From the NCBI RefSeq assembly GCF_006345805.1, contig NC_042999.1, positions 5,332,001-5,396,000 of the forward strand: a DNA stretch of 64,000 nucleotides, written 5' to 3'. Source of the DNA: Octopus sinensis. Its lineage: Eukaryota. The notes beneath the pieces are model-generated. The model saw only the letters and a list, made by a program, of their open reading frames with translations, was not told where the DNA came from and did no database searches. The position numbers were made by a program, and so were the translations under genes. This document shows, in pieces, positions 1 through 64,000 of this stretch; position 1 is the first letter of the stretch; each line of letters opens with the position of its first letter.

Positions 1-171
1 CCGCTTGACAAGCAGTGTTGGTGTGCTTATGTCCCCTTAATTTAGCGGTTCGACAGAAACCGATAGAATAAGTAGTAGGCGTAAAAATATAGGCCTTGGG
101 GTCAATTTGTTCGCTTAAAATCCGATCAAGGTGGTACCCCTATCATGACCGCAGTTAAATGACTGAAACAG
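1..171 (+). mobile_element. SINE family A, 3' part
   Basis: Matches the 3' half of the repeated SINE (cgcttgacaa...gatagaataagta...catgaccgcagttaaatgactgaaac) also seen at 29101-29295 and 59311-59495. Confidence 0.75.
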
Positions 172-243
172 GTGTGTGTGTGTGTGCGCGCGTTTAACAT
201 ATCTGTGTATATGAATGTACGTATGCGTTTATGCGTGTGTGTA

Positions 244-291
<48 letters not shown>

Positions 292-296
292 TATAA

Positions 297-657
297 AGGG
301 TAAGGGGGGTAAAGACCCCATTCGGTCACGAATGACCATGGGATTGCACCTAGAAAGTTACCCTCCTAGACACAAGTCCGGGCAAGGTTGTTTATGGAAG
401 ACCAGCAGTCGCCCATGCATACCAGCCTCCCATCTCCACGCCACCAGTGTAATCCAAGGGAAAGACAAAGGTCGATACAGCTTGGCACCAGTCGATACAG
501 CTTGGCACGTCGCAACTCATTTCTACAGCTGAGTGAGCTGGAGCAACGTGAAATAAAGTGCCTTGCTCAAGAACACAACACCCAGCCCGGTCCGGGATTC
601 GAGCTCACAACCTCACGATCGTAAGCTCGACGCTCTAACCACTGAGCCATGCGCCTT

Positions 658-660
<3 letters not shown>
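297..660 (-). mobile_element. tRNA-derived SINE family C
   Basis: Minus strand reads ggcgcatggctcagtggttagagcg (A box) ... gagctcgaatcccgg (B-box-like), then tgtgttcttgagcaaggcac. Related heads occur at 20820, 33234, 51403 and 53590. Confidence 0.75.
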
Positions 661-1118
<458 letters not shown>

Positions 1119-1122
<4 letters not shown>

Positions 1123-1398
1123 TAAGCAATAAAGGGTTTAGCAACGAATTGCCTTACCACATACCGAATTTAGAAATAGCAGTCAAAGAGTTATAGCTAT
1201 TTCTTCTACTAAAAAGGGAGATCTCAGTAAAAACAGCAATTGGAAGGCAGACACAAACAGGTAAGTCTGCCTTCCAATTGCTGTTTTTACTGAGATCTCC
1301 CTTTTTAGTAGAAGAAATAGCTATAACTCTTTGACTGCTATTTCTAAATTCGGTATGTGGTAAGGCAATTCGTTGCTAAACCCTTTATTGCTTAGTAT
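1119..1398. repeat. Perfect inverted repeat, 134-bp arms, 12-nt loop
   Basis: 1119-1252 is the reverse complement of 1265-1398; the loop is acaaacaggtaa. Confidence 0.95.
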
Positions 1399-1506
1399 TA
1401 CTTAAATTTTCCTCGATGAGGCTTTTACATGCCGAAGACTACTTGGTGTAATTGATAATTATTCCAAATTAATTAATTTCACCCTTCATTATACGGATAA
1501 CTATAT

Positions 1507-1549
<43 letters not shown>

Positions 1550-1555
1550 TATATA

Positions 1556-2178
1556 TATTATATTGAGGGTACTACGATTCGTAGATACCAACACGCTAAG
1601 AGGGACCAATGCGGTCAAAACTACTAAAAATAAACAAAATTTTACCGAATGCAAAACTTCAAAACACATCATTTTAAAAAAGAATTCAGTTACATATCAC
1701 ATGTGATTTCGCATTTAAATGCAGAATATGCATTTTATGTTCGTCAGTGCAACAAACTCAAGAAATATAAGAGAAAAACATAACATTACAAGCTCGATAG
1801 CCAACCGTAGAATTCGTCGTAGCATGTCCGAATGTTTATCTTTACATATCTATGAAAATGGCGGGCTTATTCGCAATGCATTTCGGTTACAAATTGTCTA
1901 TTCGGAATAAAAATTCAGTATTGAACTATTCCGGTGAAAAATATAAATTAACAATTGAGGATAAAATCTTTAAAAGAAATTATCAGTAGTCAGCGTGAAA
2001 AACCTCGTAAGAGAAAAAATCCGTAAATTCTTCCTCTTTGAAAATATTCATTTATATTATATTGAGGGTACTACTATTCGTAGATACCAACACGCTAAGA
2101 GGGACCAATGCGGTCAAAACTACTAAAAATAAACAAAATTTTACCGAATGCAAAACTTCAAAACACATCATTTTAAAA
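1556..2178. repeat. Element with ~120-bp terminal direct repeats, in (TA)n
   Basis: attatattgagggt...cacatcattttaaaa occurs at ~1556-1678 and ~2056-2178. The interior gtcagcgtgaaaaacc motif recurs, inverted, at ~61345-61400. Confidence 0.7.
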
Positions 2179-2217
2179 CACACACGCACACACACACACA
2201 TATATATAATATAATAT

Positions 2218-2323
<106 letters not shown>

Positions 2324-3137
2324 ATATTATATATATATATATATATATATTAGGCCTCGAAACCGTTTTATATTATGATCAGTAAAACCGAAACCGATTT
2401 GCCAAAACCGATTTTAAGGCTTGCTGTTTCGGCTCTTTTCAATAAAAGATGTTTCATGTAACACATTCTACCAGTATACGAAGTTTAAAAGTGTTTAGTT
2501 ACAAATAACTATTTTTTAAATGTGCCGGTCAAAGTGAAAAGATCCGCTGTTTCTTTTTTTTTTCTTTTCGCAAAACATTTCTCCATTTTTTTCTTTTCAA
2601 GAAATATCGTTGAAACTGAACTAACTAAACTGTTGTCGGTCGCCTTTAGTTGAGAGTGCTGTCTGTTTCATTGAAACATATCGCAACATATCAATTCTCA
2701 CCTTCCTTCCCCTTGAACCTTAGATCAGCACCTTGTCATCTCCTTCACTAACCCCTGACTGACTCTTTGAATTTGCAGGTAACTGAGTTTATTCATAGCA
2801 AGTCGGGTGATCTTTCTCGTTGAGTATATGTAATAACCAGTTCCAGATTCATTTCAAGGAAGTAACACTAAATTTTTTGATAAAAAAAGTGAAGAGATCG
2901 CTATAACAGGCATATAAAATGAGATAACATGAGATATCAAGGTGTTATAAACTTGAAACCTACTAGAATATCATACATTATATATCAAGTCATCCAATCA
3001 GTTCTGTCCAATTTTACTTTTTTTTTTTAGATTTGAATGAAATTTAATAGTATTTTCAAATGTCTAATTCAATTAAAAATTATTTTTATGCATTTGTGTA
3101 CGTTTAAACTAATTCAATATTGTTTTACAAAATAATA

Positions 3138-4468
3138 GAGGATGTCCACAAAGTCTGCGTACATGGGGATTAACACATACTTTTAAAACACACCAATTTT
3201 ATTTAATTATAATGTTAATAAATAATATTTTCAAAGTGATTTCCATCATTTTTCAATGCATAACTTGATGCGCCTGGCAAAATTCAGGTGAACTTGATTA
3301 AATAAGTCTACATTGCCATCAATTTCAGCACACTGACTGATAATGCGTTCTCTCGTGTGTTTTAAATCTGTAATCTTTATTGTAATCTTTCTCTTTCAAC
3401 ATATCCCAGAAAAAGAAATCAAGGGGAGAAAGGTCTGGTGAACGAGGGGACCTTTCCATATGAGCGCTTCTTCCAATCCAGTGAGGAAAAGTGTCATTAA
3501 GCCAATCTCTAACAGTTGTGGCAAAATGGATAGGGGCCCCATCCTGCTGAAACCAATTCGGAAGGCCCTCGCCTTAGGCGCTCAATTTGAGATATTAATT
3601 TATCTCTCAATATGTTTACACAAGTCTCATCCGTTACATGTTAAATGAAGAAGGGTCCTAGAACATGAGCTTTCCACAAACCACACCACACCATCACCTT
3701 TTTGCTGCCTTGCTGTTTGGATGGATCCATCCAATGTGGATTACCTCGAGACCAGTATAGAAGATTCTGTCTGTTGACCTCACCATTTACATAAAACGTA
3801 GCTTTGTCACTGAACAACAAAGTTTTTCGTAAAATTGATATTTTCATCCAATTCATCTGAAAACCATTCGCACGTCTACATTCGTCTATCAGGGTCATCT
3901 TCATTTAAGTGATGCAATATCTGTAGGTTGTATCGATGAAACTTTTCCTCGACCAGCATTTTGTGGATGGTTGGTTTTGGAATACCTAACACCGTGGTTG
4001 TCCGACGAAGTGATTTCTTTGGGCTAGCAAAAACTTTAGCCATGACAACCTTTTTCGTTTCATCTGAAGTCTTTGGTCGCCCGGAACGGGGTTTATCCAA
4101 AACATTGCCTGTTTCTTTAAATTTCTTGATCAATTTCCCGACGGCAGTAAAAAAAAATAGGTTACCTATAAGGGTGTCGAAGATTAAATTCTTCCGCAAT
4201 TTTGCGATAAGACCATCCCTTTCGTCCACTTAATAATACTAACTCGATTCTTTCTTCTTTAGACAGATCCATCATTCGATCTGGGATTCTTTCTTCTTTA
4301 GACAGAGCCATCATTCGATCATCTGTAGAAAAAATAACAAATGAATTTAGAAAAGTAAAGTATTTTTTAAATTTAATTTAAACAAAAGTAAAAAAGTAAA
4401 ATTATTATTTCTTATATTTGTTTATGTTATAATTTTATTCCATGTACCCAGACTTCGTGGACACCCTA
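3138..4468 (-). mobile_element. Degenerate Tc1/mariner-superfamily transposon (rosa/maT-like)
   Basis: TIRs gatgtccacaaagtctgcgtacatgg / ccatgtacccagacttcgtggacacc. Minus-strand peptides MALSKEERIELVL, KFKETGNVLDKPRSGRP, LFSDKATFYVNGEVNRQN, VMVWCGLW, FQQDGAP and SPDLSPLDFFFW, with stops and frameshifts. Confidence 0.85.
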
Positions 4469-4489
4469 AAATTGCTTTGATTAAAACTC

Positions 4490-5575
4490 TTTCAACATGG
4501 AAGTATCCAAGGAGCATTTAAGGCACATATAATTCTTTATGAGTACAATAAAGGTAACTCTGCAGTCGAAGTGACTCGAAACATACACTCAGTTTATGGG
4601 AAAGTGCTTGAATGAAAGAACTTGCAGGAGATCGTTTGCAAAATTGAAGATGAAGATCGAATAGGATGTCCAGTTGAGTTTGATGATAAGCTCCTTGAGG
4701 CATTACTTGAAGAAAATCCGCCATTATCAGTTGAAGAATTGGTAATAAAGCTTACTTCAAACCATACAACAGTTCATCGTCATCTTCAACAACGTGGAAA
4801 GATTCCTAAACTTTGAAAATAGGTGCTTCATGTATTGTCCGAAAGCAACTGCAAATCTCGAGTTGACATCTGCTCTTCTCTCCATTCTCGCAAACTCATT
4901 TCACCCTTTTTCGATAGACTTGTGACGAAAAATGGATTTTCTATCGAAATGTTAAACGTCGTAAACAGTGGCTTGGTAAAAGGGAAAATGCTCAACCACA
5001 ACCGAGAAGGGAACTTCATGGGAAAAAGGTTCTACTCTATCTGGTGCGATTGCAAAGGCGTAATTCACTTTATATTGTTACCACCTAATGCAACAATCAA
5101 TGCTCAAGTCTACTGTCAGCAATTATAGCGTTTGAACCAAGCTTTGAAGGAAAAAAGAGCCGCTTTAGTGAGTCGAAAACGAGTGATGTTTCATCAGGAC
5201 AATACGCAACCCCACACTGCAAAGATCACAACACAGAAGATCGAAGAGGTCGGTTTGGAAAAATTTCTTCATCCAACTTATTCTCCCGACCTTACTCCTT
5301 CAGGATACCATTTGTTTCATAGTTTATAGAATTATTAGGGGGACACAACTTTCGCAAGCCAGGAGGAGGTCGAACCTGACATTTCAGAGGACTTCGCTTT
5401 GAAACCAAAAGAGCTTTACAATGATGGGATTAAAAAGCTTGTAAATAGATGGAAGTAAGTCATAGATAATCAGGGAAAGTATATTGATGATTAACTTTCA
5501 ATTAAATATAACATTTGATCACTTGGATTCTTTATCCAAAATTCGGACAGAACTTATGGGGAGACCTGAGATATA
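4490..5575 (+). mobile_element. Degenerate mariner (DD34D-type) transposon
   Basis: Fragments HLRHIILYEYNKG, VLHVLSE (WVPHEL-like), SIWCDCKGVIHF, FHQDNTQPH and YSPDLTPSGYHLFHSL. Probable 3' TIR cggacagaacttatggggagacctga. Confidence 0.85.
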
Positions 5576-5734
5576 TAAACCGACGATAAAAGTTCTATTT
5601 CTTACAAAATATTTTGTTACTAACACCATACAAAGTATTTATATCTTTTACCTTATGCAAAATTTATTTCTCTTTCGAATGATGCAAACAATTTTTATAC
5701 AACTTAAAGAATTCTAATGCTAAATTAATATATA

Positions 5735-5880
5735 TTTCTTTACAGCCCACATGAGGCTAAACATAGAGGGGACAAACAAGGACAAACAAACGGATTAAGT
5801 CGATTACATCGACCCCAGTGCGTAACTGGTACTTAATTTATCGATCCCGAAAGGATGAAAGGCAAAGTCGAAATTTGAAC
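5735..5880 (-). mobile_element. SINE family B fragment
   Basis: Contains the shared core ttaatttatcgatcccgaaaggatgaaaggcaaagtcg and the B1 tail. Confidence 0.75.
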
Positions 5881-6166
5881 TATATAAGACGCTAAATATT
5901 TGTGCTTACAACATACTAAAATGTCTGTAATTTTTTATATAGGGGTGAATAAATAAATTCTTGTGTCCCCTATATCTAATTTTAAAATTAGTAGTACTCC
6001 CTATATAAATTTTCCTAAGCCCGGAGTTAAACTAATAAACCTGTTTGCTGTTTACACACCCGTCTTCGTCTTTTATTTGTTTCTTTTTTAAATTCCAAAT
6101 ATATGTGTTTGTATGTGTGTGTGCATATATGTTTATATATATATATATATATTATATATATAATAT

Positions 6167-6238
<72 letters not shown>

Positions 6239-6308
6239 GGATTTCGCAGACAGGAACTGAAACAAATCGATCGTATATATATGTATGTATATATGTAAGT
6301 GTATGTGT

Positions 6309-8993
6309 TTTGGTATTGGCAACATGAATGACAATGGTCAGAGACTACTTGAATTTTGCACATACCATAACCTGTGCATCACTAACACATTCTTTGCCAA
6401 CAGGACATCCCACAAGGCATCTTGGAGACATCCAAGATCTCATCATTACACGAAGACCCTTTCTGAATTCTGTTCAACTGACTCGTAGTTACCACAGCGC
6501 GGATTGTGACACAGATCATTCACTAATAAGAAGCAGGGTGAGGATTCTGCCTAAAAAGTCCATCACTCCAAGAAAATGGGCCGACCACGCATTAACACTG
6601 CTGGAACATCCGACCCTACACTGCGACAATATTTTGCTGTTTCTATCAAAGTTGCCCTTAGTAGCTGCCCAACCACCTCTGCTGAAAGTAGGTGGAATTA
6701 TACCAGGGAAGCTTTGTATACCACATCAATAGATACTTTCGGCGCGAGAGAAAGGCAAAACCCAGATTTTGTTCAGTGCTGGGCTCTCATAGCTGGAAAC
6801 AGTTATCGAAACAAAGCGTGCAGCTCTGATGTAATACAAGAGTGATTCTTCTATAAAGTCACTCGAAGAACTCAGAAAGGCAAGAAATAAAACCTAACTG
6901 ACTGGCAGACACTGTACAAATAGGTATTGGCAGGAAATCTGTCAGAGTATCCAGTCAGCTGCTGACAGTGGCGACACCCGTGGGATGTATGCCGGTTTGA
7001 AGAAGGCCCTCAGTCCATCCGCAAACAAGTCAGCCCCTCTGAAATCAACTACTGGGGATCTCATCAAGGACCAAATCAAGCAAATGGATAGATGGGTGGA
7101 GTACTACCAGGATCTCTACTCATGAGAGACCACGGTAGCTGAGGCTGCAATCGAGGGTGTCAAGATCTTGCCAGTCATGTGTGAACTTGACAGTCTGCTA
7201 TCTATAGCAGAGCTCACCAAGGCTATTGACTCTCTAGGAAGTAACAAGGCTCCGGAAAAAGACGGCATCCCTTTAGAGATCATCAAAACCGGCAATAACA
7301 CCATCCTGCTTCGGCACATTCATGAGCTTCTGTGTCAGTGCTGGGAAGAAGGTACAGTCCCTCAGGATATGCGGGATGCTGACATCATTACGCTTTACAA
7401 AAACAAAGGTGACCGTGGTGATTGTAACAATTACCGTGGAATATCTCTTCTAAGCACTGTTGGAAAGGCCTCTGCTCGCATTTTCCTGTCCAGGCTGCAA
7501 CTGCTTGCTTCTCGAATTTATCCAGAATCGCAGTGTGGCTTTAGAAGAAGCAGATCAACTATTGACATGATATTCTCCATACGCTAACTTCAGGAGAAGT
7601 CCAGAGAGCAGAAAAGGCCATTATATATGCCTTTGACTTGGTTAGTAGAAAAGGCCTCTTCATCCTGCTCCAAAAAATCGGATGTCTATCAAAGCTGCTG
7701 AGGATCATCACATCTTTCCATGATGATATGCAAGGCACCATACAGCACAATGGTTCAACATCAGCCGCCTTCCAAATAAAAAATGGGGTAAAGCAAGGTT
7801 GTGTACTTGCTCCTACATTATTTGGCATCTTCTTCTCGCTGCTGCTGTCACATGCCTTTGTGACATCAGATGATGGAGTGTTTCTGCACAGTAGAAGTGA
7901 TGGGAAACTGTTCAATCTCTCGCGTCTGCATGCCAAAACCAAAATCAGAAGCGTCCTGATCAAGGAGATGCTATTTGCTGATGATGCCGCTCTGGTATCA
8001 CACACAGAAGAATCCCTACAAAGGCTCATCAACTGTTTTGAGCAAGCATGTGGCAACTTTGGCTTATTTATCAGCCTCAAGAAGACCAACATCATGGGTC
8101 AGGCTACATCGACCATCCCAAACATACATATTGGAGACCACAGACTACAGGAGGTGGAGAAGTTTACCTATCTTGGCTCTACCGTCACCTACAACCTATC
8201 CCTTGATACTGAGCTCAATATACGCATTGGCAAGGCAGCTGCTGTGATGGCCCAACTCTCCAAACAGGCATGGGACAACAATAAGCTGACCAAGACCACA
8301 AAAATGATTTACCAGGCATGTGTACTTAGCACTCTACTGTATGGAAGTTAGACTTGGACACCATACACACGCCATACGACGCCATACGTCGCCTAAATAT
8401 CTTTCACCTGCGCTGCCTCCGGAAAATCCTTCGCATCAAATGGCAGAATCATGTCCCCAACAAAGATGTCCTCAAGCAAGCAGGAATACCAAGCATGTTT
8501 ACACTCCTCACACAAAGACGTATGAGATGGCTTCGACATGTTAGCCGTATGGAAGATGGCAGAATCCCCAAGGACATACTCAACGGAGAGCTTCCTAGGA
8601 GCACTAGGTCTGTGGGAAGACCGTTCTTACGATACAAGGATGTTTGCAAAAGGGACATGAATGCCTGCAACATCAATATTACCATCTGGGAAGCAGTTGC
8701 CGGCAACCTTGGAGATTGGCGACGTACCGTAAAAGAGGGAACACAATGGAGTGACATAGAGGGAGAGGAGAAATGGAAAGACAAGAGAAGACGTCAACAA
8801 GAAAGTATGACATTACAACCAGCCAGGTAAAGTCTTCGCTACATTTGCGGCACCTGCCAGAGGGAGTGTTTGTCCAGGATAGGACTACACATCCACAGCA
8901 GGAGATGTATTAGGACATGAAATGTAAAAGCCGGACTAGATTATTTTATGCGCAACTCCATTGTCTCCCGAGACAAAAAGGATGCCAACAACA
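6309..8993 (+). mobile_element. RTE-clade (BovB-like) LINE, 5' truncated and disrupted
   Basis: APE remnants (NDNGQRLLEFC, SWRHPRS, ADCDTDH). RT motifs NYRGISLLS, ESQCGFR, GVKQGCVLAPTLF, LFADD, FTYLGS. C-terminal FHLRCLRKIL..IKWQ. Ends in an (AAC)n tail; flanked by a long direct repeat. Confidence 0.92.
7168..8830 (+). pseudogene. RTE reverse transcriptase ORF fragments (7168-7587, 7638-8351, 8354-8830)
   Basis: Non-LTR RT motifs split by stops and a small deletion. Confidence 0.9.
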
Positions 8994-9277
8994 ATATATA
9001 TGGATATCGTAGACAGGAACTGAAACAAATCAATCGTATTTATATGTATATATGTAAGTGTACGTGTGTGTCTTTGTGTCTGTGTTTCGCCCTCATCACT
9101 GCTTCACAACTGCTGTTCATTTATTTACATCCACAAAACTTACTGGTTTCACAAGAACAAACTAATAGAATAAGTACTAGGCTTATCAACATAAAAAAAG
9201 CTAGGCTGTGTCTCATATTTTTGTTTGTCCACTCAGTTGTATCTATCAATATTTCTTTGTGTGTGTGTGTGTGTGTG

Positions 9278-10500
<1,223 letters not shown>

Positions 10501-10584
10501 ATATATACACTCTTTTACCTGTTTCAGTCATTTGACTGCGGCCATGCTGTAGCACCGCCGTTATATATATATATATATATATAG

Positions 10585-10840
10585 ACAATTGACGGATATT
10601 TGTCTCTCATCTTGTTTGTTGTTAACACAACGTTTCGGCTGATATACCCTCCAGCCCTCATCAGGTGTCTTGGGGGAAATTTCGATCCTGGGTTCTGATT
10701 CCTTAGGTATTTTTCGATCTTCTTCTTCTTCTTCTTCTTCTTATTATTATTATTATTATTCAGGTCACTACCTGGAATCGAACTCGTAATCTTGGGGTTA
10801 GTAGCCTGCGCTCTTAACCACTACGCCATATGCTCATGGG
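10585..10840 (-). mobile_element. tRNA-headed SINE-like element carrying a hammerhead ribozyme
   Basis: Minus strand: tggcgtagtggttaagagcg (A box), gagttcgattcc (B box), a (TAA)/(GAA) linker, then a hammerhead core. The body is repeated at 63660-63810. Confidence 0.75.
10622..10671 (-). ncRNA. Minimal type I hammerhead ribozyme
   Basis: gacac-CUGAUGA-g-ggcug(gaggguauau)cagcc-GAAA-c-g-UU-guguu. Stems I and II and the core are intact; stem III is the palindrome ACGU. Confidence 0.8.
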
Positions 10841-10876
10841 TATATATATATAAATATATATATATAAATATATATA

Positions 10877-10946
<70 letters not shown>

Positions 10947-10984
10947 AATATATGTATATATAAATATATATATATATATATACA

Positions 10985-11338
10985 CTCTTTTACTCTTTTA
11001 CATGTTTCAGTCATTTGACTGCGGCCATGCTGGAGCACCGCCTTTAGTCGAGCAAATCGACCCCGGGACTTATTCTTTGTAAGCCCAGTACTTATTCTAT
11101 CGGTCTCTTTTGCCGAATCGCTAAGTGACGGGGACGTAAACACACCAGCGTCGGTTGTCAAGCAATGTTAGGGGTACAAACACAGACACACAAACACATA
11201 CACATACATATATATACGACAGACTTCTTTCAGTTTCCGTCTACCAAATCCACTCACAAGATGCCACGCTGAGGGACTGAACCCGGAACCATGTGGCTGG
11301 TTAGCAAGCTACTTACCACACAGCCACTCCTGCGCCTA
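10985..11338 (-). mobile_element. SINE family A (internal deletion)
   Basis: Head ggcgcaggagtggctgtgtggtaag through tail ggcggtgctccagcatggccgcagtcaaatgactgaaac. Confidence 0.85.
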
Positions 11339-11350
11339 TGGATATATATG

Positions 11351-11481
<131 letters not shown>

Positions 11482-11517
11482 AATATATGTATATATATTA
11501 TATGTATAAATAAATAT

Positions 11518-11622
<105 letters not shown>

Positions 11623-11647
11623 TATTATATATATATATATATATATG

Positions 11648-14600
11648 TGGGGGGGGCAGCTGCTGAATAAGAATCTTTTTTGTGCATGGCACAAAAGATT
11701 GTACAGCAGCTAAGCTGGCTCCATCAAACTTAAACTCGCAGATGGGACTATCCACAATACACAAGACCGCCACAGCAAATAGACCCCAGGTGGACACCAC
11801 CGGCAACAGCATACACATCACCTCGATGCTCCTACTGAACATCAGAGGACTGCTAACACTCAGTAACAGGACAAAAATCCCGTTCTTGAGAGACCTTTTT
11901 GCATGCAATCAAGCCTTATGCTTAGCACTTACGGAAACACACATGAAACCGGACATAGTAGATGCGGAAATACACATACCACAGTCTGTTGTACTACGGA
12001 CCGACAGAAAAGAAAGGAGTCATGGAGGAGTCGCTATGTACATCCGCGAGGACCTCACACCCCAGGTCCTTTTGTCATACTCAAATTCGGTGTGTGACAC
12101 ACTAATTGTACATATAAGGCAACTTGGTGTAGTTATATGTGCTACAAATCGCCCTCCAGATGTCCCAAGCCATGTAGGCAAGTTTGAAGACTTCCTTATA
12201 AGAATAGAAGAAGTTCTAGTCACATTAGAACAACACATAAGTGTACTTCTTATGCGAGACTTCAATCTACCCAATGTCAGATGGCCGGAGGGCCTTTCTC
12301 TCCCAGGAATGACACGATGCGAACGAGGACAGGCGAGGTCCTGCTGAACCTCATTAACACTCTGTACATGGAGCAAGTAATACTCCAACCAACTAAGGCA
12401 GGTAACATACTGGATCTCTGCTTCACAAATAATATGGATCTCATCCATAATGTGAAAGTGACACCGACACTACTCTCGGATCACAACATGGTAGAGATGA
12501 CCATGTACGGGTCAAAGGAAAGCATGGCCATGCAGCCTACAAGAAACTCTCAGAATCTTTCCAGCTTGAACTTCAATAAGGCAAACTGGAAACAAATTGA
12601 GAAAAAGATCCTCAAACAAAACTGGCCTGAATGTCTCTCCTCGCCAGACATCGACATGAAACTTCAACAATTCATGTCTGTAATGCAAGCCATATGCTAC
12701 AAATGTGTCCCAGAGAGAAAGGCCACTATACACAAGAACAAAATCCCCAGAGAGAGGAAAATTCTAATGAGACGGCGTACAAAAGTTTCAAATCGCCTAA
12801 ACAAACAAATTGAAAGCAGTGAAAAGTCCCGCCTGAAAATGAAACTGTTGGAAATTGAAAAGTGTCTGCAACTCTCCCATGAAAAAGAAAGAGCAGACAA
12901 AGAAGCCTGGTCTATAGACAACATAAAATCTAACCCCAGAGCTTTCTACAGGTATGCCAAAGAAACAGCTACGGTGCACTGTAGGATAGGGCCACTCCTT
13001 GAAAAGGATGGCACACTCACAGGAAATCCAATGAGAATAAGTGAAATACTAAATGAGCAATTCAAAAGTATTTTCACTCCACCCCTAGGACATTTTCAAG
13101 TCAGCAATCCAACTGACTTCTTTACCACTGCAGATATAAAATCAGAGGCAGCGATGATTGATTACATCAATATAAAAGAAGACGATGTAATAAAGGCTAT
13201 AGATGAAATGAAAACAAACTCAGCTATTGGCCCGATGGATTCCCAGCAATTCTTCTAAAAGTATGTAAGAGAGTCCTAGCAAGACCACTGCAGTTCCTCT
13301 TTCAGAGCTTCCTTGCAACTGGCAAACTTCCAAGGAAACTGAAGGAAGGTAAAATATGCCCTATTCATAAAGGAGGTAGCAGAGCGGAGGCCAAGAACTA
13401 TAGGCCTATCTCTCTGACCTCACACATCAGCAAGGTCATAGAACGAATAGTCAGAAGGAAACTAATCACCTTCCTTGAAGAAAATGACTTGCTGCCTGAC
13501 ACCCAACATGGTTTCCGACCAGGAAGAAGCTGCTTAACTCAGCTCCTACAACACTATGACTGGGTGCTGAAACGACTGCTCAACCACTCAAATGTGGAAG
13601 TTATATATCTCGACTTTGCAAAGGCCTTTGATAAAGTCGATCATGGAATGATATGTCACAAACTGAGTGATCTTGGCATAGTTGGAAAATTGGAGAATGG
13701 CTTCATGACTTTCTGAAGGATAGAAGTCAGGTGGTAGTAGCCAATGGGGCCACTTCAATTAACACGCAAATAGTGAGCGGTGTTCCGCAAGGCACTGTTT
13801 TGGGACCACTACTGTTCATAATGGCCCTCTCAGACATGCCCTCAGCCACGCAGAGAGCCACGATCACAAGTTATGCAGATGATACAAAAGTTTCACAGGC
13901 AATACAGAACCCTGAAGACACTAAGCACCTGCAATGTGAGCTGGACAAAATATACAAGTGGGCTGAAAAGAATAGCATGCAGTTCAATGCTGAAAAGTTT
14001 CAAGCTTTATGCTATCAGCATGCAAAACTAAATGCAGTACCCAATAAATACACTGGACCTGGAGGGATTGCAATCCCAGAGGCACAATCAGTGCGAGACC
14101 TGGGTATTTACATGAGTGATGATGCAACCTTTCATGTGCATGTTGCTAAATTGGCAATGAAATGTAGGCGGCTGACCGGATGGATTCTTAGAACCTTTAG
14201 AACAAGAGACCAGGAAACCATGATGGTCCACTGGAGGACACTTGTCCTAAGCCACTTTGACTATTGCTCTCAGCCATGGTCACCATCCAGTGTCAACTTA
14301 ATCACAGAACTTGAGGCGATCCAACGAAGCTACACGAAGAAGATAGCCTCTGTGCATCATATAAGCTACTGGGAAAGACTCAAGAGATTAAGACTGTATT
14401 CCTTAGAGCGTAGGCGAGAAAGATATGCCGTAATATACATCTGGAAGATCCTAGAAAGACTTGTCCCAAACTTTGGCATCGAGAGTTACACAAATGGTAG
14501 AACTGGGCGCCACTGCATAGTGCCAAGGACTCCAGGTTTGCCATCAAGATGTAGGACAAGATACTATGATAGTCTGGGCTTCAGAGGCCCACAGCTCTTC

Positions 14601-14850
14601 AATATCCTCCCGAAGAACCTGAGAGACCTGCATGGGGTGGATGCAGATGTCTTTAAAATAAAACTGGATCTCGTCCTGTCAGGTGTCCCAGATGAACCAA
14701 CTTCACGGGAGGAGGTGCAGATGAGGGCAGCTGCATCGAACTCTCTCATGCACCAAATGGCAATTGCTAAAAAGCATTCGTGAAGTAAAATCATGTAGCA
14801 ACACCAAATGGCGGTGCCCCAGCATGGCCAGAGCTCGTGAGCTGAAACTA
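11648..14850 (+). mobile_element. CR1-group LINE, ORF2 region, frameshifted
   Basis: APE motifs LNIRGL, LTETH, GGVAMYIR, DFNLP, NILDL, SDH. RT motifs QHGFRPGRSC, YLDFAKAFDKVDH, SGVPQGTVLGPLLF, YADDTK. CR1-type C-terminus SYWERLKRLRLYSLERRRERY. Confidence 0.9.
11682..14783 (+). pseudogene. CR1-type APE-RT polyprotein in pieces (11682-12347, 12281-13258, ~13240-13716, 13731-14783)
   Basis: Colinear domains separated by about three frameshifts. Confidence 0.88.
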
Positions 14851-14855
14851 GATAA

Positions 14856-14937
<82 letters not shown>

Positions 14938-15316
14938 ACATATGTATATATATTCTCTTATACATGTACCCTATTATTTAATAGTATATTATATATATAT
15001 TATATATACATATCATCTAGTATATATATACACAAATATATATATATACCTATAAAACATATAATACATATATATACATATATTCTACAACTATATTTAT
15101 ATAATATAAAGATAATACATTATTTTTTCATTTTTATATATATATATATATATTATAATATATATACATATATAGATATAGCAATATATATATATTATAT
15201 ATATTATATATATATATTATATATACATATATATATATACATATATATACCTACATATATATATATATATTATCTATATATATATATATATATACACACA
15301 CACAACACATATATAT

Positions 15317-15348
<32 letters not shown>

Positions 15349-15899
15349 AATATATATTATACACACGCATGCACTCACACACATACACACACACACACTC
15401 ATACAAACCTATGTAGTAGATATATAAACAGAGTTAGTTCAGCTTCTTTCCGAAAATGGAAAAAAAATTATGGACAGTCTCAATCGATTTTATTGGCTTC
15501 TCATCAGAAGCGTCCACACCAATTTGGTCTATGCGCGGCAAACAAGCAGCCTGGTTTTATATTACACCACCCATATAAAGCAGGGGCTACTAACATACAT
15601 AACGTAAGTGTTTACACTTTATTCAATATCAGGGGCGTGTCAACGGGGATCTCAGTCCCCAGAGTATCAAGATGTGATGTAATATATGCAACCGGTACAG
15701 AAAATATATAAGCAGGGATAATTTAGCTATTTCTCCGTAGATTGGGAAAATTATGAACAGACTTTGCTCTCTCGCGCTCATGTTTGGTATAGAAAAGTAA
15801 CAAAAGAAAAATGTGTGTTTTCATATATGGGTGCAGGACGTCACCAGCTGTGTAAAGAACATGAAGAAAACAGTTACAAATCCAACTCGAGTCCCACGA

Positions 15900-16860
15900 C
15901 AAAAACTTGTGTGTTGTGCAGAGTAAAGAAAGGATAATATTGGCCGTCAGCGACACCCAAAAAGTGACTGAAACAGTAAGAGAATTCAAAGTGAAAAGGA
16001 AGAACAACGGAGAAAACAGATGGAAAGGAATAAGACTAGAGAGTTAATTCATGAAAGAAACAGAGAACGCTGGAAGTAAGGATCACTGGCTGAGGTTGAC
16101 GGAGAGGAAGTTGAAAGGAGAGACAGAAACGCTAATTATAGCTGCTCAGGAACAAGCCCTTACAACCAAACTTGATAGAGGCAAAGATCAACAAAAGTCA
16201 GTCAGACATCAAATGTAGAATCTACAAGAAAATAGACGAAATTATCAACCACCTTTTAAGTGAGTGCAGTATACTTGCACAAATGGAGTATAAACACAGA
16301 CGTGACTATGTTGGTGATTGAGTAGGCAAAAAAGTGTATCTGGATGTTAGCTGAGTGTGTGACAACAAAAACATAGTACAGGCACGAACCAGAAGTTGTG
16401 ATAGAAAATGAGAATTAAAAGATCTCATGGGACTGTGTCATAAAGACTGACCATGTCACTGAAGCAAAAGGAGCGAATATTTTTGTCCTATAATATAGGA
16501 CAAAATAAACAGTGTAGGATCATAGATTTTGTAATTCTCTATGATAGAAGATTAGATACCAAAGAAATTGAAAATATTGAGAAATATCTGGATCTAGGCA
16601 AAAAACTGAGGAGAATGTGGAAGATCAAAACAATAATTATTCCTGTAGTAATTGGTGACCTTGGCACAAAAACCAAAATGTTCTCTAAAAGACTGAAAGA
16701 GACTGAAATTGAAACTCGCATTGTCGACCTGTGGAAGATCACCATTCCATATTCTGCAAGAAACCTAGATAGAATTCTTGAAATCTGAGGAGACTTGTTG
16801 TCTTCAAATCTCAATTTAACATTCCTGCTTATTAAATAAGCATGTACTAACTAAATGATG
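15900..16860 (+). mobile_element. R4/Dong-type (restriction-like endonuclease) LINE, 3' remnant
   Basis: AAQEQAL, CCHC remnants (HLLSEC), IIDF, KYLDL, PVVIGDLG; ends at (TGA)/(TAA)n. Confidence 0.7.
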
Positions 16861-16884
16861 ATGATGATAATAATAATAATTATA

Positions 16885-17116
16885 TTTCTTTACTACCCAC
16901 AAGGGGCTAAACACAGAGGGGACAAACAAGGACAGACAAACGGATTAAGTCGATTACATCGACTCCAGTGCGTAACTGGTACTTAATTTATCGACCCCGA
17001 AAGGATGAAAGGCAAAGTGGACCTCGGCGGAATTTGAACTCGGAACATAACAACAGACGAAATACGGCTACGCATTTCGCCCGGCGTGCTAACGTTTCTG
17101 CCAGCTCGCCGCCTTT
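16885..17116 (-). mobile_element. SINE family B (Nin/Deu-like core), full length
   Basis: aaggcggcgagctggcagaa head, gttcaaattcc B-box-like motif, gcctttcatcctttcggggtcgataaattaagtacc core and B1 tail. Confidence 0.85.
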
Positions 17117-17123
17117 TATAATG

Positions 17124-17189
<66 letters not shown>

Positions 17190-17193
<4 letters not shown>

Positions 17194-18200
17194 TAAAGAA
17201 CTGTCTGGGATGGTAAATCAAACAACAGAGTGAATCCTTGCTTACCGCTGTTACAATTAACAATATAATACCTACGAATATTTACGAAACAAGATGAAGA
17301 AGAAAGACTAAACAATTGGAAAACGAAACCACTGCATGGGCAATAGCTGAGAGAAATCGAAGGCTAAGACAAGATCAACACTTGGAGATGGTTAAGAAAA
17401 AGTGATCTGAAAGGATGCACTGAGGCATTGATATGCAGCGCCCAGGAACAATCTCTGAGAACTAATTACACCAAGTTCCAAGTAGATAAGAGTAGCGAAT
17501 CGCCCCTTTGTAGGATGTGTGGCAGCAGAAACGAAACAAACTCATATGTTGTGTGTGAGTATAGCAAACTGGCACAAAAGCACTACAAAAAGAGTCACGA
17601 TAATGTGGCTAAGTCCACTGTAGGCTATGTGACAAGTGCAACCTGTACAGAACACGGAAATGGTACGAACATGAACCAGAAGAAGTCACTGAGAACAAGG
17701 AACATAAGATTACGATCTAATGCGATTCTCTAAATGAAGCTCGGATATCAGACATTGTTGTGGTAAAGGAAAAAAGGAAACCAAGATGATAGATATTGCA
17801 ATACCTGAGGATGCACCCACAAGAAGCATAAGAACTAGAAAAGATTGAAAAGTACGGACTACTAAAAGACGAAATTGCAAGAATGTCGACTATGAAGTAA
17901 GTGTATGTCATTCCAGGGGCACTCGGAGCACTAACAACCAAGTTCGAGAAATATATCAAAGAAATAGGAATTGACATGAGAGCAGAGCAAGCGCAAAGAA
18001 CTGCTCTGCTGGGGACAGCTAGGATTTTCAGACTGGTACATGGATGATGTTCAATGTGTCCCACGATAATTAAAAACCAAGTATCGAAGCATATGATGTG
18101 CGGAAAGACACTTTGTAAGACCTCCTCTGACAGCAGGCTGCTGTCCGCTCTCACAGAATCTACCAGAACAAACAAGACCGAACGTTCTGAGAAGTAAAGC
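17190..18200 (+). mobile_element. R4/Dong-type LINE, 3' remnant
   Basis: WKTKPLHGQ, SAQEQSLRTN, CRMCGSRNET, HDNVAK, EKIEKY, LLGTARI; bounded by (TAA)n tracts. Confidence 0.8.
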
Positions 18201-18237
<37 letters not shown>

Positions 18238-18267
18238 TAATAATAATAATAATAAAATAATAATAAT

Positions 18268-18460
18268 CCTTTCTGCTAAAGGCACAAGGCCCGAAATTTG
18301 GGAGGAGGGGACTAGTCAATTACATCGATCCCAGTGCTTGACTGGTCCTTAATTTATCGACCCCGAAAGAATGGAAGGCAAAGTCGACCTCGGCGGAATT
18401 TGAACTCAGAACGTAACGACAGACGAAATACGCGCTAACGTGTCTGCCCGCTCGCCGCCA
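18268..18460 (-). mobile_element. SINE family B (B2 tail)
   Basis: Same core, with the alternative tail cccaaatttcgggccttgtgcc. Confidence 0.8.
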
Positions 18461-18469
18461 TCAACATGA

Positions 18470-18738
18470 CCCCTACAAGACAGCAATGCCCGGACACTGA
18501 ACGAGTGCGTGCAAGGTGGTTTCGTCACTTTGTGCGCACCTCAGACCAGCCCGTCTGACAGCACATCCGTGCCTGTTGAGTTTATCTCGGACGGGTTGCA
18601 CCACTCGGTAGCACTGCCGGGCCAAGGACATCCGGAAATTATCCATGTCAGTTCCTGACCGGAAAGTCCCCCGGAGCAGACTAGCCAATTCGTTTTCGTC
18701 GGTGCCCAGAGTCTCCCCGAGAATGATGTCGCACTTTT

Positions 18739-18740
<2 letters not shown>
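18470..18740 (-). mobile_element. L1/Tx1-type LINE fragment (zinc-binding region C-terminal to RT)
   Basis: QCYRVVQPVRDKL...RCAQSDETTLHALVQCP (zf-RVT-like pattern). Confidence 0.65.
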
Positions 18741-18819
<79 letters not shown>

Positions 18820-18994
18820 ATAATAATAATAATAATGATAAATTATTTTTATTGGCCACAAGGGTGACAAATATGATTGGAAAACATAAAGGGACAAAAC
18901 AGGACGAAAGGTTACAAAAGGTTTTGTCCGTTTTTCGAAAGAAAAAAGTCCATGTAAACAAGCTTTACAACAACGAAAAAATTCAACAATTTAC

Positions 18995-19044
<50 letters not shown>

Positions 19045-19047
<3 letters not shown>

Positions 19048-19412
19048 AACTGTGCTAAAAGTGGGAGCTAGAAAGAGGCAAAACGTGGTATGAGCACAAA
19101 CCGCAGAGTGTGGTGGAGTCGGAGACTTGCAAAATCCTGTAGGTTTTTCCAATCCAAACAGATCAGGTGCTATAGCATATCAGACCGGACCTAGTGGTGG
19201 TCGACAAGATGCAACACATAACTTAGATAACTTAGATAATTTAGATACGTTTCGACCAAAGATTGGTCCAGGCCATGTCTAACTTAATAGCACCTCCTGA
19301 TAGGATTATTCGAATCCTGTTTAAGTCAAGTTTTGTTCAAGTAGTGAGCATATGCAATATAAGTTGCTGTTGCATGCCCCTTTGACCAACGAATAATCAA
19401 GAAGGAAGGCGA

Positions 19413-19495
<83 letters not shown>

Positions 19496-20035
19496 TAAGC
19501 CTCTTAAGCACGAAATAGCCCGGCAATGGAAAATGAAGAAGGTGAAGGTAGTGCCAATTATAAAAAAAGGCGGTGAGCTGGCAGAATCGTTAGCACGCCG
19601 GGCGAAATGCGTAACCGTATTTCGTCTGCCGTTACGTTCTGAGTTCAAATTCCGCCGAGGTCGACTTTGCCTTTCATCCTTTCGGGGTCGATAAATTAAG
19701 TACCAGTTACGCACTGGGGTCGATATAATCGACTTAATCCGTTTGTCTGTCCTTGTTTGTCCACTCTATGTTTAGCCCCTTGTGGGTAGTAAAGAAATAG
19801 GTGGTGCCAATTATTGTTAGGTCCCTGGGAAGAGTATCAGAAGGCATCGAGGGGAATATCAAGGAAATTGGAATAGAGTGCTCAGTAGAACTGTTACAAG
19901 AGGTCTGAATAATCAGGAAAGTATCAAATAATTGAGAACAGATAGCATGGTACCGTAGGCTGCAGGCAGCAAGCCCGCTTCGCATGCAAGACTCCAGGAG
20001 TTGCAAAAAACCCTGAGATTAAAAGAAAAAAAATA
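19045..20035 (+). mobile_element. R4/Dong-type LINE 3' remnant, interrupted by a CR1-like tail, (GATA)n and a SINE B
   Basis: WYEHKPQSVVESETCKIL, PDLVVVDK, VPIIVRSLG; same family as 41670-42170. Confidence 0.7.
19566..19800 (+). mobile_element. SINE family B, full length
   Basis: Full head, core and tail; flanked by an approximate duplication ggtagtgccaattat / ggtggtgccaattat. Confidence 0.85.
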
Positions 20036-20054
20036 ATAATAAAATAATCATAAT

Positions 20055-20710
20055 CGGTCCTTTATTGCCGAACACAAAACAAATAAGGATGATACAATAT
20101 AAGGGACAAGTGGGGGTGTTGAACAATGCCATGTATACAATAGGTAACGATTAACAATAATAATAATTCCTCAAAAGGGAAAATTTCCTCATAGGGACAA
20201 CCGAAGAATACCACCTCAGCAGGCGCCTCTCTCTTTCTCAACTCTTCCGGTTTACAAACAAAAGTTCAGAGTAAAACCATTCACACCGGCCATCCTCGCC
20301 TCATTCACCCGGCTTTCAACAAATTTACTGGGGGTGGGGGAAGAACTTCCTTCTCTACTCTCAATTTCCTTATCAAGTGGATGAGGGCTTGGCCAAATAG
20401 GAAAGTATCTGTCTTCAGTTCTATCAATCACGTCCACCACACTACCTCCTTCGCCTTTCCTCCCTGGCCAAAGGAAGGCGGCGGAGCGATATTCACGATG
20501 GACTCGGTTGATGACCGGATCCGTCCTACACGCGACAACAGCTGTTCGACAAAGCTCCACCAGTCAGTAATGCACCAAGGCGGGACAAATGCATGCAGGA
20601 AGGTTTCATCATCCTATGCACACCTCGGACAGGTCCATCAGACAGCACTTCTGTGTCTGTAGAGCTTGTTTCGAACTGGTAGAGCTTCCTGGTAGCACTG
20701 ACATTAGAGG
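20055..20710 (-). mobile_element. L1/Tx1-type LINE 3' remnant
   Basis: Minus strand QCYQEALPVRNKL..TCPRCA..DETFLHA, homologous to 18470-18740, followed by a T-rich 3' UTR. Confidence 0.6.
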
Positions 20711-20819
20711 CAAATCCAAAGTATTGAAGGGCAGAATACGATGAAAGTTAATTCAGATTAAGTAAATTAAGAATTAAAAAATGCTAAAAGAAATAAAAGT
20801 AAAGTATATTAATGGCAGG

Positions 20820-21060
20820 TGGAGGCGCGTGGCTTAGTGGTTAGAGTGTCAGCATCATGATCGTAAGATTGTGGTTTCGATTCCTGGACTAGGCGACGCG
20901 TTGTGTTCTTGAGCATTTCACGTCGCTCCAGTCCACCCAGCTGGCAAAAATGAGTAACGCTGCGAAGGACTGGTGTCCCGTCCAGCTGGGGAACACATAC
21001 GCCATTGAAACCGGGAAACCGGGCCCATGAACCTGGCTAGGCTTTAAAAGGGCGCATTTA
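20820..21060 (+). mobile_element. tRNA-derived SINE family C
   Basis: ggcgcgtggcttagtggttagagtg ... gtttcgattcctgg head. Confidence 0.75.
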
Positions 21061-21720
21061 TATATTTATTGTATTAATGATAGGGTTACTTTTAACAAGG
21101 GAATTGAATTTCAATGTTAGTATAAATAAATAAATAAATAACGCACGATTTCATTGAGAAACCTCAACAAACGATAAACTGTTGGGGAGATGAAGGAAAA
21201 GATTTGGTTTTTATTCGTCTAAAATAATTTGATTGGGGGTATCTGAAAATTGAATGGTGAGCTGACAGAAGAGTTAGCACTCAGAACGAAATAAGCGCTA
21301 TTTCGACCGGCGTCTTTATGTTCTAAGCTCAAATTATGTTTCAGCAGCCATTTTGTGCCAGGCTATCGCTGCCTGCTGCAAGACCTACTCTCTCTCCCCT
21401 TCCTCCCCTTCCTCCCTCACACTAACGTTGTCGTTCGTTTTCGAAGTCTCGTTTGCTTCTCGTTTGCTTCCGCTGCCGCCGCCGCCGTCGCTTCGTATCA
21501 CATAACTTCAATATTTTGTATTCGTCGTCAGCAGCTGACATATTGAAACATCGACCACATTATTGGTGCAGATTTCGAATCAGATTAACAACTGGCTATT
21601 AATTGGAACGTATCACAATTGACGATGCGTGACTGTATAATCAGGTGATACCATATACATATACTTTCATACATATACTTGTACACAAACATAAATACAT
21701 ACATACAAATATATATATAA

Positions 21721-21768
<48 letters not shown>

Positions 21769-21791
21769 TATATTATATATGTATGTATAAT

Positions 21792-21849
21792 AAATTAAAA
21801 ATATAATATGGCGACAATTTACCCATCGCACACTGTATGTGTATATGTC

Positions 21850-21884
<35 letters not shown>

Positions 21885-22557
21885 TTCTTTATCTTTTTAC
21901 TCTAGGCACTAACCCCGAAATTTGGGGCGATGGGACCAGTCGATTAGATCGACCCCAGTGCGTCACTGGTACTTAATTTATCGACCCCGAAAGGATGAAA
22001 GGCAAAGTCGACCTCGATGGAATTTAAACATATGTATATGTATGTATGTATGTATATAAATAGAGCGGATAAAGACGTGTGTAAGGCGGCGAGCTGGCAG
22101 AACGGTTAGCACGCCGAGCGAAATGCTAAGCAGTATTTCGTCTGCTGCTACGTTCTGAGTTCAAATTCCGCCGAGGTCGACTTTGCCTTTCATCCTTTCG
22201 GGGTCGATAAATAAAGTACCAGTTACGCACTGGGGTCGATATAATCAACTTAATCCCTTTGTCTGTCCTTGTTTGTCCTCTCTGTGTTTAGCCCTTGTGG
22301 GTAATAAAGAAATAGGTATTTCGTCTGTCTTTATATTCTGAGTTTAAACTCCGTCGAGGTCGACTTTGCCTTTCATCCTTTCGGGGTCGATAAATTAAGT
22401 ACCAGTTGCGTACTAGGGTCGATCTAATCGACTGGTCCCATCGCCCCAAATTTCGGGGTTAGTACCTAGAGTAAAAAGATAAAGAAGTGTGTGTGTATAG
22501 ACATATACACATACAGGGTGCGATGGGTAAATTGTCGCCATATTATATTTTTAATTT
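21792..22557. repeat. Inverted duplication (~230-bp arms) around a SINE B
   Basis: 21792-22029 is the near reverse complement of 22341-22557. Confidence 0.85.
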
Positions 22558-23371
22558 CGCGCATTGTTTGCTTTTGATTCTGTCGAATACGTAGTATAGT
22601 AGGGTCAGTTGGGCACCGTCTGTGAGAAAAACAGCACCATGATGCAATTCACTCGGCAAGAAATTTGGAAATGACAGGCTGTACTGCTTGGCATTCGCGC
22701 CGGAAGCTCCAATACGAACATTTCAGAGTGTTGGGTGTCAATCTGAGTCCACAAAACATACACCGAGAGTGATAAAAATCAAACGTCCAGTCAACATCAT
22801 GGTGTCTGGAGTGATCACTAGTGATAGCAACTTTATGTCTCCATTCATCTTCCCATACGGCCTAAGACTCAACACGGAGGCCTACATCGAGTGTCTGGAA
22901 GGGTTATTGTAGTCCTGGGTCAAGAGGCTGCTGGAAAACCCGATGTCTGACAACAAGACTCTGCACCATGCCACAACAGCAGAAGAACCCAGTCATGGCT
23001 GTCAGACAATTTCTGTGACCCCTAACGTCTGGTCACCTAACTCCTCAGACTGCAACCCCATTGATTATTATGTGTGGGGCACAGCTGATTGGGAGGCTAA
23101 CAAAACTCCTTGTAACACCAAAGATGAACTGAAGGCATGGATTATGACAGCATTCACCAACAAGGAGACCGCCAAGAAGAGTTGTAGGAAATTCCGAAGT
23201 CGTCTGGAGGCCGTGGTTGAAGCCAATGGCGATTTTATTGAATAAATTTACCCTTTAGTATTTCAAAATATTTAAAAGTAATTTTGGTAAATATATCTGT
23301 TAAAATGAGATGTCAGTGTTATTTTCACTTTTTGCGTAATTTAGATGACAATTTATTCACCGCACTCTGTA
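22512..23371 (+). mobile_element. Internally deleted Tc1/maT-type transposon
   Basis: TIRs ta-cagggtgcgatgggtaaattgtc / gacaatttattcaccgcactctg-ta; peptides WSPNSSDCNPIDYYVWG and RSRLEAVVEANGDFIE. Another end of this family lies at 43411-43580 (-). Confidence 0.85.
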
Positions 23372-23380
23372 CATATATAT

Positions 23381-23426
<46 letters not shown>

Positions 23427-23472
23427 CACATATCGTTAGAAGCACACTCTTAAGGAGAGAGCAGTAATGTAT

Positions 23473-23589
23473 TTACATGCAGTTAAATGTATGTCCGGTC
23501 ATAGAGTGACCAATGGTTTCGCATCCATAAAGTGCGGATGCAAAACCATTGATCACTCTATGGCCGGACATATATTTAACTGCATGTAA
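23473..23589. repeat. Hairpin, 54-bp arms, 9-nt loop
   Basis: The arms differ at four positions, all transitions. Confidence 0.9.
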
Positions 23590-23760
23590 TATATACATAT
23601 ATATACATAGATACACACACACACACACAAACATATGCATTTATATGACACAGATATGTCGTATAGCCAGCTAGAAACGATGTTTCTTGGGTCTAATAAA
23701 CAGTAACAACGTCCCTTACACGACAGCCATGTTATGTTGGCAATTAAATTTTAGATACAT

Positions 23761-26700
23761 CAGAGGTGGGCAGCGTTAATCGAAAAGTTAACTTCATTAA
23801 TCGTCAATCCGTTAACCAATAAATTAACTTCGTTAATCGTTAATCCGTTAACTAATAAATTAACTTCGTTAATCGTTAATCCGTTAATTCTTTGAAAATC
23901 TAACGGAAGTTAACGGTAATCCGTTAACGTTCACTTTTATTGAAAGAAGGCCTATCTACAGTTTTATACCCCACCGACTCTGTTGTCTCATAACTTCCAG
24001 AAAAATGGATACTTTTTAACAAAACTTTCACCAAATAATCGCTTATATCCTGTACGTAAAGATTTGTTGGAAAAAATTTTCTGAGGGTTTGGGGAGAAGA
24101 TTTTCGGAAAATTCACAGGACCCAACATTTTCCTCCTTATAACTTTCTGGAAAATAGGCATTTTTTAATGAAATTTTATACAAATACCTTTCAAATTACG
24201 ATTATAAAGAAATTTGTTGGCAACATTTTTGGAAGGGGCGGGGAGGAGTTTCTAGAAAACGGAGTTTCGGATCAGACGGCCCACAGAAGTTGGAATTTCT
24301 CTGTTTGACGGGGATTTTCCCAGTGTTCTTCGCCAAAGTCTCCAGAATGATGACAGGCATCTTTTCATGAAAAAAAATTTAAAAAAAGTTTTCACTCTCG
24401 CCACCCCTTCACTACCCCAGTCCGAAACGATTTTGGTCATTTTTTTTTTCACTACTCACTTAAAACCCGTGAGAGAAACATTATTGGTTTTTAAAAAATA
24501 ATTTCAGAGGAAAATGTGTGATTTAAGGGAGATCTGGCTGTTCCTGGCACATTCCAAAACCTATTGATATTTTTCAATATTTTTTTCCCTATAAACAAAT
24601 CTTATGGAATGATGATGTCAAAGTAACACACATGTAGTCCCAACCGTGTGTGTAAGAAAAAAACACATAAAAACATTTTTAGTGTTCATATTGTTACGAA
24701 AGGGTGGGACCTCCGATTCGAACTGTTACGGAAATCCTCACACAGGCCCGTTCGATGCAGCGAATAAGCTACGGAAACTCGTCGGAGAGAGGAGAGAGAG
24801 GAGATATACACAACAACAACAACCGCAGCAGCACAGAGATACAGAGGCAAAACGGCAACACTGGCTTACATTTAACAACTAGTTTATACGACAATCGTTA
24901 CACATCAAAGCATTTAAGGCAAACATTTAAAGGAGGACATGCACGTGACTACTCAATATAACAGTCCGGTAACGCAACAACAAGTTATATATATCAGCAA
25001 CAGATCAAAGCATTTAAACATGCAAGTAACAATATAACAGTATTTCAAAGGTACACGTCCGAAGACAACAGTTCTATTTCAAATCACTTCAACAGATAAC
25101 GTTCACAGTTCTTTTGCAAAACACATCACAGATAACGTCACATCAACAAGTCCTTTACTGTTCTTTTCTCTGTTCAATACACCAATTCTTTTCACTGTCT
25201 CTTTACATCGTGACACGTATCAATACATAATCAAATACCTTAATTCCTAATTAGAATCGCCGGTGTCCCATATTGCACTCCATCTCTCTCTCAATTCTGC
25301 TAACTCCAGCTTGCCAAGTCCTGAATCCAGCCGCTTGCTCCTAAGGTTCCAACTACTCCCTTTGACTTCCAAAATCCGACCGTCCTTCTTGACGACCGAC
25401 TACCAACTGCCCAAAACCTCACTTCCTCTCTGCCTATACCCTCTCTATCTGCCCTGGTCCCTAACTGCCTATCTTCCTCTGCCCCTCATCCTCTCTCACT
25501 GCCAATATCCTCTCCATCTGCTCTTAGATTCCTTACTCTATCTTTTTCTCACTACTGCTAGATTCTTCCTCACATCTCTCGCTGACCCCTAATCGACCGC
25601 ACAAGGTCAAAGAGGTCCCTCCAAAACCCCATTAATCTCCCAGTAAACAAAGGACTGTCTCTTTTCTTCCAGACGTGCCGGCGTCACACCCAAAAGTGGG
25701 TCAGCAAGAAATACTGCACTAGCCAACCGTAACAATATTAATCTTTAAAATGTAATGCTTATTTGTTCACGTTATTTTGAATTATTCAGGTTCAAGAGAA
25801 GTGTCTACAATATTTGCTTGTAACTTTGTAAATTTTTTACATACAGATTTGAAGTTTGTCAGTGGTTGCTTTATATATCACTAGTTTATAGTTATGTAAT
25901 TTTAGCTGATCTTGCTGAATAAATTTGACTTTTATGGGCAGGTAAATTTAATTAACAGGTGTAAAAGCAATAATATTATGGATAAACACTAAAATTGAAA
26001 TTCTTAATGCATACTACCTGTTTGATTTGTTACTAAAATTATCCCAGATCACATCGGATAAAAAAATTTCCACTTTCCAAGATGAGGTACATTAATTTGA
26101 ATTGATAAAAAATACAGGTATAATCGGTGCAAGATTTTATTCTTTCGGTAAATATTTCGTACCTCGGTGTGGAATAATTTTTTCCACATTTTTTTTTCAG
26201 GTGCATTCAACGTATCTGGCCTCCAAACCCGCTGCAAGCCACTTTTTCCCGGAAAAAGAAAGGTGTGAGGGGAGGTGGGGACCTCGAAGTTTCCCACCAA
26301 GGAAGTTTTGTTACGTGGGTCTTTTTTTCTTTTCCAGATTATTTTGCATGATTTCAACGAATGTGCCATTGAAATCACGCATAAACGGCTCCTTTTTTTT
26401 TCTCTCAGAAAAGTAAAGATTTGGCTGCTATTTCTAGCATACCCTGCTCCCACCTATCAGCTATTTGCGTTCACACCGACTTTATTCCTTCCATTTATTT
26501 TTTCCATTTTATGGAAGTCAATTTTTCTCTGTTTCCATCCACCTCAGCGATGTCATGGATCAAATGAAAACACATCAATTAATTTTTCTTTCTTGACAGG
26601 ACAAACAAATTTCCCGCTGTCTTTGCAAGCAACAAGCTGGGTGGATTTGGTTTCAAATCCAGACAGTGCCATACGAGGTCCCACAAGTTATTTATAATAA

Positions 26701-26956
26701 TAAATGGCGTTACATTGAGCTTGAAAGAATGACGCGTACAATATTAGATATGCTAAGACAATCTGAAAACAGAAACTTTTACCGGTTTTTATGAAATGTC
26801 TGGGTTAACGGACTTGGGTTAACGGAAGCTAAATGTAACTGAAGTTAATTAGTCCGATAATGAATTTCAAAGTTAACTTAAAAGTTAAATCGTTAACGAA
26901 AATGTTGACTTCGTTAATTAACAATTAACGGATTAACGGACTTACGCCCAGCTCTG
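23761..26956. mobile_element. Non-autonomous hAT-like DNA element with subterminal gttaac/ccgttaa repeats
   Basis: Ends cagaggtgggc / gcccagctctg. A 36-bp unit occurs about three times at 23788-23890 and the same motifs are inverted at 26800-26945. No clean 8-bp TSD is visible. Confidence 0.6.
24692..25734. mobile_element. Solo LTR (Gypsy-like) nested in the hAT-like element
   Basis: TGTTACG...CGTAACA termini with a 4-bp TSD ATAT (24688-24691, 25735-25738); no coding capacity. Confidence 0.75.
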
Positions 26957-26970
26957 TATATGTATGTATG

Positions 26971-27002
<32 letters not shown>

Positions 27003-27191
27003 TGTATGTATGTATGTATGTATGTATGTATGTGTGTGTGTGTATGTATGTATGTATGTATGAATGTATGTATGTATGTATGTATGTACGTATGAATGTA
27101 TGTATGTATGTATGTATGTATGTATGGATGTATGTATGTATGTACGTATGTATGTATGTATGTATGTATGTATGGATGTATGTATGTATGT

Positions 27192-27501
27192 ATACTCTTT
27201 TACTTGTTTCAGTCATTTGACTGTGGCCGTGCTGGAGCACCGCCTTTAGTCGAGCAAATCGACTCCAAGACTTATTCTTTGTAAGCCTAGTACTTATTCT
27301 ATCGGTCGAACCACTAAGTTACAGGGACCTAAACACACCAACATCGGTTGTCAAGTGATGTTGGGGAGACAAACACGGACACACAAACATACACACACAC
27401 ACATACATATATATACATATACACGACGGGCTTCTTTCAGTTTCCGTCTACCAAATCCACTCACGAGATTGTAGTCGGCCCGAGGCTATGGCAGAAGACA
27501 C
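27192..27501 (-). mobile_element. SINE family A, truncated at the retrozyme-like element
   Basis: Tail and body are present; the head is missing at the 27502 junction. Confidence 0.8.
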
Positions 27502-27507
27502 TATGGT

Positions 27508-27950
27508 AGGAGACGTCGAAGTTTCCTAGGGCTAAATAGCGGTGGTGTAATTCCTTTACGGGACTGTCACATTGAGTTGACAGTATACAACCACGATATC
27601 GCTCCACTACCGCTCATGTCTCTCTAAGACATTTAGAAATTCAATATTTCTAATTTCGGTGATCAGTAAATAAATTTTACTGAAAATATGATATATTTGC
27701 GAAGAGGTTGCAGTCATCTCAGCGAGCGAGGCAGGCTACCCTGAACTGACGACGAGCAATAGACTCAGAAACATATGTCTTCAGGTGCTTAGTCCCAGCT
27801 GGCGGGGTGATTGCTTGCCTCCCCTTTGCAAATATAAGGACACGGAAAATGTGTCAAAGCCGACAGGAGACGTCGATGTTTCCTAGGGTTAAATGGCGGT
27901 GGTGTAATTCCCTTACGGGACTGTCACACTGAGTTGACAGTATACGACCA
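27508..27950 (+). mobile_element. Retrozyme-like element: 357-nt unit plus 86-bp terminal redundancy
   Basis: 27508-27593 repeats at 27865-27950, with an internal type I hammerhead in a long stem. Confidence 0.75.
27740..27785 (+). ncRNA. Type I hammerhead ribozyme
   Basis: ccugaa-CUGACGA-c-gag(caauaga)cuc-a-GAAA-cauaug-UC-uucagg. Stem I is 6 bp, stem III is palindromic, and the GUC cleavage site follows 27779. Confidence 0.85.
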
Positions 27951-27964
27951 ATATATATATATAT

Positions 27965-28178
27965 TTCACTCTTATACTCTTATACTTGTTTCAGTTATTT
28001 GACTGCGGCCATGCTGGAGCACCGCCTTTGGTAGAGCAAATCGATCCCGGGACTTATTCTTTGTAAGCCCAGTACTTATTCTATCGGTCTCCTTTGCCGA
28101 ACCGCTAAGTGACGGGGACGTAAACACACCAGCACCGGTTGTCAAGCAATGCTAGAGGGACAAACACAGACACACAAA

Positions 28179-28263
<85 letters not shown>

Positions 28264-28426
28264 GACAGGCTTCTTTCAGTTTCCGTCTACCAAATCCACT
28301 TACAAGGCATTGGTCGGCCCGAGGCTATAGCAGAAAACACTTGCCCAAGATGCCACGCAGTGGGACTGAACCCGGAACCATGTGGTTGGTAGGCAAGCTA
28401 CTTACCACACAGTCACTCCTGCGCCT
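27965..28426 (-). mobile_element. SINE family A, full length
   Basis: Complete head, internal (TA)/(TG) microsatellite and CR1-like tail. Confidence 0.88.
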
Positions 28427-28659
28427 ATATTTTATTTATTTATTTACATACACAAATAAATAAATTCCATTTGGTTTTGACCTTGGCATTTGCTTTATTA
28501 AGCCCGTCCACGGCTACCAGATACAAGTATAAAACGGAAATGGGCAGTTTTACTGATGATGTGTCTGAAAATCCGTAAATGTAGTAGAGTTAATACAAAC
28601 ATTAACAAGGAAAATGAAGTTAGCAATTCGTTTTATTAGATAATTTCATAATAAAAGCT

Positions 28660-28818
28660 TAGGCGCGGCTGTGTGGCAAGGTGTTTGTTTCCTAACCGCA
28701 TCGTTTTGGGTTCAGTTCCATTGCGTTGGACTTTGAGCAATCGTCTTCTTCTATAGTTTCAAGGCAACCAACGACTTGTGAGTGGATTTGGCGGACAGAA
28801 ACTGAAAGAAGCTCATAT

Positions 28819-28871
<53 letters not shown>

Positions 28872-29032
28872 TATATATAGCTTGTTTACCAACCACATGG
28901 TTCCGGGTTCAGTCCCACTACATGGCACCTTAGGCAAGTGTCTTCTACTATAGCCTTGGGCCGACCAAAGCCTTGTGAGTGGATTTGGTAGACGGAAACT
29001 GAAAGAAGCCCGTCGTATATATATATAATATA

Positions 29033-29080
<48 letters not shown>

Positions 29081-29560
29081 TGCGTGTGTGCGTGTGTGTT
29101 TGTCCCCCCAACATCGCTTGACAACTGATGCTGGTGTGTTTACGTCCCCGTCACTTAGCGGTTCGGCAAGAGGGATCGATAGAATAAGTAATAGGCTTAC
29201 AAAGAATAAGTCCTGGGGTCGATTTGCTCGACTAAAGGCGGTGCTCCAGCATAGCCGCAGTCAAATGGCTGAGTCAAATAAAAGAATAAGAGAATAAAAT
29301 ATATATATATTTTTTTTATGTGTGTGTATGAGAGAGAGAGAGAGAGAGAGAGATTTTGTCTGTTTGTCCTTCGCCAAAGCTTGACAACCGGTATTGGTGT
29401 GTTTAAGTCTCTGCCACCGAGCTGTTCGTGAAAAGGAACCGATAGAGTAAGTACCAGGCTTAATGAAAAGTACTGAGGTCGTGTCATTCGACTAAAGATT
29501 CTTCATAGCGGTGCCACAGCATGGCCACATTGTAACAACCGAAACACGTAAACAGTAAAA
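28660..29560 (+). mobile_element. Cluster of SINE family A copies
   Basis: Partial head at 28660-28815, near-complete copy at 28878-29295, degraded tail copy at 29350-29560. Confidence 0.8.
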
Positions 29561-29669
29561 GACAGGAGATAAATGGTTTCATCGATATTTTATCTGAAGA
29601 GAATTGCTGTCCCCTTATCATTATATAATGTATATAACAACACATTGCACCGGTATCATTATACTTATA

Positions 29670-29886
29670 TATTTATTTATTGCCCACAAGGGGCTAAACA
29701 CAGAGGGGACAAACAAGGACAGACAAAGGGATTAAGTCAATTACATCGACTCCAGTGTGTAACTGGTACTTAATTTATCGACCTCGAAAAGATGAAAGGC
29801 AAAGTCGACCTCGGCGGAATTTGAACTCGGAACGTAACGACAGACGGAATACGGCTACGCATTTCGCCCGGCGTGCTCGCCGCCTA
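29670..29886 (-). mobile_element. SINE family B
   Basis: Head, core and B1 tail. Confidence 0.8.
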
Positions 29887-29929
29887 TGTCATTATACTTA
29901 TACCATGGTATTAGTATACAAGTATACTA

Positions 29930-30497
29930 ATACCACGGGGTGTGCATTGAAGATTTCCCCCAGACCCACTTCCGGTCTTTGCAGGAAACGGAACTTGTAC
30001 GGGTATAATCATACATATCTTTACATGTCACATAGCAAATTGCAGCTTTCCACTCGGATTCGTTTGTTTTTTTATGACTGTTGAAGTGGTTTAAGTGGCT
30101 TGAATGCAGATCGGTGATCAGGTTCTTATACTTGAAAGGTCGTACACCAAAAGAGACTTTCGATGAGATAAAAAAAAGGTTATTGGGACGATGCACCACC
30201 AAACGACGTAGTCAAGCGCTGGCATCGCCAGTTCAAATGTGGTCGGACATCGGTGGAAACTGCTCCTCTTCCTGGAGGATCACATTCCGCCATTGATGAC
30301 GATACCATTCATAAAGTGGATCTATTTTGGAGGATCGCCGCATAACTATTCGGCAACTTGCCCAAGAAGTGAAGATAAGTGTCGGGTCCGTGGATAAAAA
30401 AATTATTCATGACCATTTGCACATGCGGAAGTTGTCAGCACGATGTATTGCCCGGATGCTCACACCGTTTGAGAAGTAGAAACGAGTCAATTCCGCG
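29930..30497 (+). mobile_element. Mariner transposon, 5' fragment
   Basis: [53 protein letters not shown]. Confidence 0.75.
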
Positions 30498-30504
30498 TGT
30501 GTGT

Positions 30505-30569
<65 letters not shown>

Positions 30570-30611
30570 CAGAGAGACAGAGAGACAGAGAGTAGGAATG
30601 TATTTGAGTAA

Positions 30612-30653
<42 letters not shown>

Positions 30654-30758
30654 GAAATGAAATGAAAGCCAATTTGAAGTTTTATTTAGGATAAATAACA
30701 CACATACAGATGTATACAGAGAGAGACTCTCACACAATATGCGCATATATATGTATAT

Positions 30759-30795
<37 letters not shown>

Positions 30796-31064
30796 GCATA
30801 TATATGTATATATTTTCCACATATATAGTAGGTATATGTGTGTATATATATATGCATATGTGTATGCCTGTATATATGTATTTTTGTATTATGTATGTAT
30901 GTGTTTGTGTGTATATATATACATACACACACACACACATATATATACATATACATATATATATATATATAATATATATACACTTATACATATATATATA
31001 CACATATACATATATATATACATGCACATATATATCTATACACACACCACACACACACACACAC

Positions 31065-31133
<69 letters not shown>

Positions 31134-31795
31134 GTATGAGGAGTTTAGGTCAAGATCACTCAAACTAATAGGTATGTCTCTGAATGCTCAAATAGGTGTG
31201 CCACTAAAATTCCGGATAGAACTGAGGTTGAAGTTGTGGTTGTGTGAATGTCTTGCTGAAAAACGGCTAATGGCGGCTTCCCTCTCAGTCAGGAGGCCTA
31301 GTTTAAAGTAGTACTGTAACCTACACACACACACGCGCGTATTCAAGGACGAATTAAAAGCAGCACTTGTGTTGTAAACATTATCAACTGCAGACACCCA
31401 TTGTACCTATCTCGTTTATTTGACGGTTCATTGGCGCTAAATTGCAGCGAAACGGTGCGCAAACAATACACATCCATTGTGTAAATGCAGTCGATATATA
31501 TATATATATATATATATCACGATTACAGCCAACGATTCTAGTCAACGCACAAGACAGCCATTATGCTCCCCCCGCACCCAGACAAAACACCACTACGTGG
31601 ACTCTATTGAGACTAGTAAGAAACAATTATGAACTTTTTTATTACACTTAACTTATAAAAATATTTTTGATAAGGTTCGTTTTTTTACAAGAAGAACCGA
31701 AACATGTAAAATCTCTAAGGAAAGTAAAATTTATCTTACATAGTGGCGTTTTCAAACTTATCTTTTAAATATATACCCACTCGTATGCCACCTAC

Positions 31796-31879
<84 letters not shown>

Positions 31880-31979
31880 AATGAAAGCCAATTTGAAGTT
31901 TTATTTAGGATAAATAACACACATACACATACAGATGTATTCAGAGAAAGACTCTCACACAATATGCGCATATATAGTC

Positions 31980-32893
31980 TTAAGACGTTCGGTCTTGGAA
32001 AACAACACCCTTCCTGTTGGCCAATTCTGGACGTTTCTCTTGAATTGCTGCTTTTAACTCGTCCACTTGTGCGCAGTATTTCTCAGAATTAATTGTCTGG
32101 TTTCTTGGGAGCTCATAGTACAGAATTCCTTTCCAATCCCACCAGACACAAAGCAAGACTTTTTTAGGGTGAAGAATCGCTTTTGGGGTGGCTAAGGGTG
32201 GCTCATGTCGCTTACTCCAGGATCGCTTTCTCTGAATATTTCGGTAGATAATCCATTTCTCATCACCTGTCACAATTTGCTTTTAAAAAGGCGCGTTTTC
32301 ATTCCGTTCACAGATGGAAATGCGATCCAAAAGGTTCTTCTCACTCAACTCATGTGGTACCCAAATATCGTAGTGATTTGTGTACCTAAGCTTTACCAGG
32401 TGCTCATGAACGACGGATTTTGATAGGTTGAAGCTTTCTGCCAATTCTCGGGTTGTGCAATGGGGGTTATTCTCAATTAATGACTTGATTTGGTCACCAT
32501 CTGTAGTGGATGGTCTGCCTGATCGCTCTTTATCAATAAGACTACAATCTCCAGCCCGGAACCTTGCGAACCACTTCCGTACAGTTCTTTCGGATAAAGA
32601 AACATCACCGTAAATTGCGTATATTTCTTTGGTTGCTTGTGAGGCATTTTTCCCTTTACGGAAAAAAGAAAAGCATCAAGTGCCGAAAATGAACTTTCTT
32701 ATCTTCCATTTTAAAGGGTTACAGAATTAACACAGGTTATAGGAACATAAACCTTCTTCCACGAAAAGATAGCTTAAACAGTGCTCTAAATGGAGGTGTA
32801 GTCAAATCCTATTTTATGGGCTCAACCATGTTCTAAAATAAGTCGAAAGGTAAGCTACTATAAATCGGCACGAACTTTCCGGATAACCCAATA
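31980..32893 (-). mobile_element. Mariner transposon, 3' truncated
   Basis: TIR tattggttatccggaaagttcgtgccgat; peptides MEDKKVHFRHLML, WVPHELSE, TGDEKWIIY, KKVLLCVWWDWKG, RKGVVFQD. Confidence 0.88.
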
Positions 32894-33233
32894 TATATAT
32901 ATTAACACACAACACACATATACACATTCACACACAAATAACTTCCCCACAGTTCCAATTCACAAGGTATTGGTCAAACCGGGACTGCAGCTGAGGACTC
33001 TGCAAGAACCATTTGGATTTGTAGTACTGTGAGGTGGTATCGAACCTGAAGCTACAGATTCACGTGCTTACGCAATTTACTTCATAACTACAAAGCTATA
33101 CCTGCGCCTATCCATTCCTAAGAAGCCGGTTTCTCCCTCCTTTTCATGTATCGCTCTAGGCACCTGTGATAAGTATCTGTAAAAGTATTGACGTTATAAG
33201 CAAACAATATTTGACAAGGTTATCATAAATGTG

Positions 33234-33620
33234 TGGAGGCGCAATGGCCCAGTGGTTAGGGCAGCGAACTCGCGGTCGTAGGATCGCGGTTTCGATTCCC
33301 AGACCGAACGTTGTGAATGTTTATTGAGCGAAAACACCTAAAAGTTCCACGAGGCACCAGCAGGGGTGTGGGTGACGAACTCTGCAGTACTCTTTCACCA
33401 CAACTTTCTCTCATTCTTTCTTCCTGTTTCTGTTGTACCTGTATTTCAAAGGGTCGGCCTTGTCACACTCTGTGTCACGCTGAATCTCCCCGAGAACTGC
33501 GTTAAAGGTACACGTGTCTGTGGAGTGCTCAACCACTTGCACGTTAATTTCATGAGCAGGCTGTTCCGTTGATCGGATCGACTGGAACCCTTGTCATTGT
33601 AACCGACGTAGTGCCACGGT
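33234..33620 (+). mobile_element. tRNA-derived SINE family C, long variant
   Basis: ggcgcaatggcccagtggttagggc..gtttcgattccc head; body shared with 51403-51690 and 51843-52146. Confidence 0.8.
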
Positions 33621-34179
33621 CATAAATGTTGGAGGTCATCGTAAATTACATCTCTGGTCAGTTATATTTCAGTATCCGGCATGCTAACGATTCTACCAGA
33701 TCGTCGCCTCAACAAAAACAATAATAAGGATTTCAAATTTTTGGCACAAGGTTAGCAATTTTGGAGGGTGGGGTTGGGGGTTAATCGATCACAATGACCC
33801 CAGTGTTCAACTGGTACTTATGTTAACGACCCCGAAAGGATGAAAGGCTAAGTAATTCCGGTGGTATTTGAACTCAAGACATAAAGACGGATGATACGTT
33901 GCTAAGCATTTTGATCGGCGTACTAACAATCCTGCCAGCTCGTCGCATTAATATTATTATTCCTTCGTAACACAGTGTAGGTAAAAATGCACCGGAGTCT
34001 TTAGTCATCTGTCTAGTTACAACAAGGACCTCAGACAGGTAATACTTTCCTTAAGATGGCTGCTTTTTGCAAATCATCAATCTTGCATGGGATTTCCAGT
34101 TGCTTCAAGAAGTCTTTAAATTTCAACGGGATTGAGCCCAACACTCCGATCACCACCGGCATCGCTTTATTATTATAAT

Positions 34180-34609
34180 AATTGTTGTTGGCATCCTTTT
34201 GTCTTGGGAGACAATGGAGTTGCGCATAAACTAACCCAGTCTGGTTTTTACATTTCATGTCCTCTGCAGTTTCCTCTCCAGTTTTGCGCAGGCCTGGGAT
34301 AGATGTAAGAAAATCCTGGGTAGCCCAGTCGTCCGTATTCCTCTCTCGACCTTGCTGACGTAGCCCAAAGGAGTGCAGAGCATTACGTTTGGCACCAGCC
34401 TGGTTGCAGGAGCTGCTGGAAGAGTGTCAAGTCGAACACTAAACTGCCTTAGGGGTTTCGCTCCAGATTTCTTTGAGGGTTGTCTCCTTTCCGTAACCCT
34501 GGAAAGGGACCCATACCGGATACTATCAGCCGGAGCCAGCTGAGCCCGGAAACGTGTCAGGCAGGGTCGTCACTCCCTGAAGTAGTGAAGAAAATTGCTA
34601 CCCACTACC

Positions 34610-34612
<3 letters not shown>
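34180..34612 (-). mobile_element. Short bipartite RTE-derived element (RTE 3' tail plus putative 5' UTR)
   Basis: 34180-34265 is the reverse complement of the RTE 3' end at 8912-8995; the rest is GC-rich non-coding sequence. Confidence 0.7.
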
Positions 34613-34666
<54 letters not shown>

Positions 34667-34680
<14 letters not shown>

Positions 34681-34835
34681 TCAGTAGTTTTATTTTTATA
34701 GCGTACTTTCACTTCACTACCAAGCTCTGTGTGCCTTGGGGGGAAATCACAGCACATAGCCAAGGCACACAGAGCTGCGCTCGGTAGTGAAGTGAAAGTA
34801 CGCTATAAAAATAAAACTACTGAATAATAATAATA

Positions 34836-34838
<3 letters not shown>
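34667..34838. repeat. Inverted repeat in (TAA)n, ~72-bp arms
   Basis: tcagtagttttatttttatagcgtactttcac...ccttgg / ccaagg...gtacgctataaaaataaaactactga, with one bulge. Confidence 0.85.
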
Positions 34839-34866
<28 letters not shown>

Positions 34867-35063
34867 CCTTTCTACTATGGGTACAAGGCCTGAAATTTGA
34901 GGGGAGGTGACTACATCAACCCTAGCGATTCACTGGTCCTTAATTTATCGACAGCGAAAGGATGAAAGGCAAAATCGACCTCGACGGAATTTGAACTTAG
35001 AATGTAAATACGGACGAAATGCCGCTAAGCGTGGCATGCTAACGATTCTACCAGCTCGTCACC

Positions 35064-35115
<52 letters not shown>

Positions 35116-35759
35116 TAACAAGAGCACTCAGAGAGCGCAACCCTCCGCCAAGGCAACACCAACGTTCTCTCAAAGATTAGCCAGAAATGATTTTAAAATG
35201 AGAATATCTGAAATAAACTCGACTGCTCTGACAAACGAGAATACTAAAAATGAACCCGACGGCTCTCAAAAATTAAGTAAAGAAAAAAACAGGAAAAATA
35301 ATCCAGATACTGTTTGCTCAAGGTGTGTGTGTGTGTGTGTGTGTGTTATACTAGATGTGTTATACTAGACATATATTAGATGTTATACTAGATGTATATA
35401 CACCGTTGACCGACATGATGCTGTGGCTTTTGTCTGAAAGAAAATCTTTTCATAAACAGGTTGGGCATCAGGGTGAAGTGAACGGTCCCCATATTGAAGA
35501 ATTTAAGGTCATCGAAGTCACAAGAAAAGAGTGACGAGCATTTCTGGGAATATAACCTAAAACAGGAAGTGAATTGCAACCAGTGAGTGTGTTTAATCTT
35601 TATGAAGAATCTAAGATAAGCTGAAAGAAAAATCTAAATATCCATATTCTTTTATCTCAACTATTTAAAATTTATTTTTAACCACTTCAATCCTTATTTT
35701 ACTCGGATGGGCCCTCCTAGCTATTAGATGTTAAAAAATTTTTTTTATAATTAAATATT

Positions 35760-36305
35760 GTTTTCTACTCTAGGTGCAAGGCCCAAAAAACTTTTGGTGG
35801 GGGACAGCCGATTAGATCGACCCCAGTACGTAACTGGTACTAAATTTATCGACCGAAAGGATGAAAGGCAAAGTCGACCTCGGCGGAATTTGAACTCAGA
35901 ACGTAGCGGTAGATGAAAAAACCGCTACGCATTTCGCCCGGCGTGCTAACGTTTCTGTCAGCTCACCGCCTCATTATTTTTTTTATAATTAAATATTATT
36001 AGGAATTGTATTTAAAAAATTAATAAAATATTTTGTCTATTGTCTGTAATCGACTTAATCCGTTTGTCTGTCCTTGTTTGTCCCCTCTGTGTTTAGCCCC
36101 TTGTGGGTAGTAAAGAAATAGATATTTCGTCTGCCGCTACGTTCTGAGTTCAAATTCCGCCGAGGTCGACTTTGCCTTTCATCCTTTCGGGGTCGATTAA
36201 ATAAGTACCAGTTACGCACCGTGGTCGATCTAATCGACTTAATCCGTTTGTCTGTCCTTGTTTGTCCCCTCTATCTTTAGCCCCTTGTGGGTAGTAAAGA
36301 AATAG
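35760..36305. mobile_element. Oppositely oriented SINE B copies (35760-35972 minus; 36045-36305 plus)
   Basis: Shared core in both orientations. Confidence 0.8.
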
Positions 36306-37194
36306 GTGCATACTAATACACGCGCGCGCAGACTCTTATTGAAACACATTCCTACACTTTCTCTTTCTCTCTCTTTCTTCTTTCATACACACACACACTC
36401 ACACACGTACACACACTCAGCTATAGTCACGTAAGCTGTAGGTCGGTCTAGGTATCGTTTTAAACTTTGCGAAGATGGCTTCGAAATATTTCGCTTGGCT
36501 GTTTGTGAAAAGGTTGAATATATTTCTGTATATTTTCTCATTGCAAAATGGCTTCCACCAAGTTAAACTACATAATGGCTGTAAGTCATCCAGTGGAAAA
36601 GAGAGGAAGAAAGAGAGGGGGAAGAGAAAGGAAGTCGAGAGGGAGAGGAGGAAAGGAAGATAGTGAGCGATTGAGATGAAAAGGGGAAATAAAGGAGGAG
36701 TAAACGGGGGGGGGGGACAAAGAGAAAGGAAGAGAAGAACAATGAGAAAGAGAGAGAAGTGAAACTAAGAGAAGGAGAAAATCTTTCTGCAGATCTATTA
36801 TTCAATAATCTTGTTCATTATCGATCACAACTGGCATCGAAGAAATTGTTCGTCCATCATTGATTTTTTTTTCTTTCGTAAACCGTACAAGTTTATTCCC
36901 ATCATTTCATTTTTAGCTTAAATGGCGTCGGCGTCGTCGTCTGATACGAACTTACGCTGTTATCTCGTGCTTTTTGCTCTTTTCATTGAGGCGTAGTATA
37001 AGAACGTCTCTAAAAGCTTTCTTAAGCAGCTGTCTCAAGGGCAATACTCGAAACCTAGGCCAAAGTAGCGCTAAAACCATTTATACCTTCAAATAGTATT
37101 CACGAGGAATCGAATTTCTCAAATGATTTCCGAATCGAGAAATATTTTCAAATAATCTATTTTTATTTCAAAACGAAATATTCTCACATTCTGT

Positions 37195-37834
37195 GCGTTT
37201 TGTTGTTGTTCCTCTTCCTCTTGTTGTTGTTGTTGTTGTTGTTGTTCTTGTCCTTCTTGTTCTTCTTTCTTCTTCTTCTTCTTCTTTTTTCTTCTTCTTC
37301 TTCTCTTCTTCCTGTTGTTGTGTTGTCTTCTTCCTCTTCTTCTTGTTTGTTGTGTTCTTGTTTGCTGTATATTGTTCTTGTTCTTCTCCCTTCTTCTTCT
37401 TCTTTCTTCTTCTTCTTCTTCTTTTTTTTCTTCTTCTTCTTCTTTCTTCTTCTCCTGTTGTTGGGTTTTGTTCTTGTTCTGTTCTTCCTGTTTCTTCTTG
37501 TTCTCTGTTCTTGTTCTTCTTCTTCTTCTTCTTCTTGAGAGCCCATACAAAGACTCCTAAAAGACTAACCCAAGACCAACTCCCCTGTCTTGTCTATTAT
37601 TCTCCTCCTCCTCCTCCTCTTCCCCCTTTCCGCCAGTAGCACTCAGAAAAGGCTGCGTAAGTGCTTGAGGTAGAGGTGAAGGGTGTGGCGCGGAAGCAGG
37701 AAGACTTGCTCAACGGAGCAACTATGATGCTTCCCCTCAGACCACTATTTCCAATATTTCAACCGGCCGTGGCTGTTATAAAATGACAGCATTTCAATCC
37801 TCCACTCTAGAACAACAACAATGGCGACGACGGC

Positions 37835-37866
<32 letters not shown>

Positions 37867-38080
37867 TGGTGGTGGTAGTGTTGGTGGTGGTGGTGGTGGT
37901 GGGGTGGTGGTGGTGGAGTAGTAGTGTAGTAGTGTAGTAGTAGTGGTGGTGGTGGTGTAGTAATAGTAGTAGTGGTGATGGTGGTGGGTAGTGGTAGGTG
38001 GTGGTGTGTGGTGGTGGTGGTGGTGGTGGTAGTAGAAGTAGAAGTAGTAGTAGTAGTAGTAGTAGGAGGAGGAGGAGTAT
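37195..38080. repeat. Trinucleotide tracts (TTC/TTG)n and (GTA/GTG)n
   Basis: Read directly. Confidence 0.9.
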
Positions 38081-38648
38081 TGAACTGAAATTCACCTGCT
38101 TTCTGAGATCGAGCCCGGATCTGATATATTCTTTACCTTCTATATTTTTGATGCAAAGAGATATTGTGGGAGAAGTGTCGATGACGACCGAGAAGCAGTT
38201 GGAGGATGGAATATGGTGGACGCTCAAAAGACAGGACGTTAGTGACAAAAAAAAGAAAAACAAATAGTTATCTTTCGAGATTATTGATTGACACCGATCA
38301 TATAAGATGTATGATTTATAATAGAATGGAAAGGCGAAACGAAACACGATTACATTTCACAGGCGCCTGCTCGACAGGACATTTAAACGCCAGCCGAAAC
38401 AAAATCAAAGTAAGATTATTCTACTGCCGCTGAGATAAGTGTTTTCTCTGATCGTTCGATTGTGCTTCTCATTAATTTGCCGAAGCATCGATAATAAATA
38501 TTACTTTAACCGGAGAACGAATATTGATAACCAGAAATAGAATGACAAAAAGGCATGCAAATATATCATTTAAAATAAATAAGACTCAATGTCCACCAAA
38601 AATATATTTACCGTAGTCAATGGAACAAGGAGTTGCAAATTAAAGTTA

Positions 38649-39019
38649 CTAGCAGCATCGCCCGGCGTTGCTCGGGTTTGTTTTGACCCTTTAGAATTGG
38701 AATTTTTGAAAAGTAAAAATTTTGCATTATGTTGCTTGTTATTCTCTTTAAGTGAACATTTTTTGGGTTGAAATACACCCAAAAATGTCGACACAGCAGT
38801 CAAAAATAGGAATTTTCATAGAAAAAAAGCACCTTTTTGATGTAAATAATTTTTGGTGTTAACATGGTCCGATTTGAATTTTTTCTTCTATGGAAGGAAG
38901 AGCAAGCCTTCTTCTATCATACTCTCAATTTTGGTCAGCTTGCGCCGCAGAGTCTCGGAGGAGATGAAGGTTATTAAACCTGCCATACACAGACAACTTC
39001 AGCTTTATATATAGAGAGA
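38649..39019 (-). mobile_element. Non-autonomous Helitron (~370 bp)
   Basis: On the minus strand a|TC...cccgagcaacgccggg hairpin...CTAG|t; near-identical to 55623-56001. Confidence 0.85.
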
Positions 39020-39144
39020 TGTAGACTGATTAGAGAAACGGCAAATAAAGAACTGAACGAAAAACATTGCGCTCGGTGTGGTCTTCAACACAGTATTGTC
39101 TGTAATGAGGTAAGCATCATGGTTTTCTCATTAACTGATCTTCA

Positions 39145-39360
39145 AGGTGGCGACCTGACAGAATGGTTAGCCCGCCGGGTGAAATACCACTAAGCATTTC
39201 GCCCGTCGTTACGTTATGAGTTCAAATTCTGTCGAGGTTGACTTCGCCTTTCATTCCTTCAGGGTCGATAGATTAAGTACCAATGAAACACTGGGGTCGA
39301 TTTAATCGACTAGTCCTCACCCCCATATTTCAGACCTTGTGCCTTCAGTAGAAAGGATTA
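39145..39360 (+). mobile_element. SINE family B (B2 tail), diverged
   Basis: Head, core and tail recognisable. Confidence 0.75.
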
Positions 39361-40610
39361 TATAAATATGTTCTCCCACATTCTGAGTTCAAAATCCTGC
39401 TTTTTAGAAAGTTGCTTCAATCAAAAGAAGGTTAATAAAAATGTCAGTAGTTAAAATCATGCAAGATTCAGTTATGTATCGAGTAGAAATCACGCTTTGG
39501 CTAATTTACCTGTAAAATAACTAGCAGTACACCAGGTTAATTCACAGCTAAACTATTACCTTAAGCGTCCCTCTAAAATCAATATTCTCTTTTTAACGAA
39601 CTCCAAGTGACGTGAATCATAGACACGTGGACTACTATTGCTTTTTGGGAAAGCTTAAAGTTCCTTAGAATATAGGAAATTTTACGAATTGGATTGAAAT
39701 CAATACTTTACTTATAAACGGTTGCTTTTCCAACTTGAAAAGAAACTCCTCTAGACAGGCAGTTTTATTAGATCACAGTCAATATTATTTATATTATTTT
39801 TCTATTTTCATGACGTCCCGGAAAACAGTTATATCCGTTTATTGTACTACTAACTCCCCTATTAATCAATGTTGAGTTTAAATATTAAAGTATTTACGTG
39901 TTTTAACAAAGTTTATATATTTACAAAACACTGTGTCCCTGTACAGAGACAAAAACAAAATTAATAAATTGGTTTATTTAATTTAAATATCATGTCTTTC
40001 TTGAGATTTGAAGTGAAACATTTCACCATTTTGGAGGTTATGAAACAATTTCCGGTTCGTTGCTCCAACAAAGTACATCCTTTTTTAATGTCTTTATATC
40101 ATACGAGCTTCCTCTGTGTCGAAAACGTCGATAATATTTTGTGTTTGTCAGAATCTTTACCTCGATATTTCTGTAAGAAGATAAAAACGCTACAGCGAAC
40201 ACGACGCAGACGTGCTGACGGACGCTGTGAATCTAAGTTTATAGACGCTCGGTATTGTTCTGTTGGCTCTCAAAGCCAGTATAAAATCAGAGAAATTTCC
40301 AGTAATTAATATATTTTCATGAAGGACACAGAAGACGTTGTGGTGTTCATACTTTTTCTAAAGGCATCATTAACAAAAATGAAAGTTAATAGCTTCTACT
40401 AAAAATTGTAATTGGGTTGCGGGATCGATTGTCGATGATTTTTCTTTTCTCAATAATATGCTGATGTAGAGAGGTATCGATATATCAGTAGTCAACCATA
40501 TTGAGTCTACAAGAGAAGAAATGAAAATTTCGGTATTTCACTAAATCATGACGTGACATGAAATTGTACAAATGGCAATGGAACAAAGACTCTTCAAACA
40601 TAGTCCATTA

Positions 40611-40673
<63 letters not shown>

Positions 40674-40677
40674 TATT

Positions 40678-40900
40678 AAGGCGGCGAGCGAGTGGAGTCG
40701 TTAGTACGCCAAGCATAACGCTTAGCGGCATTTCGTCCGTCTTCATATTTTGAGGTCAAATTCCGCCAAGGTCGACTTTGCCTTTCATCCTTGCATGGTC
40801 GATAAAATAAGTGCCAGCCGAGCACTGGGGTCGATGCAATTGACTTCCTCCTCCTTCTCCCCCCGAAATTGCTGGCCTTGTGCCAAAATTTGAAACCAAT
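40678..40900 (+). mobile_element. SINE family B, diverged
   Basis: Head and core follow a (TTA)n tract. Confidence 0.75.
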
Positions 40901-41669
40901 ATTATGGCTTATTCACTGATTCTAAACAAGAAACTACTTTTTGTTATTTTTTTTTAATAAAAAAAAGAACAACAGTTTCTTGTTTATAATCAATAATAGT
41001 CATATTTTTTATTGAATCAATCATTTATTCACAAAAAGATAAAGAATTAATACCATAAAAATAAGAAGTGAATTAGTTTTCACGCTCGAACAAAAAATGA
41101 GGTGGATCAATTTTTAATCAATTTTTGCAGCCACTGCTTTATTTTATTTTGAAAATCCATGCAAAAACAGGAATAAGTTTTAGAATTCTTTATCATTTTT
41201 GAAGTTCGCCAGACTTAGGGGCAAACCTATCGGGTAGCTGTTTTTTTTAAACCAAAAATGTCAATATTGTCTCATTCGTGTTTCACGGCTTCAAAAAAAC
41301 GAGAAGAGTTTGCACATTTTCGTCGAATAATTTTCTATCCTAAAATTCTTTATTGGAATCAAATCTGGATTCTGACTTGTCTAATTCTCAGAGATTTTTT
41401 TTTCTCTTACCATGTTTGGTGCAAGTATTGTACGGTTGAAAAATGGCTACTATGTTGTCATATTACTCCAGGAAAACCTTTTAAGATAATTTTTACAGGC
41501 TGACAAGTACAGCCCTTTCTTCCAAGGCAGTTATTGACAGTACCCCAGCCTCTGCAGATGACACGGTACTCTATCCCAGCACTGCATCTTCTCTATGCTT
41601 CATTGTTGTTGAAATACACTTGAGATGGAATATCAAACGAGTTCTGTGACGGTAATGTTCTCGGACAAC

Positions 41670-42520
41670 AAACCACAGAGTGGCGGAGTCGGAGACCTGC
41701 AAAATCTTGTGGGATTTCCCAATCCAAACGGACCAGGTGCTTGAGCACAAAAAACCAGACCTAATGGTGCTGGACAAAGTGAACCACATGTGCTCTATAA
41801 TTGATGATTCGTGTTCCTTTGATCCACGAATAGTCAAAAATCAAAGCGAGAAAACAGACATATACAATTCTCCTAAATATGAGATAGGTCTACTGTGGAA
41901 AATGAAGAAGGTGAAGATAGCGCCAATTATCGTTGGGTCTTTGGGGAAAATATCAGAAAGCATGAAGAGGAATGTAAGGGAAATCGGAATAGAGGGCCCA
42001 GTAGAGCTATTTCAAAAGGTTTGTCTCGTTGGTATGGCCAGGATCGTCAGGAAAGTATTGGAGAGTTGAAAAGAACAGACAACATGAGAACGTAGGTTGC
42101 AGGTAACAAACCCGCTACTCATACAAGAATCCAAGAGTTCCAACAAAATCTGAAGTCAAAGCTGGATTTAAAAAAATGTTACTGAAGTAATAAATGCAAG
42201 AGTTGTACCTGTAATTAGACATAGAGTTGGAATTGTTGACTGGACCAAAAACGACATGCAGAAACTCGACAGGAAAACGAGAACGCTGTTGAAAATGTAT
42301 GGAGCCCACCATCCGAAAACTGATATCAACCGGCTGTACTTGAAGAGAGAGCAGGGTGGAAGAGGCTTAATTGCCGTGGAAGAGTTTGTGCAGACGGAAA
42401 GAAGAAAGCCAAGTAAAATATTTACAGAACAACACAGAGAAACTACTAAAGACAGTGAATAAGGAACAGGTGATCAAGCGTGGAATTGGAGAAAAGGAGA
42501 AAAGAATGAAATTCAAAGAG
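41670..42520 (+). mobile_element. R4/Dong-type LINE fragments in permuted order
   Basis: The RLE domain (KILWDFPIQTD..KPDL..IID..PIIVGSLG) comes before an RT-thumb fragment (LDRKTRTLL..RLYLKREQGGRGL) that normally lies upstream. Confidence 0.75.
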
Positions 42521-42974
42521 AAGTTCAAATTTTATTCCCACCAACGCCGTCGTGAACGCTATATTATTTGTATGACGTGGAAAATATTCCAAAATCATTG
42601 CTCAAATAATTTTGGTATTAATTTTAAAATTCCCCCAAGGCTTGTTCCCCCCGCCATCCGCTCTCTACAATAATTATGTTCGCATTACATGACAACGCTA
42701 AGACAGAACTGTTTCACCTCAACTGGCCCTGCTCTCTTTAACACCATGCCAAGACACACAAGAGAAAGATATAATAGCATTCAATTTGTTCCTGATGAAT
42801 ATCTCCAATAAATTGCAAATAAACCACCTACGCTCGAATATATCTCTGCAAACAATGACTCTTAAGTTGAATAGCCTATGGCGACCAAAGAATGGCTGTA
42901 ATATGAAACAACATTAATTGTCTTTTCCCAGTGCCGCTAATCAGGCACAAATCTGGCTGCCAAAACAAACCCAC

Positions 42975-42975
<1 letters not shown>
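42520..42975 (+). mobile_element. Old CR1-type LINE 3' remnant
   Basis: YSHQRRRERYIICMTWKI, homologous to the C-terminus at ~14400. Confidence 0.7.
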
Positions 42976-43043
<68 letters not shown>

Positions 43044-43086
43044 GATAAATATCAAAGTGAGTTATATACAGTAGCGGTAACACATC

Positions 43087-43319
43087 GTGACGTATTTTTG
43101 CCATTTCAATATGGCTAACCCCTAAGGGTGGATGCTACTGTAGTTTTTAGCCCCAGGAGGACACACTCCTCCAGCTGGCCATAGACACACTATCTGTGTC
43201 CTGTGTCAGGACACAGATAGTGTGTCTATGGCCAGCTGGAGGAGTGTGTCCTCCTGGGGCTAAAAACTACAGTAGCATCCACCCTTAGGGGTTAGCCATA
43301 TTGAAATGGCAAAAATACG

Positions 43320-43323
<4 letters not shown>
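43087..43323. repeat. Perfect palindrome, 117-bp arms, 3-nt loop
   Basis: 43087-43203 is the reverse complement of 43207-43323; flanked by (TA)n. Confidence 0.95.
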
Positions 43324-43412
<89 letters not shown>

Positions 43413-44348
43413 CAAGGTGCGGTGAATATATTGTCGTCTAAAATAACACTGACATCTCATTTTAACAGATATAATTATCAAGATTACATAAAAACTATCT
43501 TGAAATAATAAAGTGTAAAATTATTTCAATAAAACCGCTATTGGATTCAACTACGGCCTCCAGCCAACTTCGGAATCTCCTGTAATTAAAATTTAAAATG
43601 AAGGTGAAAAATTGAATATTAATTTGATTAATATGAATTGAAAACCAGTGGTCTAGCATATTAAAATCTGAAGGTTCAGAAAATTATATTACATACATAC
43701 ACACATATATATATATATATGAGAGGGATGACAACAACGTGGACAGCCCTTATGCTAGAAGTACATCCGCTATGGTCTTACACTAAGAAATGTTCTCAAG
43801 AAAATTCAGCAAACGCCAGAACGTAATCGAGCAAGACAAATGAGAAATAACAAAACTATAGATTAATCATGGACATATTTCACTCTCAACATTTAAGTAA
43901 TTTTACTTACGCAATTTGTTCGTAGCTCCTCAGCATGGCCGTCATTGCAAATATAATTTTCGGAACTATACACGAGACGTCCGCATGAGACTGGACATGT
44001 ATACAGTTCTACAAATTACACTCTCGGATCACTGCTCTTTATTTTTCTTTGGTGCTCATTTCTAGTGGAGAGACGATGCTTACACTGTAAAGCCAGAAAG
44101 AAAAATGGCGCAACCAGGTTCAAACTTCGATCACGTGACCACAATAGTACCAACTATAATTACACATGCGCAGAAGGCAGTGTGACAATAATAATGATGT
44201 TTCGATGAAAGTGCGGATAATTTTTGACCTCCCCTTGTATATAGCCTCGGGAAAACCTTGTGATTGAATTTGGTAGACTGGAACAGAAAGAAGCCTATCA
44301 TATGTATATACATACATACACAAATGCGTCCGCACACCACATGTATAA

Positions 44349-44416
<68 letters not shown>

Positions 44417-45467
44417 GTTATATTTCGGAATGGTTTATTGCCAGTTTAGCCAATAAACACACGCACTATATATTTGGTGTATGTATGTAGATTTAGCCCA
44501 CAAACGACTGTAAAGCCAGAAATGTGGTCTATAGTATAAGATGTATAGAGGGACGATGCAGTAACAAGACGTAACAACAGTAAGATAGGAGGGGAAACTG
44601 CAAGAAGCATTGGTGAGCGGGTAATGAACATTGAGACAACTCAAGGAAGATAAAAGCTCATCGATTCTGTACCAACACGCCGAACAAGAACACGGGGGAT
44701 CAATCAATAACATAGAGATTAAGATATTGTCCACACATAGAACAGATGCAACAATTAGACAAATTACAGAAGCTACACATATAATAGAAAATAAACCTAG
44801 CCTGAATAGAAAACTAGAATGGAACAATAGCGCACACCACAAACCTATGACATAGTGGATGGATCTGCAAACATAATAAATACACAGGTAATTAAAGAAA
44901 TAGAAATGAATATCTATATATATGTATATGTGTATATAATGTATATGTATATGTGTATATATGTGTTGTATAGTATATATATATATATGTATAGTATATG
45001 TATGTATATATATACATGTATATGTATATTCTTTTTTTTTTTTTTTCTCGATTAGATTTATTATTATTATTACTAATATTGTCGTTATACATACATACAA
45101 GCATATGTAATGATAATAATGGGTGGATGTAAACACATGAACAAAATTAGAACAAAAGCACAACAACAAAAACAAAATACAAATTACAAGAATGTATATA
45201 ACCAAAGATACAAATATTACAGGCATCCCCCCACACACACCTAAATAAACATAGACGCACATAGAGATAAGCATGCGCAAATGAAGACATACAATAGAAA
45301 TACAAAATGGCTGACGGTTAGTAAGGAGAGACACAAGTAAGTGAGAAGAAAACAAAGGACCACTGATGCGGTACAGGAGTGTGACGAAAGAACTTTGGCC
45401 GAATAAGATTAAGATTAATGTAAAAAATAAATATCACTGAAGCAAAATAACACCAAATATATAGTGC

Positions 45468-48400
45468 GTGTGTTTTTATTGGCTAAACTGGCATATGACC
45501 ATTCCGAAATATAACAATATCTGTTTCAACACACGACTTCACATAAAAAATCTTGCACAACAAATATTTAAACGTACTAACGTGAGCCACAGCCAGGCTT
45601 GCAAGATGCTGAAGAACACTATATTTTGTTGCCTAAAGAAAACTGTGACAACGCAACAGCTTCGTTTTATAAAACAATGTGTCTCGTCCAGGATATGTAT
45701 CAACAAGGTCACAGCCAACGTTAAACGGCTTGACCTCACTAACGGACAAGCGGAAAGACTAAAAAGGACGCTAATGGTAAATATTAGAAATAGAATATAC
45801 AGAGAGCTGAGCGAACAAGAGAAGCGTAAACGTATATTTTTAAAAGAAATTAAAAGTATCACCACACGAAAGGAGAAAACCTTAATAATGGATATAATAT
45901 ATGAAGAAAACAGACATGTAATACACCAATGCAATATCCATTTTAAGAGGAAGTTATCGTGGTTGAAACAGAAACGTCAATATGAGCTCGCAAAGGAAGA
46001 AAAGCAGAAGTATCCAGATACAATAAATGGAATTATTATGGAAGATGTGCTACTACCAGAAGAGTTCAATAGAGACAATGAAGCGAACATCTATGGGGGA
46101 GTAACAACGGACCCAGATGAAATATCGATACTTCAACTACCACCAAAGTATGCAGTTATAGTAAAGTGAATACCATCAAATGCCTGTCCGAGATTGAAAA
46201 GTCGTTCACAAAAATACGTTGGAATTTAAATAGATACTATGACAACAACACTTGCGACAACAACAACAACGCGAAAAACACTAACCGCAGCAACAACAAC
46301 ACAAACAATAATGACCGCAACAATAACAACCGTAGCAACAAAAGCAACACGAACCCTAACAGCGGCAACAACAACAACAACACGAACCCTAACAGCGACA
46401 ACAACAATAACAATAGAAAAAATGTATGCATAGACACAAACAATAGATACAAAAACAAAAACACAAACAGAGAGAGAAAAATCGTATACAACAGCAACAA
46501 CAACAACAATTATAGGGAGAACCGACACACAAACACACACACAGATAGCCATAGTCACAAAGACACGAATAAAAGTTGTGTCATAGGGGTCACGATGGAG
46601 AATAAAGTTGAATGCAACAGGATCCTTGGACAGGGAGTCAGCGGACTTGAAACAGATAACAATACTCATAGGAACAAAAATAACGACCGCAACAGGGGAT
46701 TGACAGGGACCAACAGACAGACATAAAACCCAACACTAATATAAACAACACATATACCAGAAACAGGAACAATGAATATATCACTAGCGATGATAGTAAT
46801 AATGGCAATAGTAGGAATAAAGGTAATAACAATAATAGTGGTAGTAGTAGTGGTGATGGTAACAGTAGAAGTAGTAATGAGGATAGTAGTGATATTGTGG
46901 TGGTAATAGGAATACTAGTAGTAGTAGTAGTGGTAATGGTGATAATAATAATAGGAAGGCTGATGTTGGAAACAGTAACGATAATGAAGATAACCCTAGA
47001 GAGACCATTGACATGTATACCCATCCCTTTGACACTCAATTCTTCAACGTATGCGACAAAACTTACTGCATGAACCGAATTTATCCAACAACATTACCCT
47101 TCAACAAAAGGGTATACATCCCAAGACGTACTAATGACCACATGGAAGCACAGTTCACTATAGCTAGGACCAAACTTAGACAGATTTTAGGTTTATACAT
47201 TAAGAGACAGAGACAGAATAAGACAGATGCCCAACAACTAGGGATTAAACCTGCATGTGGCCTACAGAAGCTCATTCAGCGCACGAGGAACGGAGAGGTG
47301 ATATGCCTTCCCACGGATAAGTCCGGCAGGATGTCAATAGACAGCTTACCGAACTACATCCAGGCAATGCAACCTCATATCGCCAATACAAAAGTAACAA
47401 CTGTACAGGCGCATGAGGAGAGAGAAAAGGTCCTCAATGCCCACATGATGATGTGGACAATTGTTCTGGGACCTCAGAAACGTACTGCAAAGAATTTCCA
47501 AGCCTGGAACAATGATATCCCGGCACTGTATGGACTTCGCAAGGACCGTAAAGGTTTTACTGACCCTATAGCAGGACCACCAACAAGACCAGTCTGTGGA
47601 GCGAATATCGCTAGCAATTACAGAATCTCCTACTTCCTCTCAATGATCATACGCCCTATAATCAGGATGTCACCTGATGTATGTGACAGCACAGAAGATC
47701 TCCTAAGCAGGATCAGTGACTGTAACAAAACTTGTGACTTGACAGGATGTATAGTAGGTAGCATGGATGTGGTATCCCTATACCCATCGATTGACGTAGA
47801 TTTTGCAGTGGAGAAGTGCGTGGAGATGATCAACGAGAGCCAGGTGGAGTTCTGTAATGTCGACACAGAAGAACTGGGCCTCCTACTTAGACTGACATAT
47901 AATAGTGAATACTTAGATAAACAAATCTTAGTAGTTTCTGCCCCAGTAGATGTTTAAGAGGTAGACCGCCTACAATTACTTCTATGGCTAGGAAGACACA
48001 TATAGAAAGATGGCGCGGATGGACCAGAGCCATACGGAGCCCCGCAAATGTCCATCGGGTAAAGAAAATGATCGCACATGCACTAGGAGCTAGTATAAGA
48101 GTTACCCTAAAAGGCCACACATTTAAATTTAATAATAAAATATATGCCCAGGACGAGGGGGCAGCCATCGGTGTTAGTATCGCTGGTGATGTGGCCAACC
48201 TCTTCATGGTATGGTGGGACAGAAGGCTTAAAGAATGCCTACTGCAGTAATCCATACTCGTAAACATGTACTCTCGCTATGTTGATGATATCAATATAGT
48301 AGTAAGGCACCCCCACAAGAGAGTAATGTTGATATAGTAATAGAAACTAATACTATGGAGAGCATCCAGCAAATAGCTAACTCCATCCACCAGAGTATTA

Positions 48401-49420
48401 AGGTCACGTTAGACTACCCCACTAAACACCCCAACCATAGACTACCAGTACTAGACACTGAACTCTGGCTAGAAATTGTGAAAAATAAAACCCAAATCCT
48501 TCATTCATACTATGCAAAACCTATGGCCTCAAAATACCTGATCCACCGGAACTCAGCCATTGCGGGCAATGCCAAATTCAATATTTTGATGGCAGACCTC
48601 GTCAGAATAATGAGAAATGTGTCACGCATGTGCGAGCCTACAGAATTAAAGAGACACATACAGTATTTCATTCACCGCATGCAGTTCTCAGGTTACAGCC
48701 ATAAAGAAAGGATCAGAGTATACAAAGGAGCCATGAAGAAATTTGATAATATATTATGTAATGATAGGAATGGGATTTGCCCACTCTATAGGAACAAGTC
48801 ATGGAACACTATAGAAAGGACAAAAAAAAATAAGGAAGGCCAACTCTTGGTATGATAGCCATAAATACCAGAGTGTCATGTTCGTTGACACCACCCCTGG
48901 AGGTGAACTAGCGTACCGCTTTAGAAGGACCCTAGATAAACTTAAACTAAGAATTAAGGTTGTTGAAAAGCCAGGCAACCCTATCAGATCTATAATTGGT
49001 AGAAGCTATCCTTTTAGTAGAACTCTCTGTACGGATAACTATTGCACTGTATGTAGATTTAGCCCACAAACGAACTGTAAAGCCAGAAATGTGGTCTATA
49101 GTATAAGATGTATAGAGGACGATGCAGACGATACAGTAACAAGACAGTAACATACGTAGGGGAAACTGCAAGAAGCATTGGTGAGCGGGTGAATGAACAT
49201 TGGAGACAACTCAAGGAAGGTAAAAGCTCATCGATTCTGTACCAACACGCCGAACAAGAACACGGGGGATCAATCAATAACATAGAGATTAAGATATTGT
49301 CCACACATAGAACAGATGCAACAATTAGACAAATTACAGAAGCTACACATATAATAGAAAATAACCTAGCCTGAATAGAAAACTAGAATGGAGCAATAGC
49401 GCACACCACAACATATGACA
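45468..49420 (+). pseudogene. Penelope-like RT + GIY-YIG endonuclease polyprotein, frameshifted
   Basis: LQLPPKYAV, KIRW, PTDKSGR, LYGLRKDRK, TRPVC, SMDVVSLYPSI, QDEGAAIG, YSRYVDDI, LPVLD, YYAKPMAS, VMFVDTTPGGEL, C-x4-C-x2-C..C, NVVYSIRC, YVGETARS..ERVNEH, HAEQEH and, in the 5' copy, LNRKLEW. Confidence 0.9.
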
Positions 49421-49931
49421 ATAGTGGATCCTGCAAACATAATAAATACACAGGTAATTAAAGAAATAGAAATGAATATCTATATATATGTATGTGTATA
49501 TATATGTATATGTATATGTGTATATATGTGTGTATATGTATATATATATATATGTATATGTATATGTATGTATATATATATATATGTATATGTATATTCT
49601 TTTTTTTTTTTTTCTCGATTAGATTTATTATTATTATTACTAATATTGTTGTTATATACATACATACAAGCATATGTAATGATAATAATGGGTGGATGTA
49701 AACACATGAACAAAATTAGAACAAAAGCAACAACAACAAAACACAAAATACAAATTACAAGAATGTATATAACCAGAAGATACAAATATTACAGGCATCC
49801 CCACCCACACACACTAAATAAACATAGACGCACATAGAGATATAAGCATGCGCAAATGAAGACATACAATAGAAATACAAAATGGCTGACGGTTAGTAAG
49901 GAGAGACACAAGTAAGTGAGAAGAAAACAAA

Positions 49932-49976
49932 GGACCACTGATGCGGTCACAGGAGTGTGACGAAAGAACTTTGGCC
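49932..49976 (+). ncRNA. Hammerhead-like motif in the pLTR (variant core); second copy at 45357-45400
   Basis: ggacca-CUGAUGCG-gucac(aggagu)gugac-GAAA-g-aa-c-UU-uggcc; A9 is replaced by C in both copies. Confidence 0.55.
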
Positions 49977-50256
49977 GAAATAAGATTAAGATTAATGTAA
50001 AAAATATATCACTGAAGCAAAATAACACCAATATATAGTGCGTGTGTTTTTATTGGCTAAACTGGCAATATGACCATTCCGAAATATAACAATATCTGTT
50101 CAACAACATATCCCAAAAAAGAAAAACAAAAAAAAAAAATAAAATAAAATATAATAAAACCTATTCATAAAAATCTTGCACATAATATTATATATATATA
50201 TATATATATTATATATTAATATATATATATTATTATCTATATTATATATATATAGT

Positions 50257-50297
<41 letters not shown>

Positions 50298-50298
<1 letters not shown>

Positions 50299-50615
50299 TA
50301 GGAGCACTAGGAATGATCAAGAAGGGAACCGAAATTTATATGAGAATGATCCCTGGCTTACCATCCTGCAAGAAGTGCAAAAGATTGTCTTAATGGTACA
50401 TCACACGTATTGAGAAGAGCATTGTCGATGTGAGAACTGTTGCTGCTCATGTATTTTAATTTAATTTAACTTTAAAAAAAAAAAGAAAAAAAAATGAACG
50501 AACTACTGAGTTGGTTTAATGGCCTACCATGTATGCTATGAGTTTCTTTGCCCTAGGAGTCGGGAAGACACTCGGCAAGAAATGGAAGCAAATTTGAAAG
50601 AAGAAAAAAAAAAGT
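50298..50615 (+). mobile_element. R4/Dong-type LINE, extreme 3' end, between (TAA)n tracts
   Basis: IGALGMIKKG...EVQKIVL..SHVLRRAL followed by a 3' UTR. Confidence 0.6.
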
Positions 50616-50731
50616 AATAATAATAATAATAATAATATGAGGGAATATTATTCCAAACTTACAGGGAAAAATTCAATTTAAAAATACTAAATCAAATTTT
50701 ACCAAATATAATATATATATATATATAAATT

Positions 50732-50965
50732 AGAAAAAAAACCCCACCTTTTATCAATTCAATAATGAAAAATTAAATTATACCATCTAGAAAACTTACA
50801 TCTTATAGAAAGATTAAATATAAGATAAAACATATAACATTGATTAAGTAATGTGCAAAATAATAAATAAAACGTATATATTGGGAAGAATAACGACACG
50901 TAATTTTTCTAGATGGTAAAATTTAATTTTTCATTATTGAATTGATAAAAGGTGGGGTTTTTTCT
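50732..50965. repeat. Inverted repeat, ~67-bp arms, ~100-bp spacer
   Basis: agaaaaaaaaccccaccttttatcaattc...cttac / gtaa...gaattgataaaaggtggggttttttct. Confidence 0.85.
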
Positions 50966-51020
50966 GATATATATATATAAGTTAAAAGTAATGGTCATTA
51001 CATATAATTCCTTTATTGGA

Positions 51021-51150
51021 GCAAATTTGGCTTAGAGCTGTTTCCAGTAGTCATTATAGGTGCATTACATTTACTCAGTTGGTCTATTGATCGATTGAGG
51101 CAAATTGAACGACTTAAGAAAATCAATGCTACTTTCGTCAGAGCCATTGC
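51021..51150 (-). ncRNA. Degenerate hammerhead with extended stem II
   Basis: uggcu-CUGACGA-a-aguagcauug...(~65 nt)...uaaugacuacu-g-GAAA-cagcuc-UA-agcca; one stem III mismatch. Confidence 0.6.
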
Positions 51151-51356
51151 TGGAAATAACAAGAAGAGTACTTGAAGAATGGCCATTGTATGGGTAAGGT
51201 GGGGTAAGTTTGAGATGTTTAAGTAGAATAGGTGAAGGCAGGTTACAAGGGGGTGAGGGTAATTGAGGGAGTGGTACTAGGTAGAAGTAGCAGTTGTAGT
51301 AGTAGTAGTAGTAGTAGTAGAAGTAGTTGTAGAAGTAGGAGTATTGTGTGTGTGTG

Positions 51357-51393
<37 letters not shown>

Positions 51394-51402
51394 GTGGGGT
51401 GG

Positions 51403-52146
51403 GGGCGCAATGGCCCGGTAGTTACGGCAGCGGACTCGCGGTCGTAGGATCGCTGTTTCGTTGTGAGTGTATGTTGAGCGAAAACTCCTAAAGCTCCACG
51501 AGGCTCCGGCAGGGGGTGGGTGGCGAACCCTGCTGTTCTCTTTCACTACAACTTTCTCTCACTCTTACTTCCTGTTTCTGTTGTACCTGTATTTCAAGGG
51601 GCCGGCCTTGTCACTCTCTGTGTCACGCTGAATCTCCCCCGAGAACTACGTTTAGGGTACACGTGTCTGTGGAGTGCTTAGCCACTTGCACGTATTGGAC
51701 CCATGATCGTAAGATTGAGGTTTCGATTCCTGGACCAGGTGATGCATTGTGTTCTTGAGCGAAACACTTCAATTCACGTTGCTCCAGTTCACTCAGCTGA
51801 CAAAAAGAAATAACCCTGCGACAGACTAGTGTCCCTGGAAGCACTCCGTCGGTTACGACGACGAGGGTTCCGGTTGATCCGATCAACGGAACAGCCTGCT
51901 CGTGAAATTAACGTGTAAGTGGCTGAGCACTCCACAGACACGTGTACCCTTAACGTAGTTCTCGGGGATATTCAGCGTGACACAGAGAGTGACAAGGCCG
52001 GCCCTTTGAAATACAGGTACAACAGAAACAGGAAGTAAGAGTGAGAGAAAGTTGTGGTGAAAGAGTACAGCAGGGATCACCACCATCCCCTGCCGGAGCC
52101 TCGTGGAGCTTTAGGTGTTTTCGCTCAATAAACACTCACAACGCCC
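51403..52146. mobile_element. Inverted pair of SINE C copies with a central fragment
   Basis: 51460-51693 (+) and 51910-52140 (-) are near reverse complements. Confidence 0.8.
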
Positions 52147-52842
52147 GAAATGAACTTCCTGGCAGAGATTTGAAACCTCCACCTTTATTATGTCACCACT
52201 TCTAACACCTTACCCTAACACCAAAGCAGCAACCCTAGTGTCCCATCCAGGTGGGGAATATCAAACGCCATTGAAACCGGTAAACCGGCGCTTACGAGCC
52301 TGGCGTGGCTCGAGAAGGAAACATTTCTTCTTTTATTTTATTTCTATTGATCAATATCGATATATTTCATTTTTACTCCTACTTATAATCGTATATACGT
52401 TTGCACACTTTTACACATACATTTTGCAGGATTGCTCCATGTTTACATATTTTCTCTGAGCCTTCTTATTTTATTTTCGTTGAAACCATTTTCTAATTTT
52501 CAAATGCTTTATATTTTAAAAAGTATTAATATAATATATTTTTTATGTTTTTTTAATACATTTTATGTATGTGTTTATATACGCCCACGCAATTGTTTTT
52601 TCATTTTGTGCGTAGTTTTTGTATTTTTTACGCACCAACATTTTTTTTTGGGGTTTTCGTTTATTTATTTATTCTTTATACATTTTAATATTTACAGCAT
52701 TTCGATGCCTGTGGCTGTCAATTGATTCTCTTAACGGTGACGCCAAATCCTGTATTTTCTAATTTTCCTTCTCTTCCACTTGTCTTTCACTATTTCTTCG
52801 GCGCCAAAAGGCTGAGTTTATTGCCCTGTTTCTAAACCTTCT

Positions 52843-53206
52843 TATTTCCTTACTGCCCACAAGGGGCTACACACAGAGGGGACAAACAAGGACAGACAAA
52901 CGGATTAAGTCGATTATATCGACCCCAATGCGTAACTGGTACTTATTTAATCGACCCCGAAAGGATGAAAGACAAAGTCGACCTCGGCGGAATTTGAACT
53001 CAGAACGTAGCGGCAGACAAAATACCTATTTCTTTACTACCCACAAGGGGCTAAACACAGAGGGAACAAACAAGGACAGACAAATGGATTAAGTCGATTA
53101 TATCGACCCCAGTGCGTAACTGGTACTTATTTAATATTTAATGGCAGACGAAATACCGCTAAGCATTTCGCCCGGCGTGCTAACGCTTCTGCCAGCTCGC
53201 CGCCTT
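52843..53206 (-). mobile_element. SINE B, tandem/dimeric copy
   Basis: Two B1 tails and one head; flanked by a tttctaaaccttctta duplication (52829-52844, 53205-53220). Confidence 0.8.
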
Positions 53207-53589
53207 TCTAAACCTTCTTACCTCCCGTGTTCATTTTTGCTATCTCCGCTGCCCTTTCCTCCTATACCCAGATTCTTTCTCCCTTAGTTAATTCACATCT
53301 GTAAACACTTCCTGCGTTCTCCAATCAAATAGTGTCTCCCTGTTGGCAATGAATCTCATTGGTTATTTGATCTGCTATTTGCATCTACTATTTTATTATT
53401 AGTGAATCATTCACTCTTCCCCTTGCAGCGATACAAACAACTGCAGTTAATTAGATCTGAGGAAAAACTAAAGGGTGTTTTTATGTTACAAGTTATGTAA
53501 AGCATGTTAAATTTAGCTTGGAAACATATGTAGTTTTACTTTACCTTTTCTATTGCATACATTCTTTAATTTACAAATTTACATATATA

Positions 53590-53830
53590 TAGCCTAGTGG
53601 TTAGGGTGTTGCAATCACGATCGCTAGATCGAGGGTTCAAATCCCGGATCGAGCGGTGCGTTTTGTTCTTGAGCAAAATACACCTTTTCACGTTGTTCCA
53701 GTCTCCTCGGCTGTAAAAGGCTTAACCTGTGACGGACTAGTCTTCCGATCGGGGTGTGTATGTGCATGGATAATTGTTGGTCTGCTCGCCTAGCTAGCGG
53801 GGTGGCATCATTCGAAAGCTAAAATGATAC
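53590..53830 (+). mobile_element. Diverged tRNA-derived SINE C
   Basis: gcctagtggttagggtg...ggttcaaatcccgg. Confidence 0.65.
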
Positions 53831-54515
53831 AAAGTATGTATGTATATATGTGTGTATTTCCCAGTAACATCTCCATCAATGATTTGACTGTTTCCCCTTT
53901 ATCTGACAATAGGGAAAGAGTCGGTTTCTAATCTAGATCCAAGGTTCCTTCATTGGAATTTCAACAACATCAATAGGACACACGCTGAATTCATCCGCAC
54001 TTTAAAGAATTTTTCTTTTCACATCGCAGTATGTCTCCAAATTTCCCTCCTTCCAATCTCTTGTCCAATCTCGGTGGGGATTACGAATTCAGTCGCTAAC
54101 GAGCCGACCATGTTCGCGTTGAACCGGTTTCCCGTTGCTGTTAGTTACGGATTTTTGTCCTGATTATTCCCCTTTGTTATGTTGCACCCACGTCCCCACT
54201 CACCTTTGAGCTGGGCTGCTGGAATTGTACACTCAACCAAGAACGAGGGCTGTCACACATACATGCACTTGCTTAAACGAAATGGCCTGCCCCGATAGCT
54301 ACCTCCAGCTTTCTTGAACGAGATATTTTAGGGGAATATTGTGGCTCTTTTTAAAGAGCTTACAACTTCATATAAAATTCCAAGAATTTTAAACAATGGG
54401 GAAAAGTCAGTTAAACAGTTAAAAAAGGACAAACCATAGAGTTATCTGTTGAGGGTTGTGTATAATCAATGAGCGAGAAAGAGAGAGAGAGGGGGGGACA
54501 AGATAGATAGATAGC

Positions 54516-54574
<59 letters not shown>

Positions 54575-54587
54575 GGGCAAGATATAT

Positions 54588-54653
<66 letters not shown>

Positions 54654-54655
54654 TA

Positions 54656-54702
<47 letters not shown>

Positions 54703-55039
54703 TATTAGCCTGGTAAAGCATAATGGCCTGTCTCGCTAGTAAATGCTTCAACGATATATTTTAGAGGGAAAAATAATATTTTAAGTGCTTTGAATGTAAC
54801 GTGATGTAACGCGAGTTTTAAACAGAAAGACATGAATAAAGATTAAACCAATAAAGCGATAATCCTAGATTGAATATGGTTAATACAGAATCTATTCTAC
54901 TCTAGGCACAAGGCCCGAAATTTGGGGGAGGGGGCCAGTCGATTCGATCGACTCTAGTACGCAACTGGTACTCAATTTATCGACCCCGAAAGGATGAAAG
55001 GCAAAGTCGACCTCGGCGGAATTTGAACTCGGATGGCTA

Positions 55040-56700
55040 ATAAAGAATATATAAGGAGTTCTACGGAAATATGTAAGTTACCAACGTGAGGTACCAAGTG
55101 TACAAGAAAGAAGTTCTGGGGGAAAATTTGGAATAAAGAAAAAAAAAATGAATACGATGCGAATGGTTGAAATCACTTGGGAATAGTATGAAAATCTTTA
55201 AGCATGAAAATGAATACATTTTACAGGTGGTGTAACAAAATTGTCATTTGGTAAAACTCCAGCCCTTGCTCATGTTCAAATATGTTGGTTAAAACATTCA
55301 AATTGATGCATGAAAGAACATTTGTGGAACTGAATAAGCTGTCAGAATAAGATGCCCGCATGGATGAAAGACGAATCAAAGGGAAAATGTGTTGATAATT
55401 GTCGCTCATTGACCTTCCTTTGATGAGAAAGCTGTTGACTTAATTTTGCAGTTAATACGTACTTATTAAAGCTGAAAATTTATTGGTAGAGAAATAAATG
55501 GACTGTCATAGATAAAGCATTGGGACTAAAAATCAAGTTCTAATAAGATATTGTGAGAGAAGACATTAGAACTCGGCTGTAGCCGGAATAGATTACGGAA
55601 AAGTGTTTGATTTGGTTCTTCATCTCTCTATATAAAGCTGAAGTTGTCTGTGCATGGCAGGTTTGGTAGCCTTCAACTAACACTATCTCCTCCGAGACCC
55701 TGCGGCGCAAGTTGACAAAAATTGAGAGTAAGATAGAAGAAGGCTTGCTCTTCCGTCCGTAGAAGAAAAAAATTCAAATCGGACCATATTAACACCAAAA
55801 ATTATTTACATCAAAATGGTGCTTTTTTTCTATGAAAATCTCTATTTTTTACGATTTTTTGACTGCTGTGTCGCCATTTTTCGGTGTATTTCAACCAGAA
55901 AAATGTTCACTTAAAGAGAATAACAAGCTACATAATGCAAAAGTTACTTCCAATTCTAAAGGGTCGAAACAAACCCGAGCAACGCCGGGTGATACTGCTA
56001 GTTCGTGGATAAAAGAACGCTCCAAGTTATTTGGAGTGGATAATTTTCACTGGCTCCATTGGATACAAAACTATTAATGAGAACACAAGCCATCAAATAA
56101 GTTACAGGGAGAAGTTGAAATAGAGAGGAGTCTGCCAAGGAGACAGTTTATCATCTCTATTGTTCGTTGTGGGTATGATACTTTTAACGCTGATTTTACG
56201 GAAAGTTGCAGTTGATTATATCTTAGAAAATAGTCTAAAATGAATCATCCCCTATTCATGGAACCTCTTAATATGGAAGAAAAGAGCGAATGTCAAGGAG
56301 TTGTAATTCGTATATTTAGTATCGATACGGGGGAAGATTTCGGAGAAGAAGCACGGATTTTCATTTTACGGAGTAGAAAAGTTGCCATGTGAGGTTATTA
56401 CCAGACGAGCAAGTAATTAAAGAGATTGGAACAGAGAATAGAAATGTAAATATAGAGTGAAAATGGAAACAAATATAAGTTCAAGGGAAAAGAAATGAAA
56501 AAGAAATTTGAAAAATAATATTCTATAAGGTCAAAGTTGGATTTAGAGCAACTCGAGCGGGGAAAAACCCACATTATAACAAATAAAGATGCGAGTTGTT
56601 TTGACGATGTTGCGTGACTGGGCTTATCAAATAAAGCAAAGAATAGATTAGGAGAATGTGAGAAACTAGCTCCTTCTTCAGAGGAATAATTTAAATGATT
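55040..56700 (+). mobile_element. Highly degraded R4/Dong-type RT region
   Basis: IDYGKVFDLVLH|SWIKE, split by the Helitron; RGVCQGDSLSSLLFVV; NHPLFM. Confidence 0.6.
55623..56001 (+). mobile_element. Non-autonomous Helitron inserted at A|T
   Basis: 5' TC, 3' hairpin cccgagcaacgccggg and CTAG, no TSD. Removing it restores the CAT codon of the host RT. Confidence 0.88.
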
Positions 56701-57488
56701 AAATACAGAAGAGAAAGATGTATGCACGCATTGCTGAATAAATACATACATACATACATACTTACATACATAAAAATGTTTATATATATATTCATATCAA
56801 GTATTCTTTACTTTGTACATAATACGATTTGGAAACAGTATAATTATATATTCCACATACATTTAAAATATAGTTTTATGATGATACGTTATTGACTACT
56901 AATAATATACCGTGTATATATATATATATATGAAAAGACCTATCACTTTTTTTAATCATCCTTCGCTAATTACGTAAAATCTGCTGTGGCCATGAAAATG
57001 TAAATGATTTGAAGTGAATCGAAGCCATACATTGTGAAAGCGACCTAGAAAAAGTAAAGCAGTCTTTTGCGTAGATTTCGTCTGTTTCTATGCAGGAACC
57101 GAGACAAATGAAAGAAAACATGCCAAATGTTCGTGATTAGAAAAACACCGTTGAAAATGTCATTGTGTTTTCGTATCTTTGATAAATATTTCACTGGAGA
57201 TATCTTTCGCGAATTTCCGCCTCATCATTTCGTTAGTCATCGCCCACTCTAATTTTCTCTTCTATTTATCTTCCTACAGCTTCCTCCCGCTATCGTTTCT
57301 ATTTCTTCGTATTATTTACGGCCATTTTCTGTTGCTCGTTTATTGATTTGTTGCCGTTAGCGGCAAACGTTAGCTTTTTAATAATTCAGTAATACAAAAA
57401 AATAGCGAGCTAACTACAAACGAAGACTATTGTGTTTCCTAAAAAAAACCAATTGAGGAAATTATCAACTTGGGATGTAATGTAATAC

Positions 57489-57542
<54 letters not shown>

Positions 57543-59124
57543 TCTTCAAAGGAGGAACGATTTTCTTTTGGATAAAGTGTGTCGTCATCTAACGTTTAAA
57601 ATATGTCTCTACAGTTTTTATTTATAAAATGATTTTAGTTGTTGATATTAATATATATATCTGTCGTCTGTTGCACCTTGGTTTATATAGTAAACCTATA
57701 ATTTGTCGATGTCTTATAACAGTAGACGAAATTTCAGCAGTTAATTTATTTCAAACAAACCAGACATGAATAAATAATTGTAAACGAACATTTCCAATGT
57801 CTAAGTAGTTTCAATAGCAAACCTTGTAACTATGAAACCATAACATCAGAATAATTCCTTAGATATTTCGCTCTTTGAATGTTTTATCGATTATGGAAAA
57901 TTCGTCGATATAAATATAGCATTCAGCCGTCTGTGAGTAAGACGTTAATGTCAATCAGTCGGAAACAGACGAGATTATTTTGACTTTATCACTAAATTTT
58001 GCTTCAACGATATATAAAATTACTGAATCTCGACAAAATAGCCGTGAAAATGTTGGGATTAAATCCCCAACCTAAAAGAAAACTTTCGGCCCATTAATTT
58101 TTCAAAACCCAACGTTCTGGATGGATCTTCATAAATTCTGTTTGGAAATTCAAAATCTCTTCTTAAAATACAATTTTATTTCATTTCGATTATCTCGTTA
58201 GAAAATCCGCAACAATAAAGCAAAACAATTAACTCCGGCGGGTTTCTTTTTGAAATAAAATATCTGAAGAGAAAATGCATTTGAAGGTTAAATGGATTAT
58301 GAAAGTTAATTTGTAACGTTTTCCTCCAACCTGGCTGACGTGGTCTACATGTTTAAGAGATTATCGATCTACATGTTTAAGAGATTATCGATCTCAGAGT
58401 TTACAATATTCCAGGGAAGAAAATGTCGAAATATTTTATTACTTGAATGATTTCATTTGTAACAAAACACAACGAAATATCACGTCACCATGTTTATATT
58501 GACTCAAATGATGGCGGCATTTTGTTAGCTGGGGAGAGTTACGACAAATTCATGGAGGGTTTTGCAAAGAACATAAAACTGGTGAAATGGTGTCGGCTAC
58601 ATGAAAGCTCACCTACCATAATGGACTATGAGAGACTAAAAAGAAAAATTCAATGGTAATTTTTGTGAAATTCTTTTATGAAGGAGGAAAAAAAAAAATT
58701 GTCGAAATGTAACCACTCGACTTCGGGGTTCGAGTGGGCATCGTGCCTCATTTATATCTTTTCATATTTTCATTCGTTTTCTTTAATTTTTTCGTCTGAA
58801 TTCATCTTCTTCTTATATTTTAAGTTCCCCGAGTTTATGTTTGTCTTGTTTGTATTGTCCCATTCTGTGTATAACCCCTTGTGGCTAATAAAAAAATCAG
58901 TTTATATTGTATAGCTAAGTAGAGACGGGAAACATAAGGCTTCCCAATCTCTATTTCGTGGCACATTGGGAAACCAAATGTAGAATTACAAATTTCACAT
59001 GGAAAATTTTTTAAATCTATATTTCTAAAATGAATAATTTAGCAAAAAATATTGCGAACGACTGCTTCCCTTGTTTTATTAATTGTACTTGAGGATAACA
59101 AAATTGTAATTAACGCGTGACAGC

Positions 59125-59495
59125 ATGGGCAGGTGTCTTCTGCTATAATCTCGGAGTGAGCAAAACATTGTGAGTGAATTTGGTAGACGGAAACTGAAAG
59201 AAGCCCCTCGTATATATATATATGCGTGTGTGTGTGGTGTGTGTGTGTGAATGTGTGTGTGTGTGTGAATGTGTGTGTGTGTGTGCGTTTGTGTGTCTGT
59301 GTCCCCTCCCAACATCACTTGACAACTGATGTTGGTGTGTTTACGTCCCCGTAACTTAGCGGTTCGGCAAATGAGACCGATAGAATAAGTACTAGGCTTA
59401 CAAAGAATAACTCCTGGAGTCGATTTGTTCGACTAAAGGCGGTGCTCCAGCATGGCCGCAGTCAAATGCCTGAAACAAGTAAAAGAGTAAAAGAC
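59125..59495 (+). mobile_element. SINE family A, 5' truncated
   Basis: Body and tail match the other copies. Confidence 0.85.
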
Positions 59496-59687
59496 TAAGC
59501 GTATGTAAAATGACTATATATTTACGTTTTACCATCATTTCAAGGAAAAGGTTGGGATAGAAATTAGACCCTGTAAGGATTAGCTCCTGCTAACAAATGT
59601 CTGAGAACAGACTAATACATCTGTTTCTTGTCTAACACTGTCTTCGTCTTTTGCTTTTTTTGTGAATTCTCCATATATTATATAAAA

Positions 59688-59755
<68 letters not shown>

Positions 59756-59799
59756 CATATGTGTATGTATATATATATATATATACATACATATGTGTA

Positions 59800-59927
59800 T
59801 ATGAGAGTATGTGTTTGTGTTTGTCCCACACTACCACTTGATAACCGGTGTTGATGTGTTTACATCCCGGAAATTGAGCAGTTCGGAAAAAGACCCCTTA
59901 CAATAAGTGTCAGGCGTTACTAAGAGA

Positions 59928-60010
<83 letters not shown>

Positions 60011-61050
60011 AATAACAAGTACTGGTTTCAATTCGTGCGATTAAAATTCTTCAAGGCGGTGCCCCAGCATGGCCGTAGTGTAATGGCTGAAACAAATAAA
60101 ATATAAAGGTATGTGTTCGATATGAATTATCTATATCCAGAAACCTAACCATATCGTCACTTTAGTTCACACAGAAGTTGGTCTCTCCTGTTGGGGGAAT
60201 TATAAAAGAAAAGCAACAACTTAAATATGTAAAGTTTATGGTAAACAAGCTAGTAAAGGGAATTCCGTTTCTCTTCCAATTAATTTCTCAAATCGGGAAG
60301 TTTGGGTAATGTTTCAATATCCTTTTCTACTCTAGGCACAAGGACCGAAATTTTGAGGGAGGGGGCCAGTAGATTAGGTCAACTCCAGTACGGAACTGGT
60401 ACTTAATTGATTGACTCCGAAAAGGATTAAAGGCAAAATCGACCTCGGCGGAATTTGAACTCAGAACGTAAAGGCAGACGATTCTGCATGCTAACGATTC
60501 TGCCAGCTCACCGCCCTGGTAATGTTTCAATATTGAAACGCAAATATCCACGATCAAAGTTTTGGTTTACTTAAAAGAAACGTTGAGATATTCTTCTTGA
60601 AACTTCATGAGAGTTATTCTGAATATGTACCACACCCAAGAACATATTTTCCTTTTATTTTTCAGAATTCTGTTCCTGTCGTACTTCGAGTTGTTGGCAA
60701 CGGCCGGACAGAAGAGACCAACTTCTGTGTGAACTAAAGTGACGATATGGTTAGGTTTCTGGATATAGATAATTCATATCGAACACATGGCTTTATATTT
60801 TATTTGTTTCAGCCATTAGACTACGGCCATGCTGGGGCACCGCCTTGAAGAATTTTAATCGAACGAATTGAAACCAGTACTTGTTATTTGTCTCTCTCTC
60901 TCTCTTTCTTTAAAAAATTTTTTTTTTAGTAAAGCCTGGCACTTATTCTATTGGGGTCTTTTTCCGAACTGCTCAATTGCCGGGACGTAAACACATCAAC
61001 ACCGGTTATGAAGCGGTAGTGTGACAAACACAAACACACATACTCTCATA
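59800..61050. repeat. Inverted duplication, ~340-390-bp arms, ~515-bp spacer
   Basis: 59800-60191 versus 60708-61050; each arm includes a SINE A tail plus ~85 bp of shared unique flank. Confidence 0.88.
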
Positions 61051-62097
61051 CATACATACATACATACATACATACATACATACATACATACATACATACA
61101 TACATACATACATGCATGCATGCATATATATACGTATACATATGTATTTATGGATGGATTTATATTAAGGGCATTAATACAGATAAATGCCTCACGCTAT
61201 GAGGGACTTTTAAAGTTAAAACCACCATAATAATGCCCTTAATAGAAATAAATATATTTAAAGGGAATAATTATGTGTATTAATGCCTTTAATATAAATG
61301 AATTTAAAGGTAATATTTAAAGGGAATAATTATAATTTTCCCCTTATCAGGTTTTTCACGCTGACTACTTGATAAATTCTTATAAAGATTTTATCCGATT
61401 TTAAATTTTACATGTATGTATATATATTGTACGACGGGCTTCTTTCAGTTTTGATCTACTAAATCCACCCACAAGCTTTTGGTTGGCCCAAGGCTGTATT
61501 AGAAAACATTTTTCCAAGGTGTCACGTAGTGGGTCTGAACCCGAAACCATATAGTTGAGAAGCAAACTTCTTACCACACAGTCACATCTGCGCCTTATGT
61601 AACTTCATGGAAATGCATGAACATCTTAACAACTACTTTTATATCCGTTAGGCAAATATCGTTAAAATTCAATGTAGGAATTTTTTAAGTTTTAAAAGAT
61701 TATGTCCCGAAACATCTTCATCAAACAGGCAAGTGAGACATTACTGTTAAATTTCTATGTAATATGCAAGTAGAGTCCATCCATGACCAGGCAATCGACT
61801 ACATTTGAAATCTGCAGATACATGGTAGATAAAAGAATGAAATAGTTCATCTGGAGTCGAACCTGCATCGCTTATTCGGCTTGTAGAGAACCTACTCTCA
61901 CTCTACCGACGCTAAGAACTTATCAAAACAGAAGTGTAAGTCTGTTGATGGTAACCCTGGAGGATTACACACTTAAGGACTTAATCTTAATGTCGGCAAT
62001 GATCTTTCATCATTTCTTTTTCCAGGTATTCAAGCGGTCTAGAACTCAGAACACTCATGATGTTTAATAAGTTCCTACTACTTATAGAGGTAGATAT

Positions 62098-62191
<94 letters not shown>

Positions 62192-62639
62192 CGCACAACA
62201 CACACACATATATTTGCAGACCTACCGGAGTCTGTAAAGAGTCTTGGCCAGAACCACATTTTGTATATAGAATATTATTGATTTCCGTCTGTTTATTAAA
62301 GAATGTAGAATACAATTTCTGTGACACTAACAAAACGAATTCAGGAACAATATTGAAAGGAAATTCCATCACCAAACAAAGCAGAGCAGGTGAAATATTT
62401 GCTGACAATAGTTTTCTCGTCTAAAGTTTTTTTCTGTCGATGGTTTTATAATTTGATATATTTACCGACACTGGCTCTATTTAAAATCAGTTGGAATCAT
62501 GTTCCTAGTCACAAGAAACATATAAATTCTATTCTATTCTATTCTGATACAACGCAGTATCGGGGCCCACTGCCGGAGAGAGCGGGTATCATTCTGAAAT
62601 CCCAGTTGCAACTTTTCAGAAAGAATATGAAAAATTTGA

Positions 62640-62776
62640 CGGTGACCATGCTGGAGTACCGCCTTAAAATGTTTTAATCGAATAAATTGACTTCAGGACT
62701 TATTCTTTGTAAGCCTGGTACTTATTCTATCAGTCTCTTTTTCCGAATACACACACACACACACACATACACACAA

Positions 62777-62832
<56 letters not shown>

Positions 62833-62975
62833 CATATATACAGCAGGCTTCTTTGAGTTTCCGTCTACCAAATCCACTCAAGACTTTTGCTGTCCCAAGG
62901 CTATATAGTAGAAGACACTCGCCCAAGATGCCATGCAGTAGGACTGAACCCGGGACCATGTGGTTGGGAAGCCTA
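62640..62975 (-). mobile_element. SINE family A, diverged
   Basis: Tail, (CA)n and head fragments. Confidence 0.7.
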
Positions 62976-63149
62976 AGTTATTCTACATCTCAGCACCAAT
63001 GTATATGCTACACGTTGCCCATTACAATTCTACAATTACAAATCAATGCAGATGTAGAAGGCAAGCTCTTCAGATCACCAGAACATCACTGCTATACTAA
63101 TCTCTCGACTCGGTTCAGATGCTAACCTTCTACATTTAATACCAAAAGA

Positions 63150-63660
63150 TAATTTTTATATCCAACTTAACACGGCTGCCTTGTTGGAACACCGAATACT
63201 ACGTTATTAGCCTCAAGAGATCCTCTTTTGTCGGCGCTTCGTGCATAAAACTATACATATAGAGTGTAACAGACGAAATTCAGAATAATTAATTTTTAGT
63301 TAGCTGCTGGCTATTTGCGAAACAGCGTCTGAAAAGAGGCTGAAATTCTTCATATCGTAGCAGTGAGATTTGGCTGGCATGCGGCGACCGGTGTTTACAC
63401 TGGGTTCCAATAGAACGAAATCAAGTGATATGGGAATTGGGATCTGTTCAGTCCCGCTCACAGATTTTTTAATTATTTTTTTTTAACAAAGCAGTTTGAA
63501 TTCCGGTGGCCATGCCAGATGAATTTCGTCTGCTATGGTCTATGTATGCGGTTTTATGCACCAAGTGCCTATATGAAGGGATCTCTCAAAGCTAATAACC
63601 TAACAACGCAGTATTCGGTGTTTTAACAATGCATCCATCCTTAGTTGGACATAAAGATTA
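63150..63660. repeat. Diverged inverted repeat (~135-bp arms), MITE-like
   Basis: tccaacttaa..caccgaatact..gcataaaac..cagacgaaattca versus tgaatttcgtctg..gttttatgc..agtattcggtg..ttagttgga. Confidence 0.7.
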
Positions 63661-63826
63661 CCTTATTTACATTATTTACATTTGACGGATATTTGTCCTC
63701 ATCTTGTTTGTTGTTAACACGTTTCAGCTGATATACCCTCCAGCCTTCATCAGGTGTCTTGGGGAAATTTCGAACCTGGGTTCTCATTCCTAAGGTATTT
63801 TTCGATGTTATTATTATTATTATTAT

Positions 63827-63860
<34 letters not shown>
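63660..63860 (-). mobile_element. Second copy of the hammerhead-bearing element (head missing)
   Basis: Near-identical to 10590-10760; the hammerhead at 63716-63758 lacks 3 nt at the cleavage site. Confidence 0.8.
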
Positions 63861-63866
<6 letters not shown>

Positions 63867-63867
<1 letters not shown>

Positions 63868-64000
63868 GGCGTAGGAGTGGCTGTGTGGTAAGTGGCTTGC
63901 TTACGAACCACATGGTTCTGGGTTCAGTCCCACTGCGTGGCACCTTTGCCAAGTGTCTTCTGCTATAGCCTCGGGCTGACCAAAGCCTTGTAAGTGGATT
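63867..64000 (+). mobile_element. SINE family A head (runs off the window)
   Basis: ggcgtaggagtggctgtgtggtaag...gggttcagtcccactgcg. Confidence 0.85.

Follow-up and report, generated by a model that had tools for sequence, protein, structure and literature searches.

The non-LTR retrozymes described in animals (coral, Mytilus 350–390 nt, axolotl 330/350 nt; PMC7229834) are non-coding units with a canonical type I hammerhead, a short palindromic helix III and a stable self-paired fold, and they occur in thousands of copies in genomes that also hold Penelope-like elements (PLEs). Their cleavage has been demonstrated, and the animal units yield circles (PMC7229834). For vertebrates, the link to PLEs was drawn from co-occurrence and from pseudo-LTR similarity (24/57 Xenopus families), in a sample described without any mollusc and with a monomer share ranging from 0 to 1 (Li, Clavereau, Pollet 2026). 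Vertebrate retrozymes were argued to be non-autonomous PLE derivatives, and eight of nine Xenopus retrozyme dimers did not cleave in vitro (bioRxiv 10.64898/2026.07.22.740005). In the giant squid, 235 Rfam hammerheads were counted and, in that account, not described further (PMC6962438).

Poseidon is a PLE from Anolis whose purified protein, a predicted dimer, cleaves the two strands of its target and extends each of them; the tail of the element is set by two internal start sites, and the uncleaved RNA serves as the main template (Frangieh 2024, PMC11167929). PLE insertions include partial tandems and an inverted 5'-truncated copy, prefer (TA)n and carry the tail on one of the inverted repeats (PMC8557442, PMC3846280), so that a "tail on one end" is already in print for PLEs in qualitative form. 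The definitions of canonical and minimal hammerheads come from PMC4209133.

We analyzed a window of 64,000 nt from Octopus sinensis (NC_042999.1, positions 5,332,001 to 5,396,000), in which a hammerhead-bearing element had been predicted to be a Penelope-mobilized retrozyme. The analysis upheld that prediction: the element has many copies, a conserved core, no ORF and the insertion signature of PLEs, and compensatory stems appear in three families. In our preferred reading, to which we assign a probability of roughly two in three, the window copy belongs to a 354-nt non-coding hammerhead family (family A) that is likely mobilized in trans by a PLE, from one RNA, probably a monomeric circle, with two internal start sites.

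By the features testable in sequence, family A and its two sister families B and C classify as metazoan non-LTR retrozymes, with a tandem organization that is weak in A and circles that are predicted. With units of 352–365 nt, they share the listed features of the retrozymes in PMC7229834, from the canonical type I hammerhead to the presence of PLEs in the genome. Unlike those retrozymes, family A occurs not in arrays but as scattered partial laps of up to 1.7 units; circles and cleavage were demonstrated there and are predictions for families A–C, and two fixed start sites with paired inverted arms are not among the features that PMC7229834 was found to describe. The vertebrate retrozymes are likewise non-autonomous, carry a hammerhead and share their genomes with PLEs (cf. 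Li et al. 2026); what ties the present families to PLEs is the way they are inserted, the loci compared having yielded no pseudo-LTR that resembles them. With Poseidon and other PLEs (PMC11167929, PMC8557442, PMC3846280) they share two internal start sites downstream of the hammerhead, a tail at one end, AT-rich targets, partial tandems and an inverted 5'-truncated copy, and the PLE target duplications of 8–10 bp are a further likeness. They differ from PLEs in having no ORF, a tail of 43–56 nt against 30–40 and a canonical instead of a minimal ribozyme and, compared with the PLE reports as far as these go, in counts and haplotypes that tie both arms to one template. Our literature searches turned up neither a description of the three families nor a count of site pairing; supplements and repeat databases may hold them.

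The family A copy in the window

The insertion spans 27508 to about 27955 on the plus strand, as do the parts listed below, and is a 5'-truncated single arm of 449 nt (1.26 units) whose 3' end is start site 1. The direct repeat with a period of 357 was confirmed, at a length of 92 nt instead of the 86 bp reported originally and with 91% identity. Its first copy (27508–27599) would be the second lap of the cDNA, and its second (27865–27956) ends at site 1 and runs into the (TA)n target at the 3' junction (27953–27965, strand not assigned). The spacing of 357 nt holds for this copy, which has a private 3-nt insertion near 27808–27812; the period of the family is 354 nt. No target duplication was found at the window copy. 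An abundant microsatellite-bearing host repeat occurs in several copies and in both orientations at 27191–27502, 27973–28420 and 28650–29500, the leftmost being cut off where the 5' end of the element starts.

Within the copy, a G/C-rich stem pairs 27538–27547 with 27604–27613; its 3' side lies just past start site 1, and the stem is also present in families B and C. An internal copy of start site 1 (27598–27599, unit position 91–92) marks where 94 of the 201 family-A arms have their 3' end (unit positions 86–93), and start site 2 (27654–27656) does so for 82. The two sites bound the 56-nt "tail" (27600–27656), which contains two small hairpins. Further downstream, a rod at 27692–27836 carries the hammerhead at its tip, and its 3' foot (~27808–27837) is a hot spot of 5' truncation.

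The type I hammerhead motif (27740–27785) is present as first described, with a palindromic stem III, a GUC site and a 6-bp stem I; as read from the letters, CUGANGA, GAAA and NUH stand in type I order with helices I–III. Stem I pairs 27740–27745 with 27780–27785 and is followed by the core CUGACGA (27746–27752), a stem II of 3 bp and a C.A pair (27753–27767), GAAA (27768–27771) and the palindromic, 2-bp stem III (27771–27778), with the predicted cut after C27779. A UAC bulge of helix I (loop 1, 27737–27739) is also kept in family B. The C.A pair had been tentatively put down to CpG decay in this copy, an explanation that fails for a pair found family-wide: among 92 intact motifs, the pair closing stem II was C.A in 60, U-A in 27, C-G in three and otherwise in two. 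A C.A pair in this place may impair cleavage, and one axolotl family also has a mismatch at the helix II base (PMC7229834). Stem III was an 8-nt palindrome in 83 of the 92 motifs and a 6-nt palindrome in five.

The 357-nt window unit folded with z = –6.7, and none of 100 shuffles was equally stable. Folded as a circle, the check proposed with the original prediction, the unit had 66% of its bases paired, in several hairpins and one rod of ~145 nt. The predicted rod therefore stands for 27692–27836 in the minimum-energy fold, and the description of the whole unit as rod-like does not, since the unit consists of branched hairpins. Constraining the window unit to form the active hammerhead within its circular fold cost 3.0 kcal/mol; over the retrozyme units tested, the fold z-scores were –6.7 and –7.4 and the costs 1.6–6.3 kcal/mol. 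The models thus predict a stable self-paired fold that leaves the hammerhead free to form. Release of a circle by the window copy itself is not supported: having one cut site, it cannot release a monomer via double cleavage. The lack of an ORF noted originally agrees with the absence of any ATG-started ORF of more than 51 aa from a 598-nt family-A copy.

None of the listed sources that contain the element was recorded as RNA. Contigs covering 27300–28100 in three runs guessed to be RNA and in one of unknown kind with a second organism label all contain the element. Between the start-site region and the ribozyme their depth drops sharply, alike in all four runs, as genomic truncation would give; such contigs show neither ends, strand nor level, and they have no bearing either way on circles. 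Elsewhere in the window, weak reverse transcriptase matches at 47586–48301 (E about 5e-5) likely mark a decayed retroelement. A fourth hammerhead-like motif recurs in an unrelated repeat at 10664 and 63753 (both minus strand) and also at loci L275 and L288; it has a CUGAUGA core, a long stem II and a short palindromic stem III, and is possibly a minimal PLE-type ribozyme.

Three hammerhead families and a probable Penelope-like partner

Searches of the 2.72-Gb genome gave 2575 family-A candidates with the whole stretch as query, 2043–2120 with its 3' part and 479 with the rod; these totals are first-look candidates, with 40 scored per search, and not copy numbers. The genome-wide comparison suggested with the original prediction thus placed the element in a dispersed family of ~2,000–2,600 search candidates, and the single genomic copy that would have counted against it was not what we saw. 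The exact 18-nt ribozyme pattern of family A occurred 115 times, against none for the control, and the first 100 of the 115 matches listed included two same-strand pairs one unit apart and no longer run.

From 203 retrieved loci we assembled a set of 141 non-redundant ones, picked for their similarity to one or another part of the unit and with long copies over-represented. The usual unit was 354 nt, non-coding and dispersed. Divergence from the column majority had a median of 2.3% outside CpG and polymorphic columns (133 copies) and of 8.3% at CpG columns; the hammerhead core letters were conserved in 27–30 of 30 copies. Two cores intact by pattern were present in one of the 141 loci. The longest copy measured 598 nt (1.7 units), and no longer family-A array was found among the loci analyzed. 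In the helix I extension, of which several variants exist, native strands paired at –5.93 kcal/mol versus –5.26 ± 0.15 kcal/mol for swapped ones (0 of 2000 shuffles), a figure that is not a strict probability, as related copies share variants. Most pairwise r2 values among alleles were below 0.2, away from one linked block. Family A, with its alternative alleles unchanged, also occurs under a second organism label (run X8), and the polymorphisms may predate a species split.

Family B was traced from a diverged match beside an unrelated hammerhead (L147). Its 365-nt unit is 68% identical to that of A, with 1498–1988 candidates and 272 exact ribozyme 18-mers, and its copies are 94–99% alike. We had considered B as an older relative of A and rejected the idea, B being the younger; family C is likewise younger than A. 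The 352-nt unit of family C (1832 candidates) is 54% identical to A and B, and its start sites are 43 nt apart. The window contains one two-armed family C insertion within a (TA)n run (43041–43326), in which a 162-nt arm from site 2 (minus strand) stands head-to-head with a 119-nt arm from site 1; neither arm reaches the ribozyme. At another locus (L127, G000:C8:18815500-18822500), a (TA)n/(GA)n run separates an intact 775-aa PLE frame from a family C copy, which stands ~900 nt upstream of that frame and in the opposite orientation; the two are probably independent insertions into one microsatellite.

In families A, B and C, the 6-bp stem I and helix II are kept with different sequences, and the hairpin order is constant. 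The hammerhead helices are thus backed by compensatory change across the three families; a five-row alignment that was misregistered in loop II was left out of the pair counts. We used the three-family comparison in place of a single-family RNAalifold consensus. For 40 natural units, RNAalifold gave a covariation term of –0.2 and did not recover the hammerhead, because the copies are too alike and decayed; the expected covariation was thus poor within one family and emerged as compensatory stems between the three. The proposed scan with the Rfam hammerhead models was also divided in outcome: the window copy had no hammerhead match even at E ≤ 10 and the family B copy had none, and the family C copy matched Hammerhead_1 (RF00163) weakly, with E 0.002 and 22.1 bits against a gathering cut-off of 34.

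The genome has 5029 candidate GIY-YIG frames, and intact PLE frames of 775–883 aa match GIY-YIG and RVT_1, the latter just under its cut-off. In one young PLE family, the 3' ends fall at two sites ~35 nt apart and run into (TA)n (10, 6 and 1 other; 17 copies). The young PLE family (L123:136–4980, L126 and L129), with copies 98–99% alike, has a 479-aa frame upstream of a 781-aa RT/GIY-YIG frame, a second ORF that is unusual against PLEs described as single-ORF, as well as a long repeat-rich 3' region and a variant hammerhead core of U3-A8 type. We compared 70 loci, drawn from the 5029 GIY-YIG candidates and 65 Rfam matches, with units A and B: among these PLE and hammerhead loci, two intact PLE families included, no nucleotide likeness was found except the family B copy in L147, and the best other matches were AT-rich with E ≥ 4e-4. 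We infer a PLE partner from the insertion signature and name no specific element. The loci L131–L160 represent other hammerhead families, the largest of which has an extra A after the core, an internal repeat and 200–900 nt of shared flank. Two hammerhead copies lie 431 nt apart at L136/L137, and L138, L147 and L154 carry a ~65-nt insertion in loop II.

Paired arms, laps and the template

The ends of the insertions are of PLE type. Arms of family A ended at unit position 86–93 (site 1, 94 arms) or 143–155 (site 2, 82 arms) in 176 of 201 cases, the two sites lying 56 nt apart, and their 5' ends were variable. (TA)n started 56 of 127 family-A 3' flanks, the first 10 nt of which were 88% A+T versus 63% for the loci. 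Of the 36 two-armed insertions not located in (TA)n, 24 had a repeat of 7–15 nt on either side, and (TA)n stood on both sides in 21 of 57 two-armed insertions; the target duplications are of the longer kind, with no LTR-type 4-bp duplication, as in retrozymes. The insertions therefore combine two 3' ends that define a tail, a tail on one inverted arm, AT-rich or (TA)n targets, 5' truncation and a partial tandem plus inverted structure.

A second arm in head-to-head orientation was present in 58 family-A loci. Where both outer ends fell on a site, 41 insertions joined site 1 to site 2, one had site 1 twice and one site 2 twice; removal of the probable duplicates L003/L007 and L184/L198 left 39 mixed pairs. 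An arm lay off both sites in 15 of the 58, and some of these are ordinary inversions (e.g. L010). In one family-A insertion with an 11-nt flanking repeat (L004:507–2001), the two arms are split by 853 nt of other sequence, which is a later insertion or captured DNA. Among 52 family-B loci (sites 55 nt apart, arms up to 925 nt), 34 were two-armed, with 27 mixed pairs, no same-site pair and seven with an arm outside the site windows. The 26 family-C loci included 13 two-armed insertions, of which nine were mixed (eight without one duplicate), one was a 2+2 pair and three had an arm off site; the longest family-C arm was 1136 nt, and arms reached up to 3.2 units. With duplicates removed, the three families gave 74 mixed against 3 same-site pairs, and mixed pairing, scored as 75 of 78, departed from one half with P = 2.6e-19.

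Both arms also tended to carry the same alleles. At 15 polymorphic non-CpG columns, the arms of family-A insertions agreed in haplotype in 106 of 112 cells versus 0.53 expected. Agreement between successive laps was 42/54 versus 0.53 expected, weaker than in family B, where arms agreed in 197 of 202 cells (0.64 expected) and laps in 162 of 167 (0.60 expected). There were 25 haplotypes among 40 fully typed family-B copies, each nearly uniform across laps. Concordance was weaker in family C (40/51 and 39/48), with one of its six columns at a junction. Independent priming of two RNAs would give about half same-site pairs; the 3 of 77 seen, together with the shared haplotypes, point to one RNA primed twice. 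The single-haplotype multi-lap arms, the many haplotypes and the few long parents point to a circular template. Laps of different haplotypes were seen in two long copies, L008 (0/4) and L010 (5/9), and such mixed laps, taken with the low linkage, point to occasional template switching.

Of 46 arms sampled irrespective of the ribozyme, 19 continued past the cut site, one ended at it and 26 ended before reaching it. We had considered that reverse transcription stops at a cleavage end and rejected the idea, with one arm in 46 stopping at the cut site and with the six site-1 arms that end next to it all extending at least over the base that precedes the cut. Of 174 5' ends, 34 fell in a 30-nt stretch at the rod's 3' foot, a hot spot which suggests that the rod was folded in the template. 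The originally proposed reverse transcription around a circle is thus supported indirectly, by multi-lap arms of a single haplotype and by read-through of the cut site, and the circle itself is a prediction.

We propose that a rare locus with two cut sites would be transcribed and would self-cleave to a monomer, which a host ligase would close into a circle. A PLE protein, plausibly a dimer, would bind the hairpin cluster around the tail and nick both strands of an AT-rich target ~8–12 bp apart. The two nicked strands would prime at different sites, one at site 1 and its partner at site 2, and would be extended in the same direction round the RNA. Extension would often stall at the rod foot and sometimes pass the cut site for more than one lap. 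The two cDNA ends would then be joined head to head, often via a few matching bases, or one arm would be lost, as may have happened to the window copy; template switches would now and then reshuffle alleles. Ribozyme cleavage, ligation and expression in families A–C are presumed in this scheme by analogy with described systems.

A narrower version, in which a dimeric PLE protein holds a single ribozyme-made circle and primes one target strand per fixed site for up to three laps, is tentative, and we put its chances somewhat short of even. If true, it would explain in one step how retrozyme arrays arise and why PLE insertions show a tail, head-to-head inversions and partial tandems. Counting against the main proposal are the three same-site two-armed insertions, the off-site arms in 15 of 58 family-A cases, the weaker lap concordance in families A and C, the C.A pair with its possible effect on cleavage, the Xenopus dimers that did not cleave and the single family-A locus with two intact cores; in the anole PLE, moreover, start-site use was the same on both target strands and the template was mainly uncleaved RNA (PMC11167929).

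Alternative explanations and significance

The same PLE enzyme could have copied a linear, uncleaved RNA transcribed from a tandem locus, with the hammerhead dispensable and no circle involved. For the anole PLE, uncleaved RNA is the dominant template and insertion persisted with ribozyme mutants (PMC11167929). Arms that pass the cut site are equally compatible with uncleaved RNA, the mixed laps in L008 and L010 fit a linear template, and in family B the haplotype of some multi-lap copies recurs in a longer locus (L316 for L309 and L327). Long parents of this kind are nevertheless scarce. No family-A array exceeded 598 nt, the first 100 of the 115 hammerhead matches held only the two same-strand pairs mentioned above, two or more cut sites were present in 8 of 86 family-B arms, and no long arrays of families A, B or C were seen among the loci analyzed; the 25 haplotypes in 40 family-B copies would need many long parents, none of which was seen. 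Linear copying alone would, moreover, be expected to shorten copies in every round, and the compensatory stems indicate that the ribozyme fold has been selected, at odds with a dispensable ribozyme. We therefore regard a linear template as unlikely. The families could also be 5'-truncated ends, or pseudo-LTRs, of an autonomous Penelope-like element, whose insertion signature they have and whose pseudo-LTRs carry type I hammerheads (PMC4209133). What lies upstream of the unit is the retrozyme unit again in 58/174 arms, those longer than a unit; the unit has no ORF with RT and GIY-YIG, and the ribozyme is of canonical and not of minimal PLE form. PLE protein matches near copies are isolated fragments, and a common upstream flank was absent in 80 family-A and 18 family-B single-armed loci, bar matches of 29–61 nt and one duplicate pair. 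These observations largely refute the pseudo-LTR origin, which we consider very improbable.

The families might instead be traces left in the genome by a viroid-like RNA circle that replicates autonomously and is occasionally integrated by PLE enzymes. Such an origin would account for alleles that are freely reshuffled while pairing is kept, as in an RNA population under structural selection, and the circles of mussels are heterogeneous and reported without a database match (PMC7229834). Template switching by the reverse transcriptase accounts for the mosaics as well, however, and the hammerhead is in plus polarity only, with thousands of DNA copies; the minus strand folds less well than the plus strand (–101 versus –122 kcal/mol), and a 25-nt ribozyme pattern had no matches in viral and metagenome contigs. 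We rate this origin as more improbable still. Local tandem duplication or a chance fold within a SINE-rich region could be entertained for a copy that sits among microsatellites and an abundant host repeat and whose hammerhead Rfam does not call, and is refuted by thousands of dispersed copies, fixed 3' ends and three families with compensatory stems, leaving it a negligible chance. A PLE-mobilized retrozyme copied from one RNA, probably a circle, is the reading we retain.

Animal retrozymes are already known, and the case for their dependence on PLEs has so far been built on co-occurrence and sequence similarity. In the present families the PLE signature is carried by the insertions themselves, and the short polymorphic unit makes each insertion the record of one reaction, in which the two arms almost never share a site and nearly always share one haplotype. 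The question of a circular template and the origin of tail, inversion and partial tandem become testable with a 350-nt RNA. For the host, the analysis adds ~6,000 candidate insertions in three unreported families, whose main value is the mechanistic record held in those insertions.
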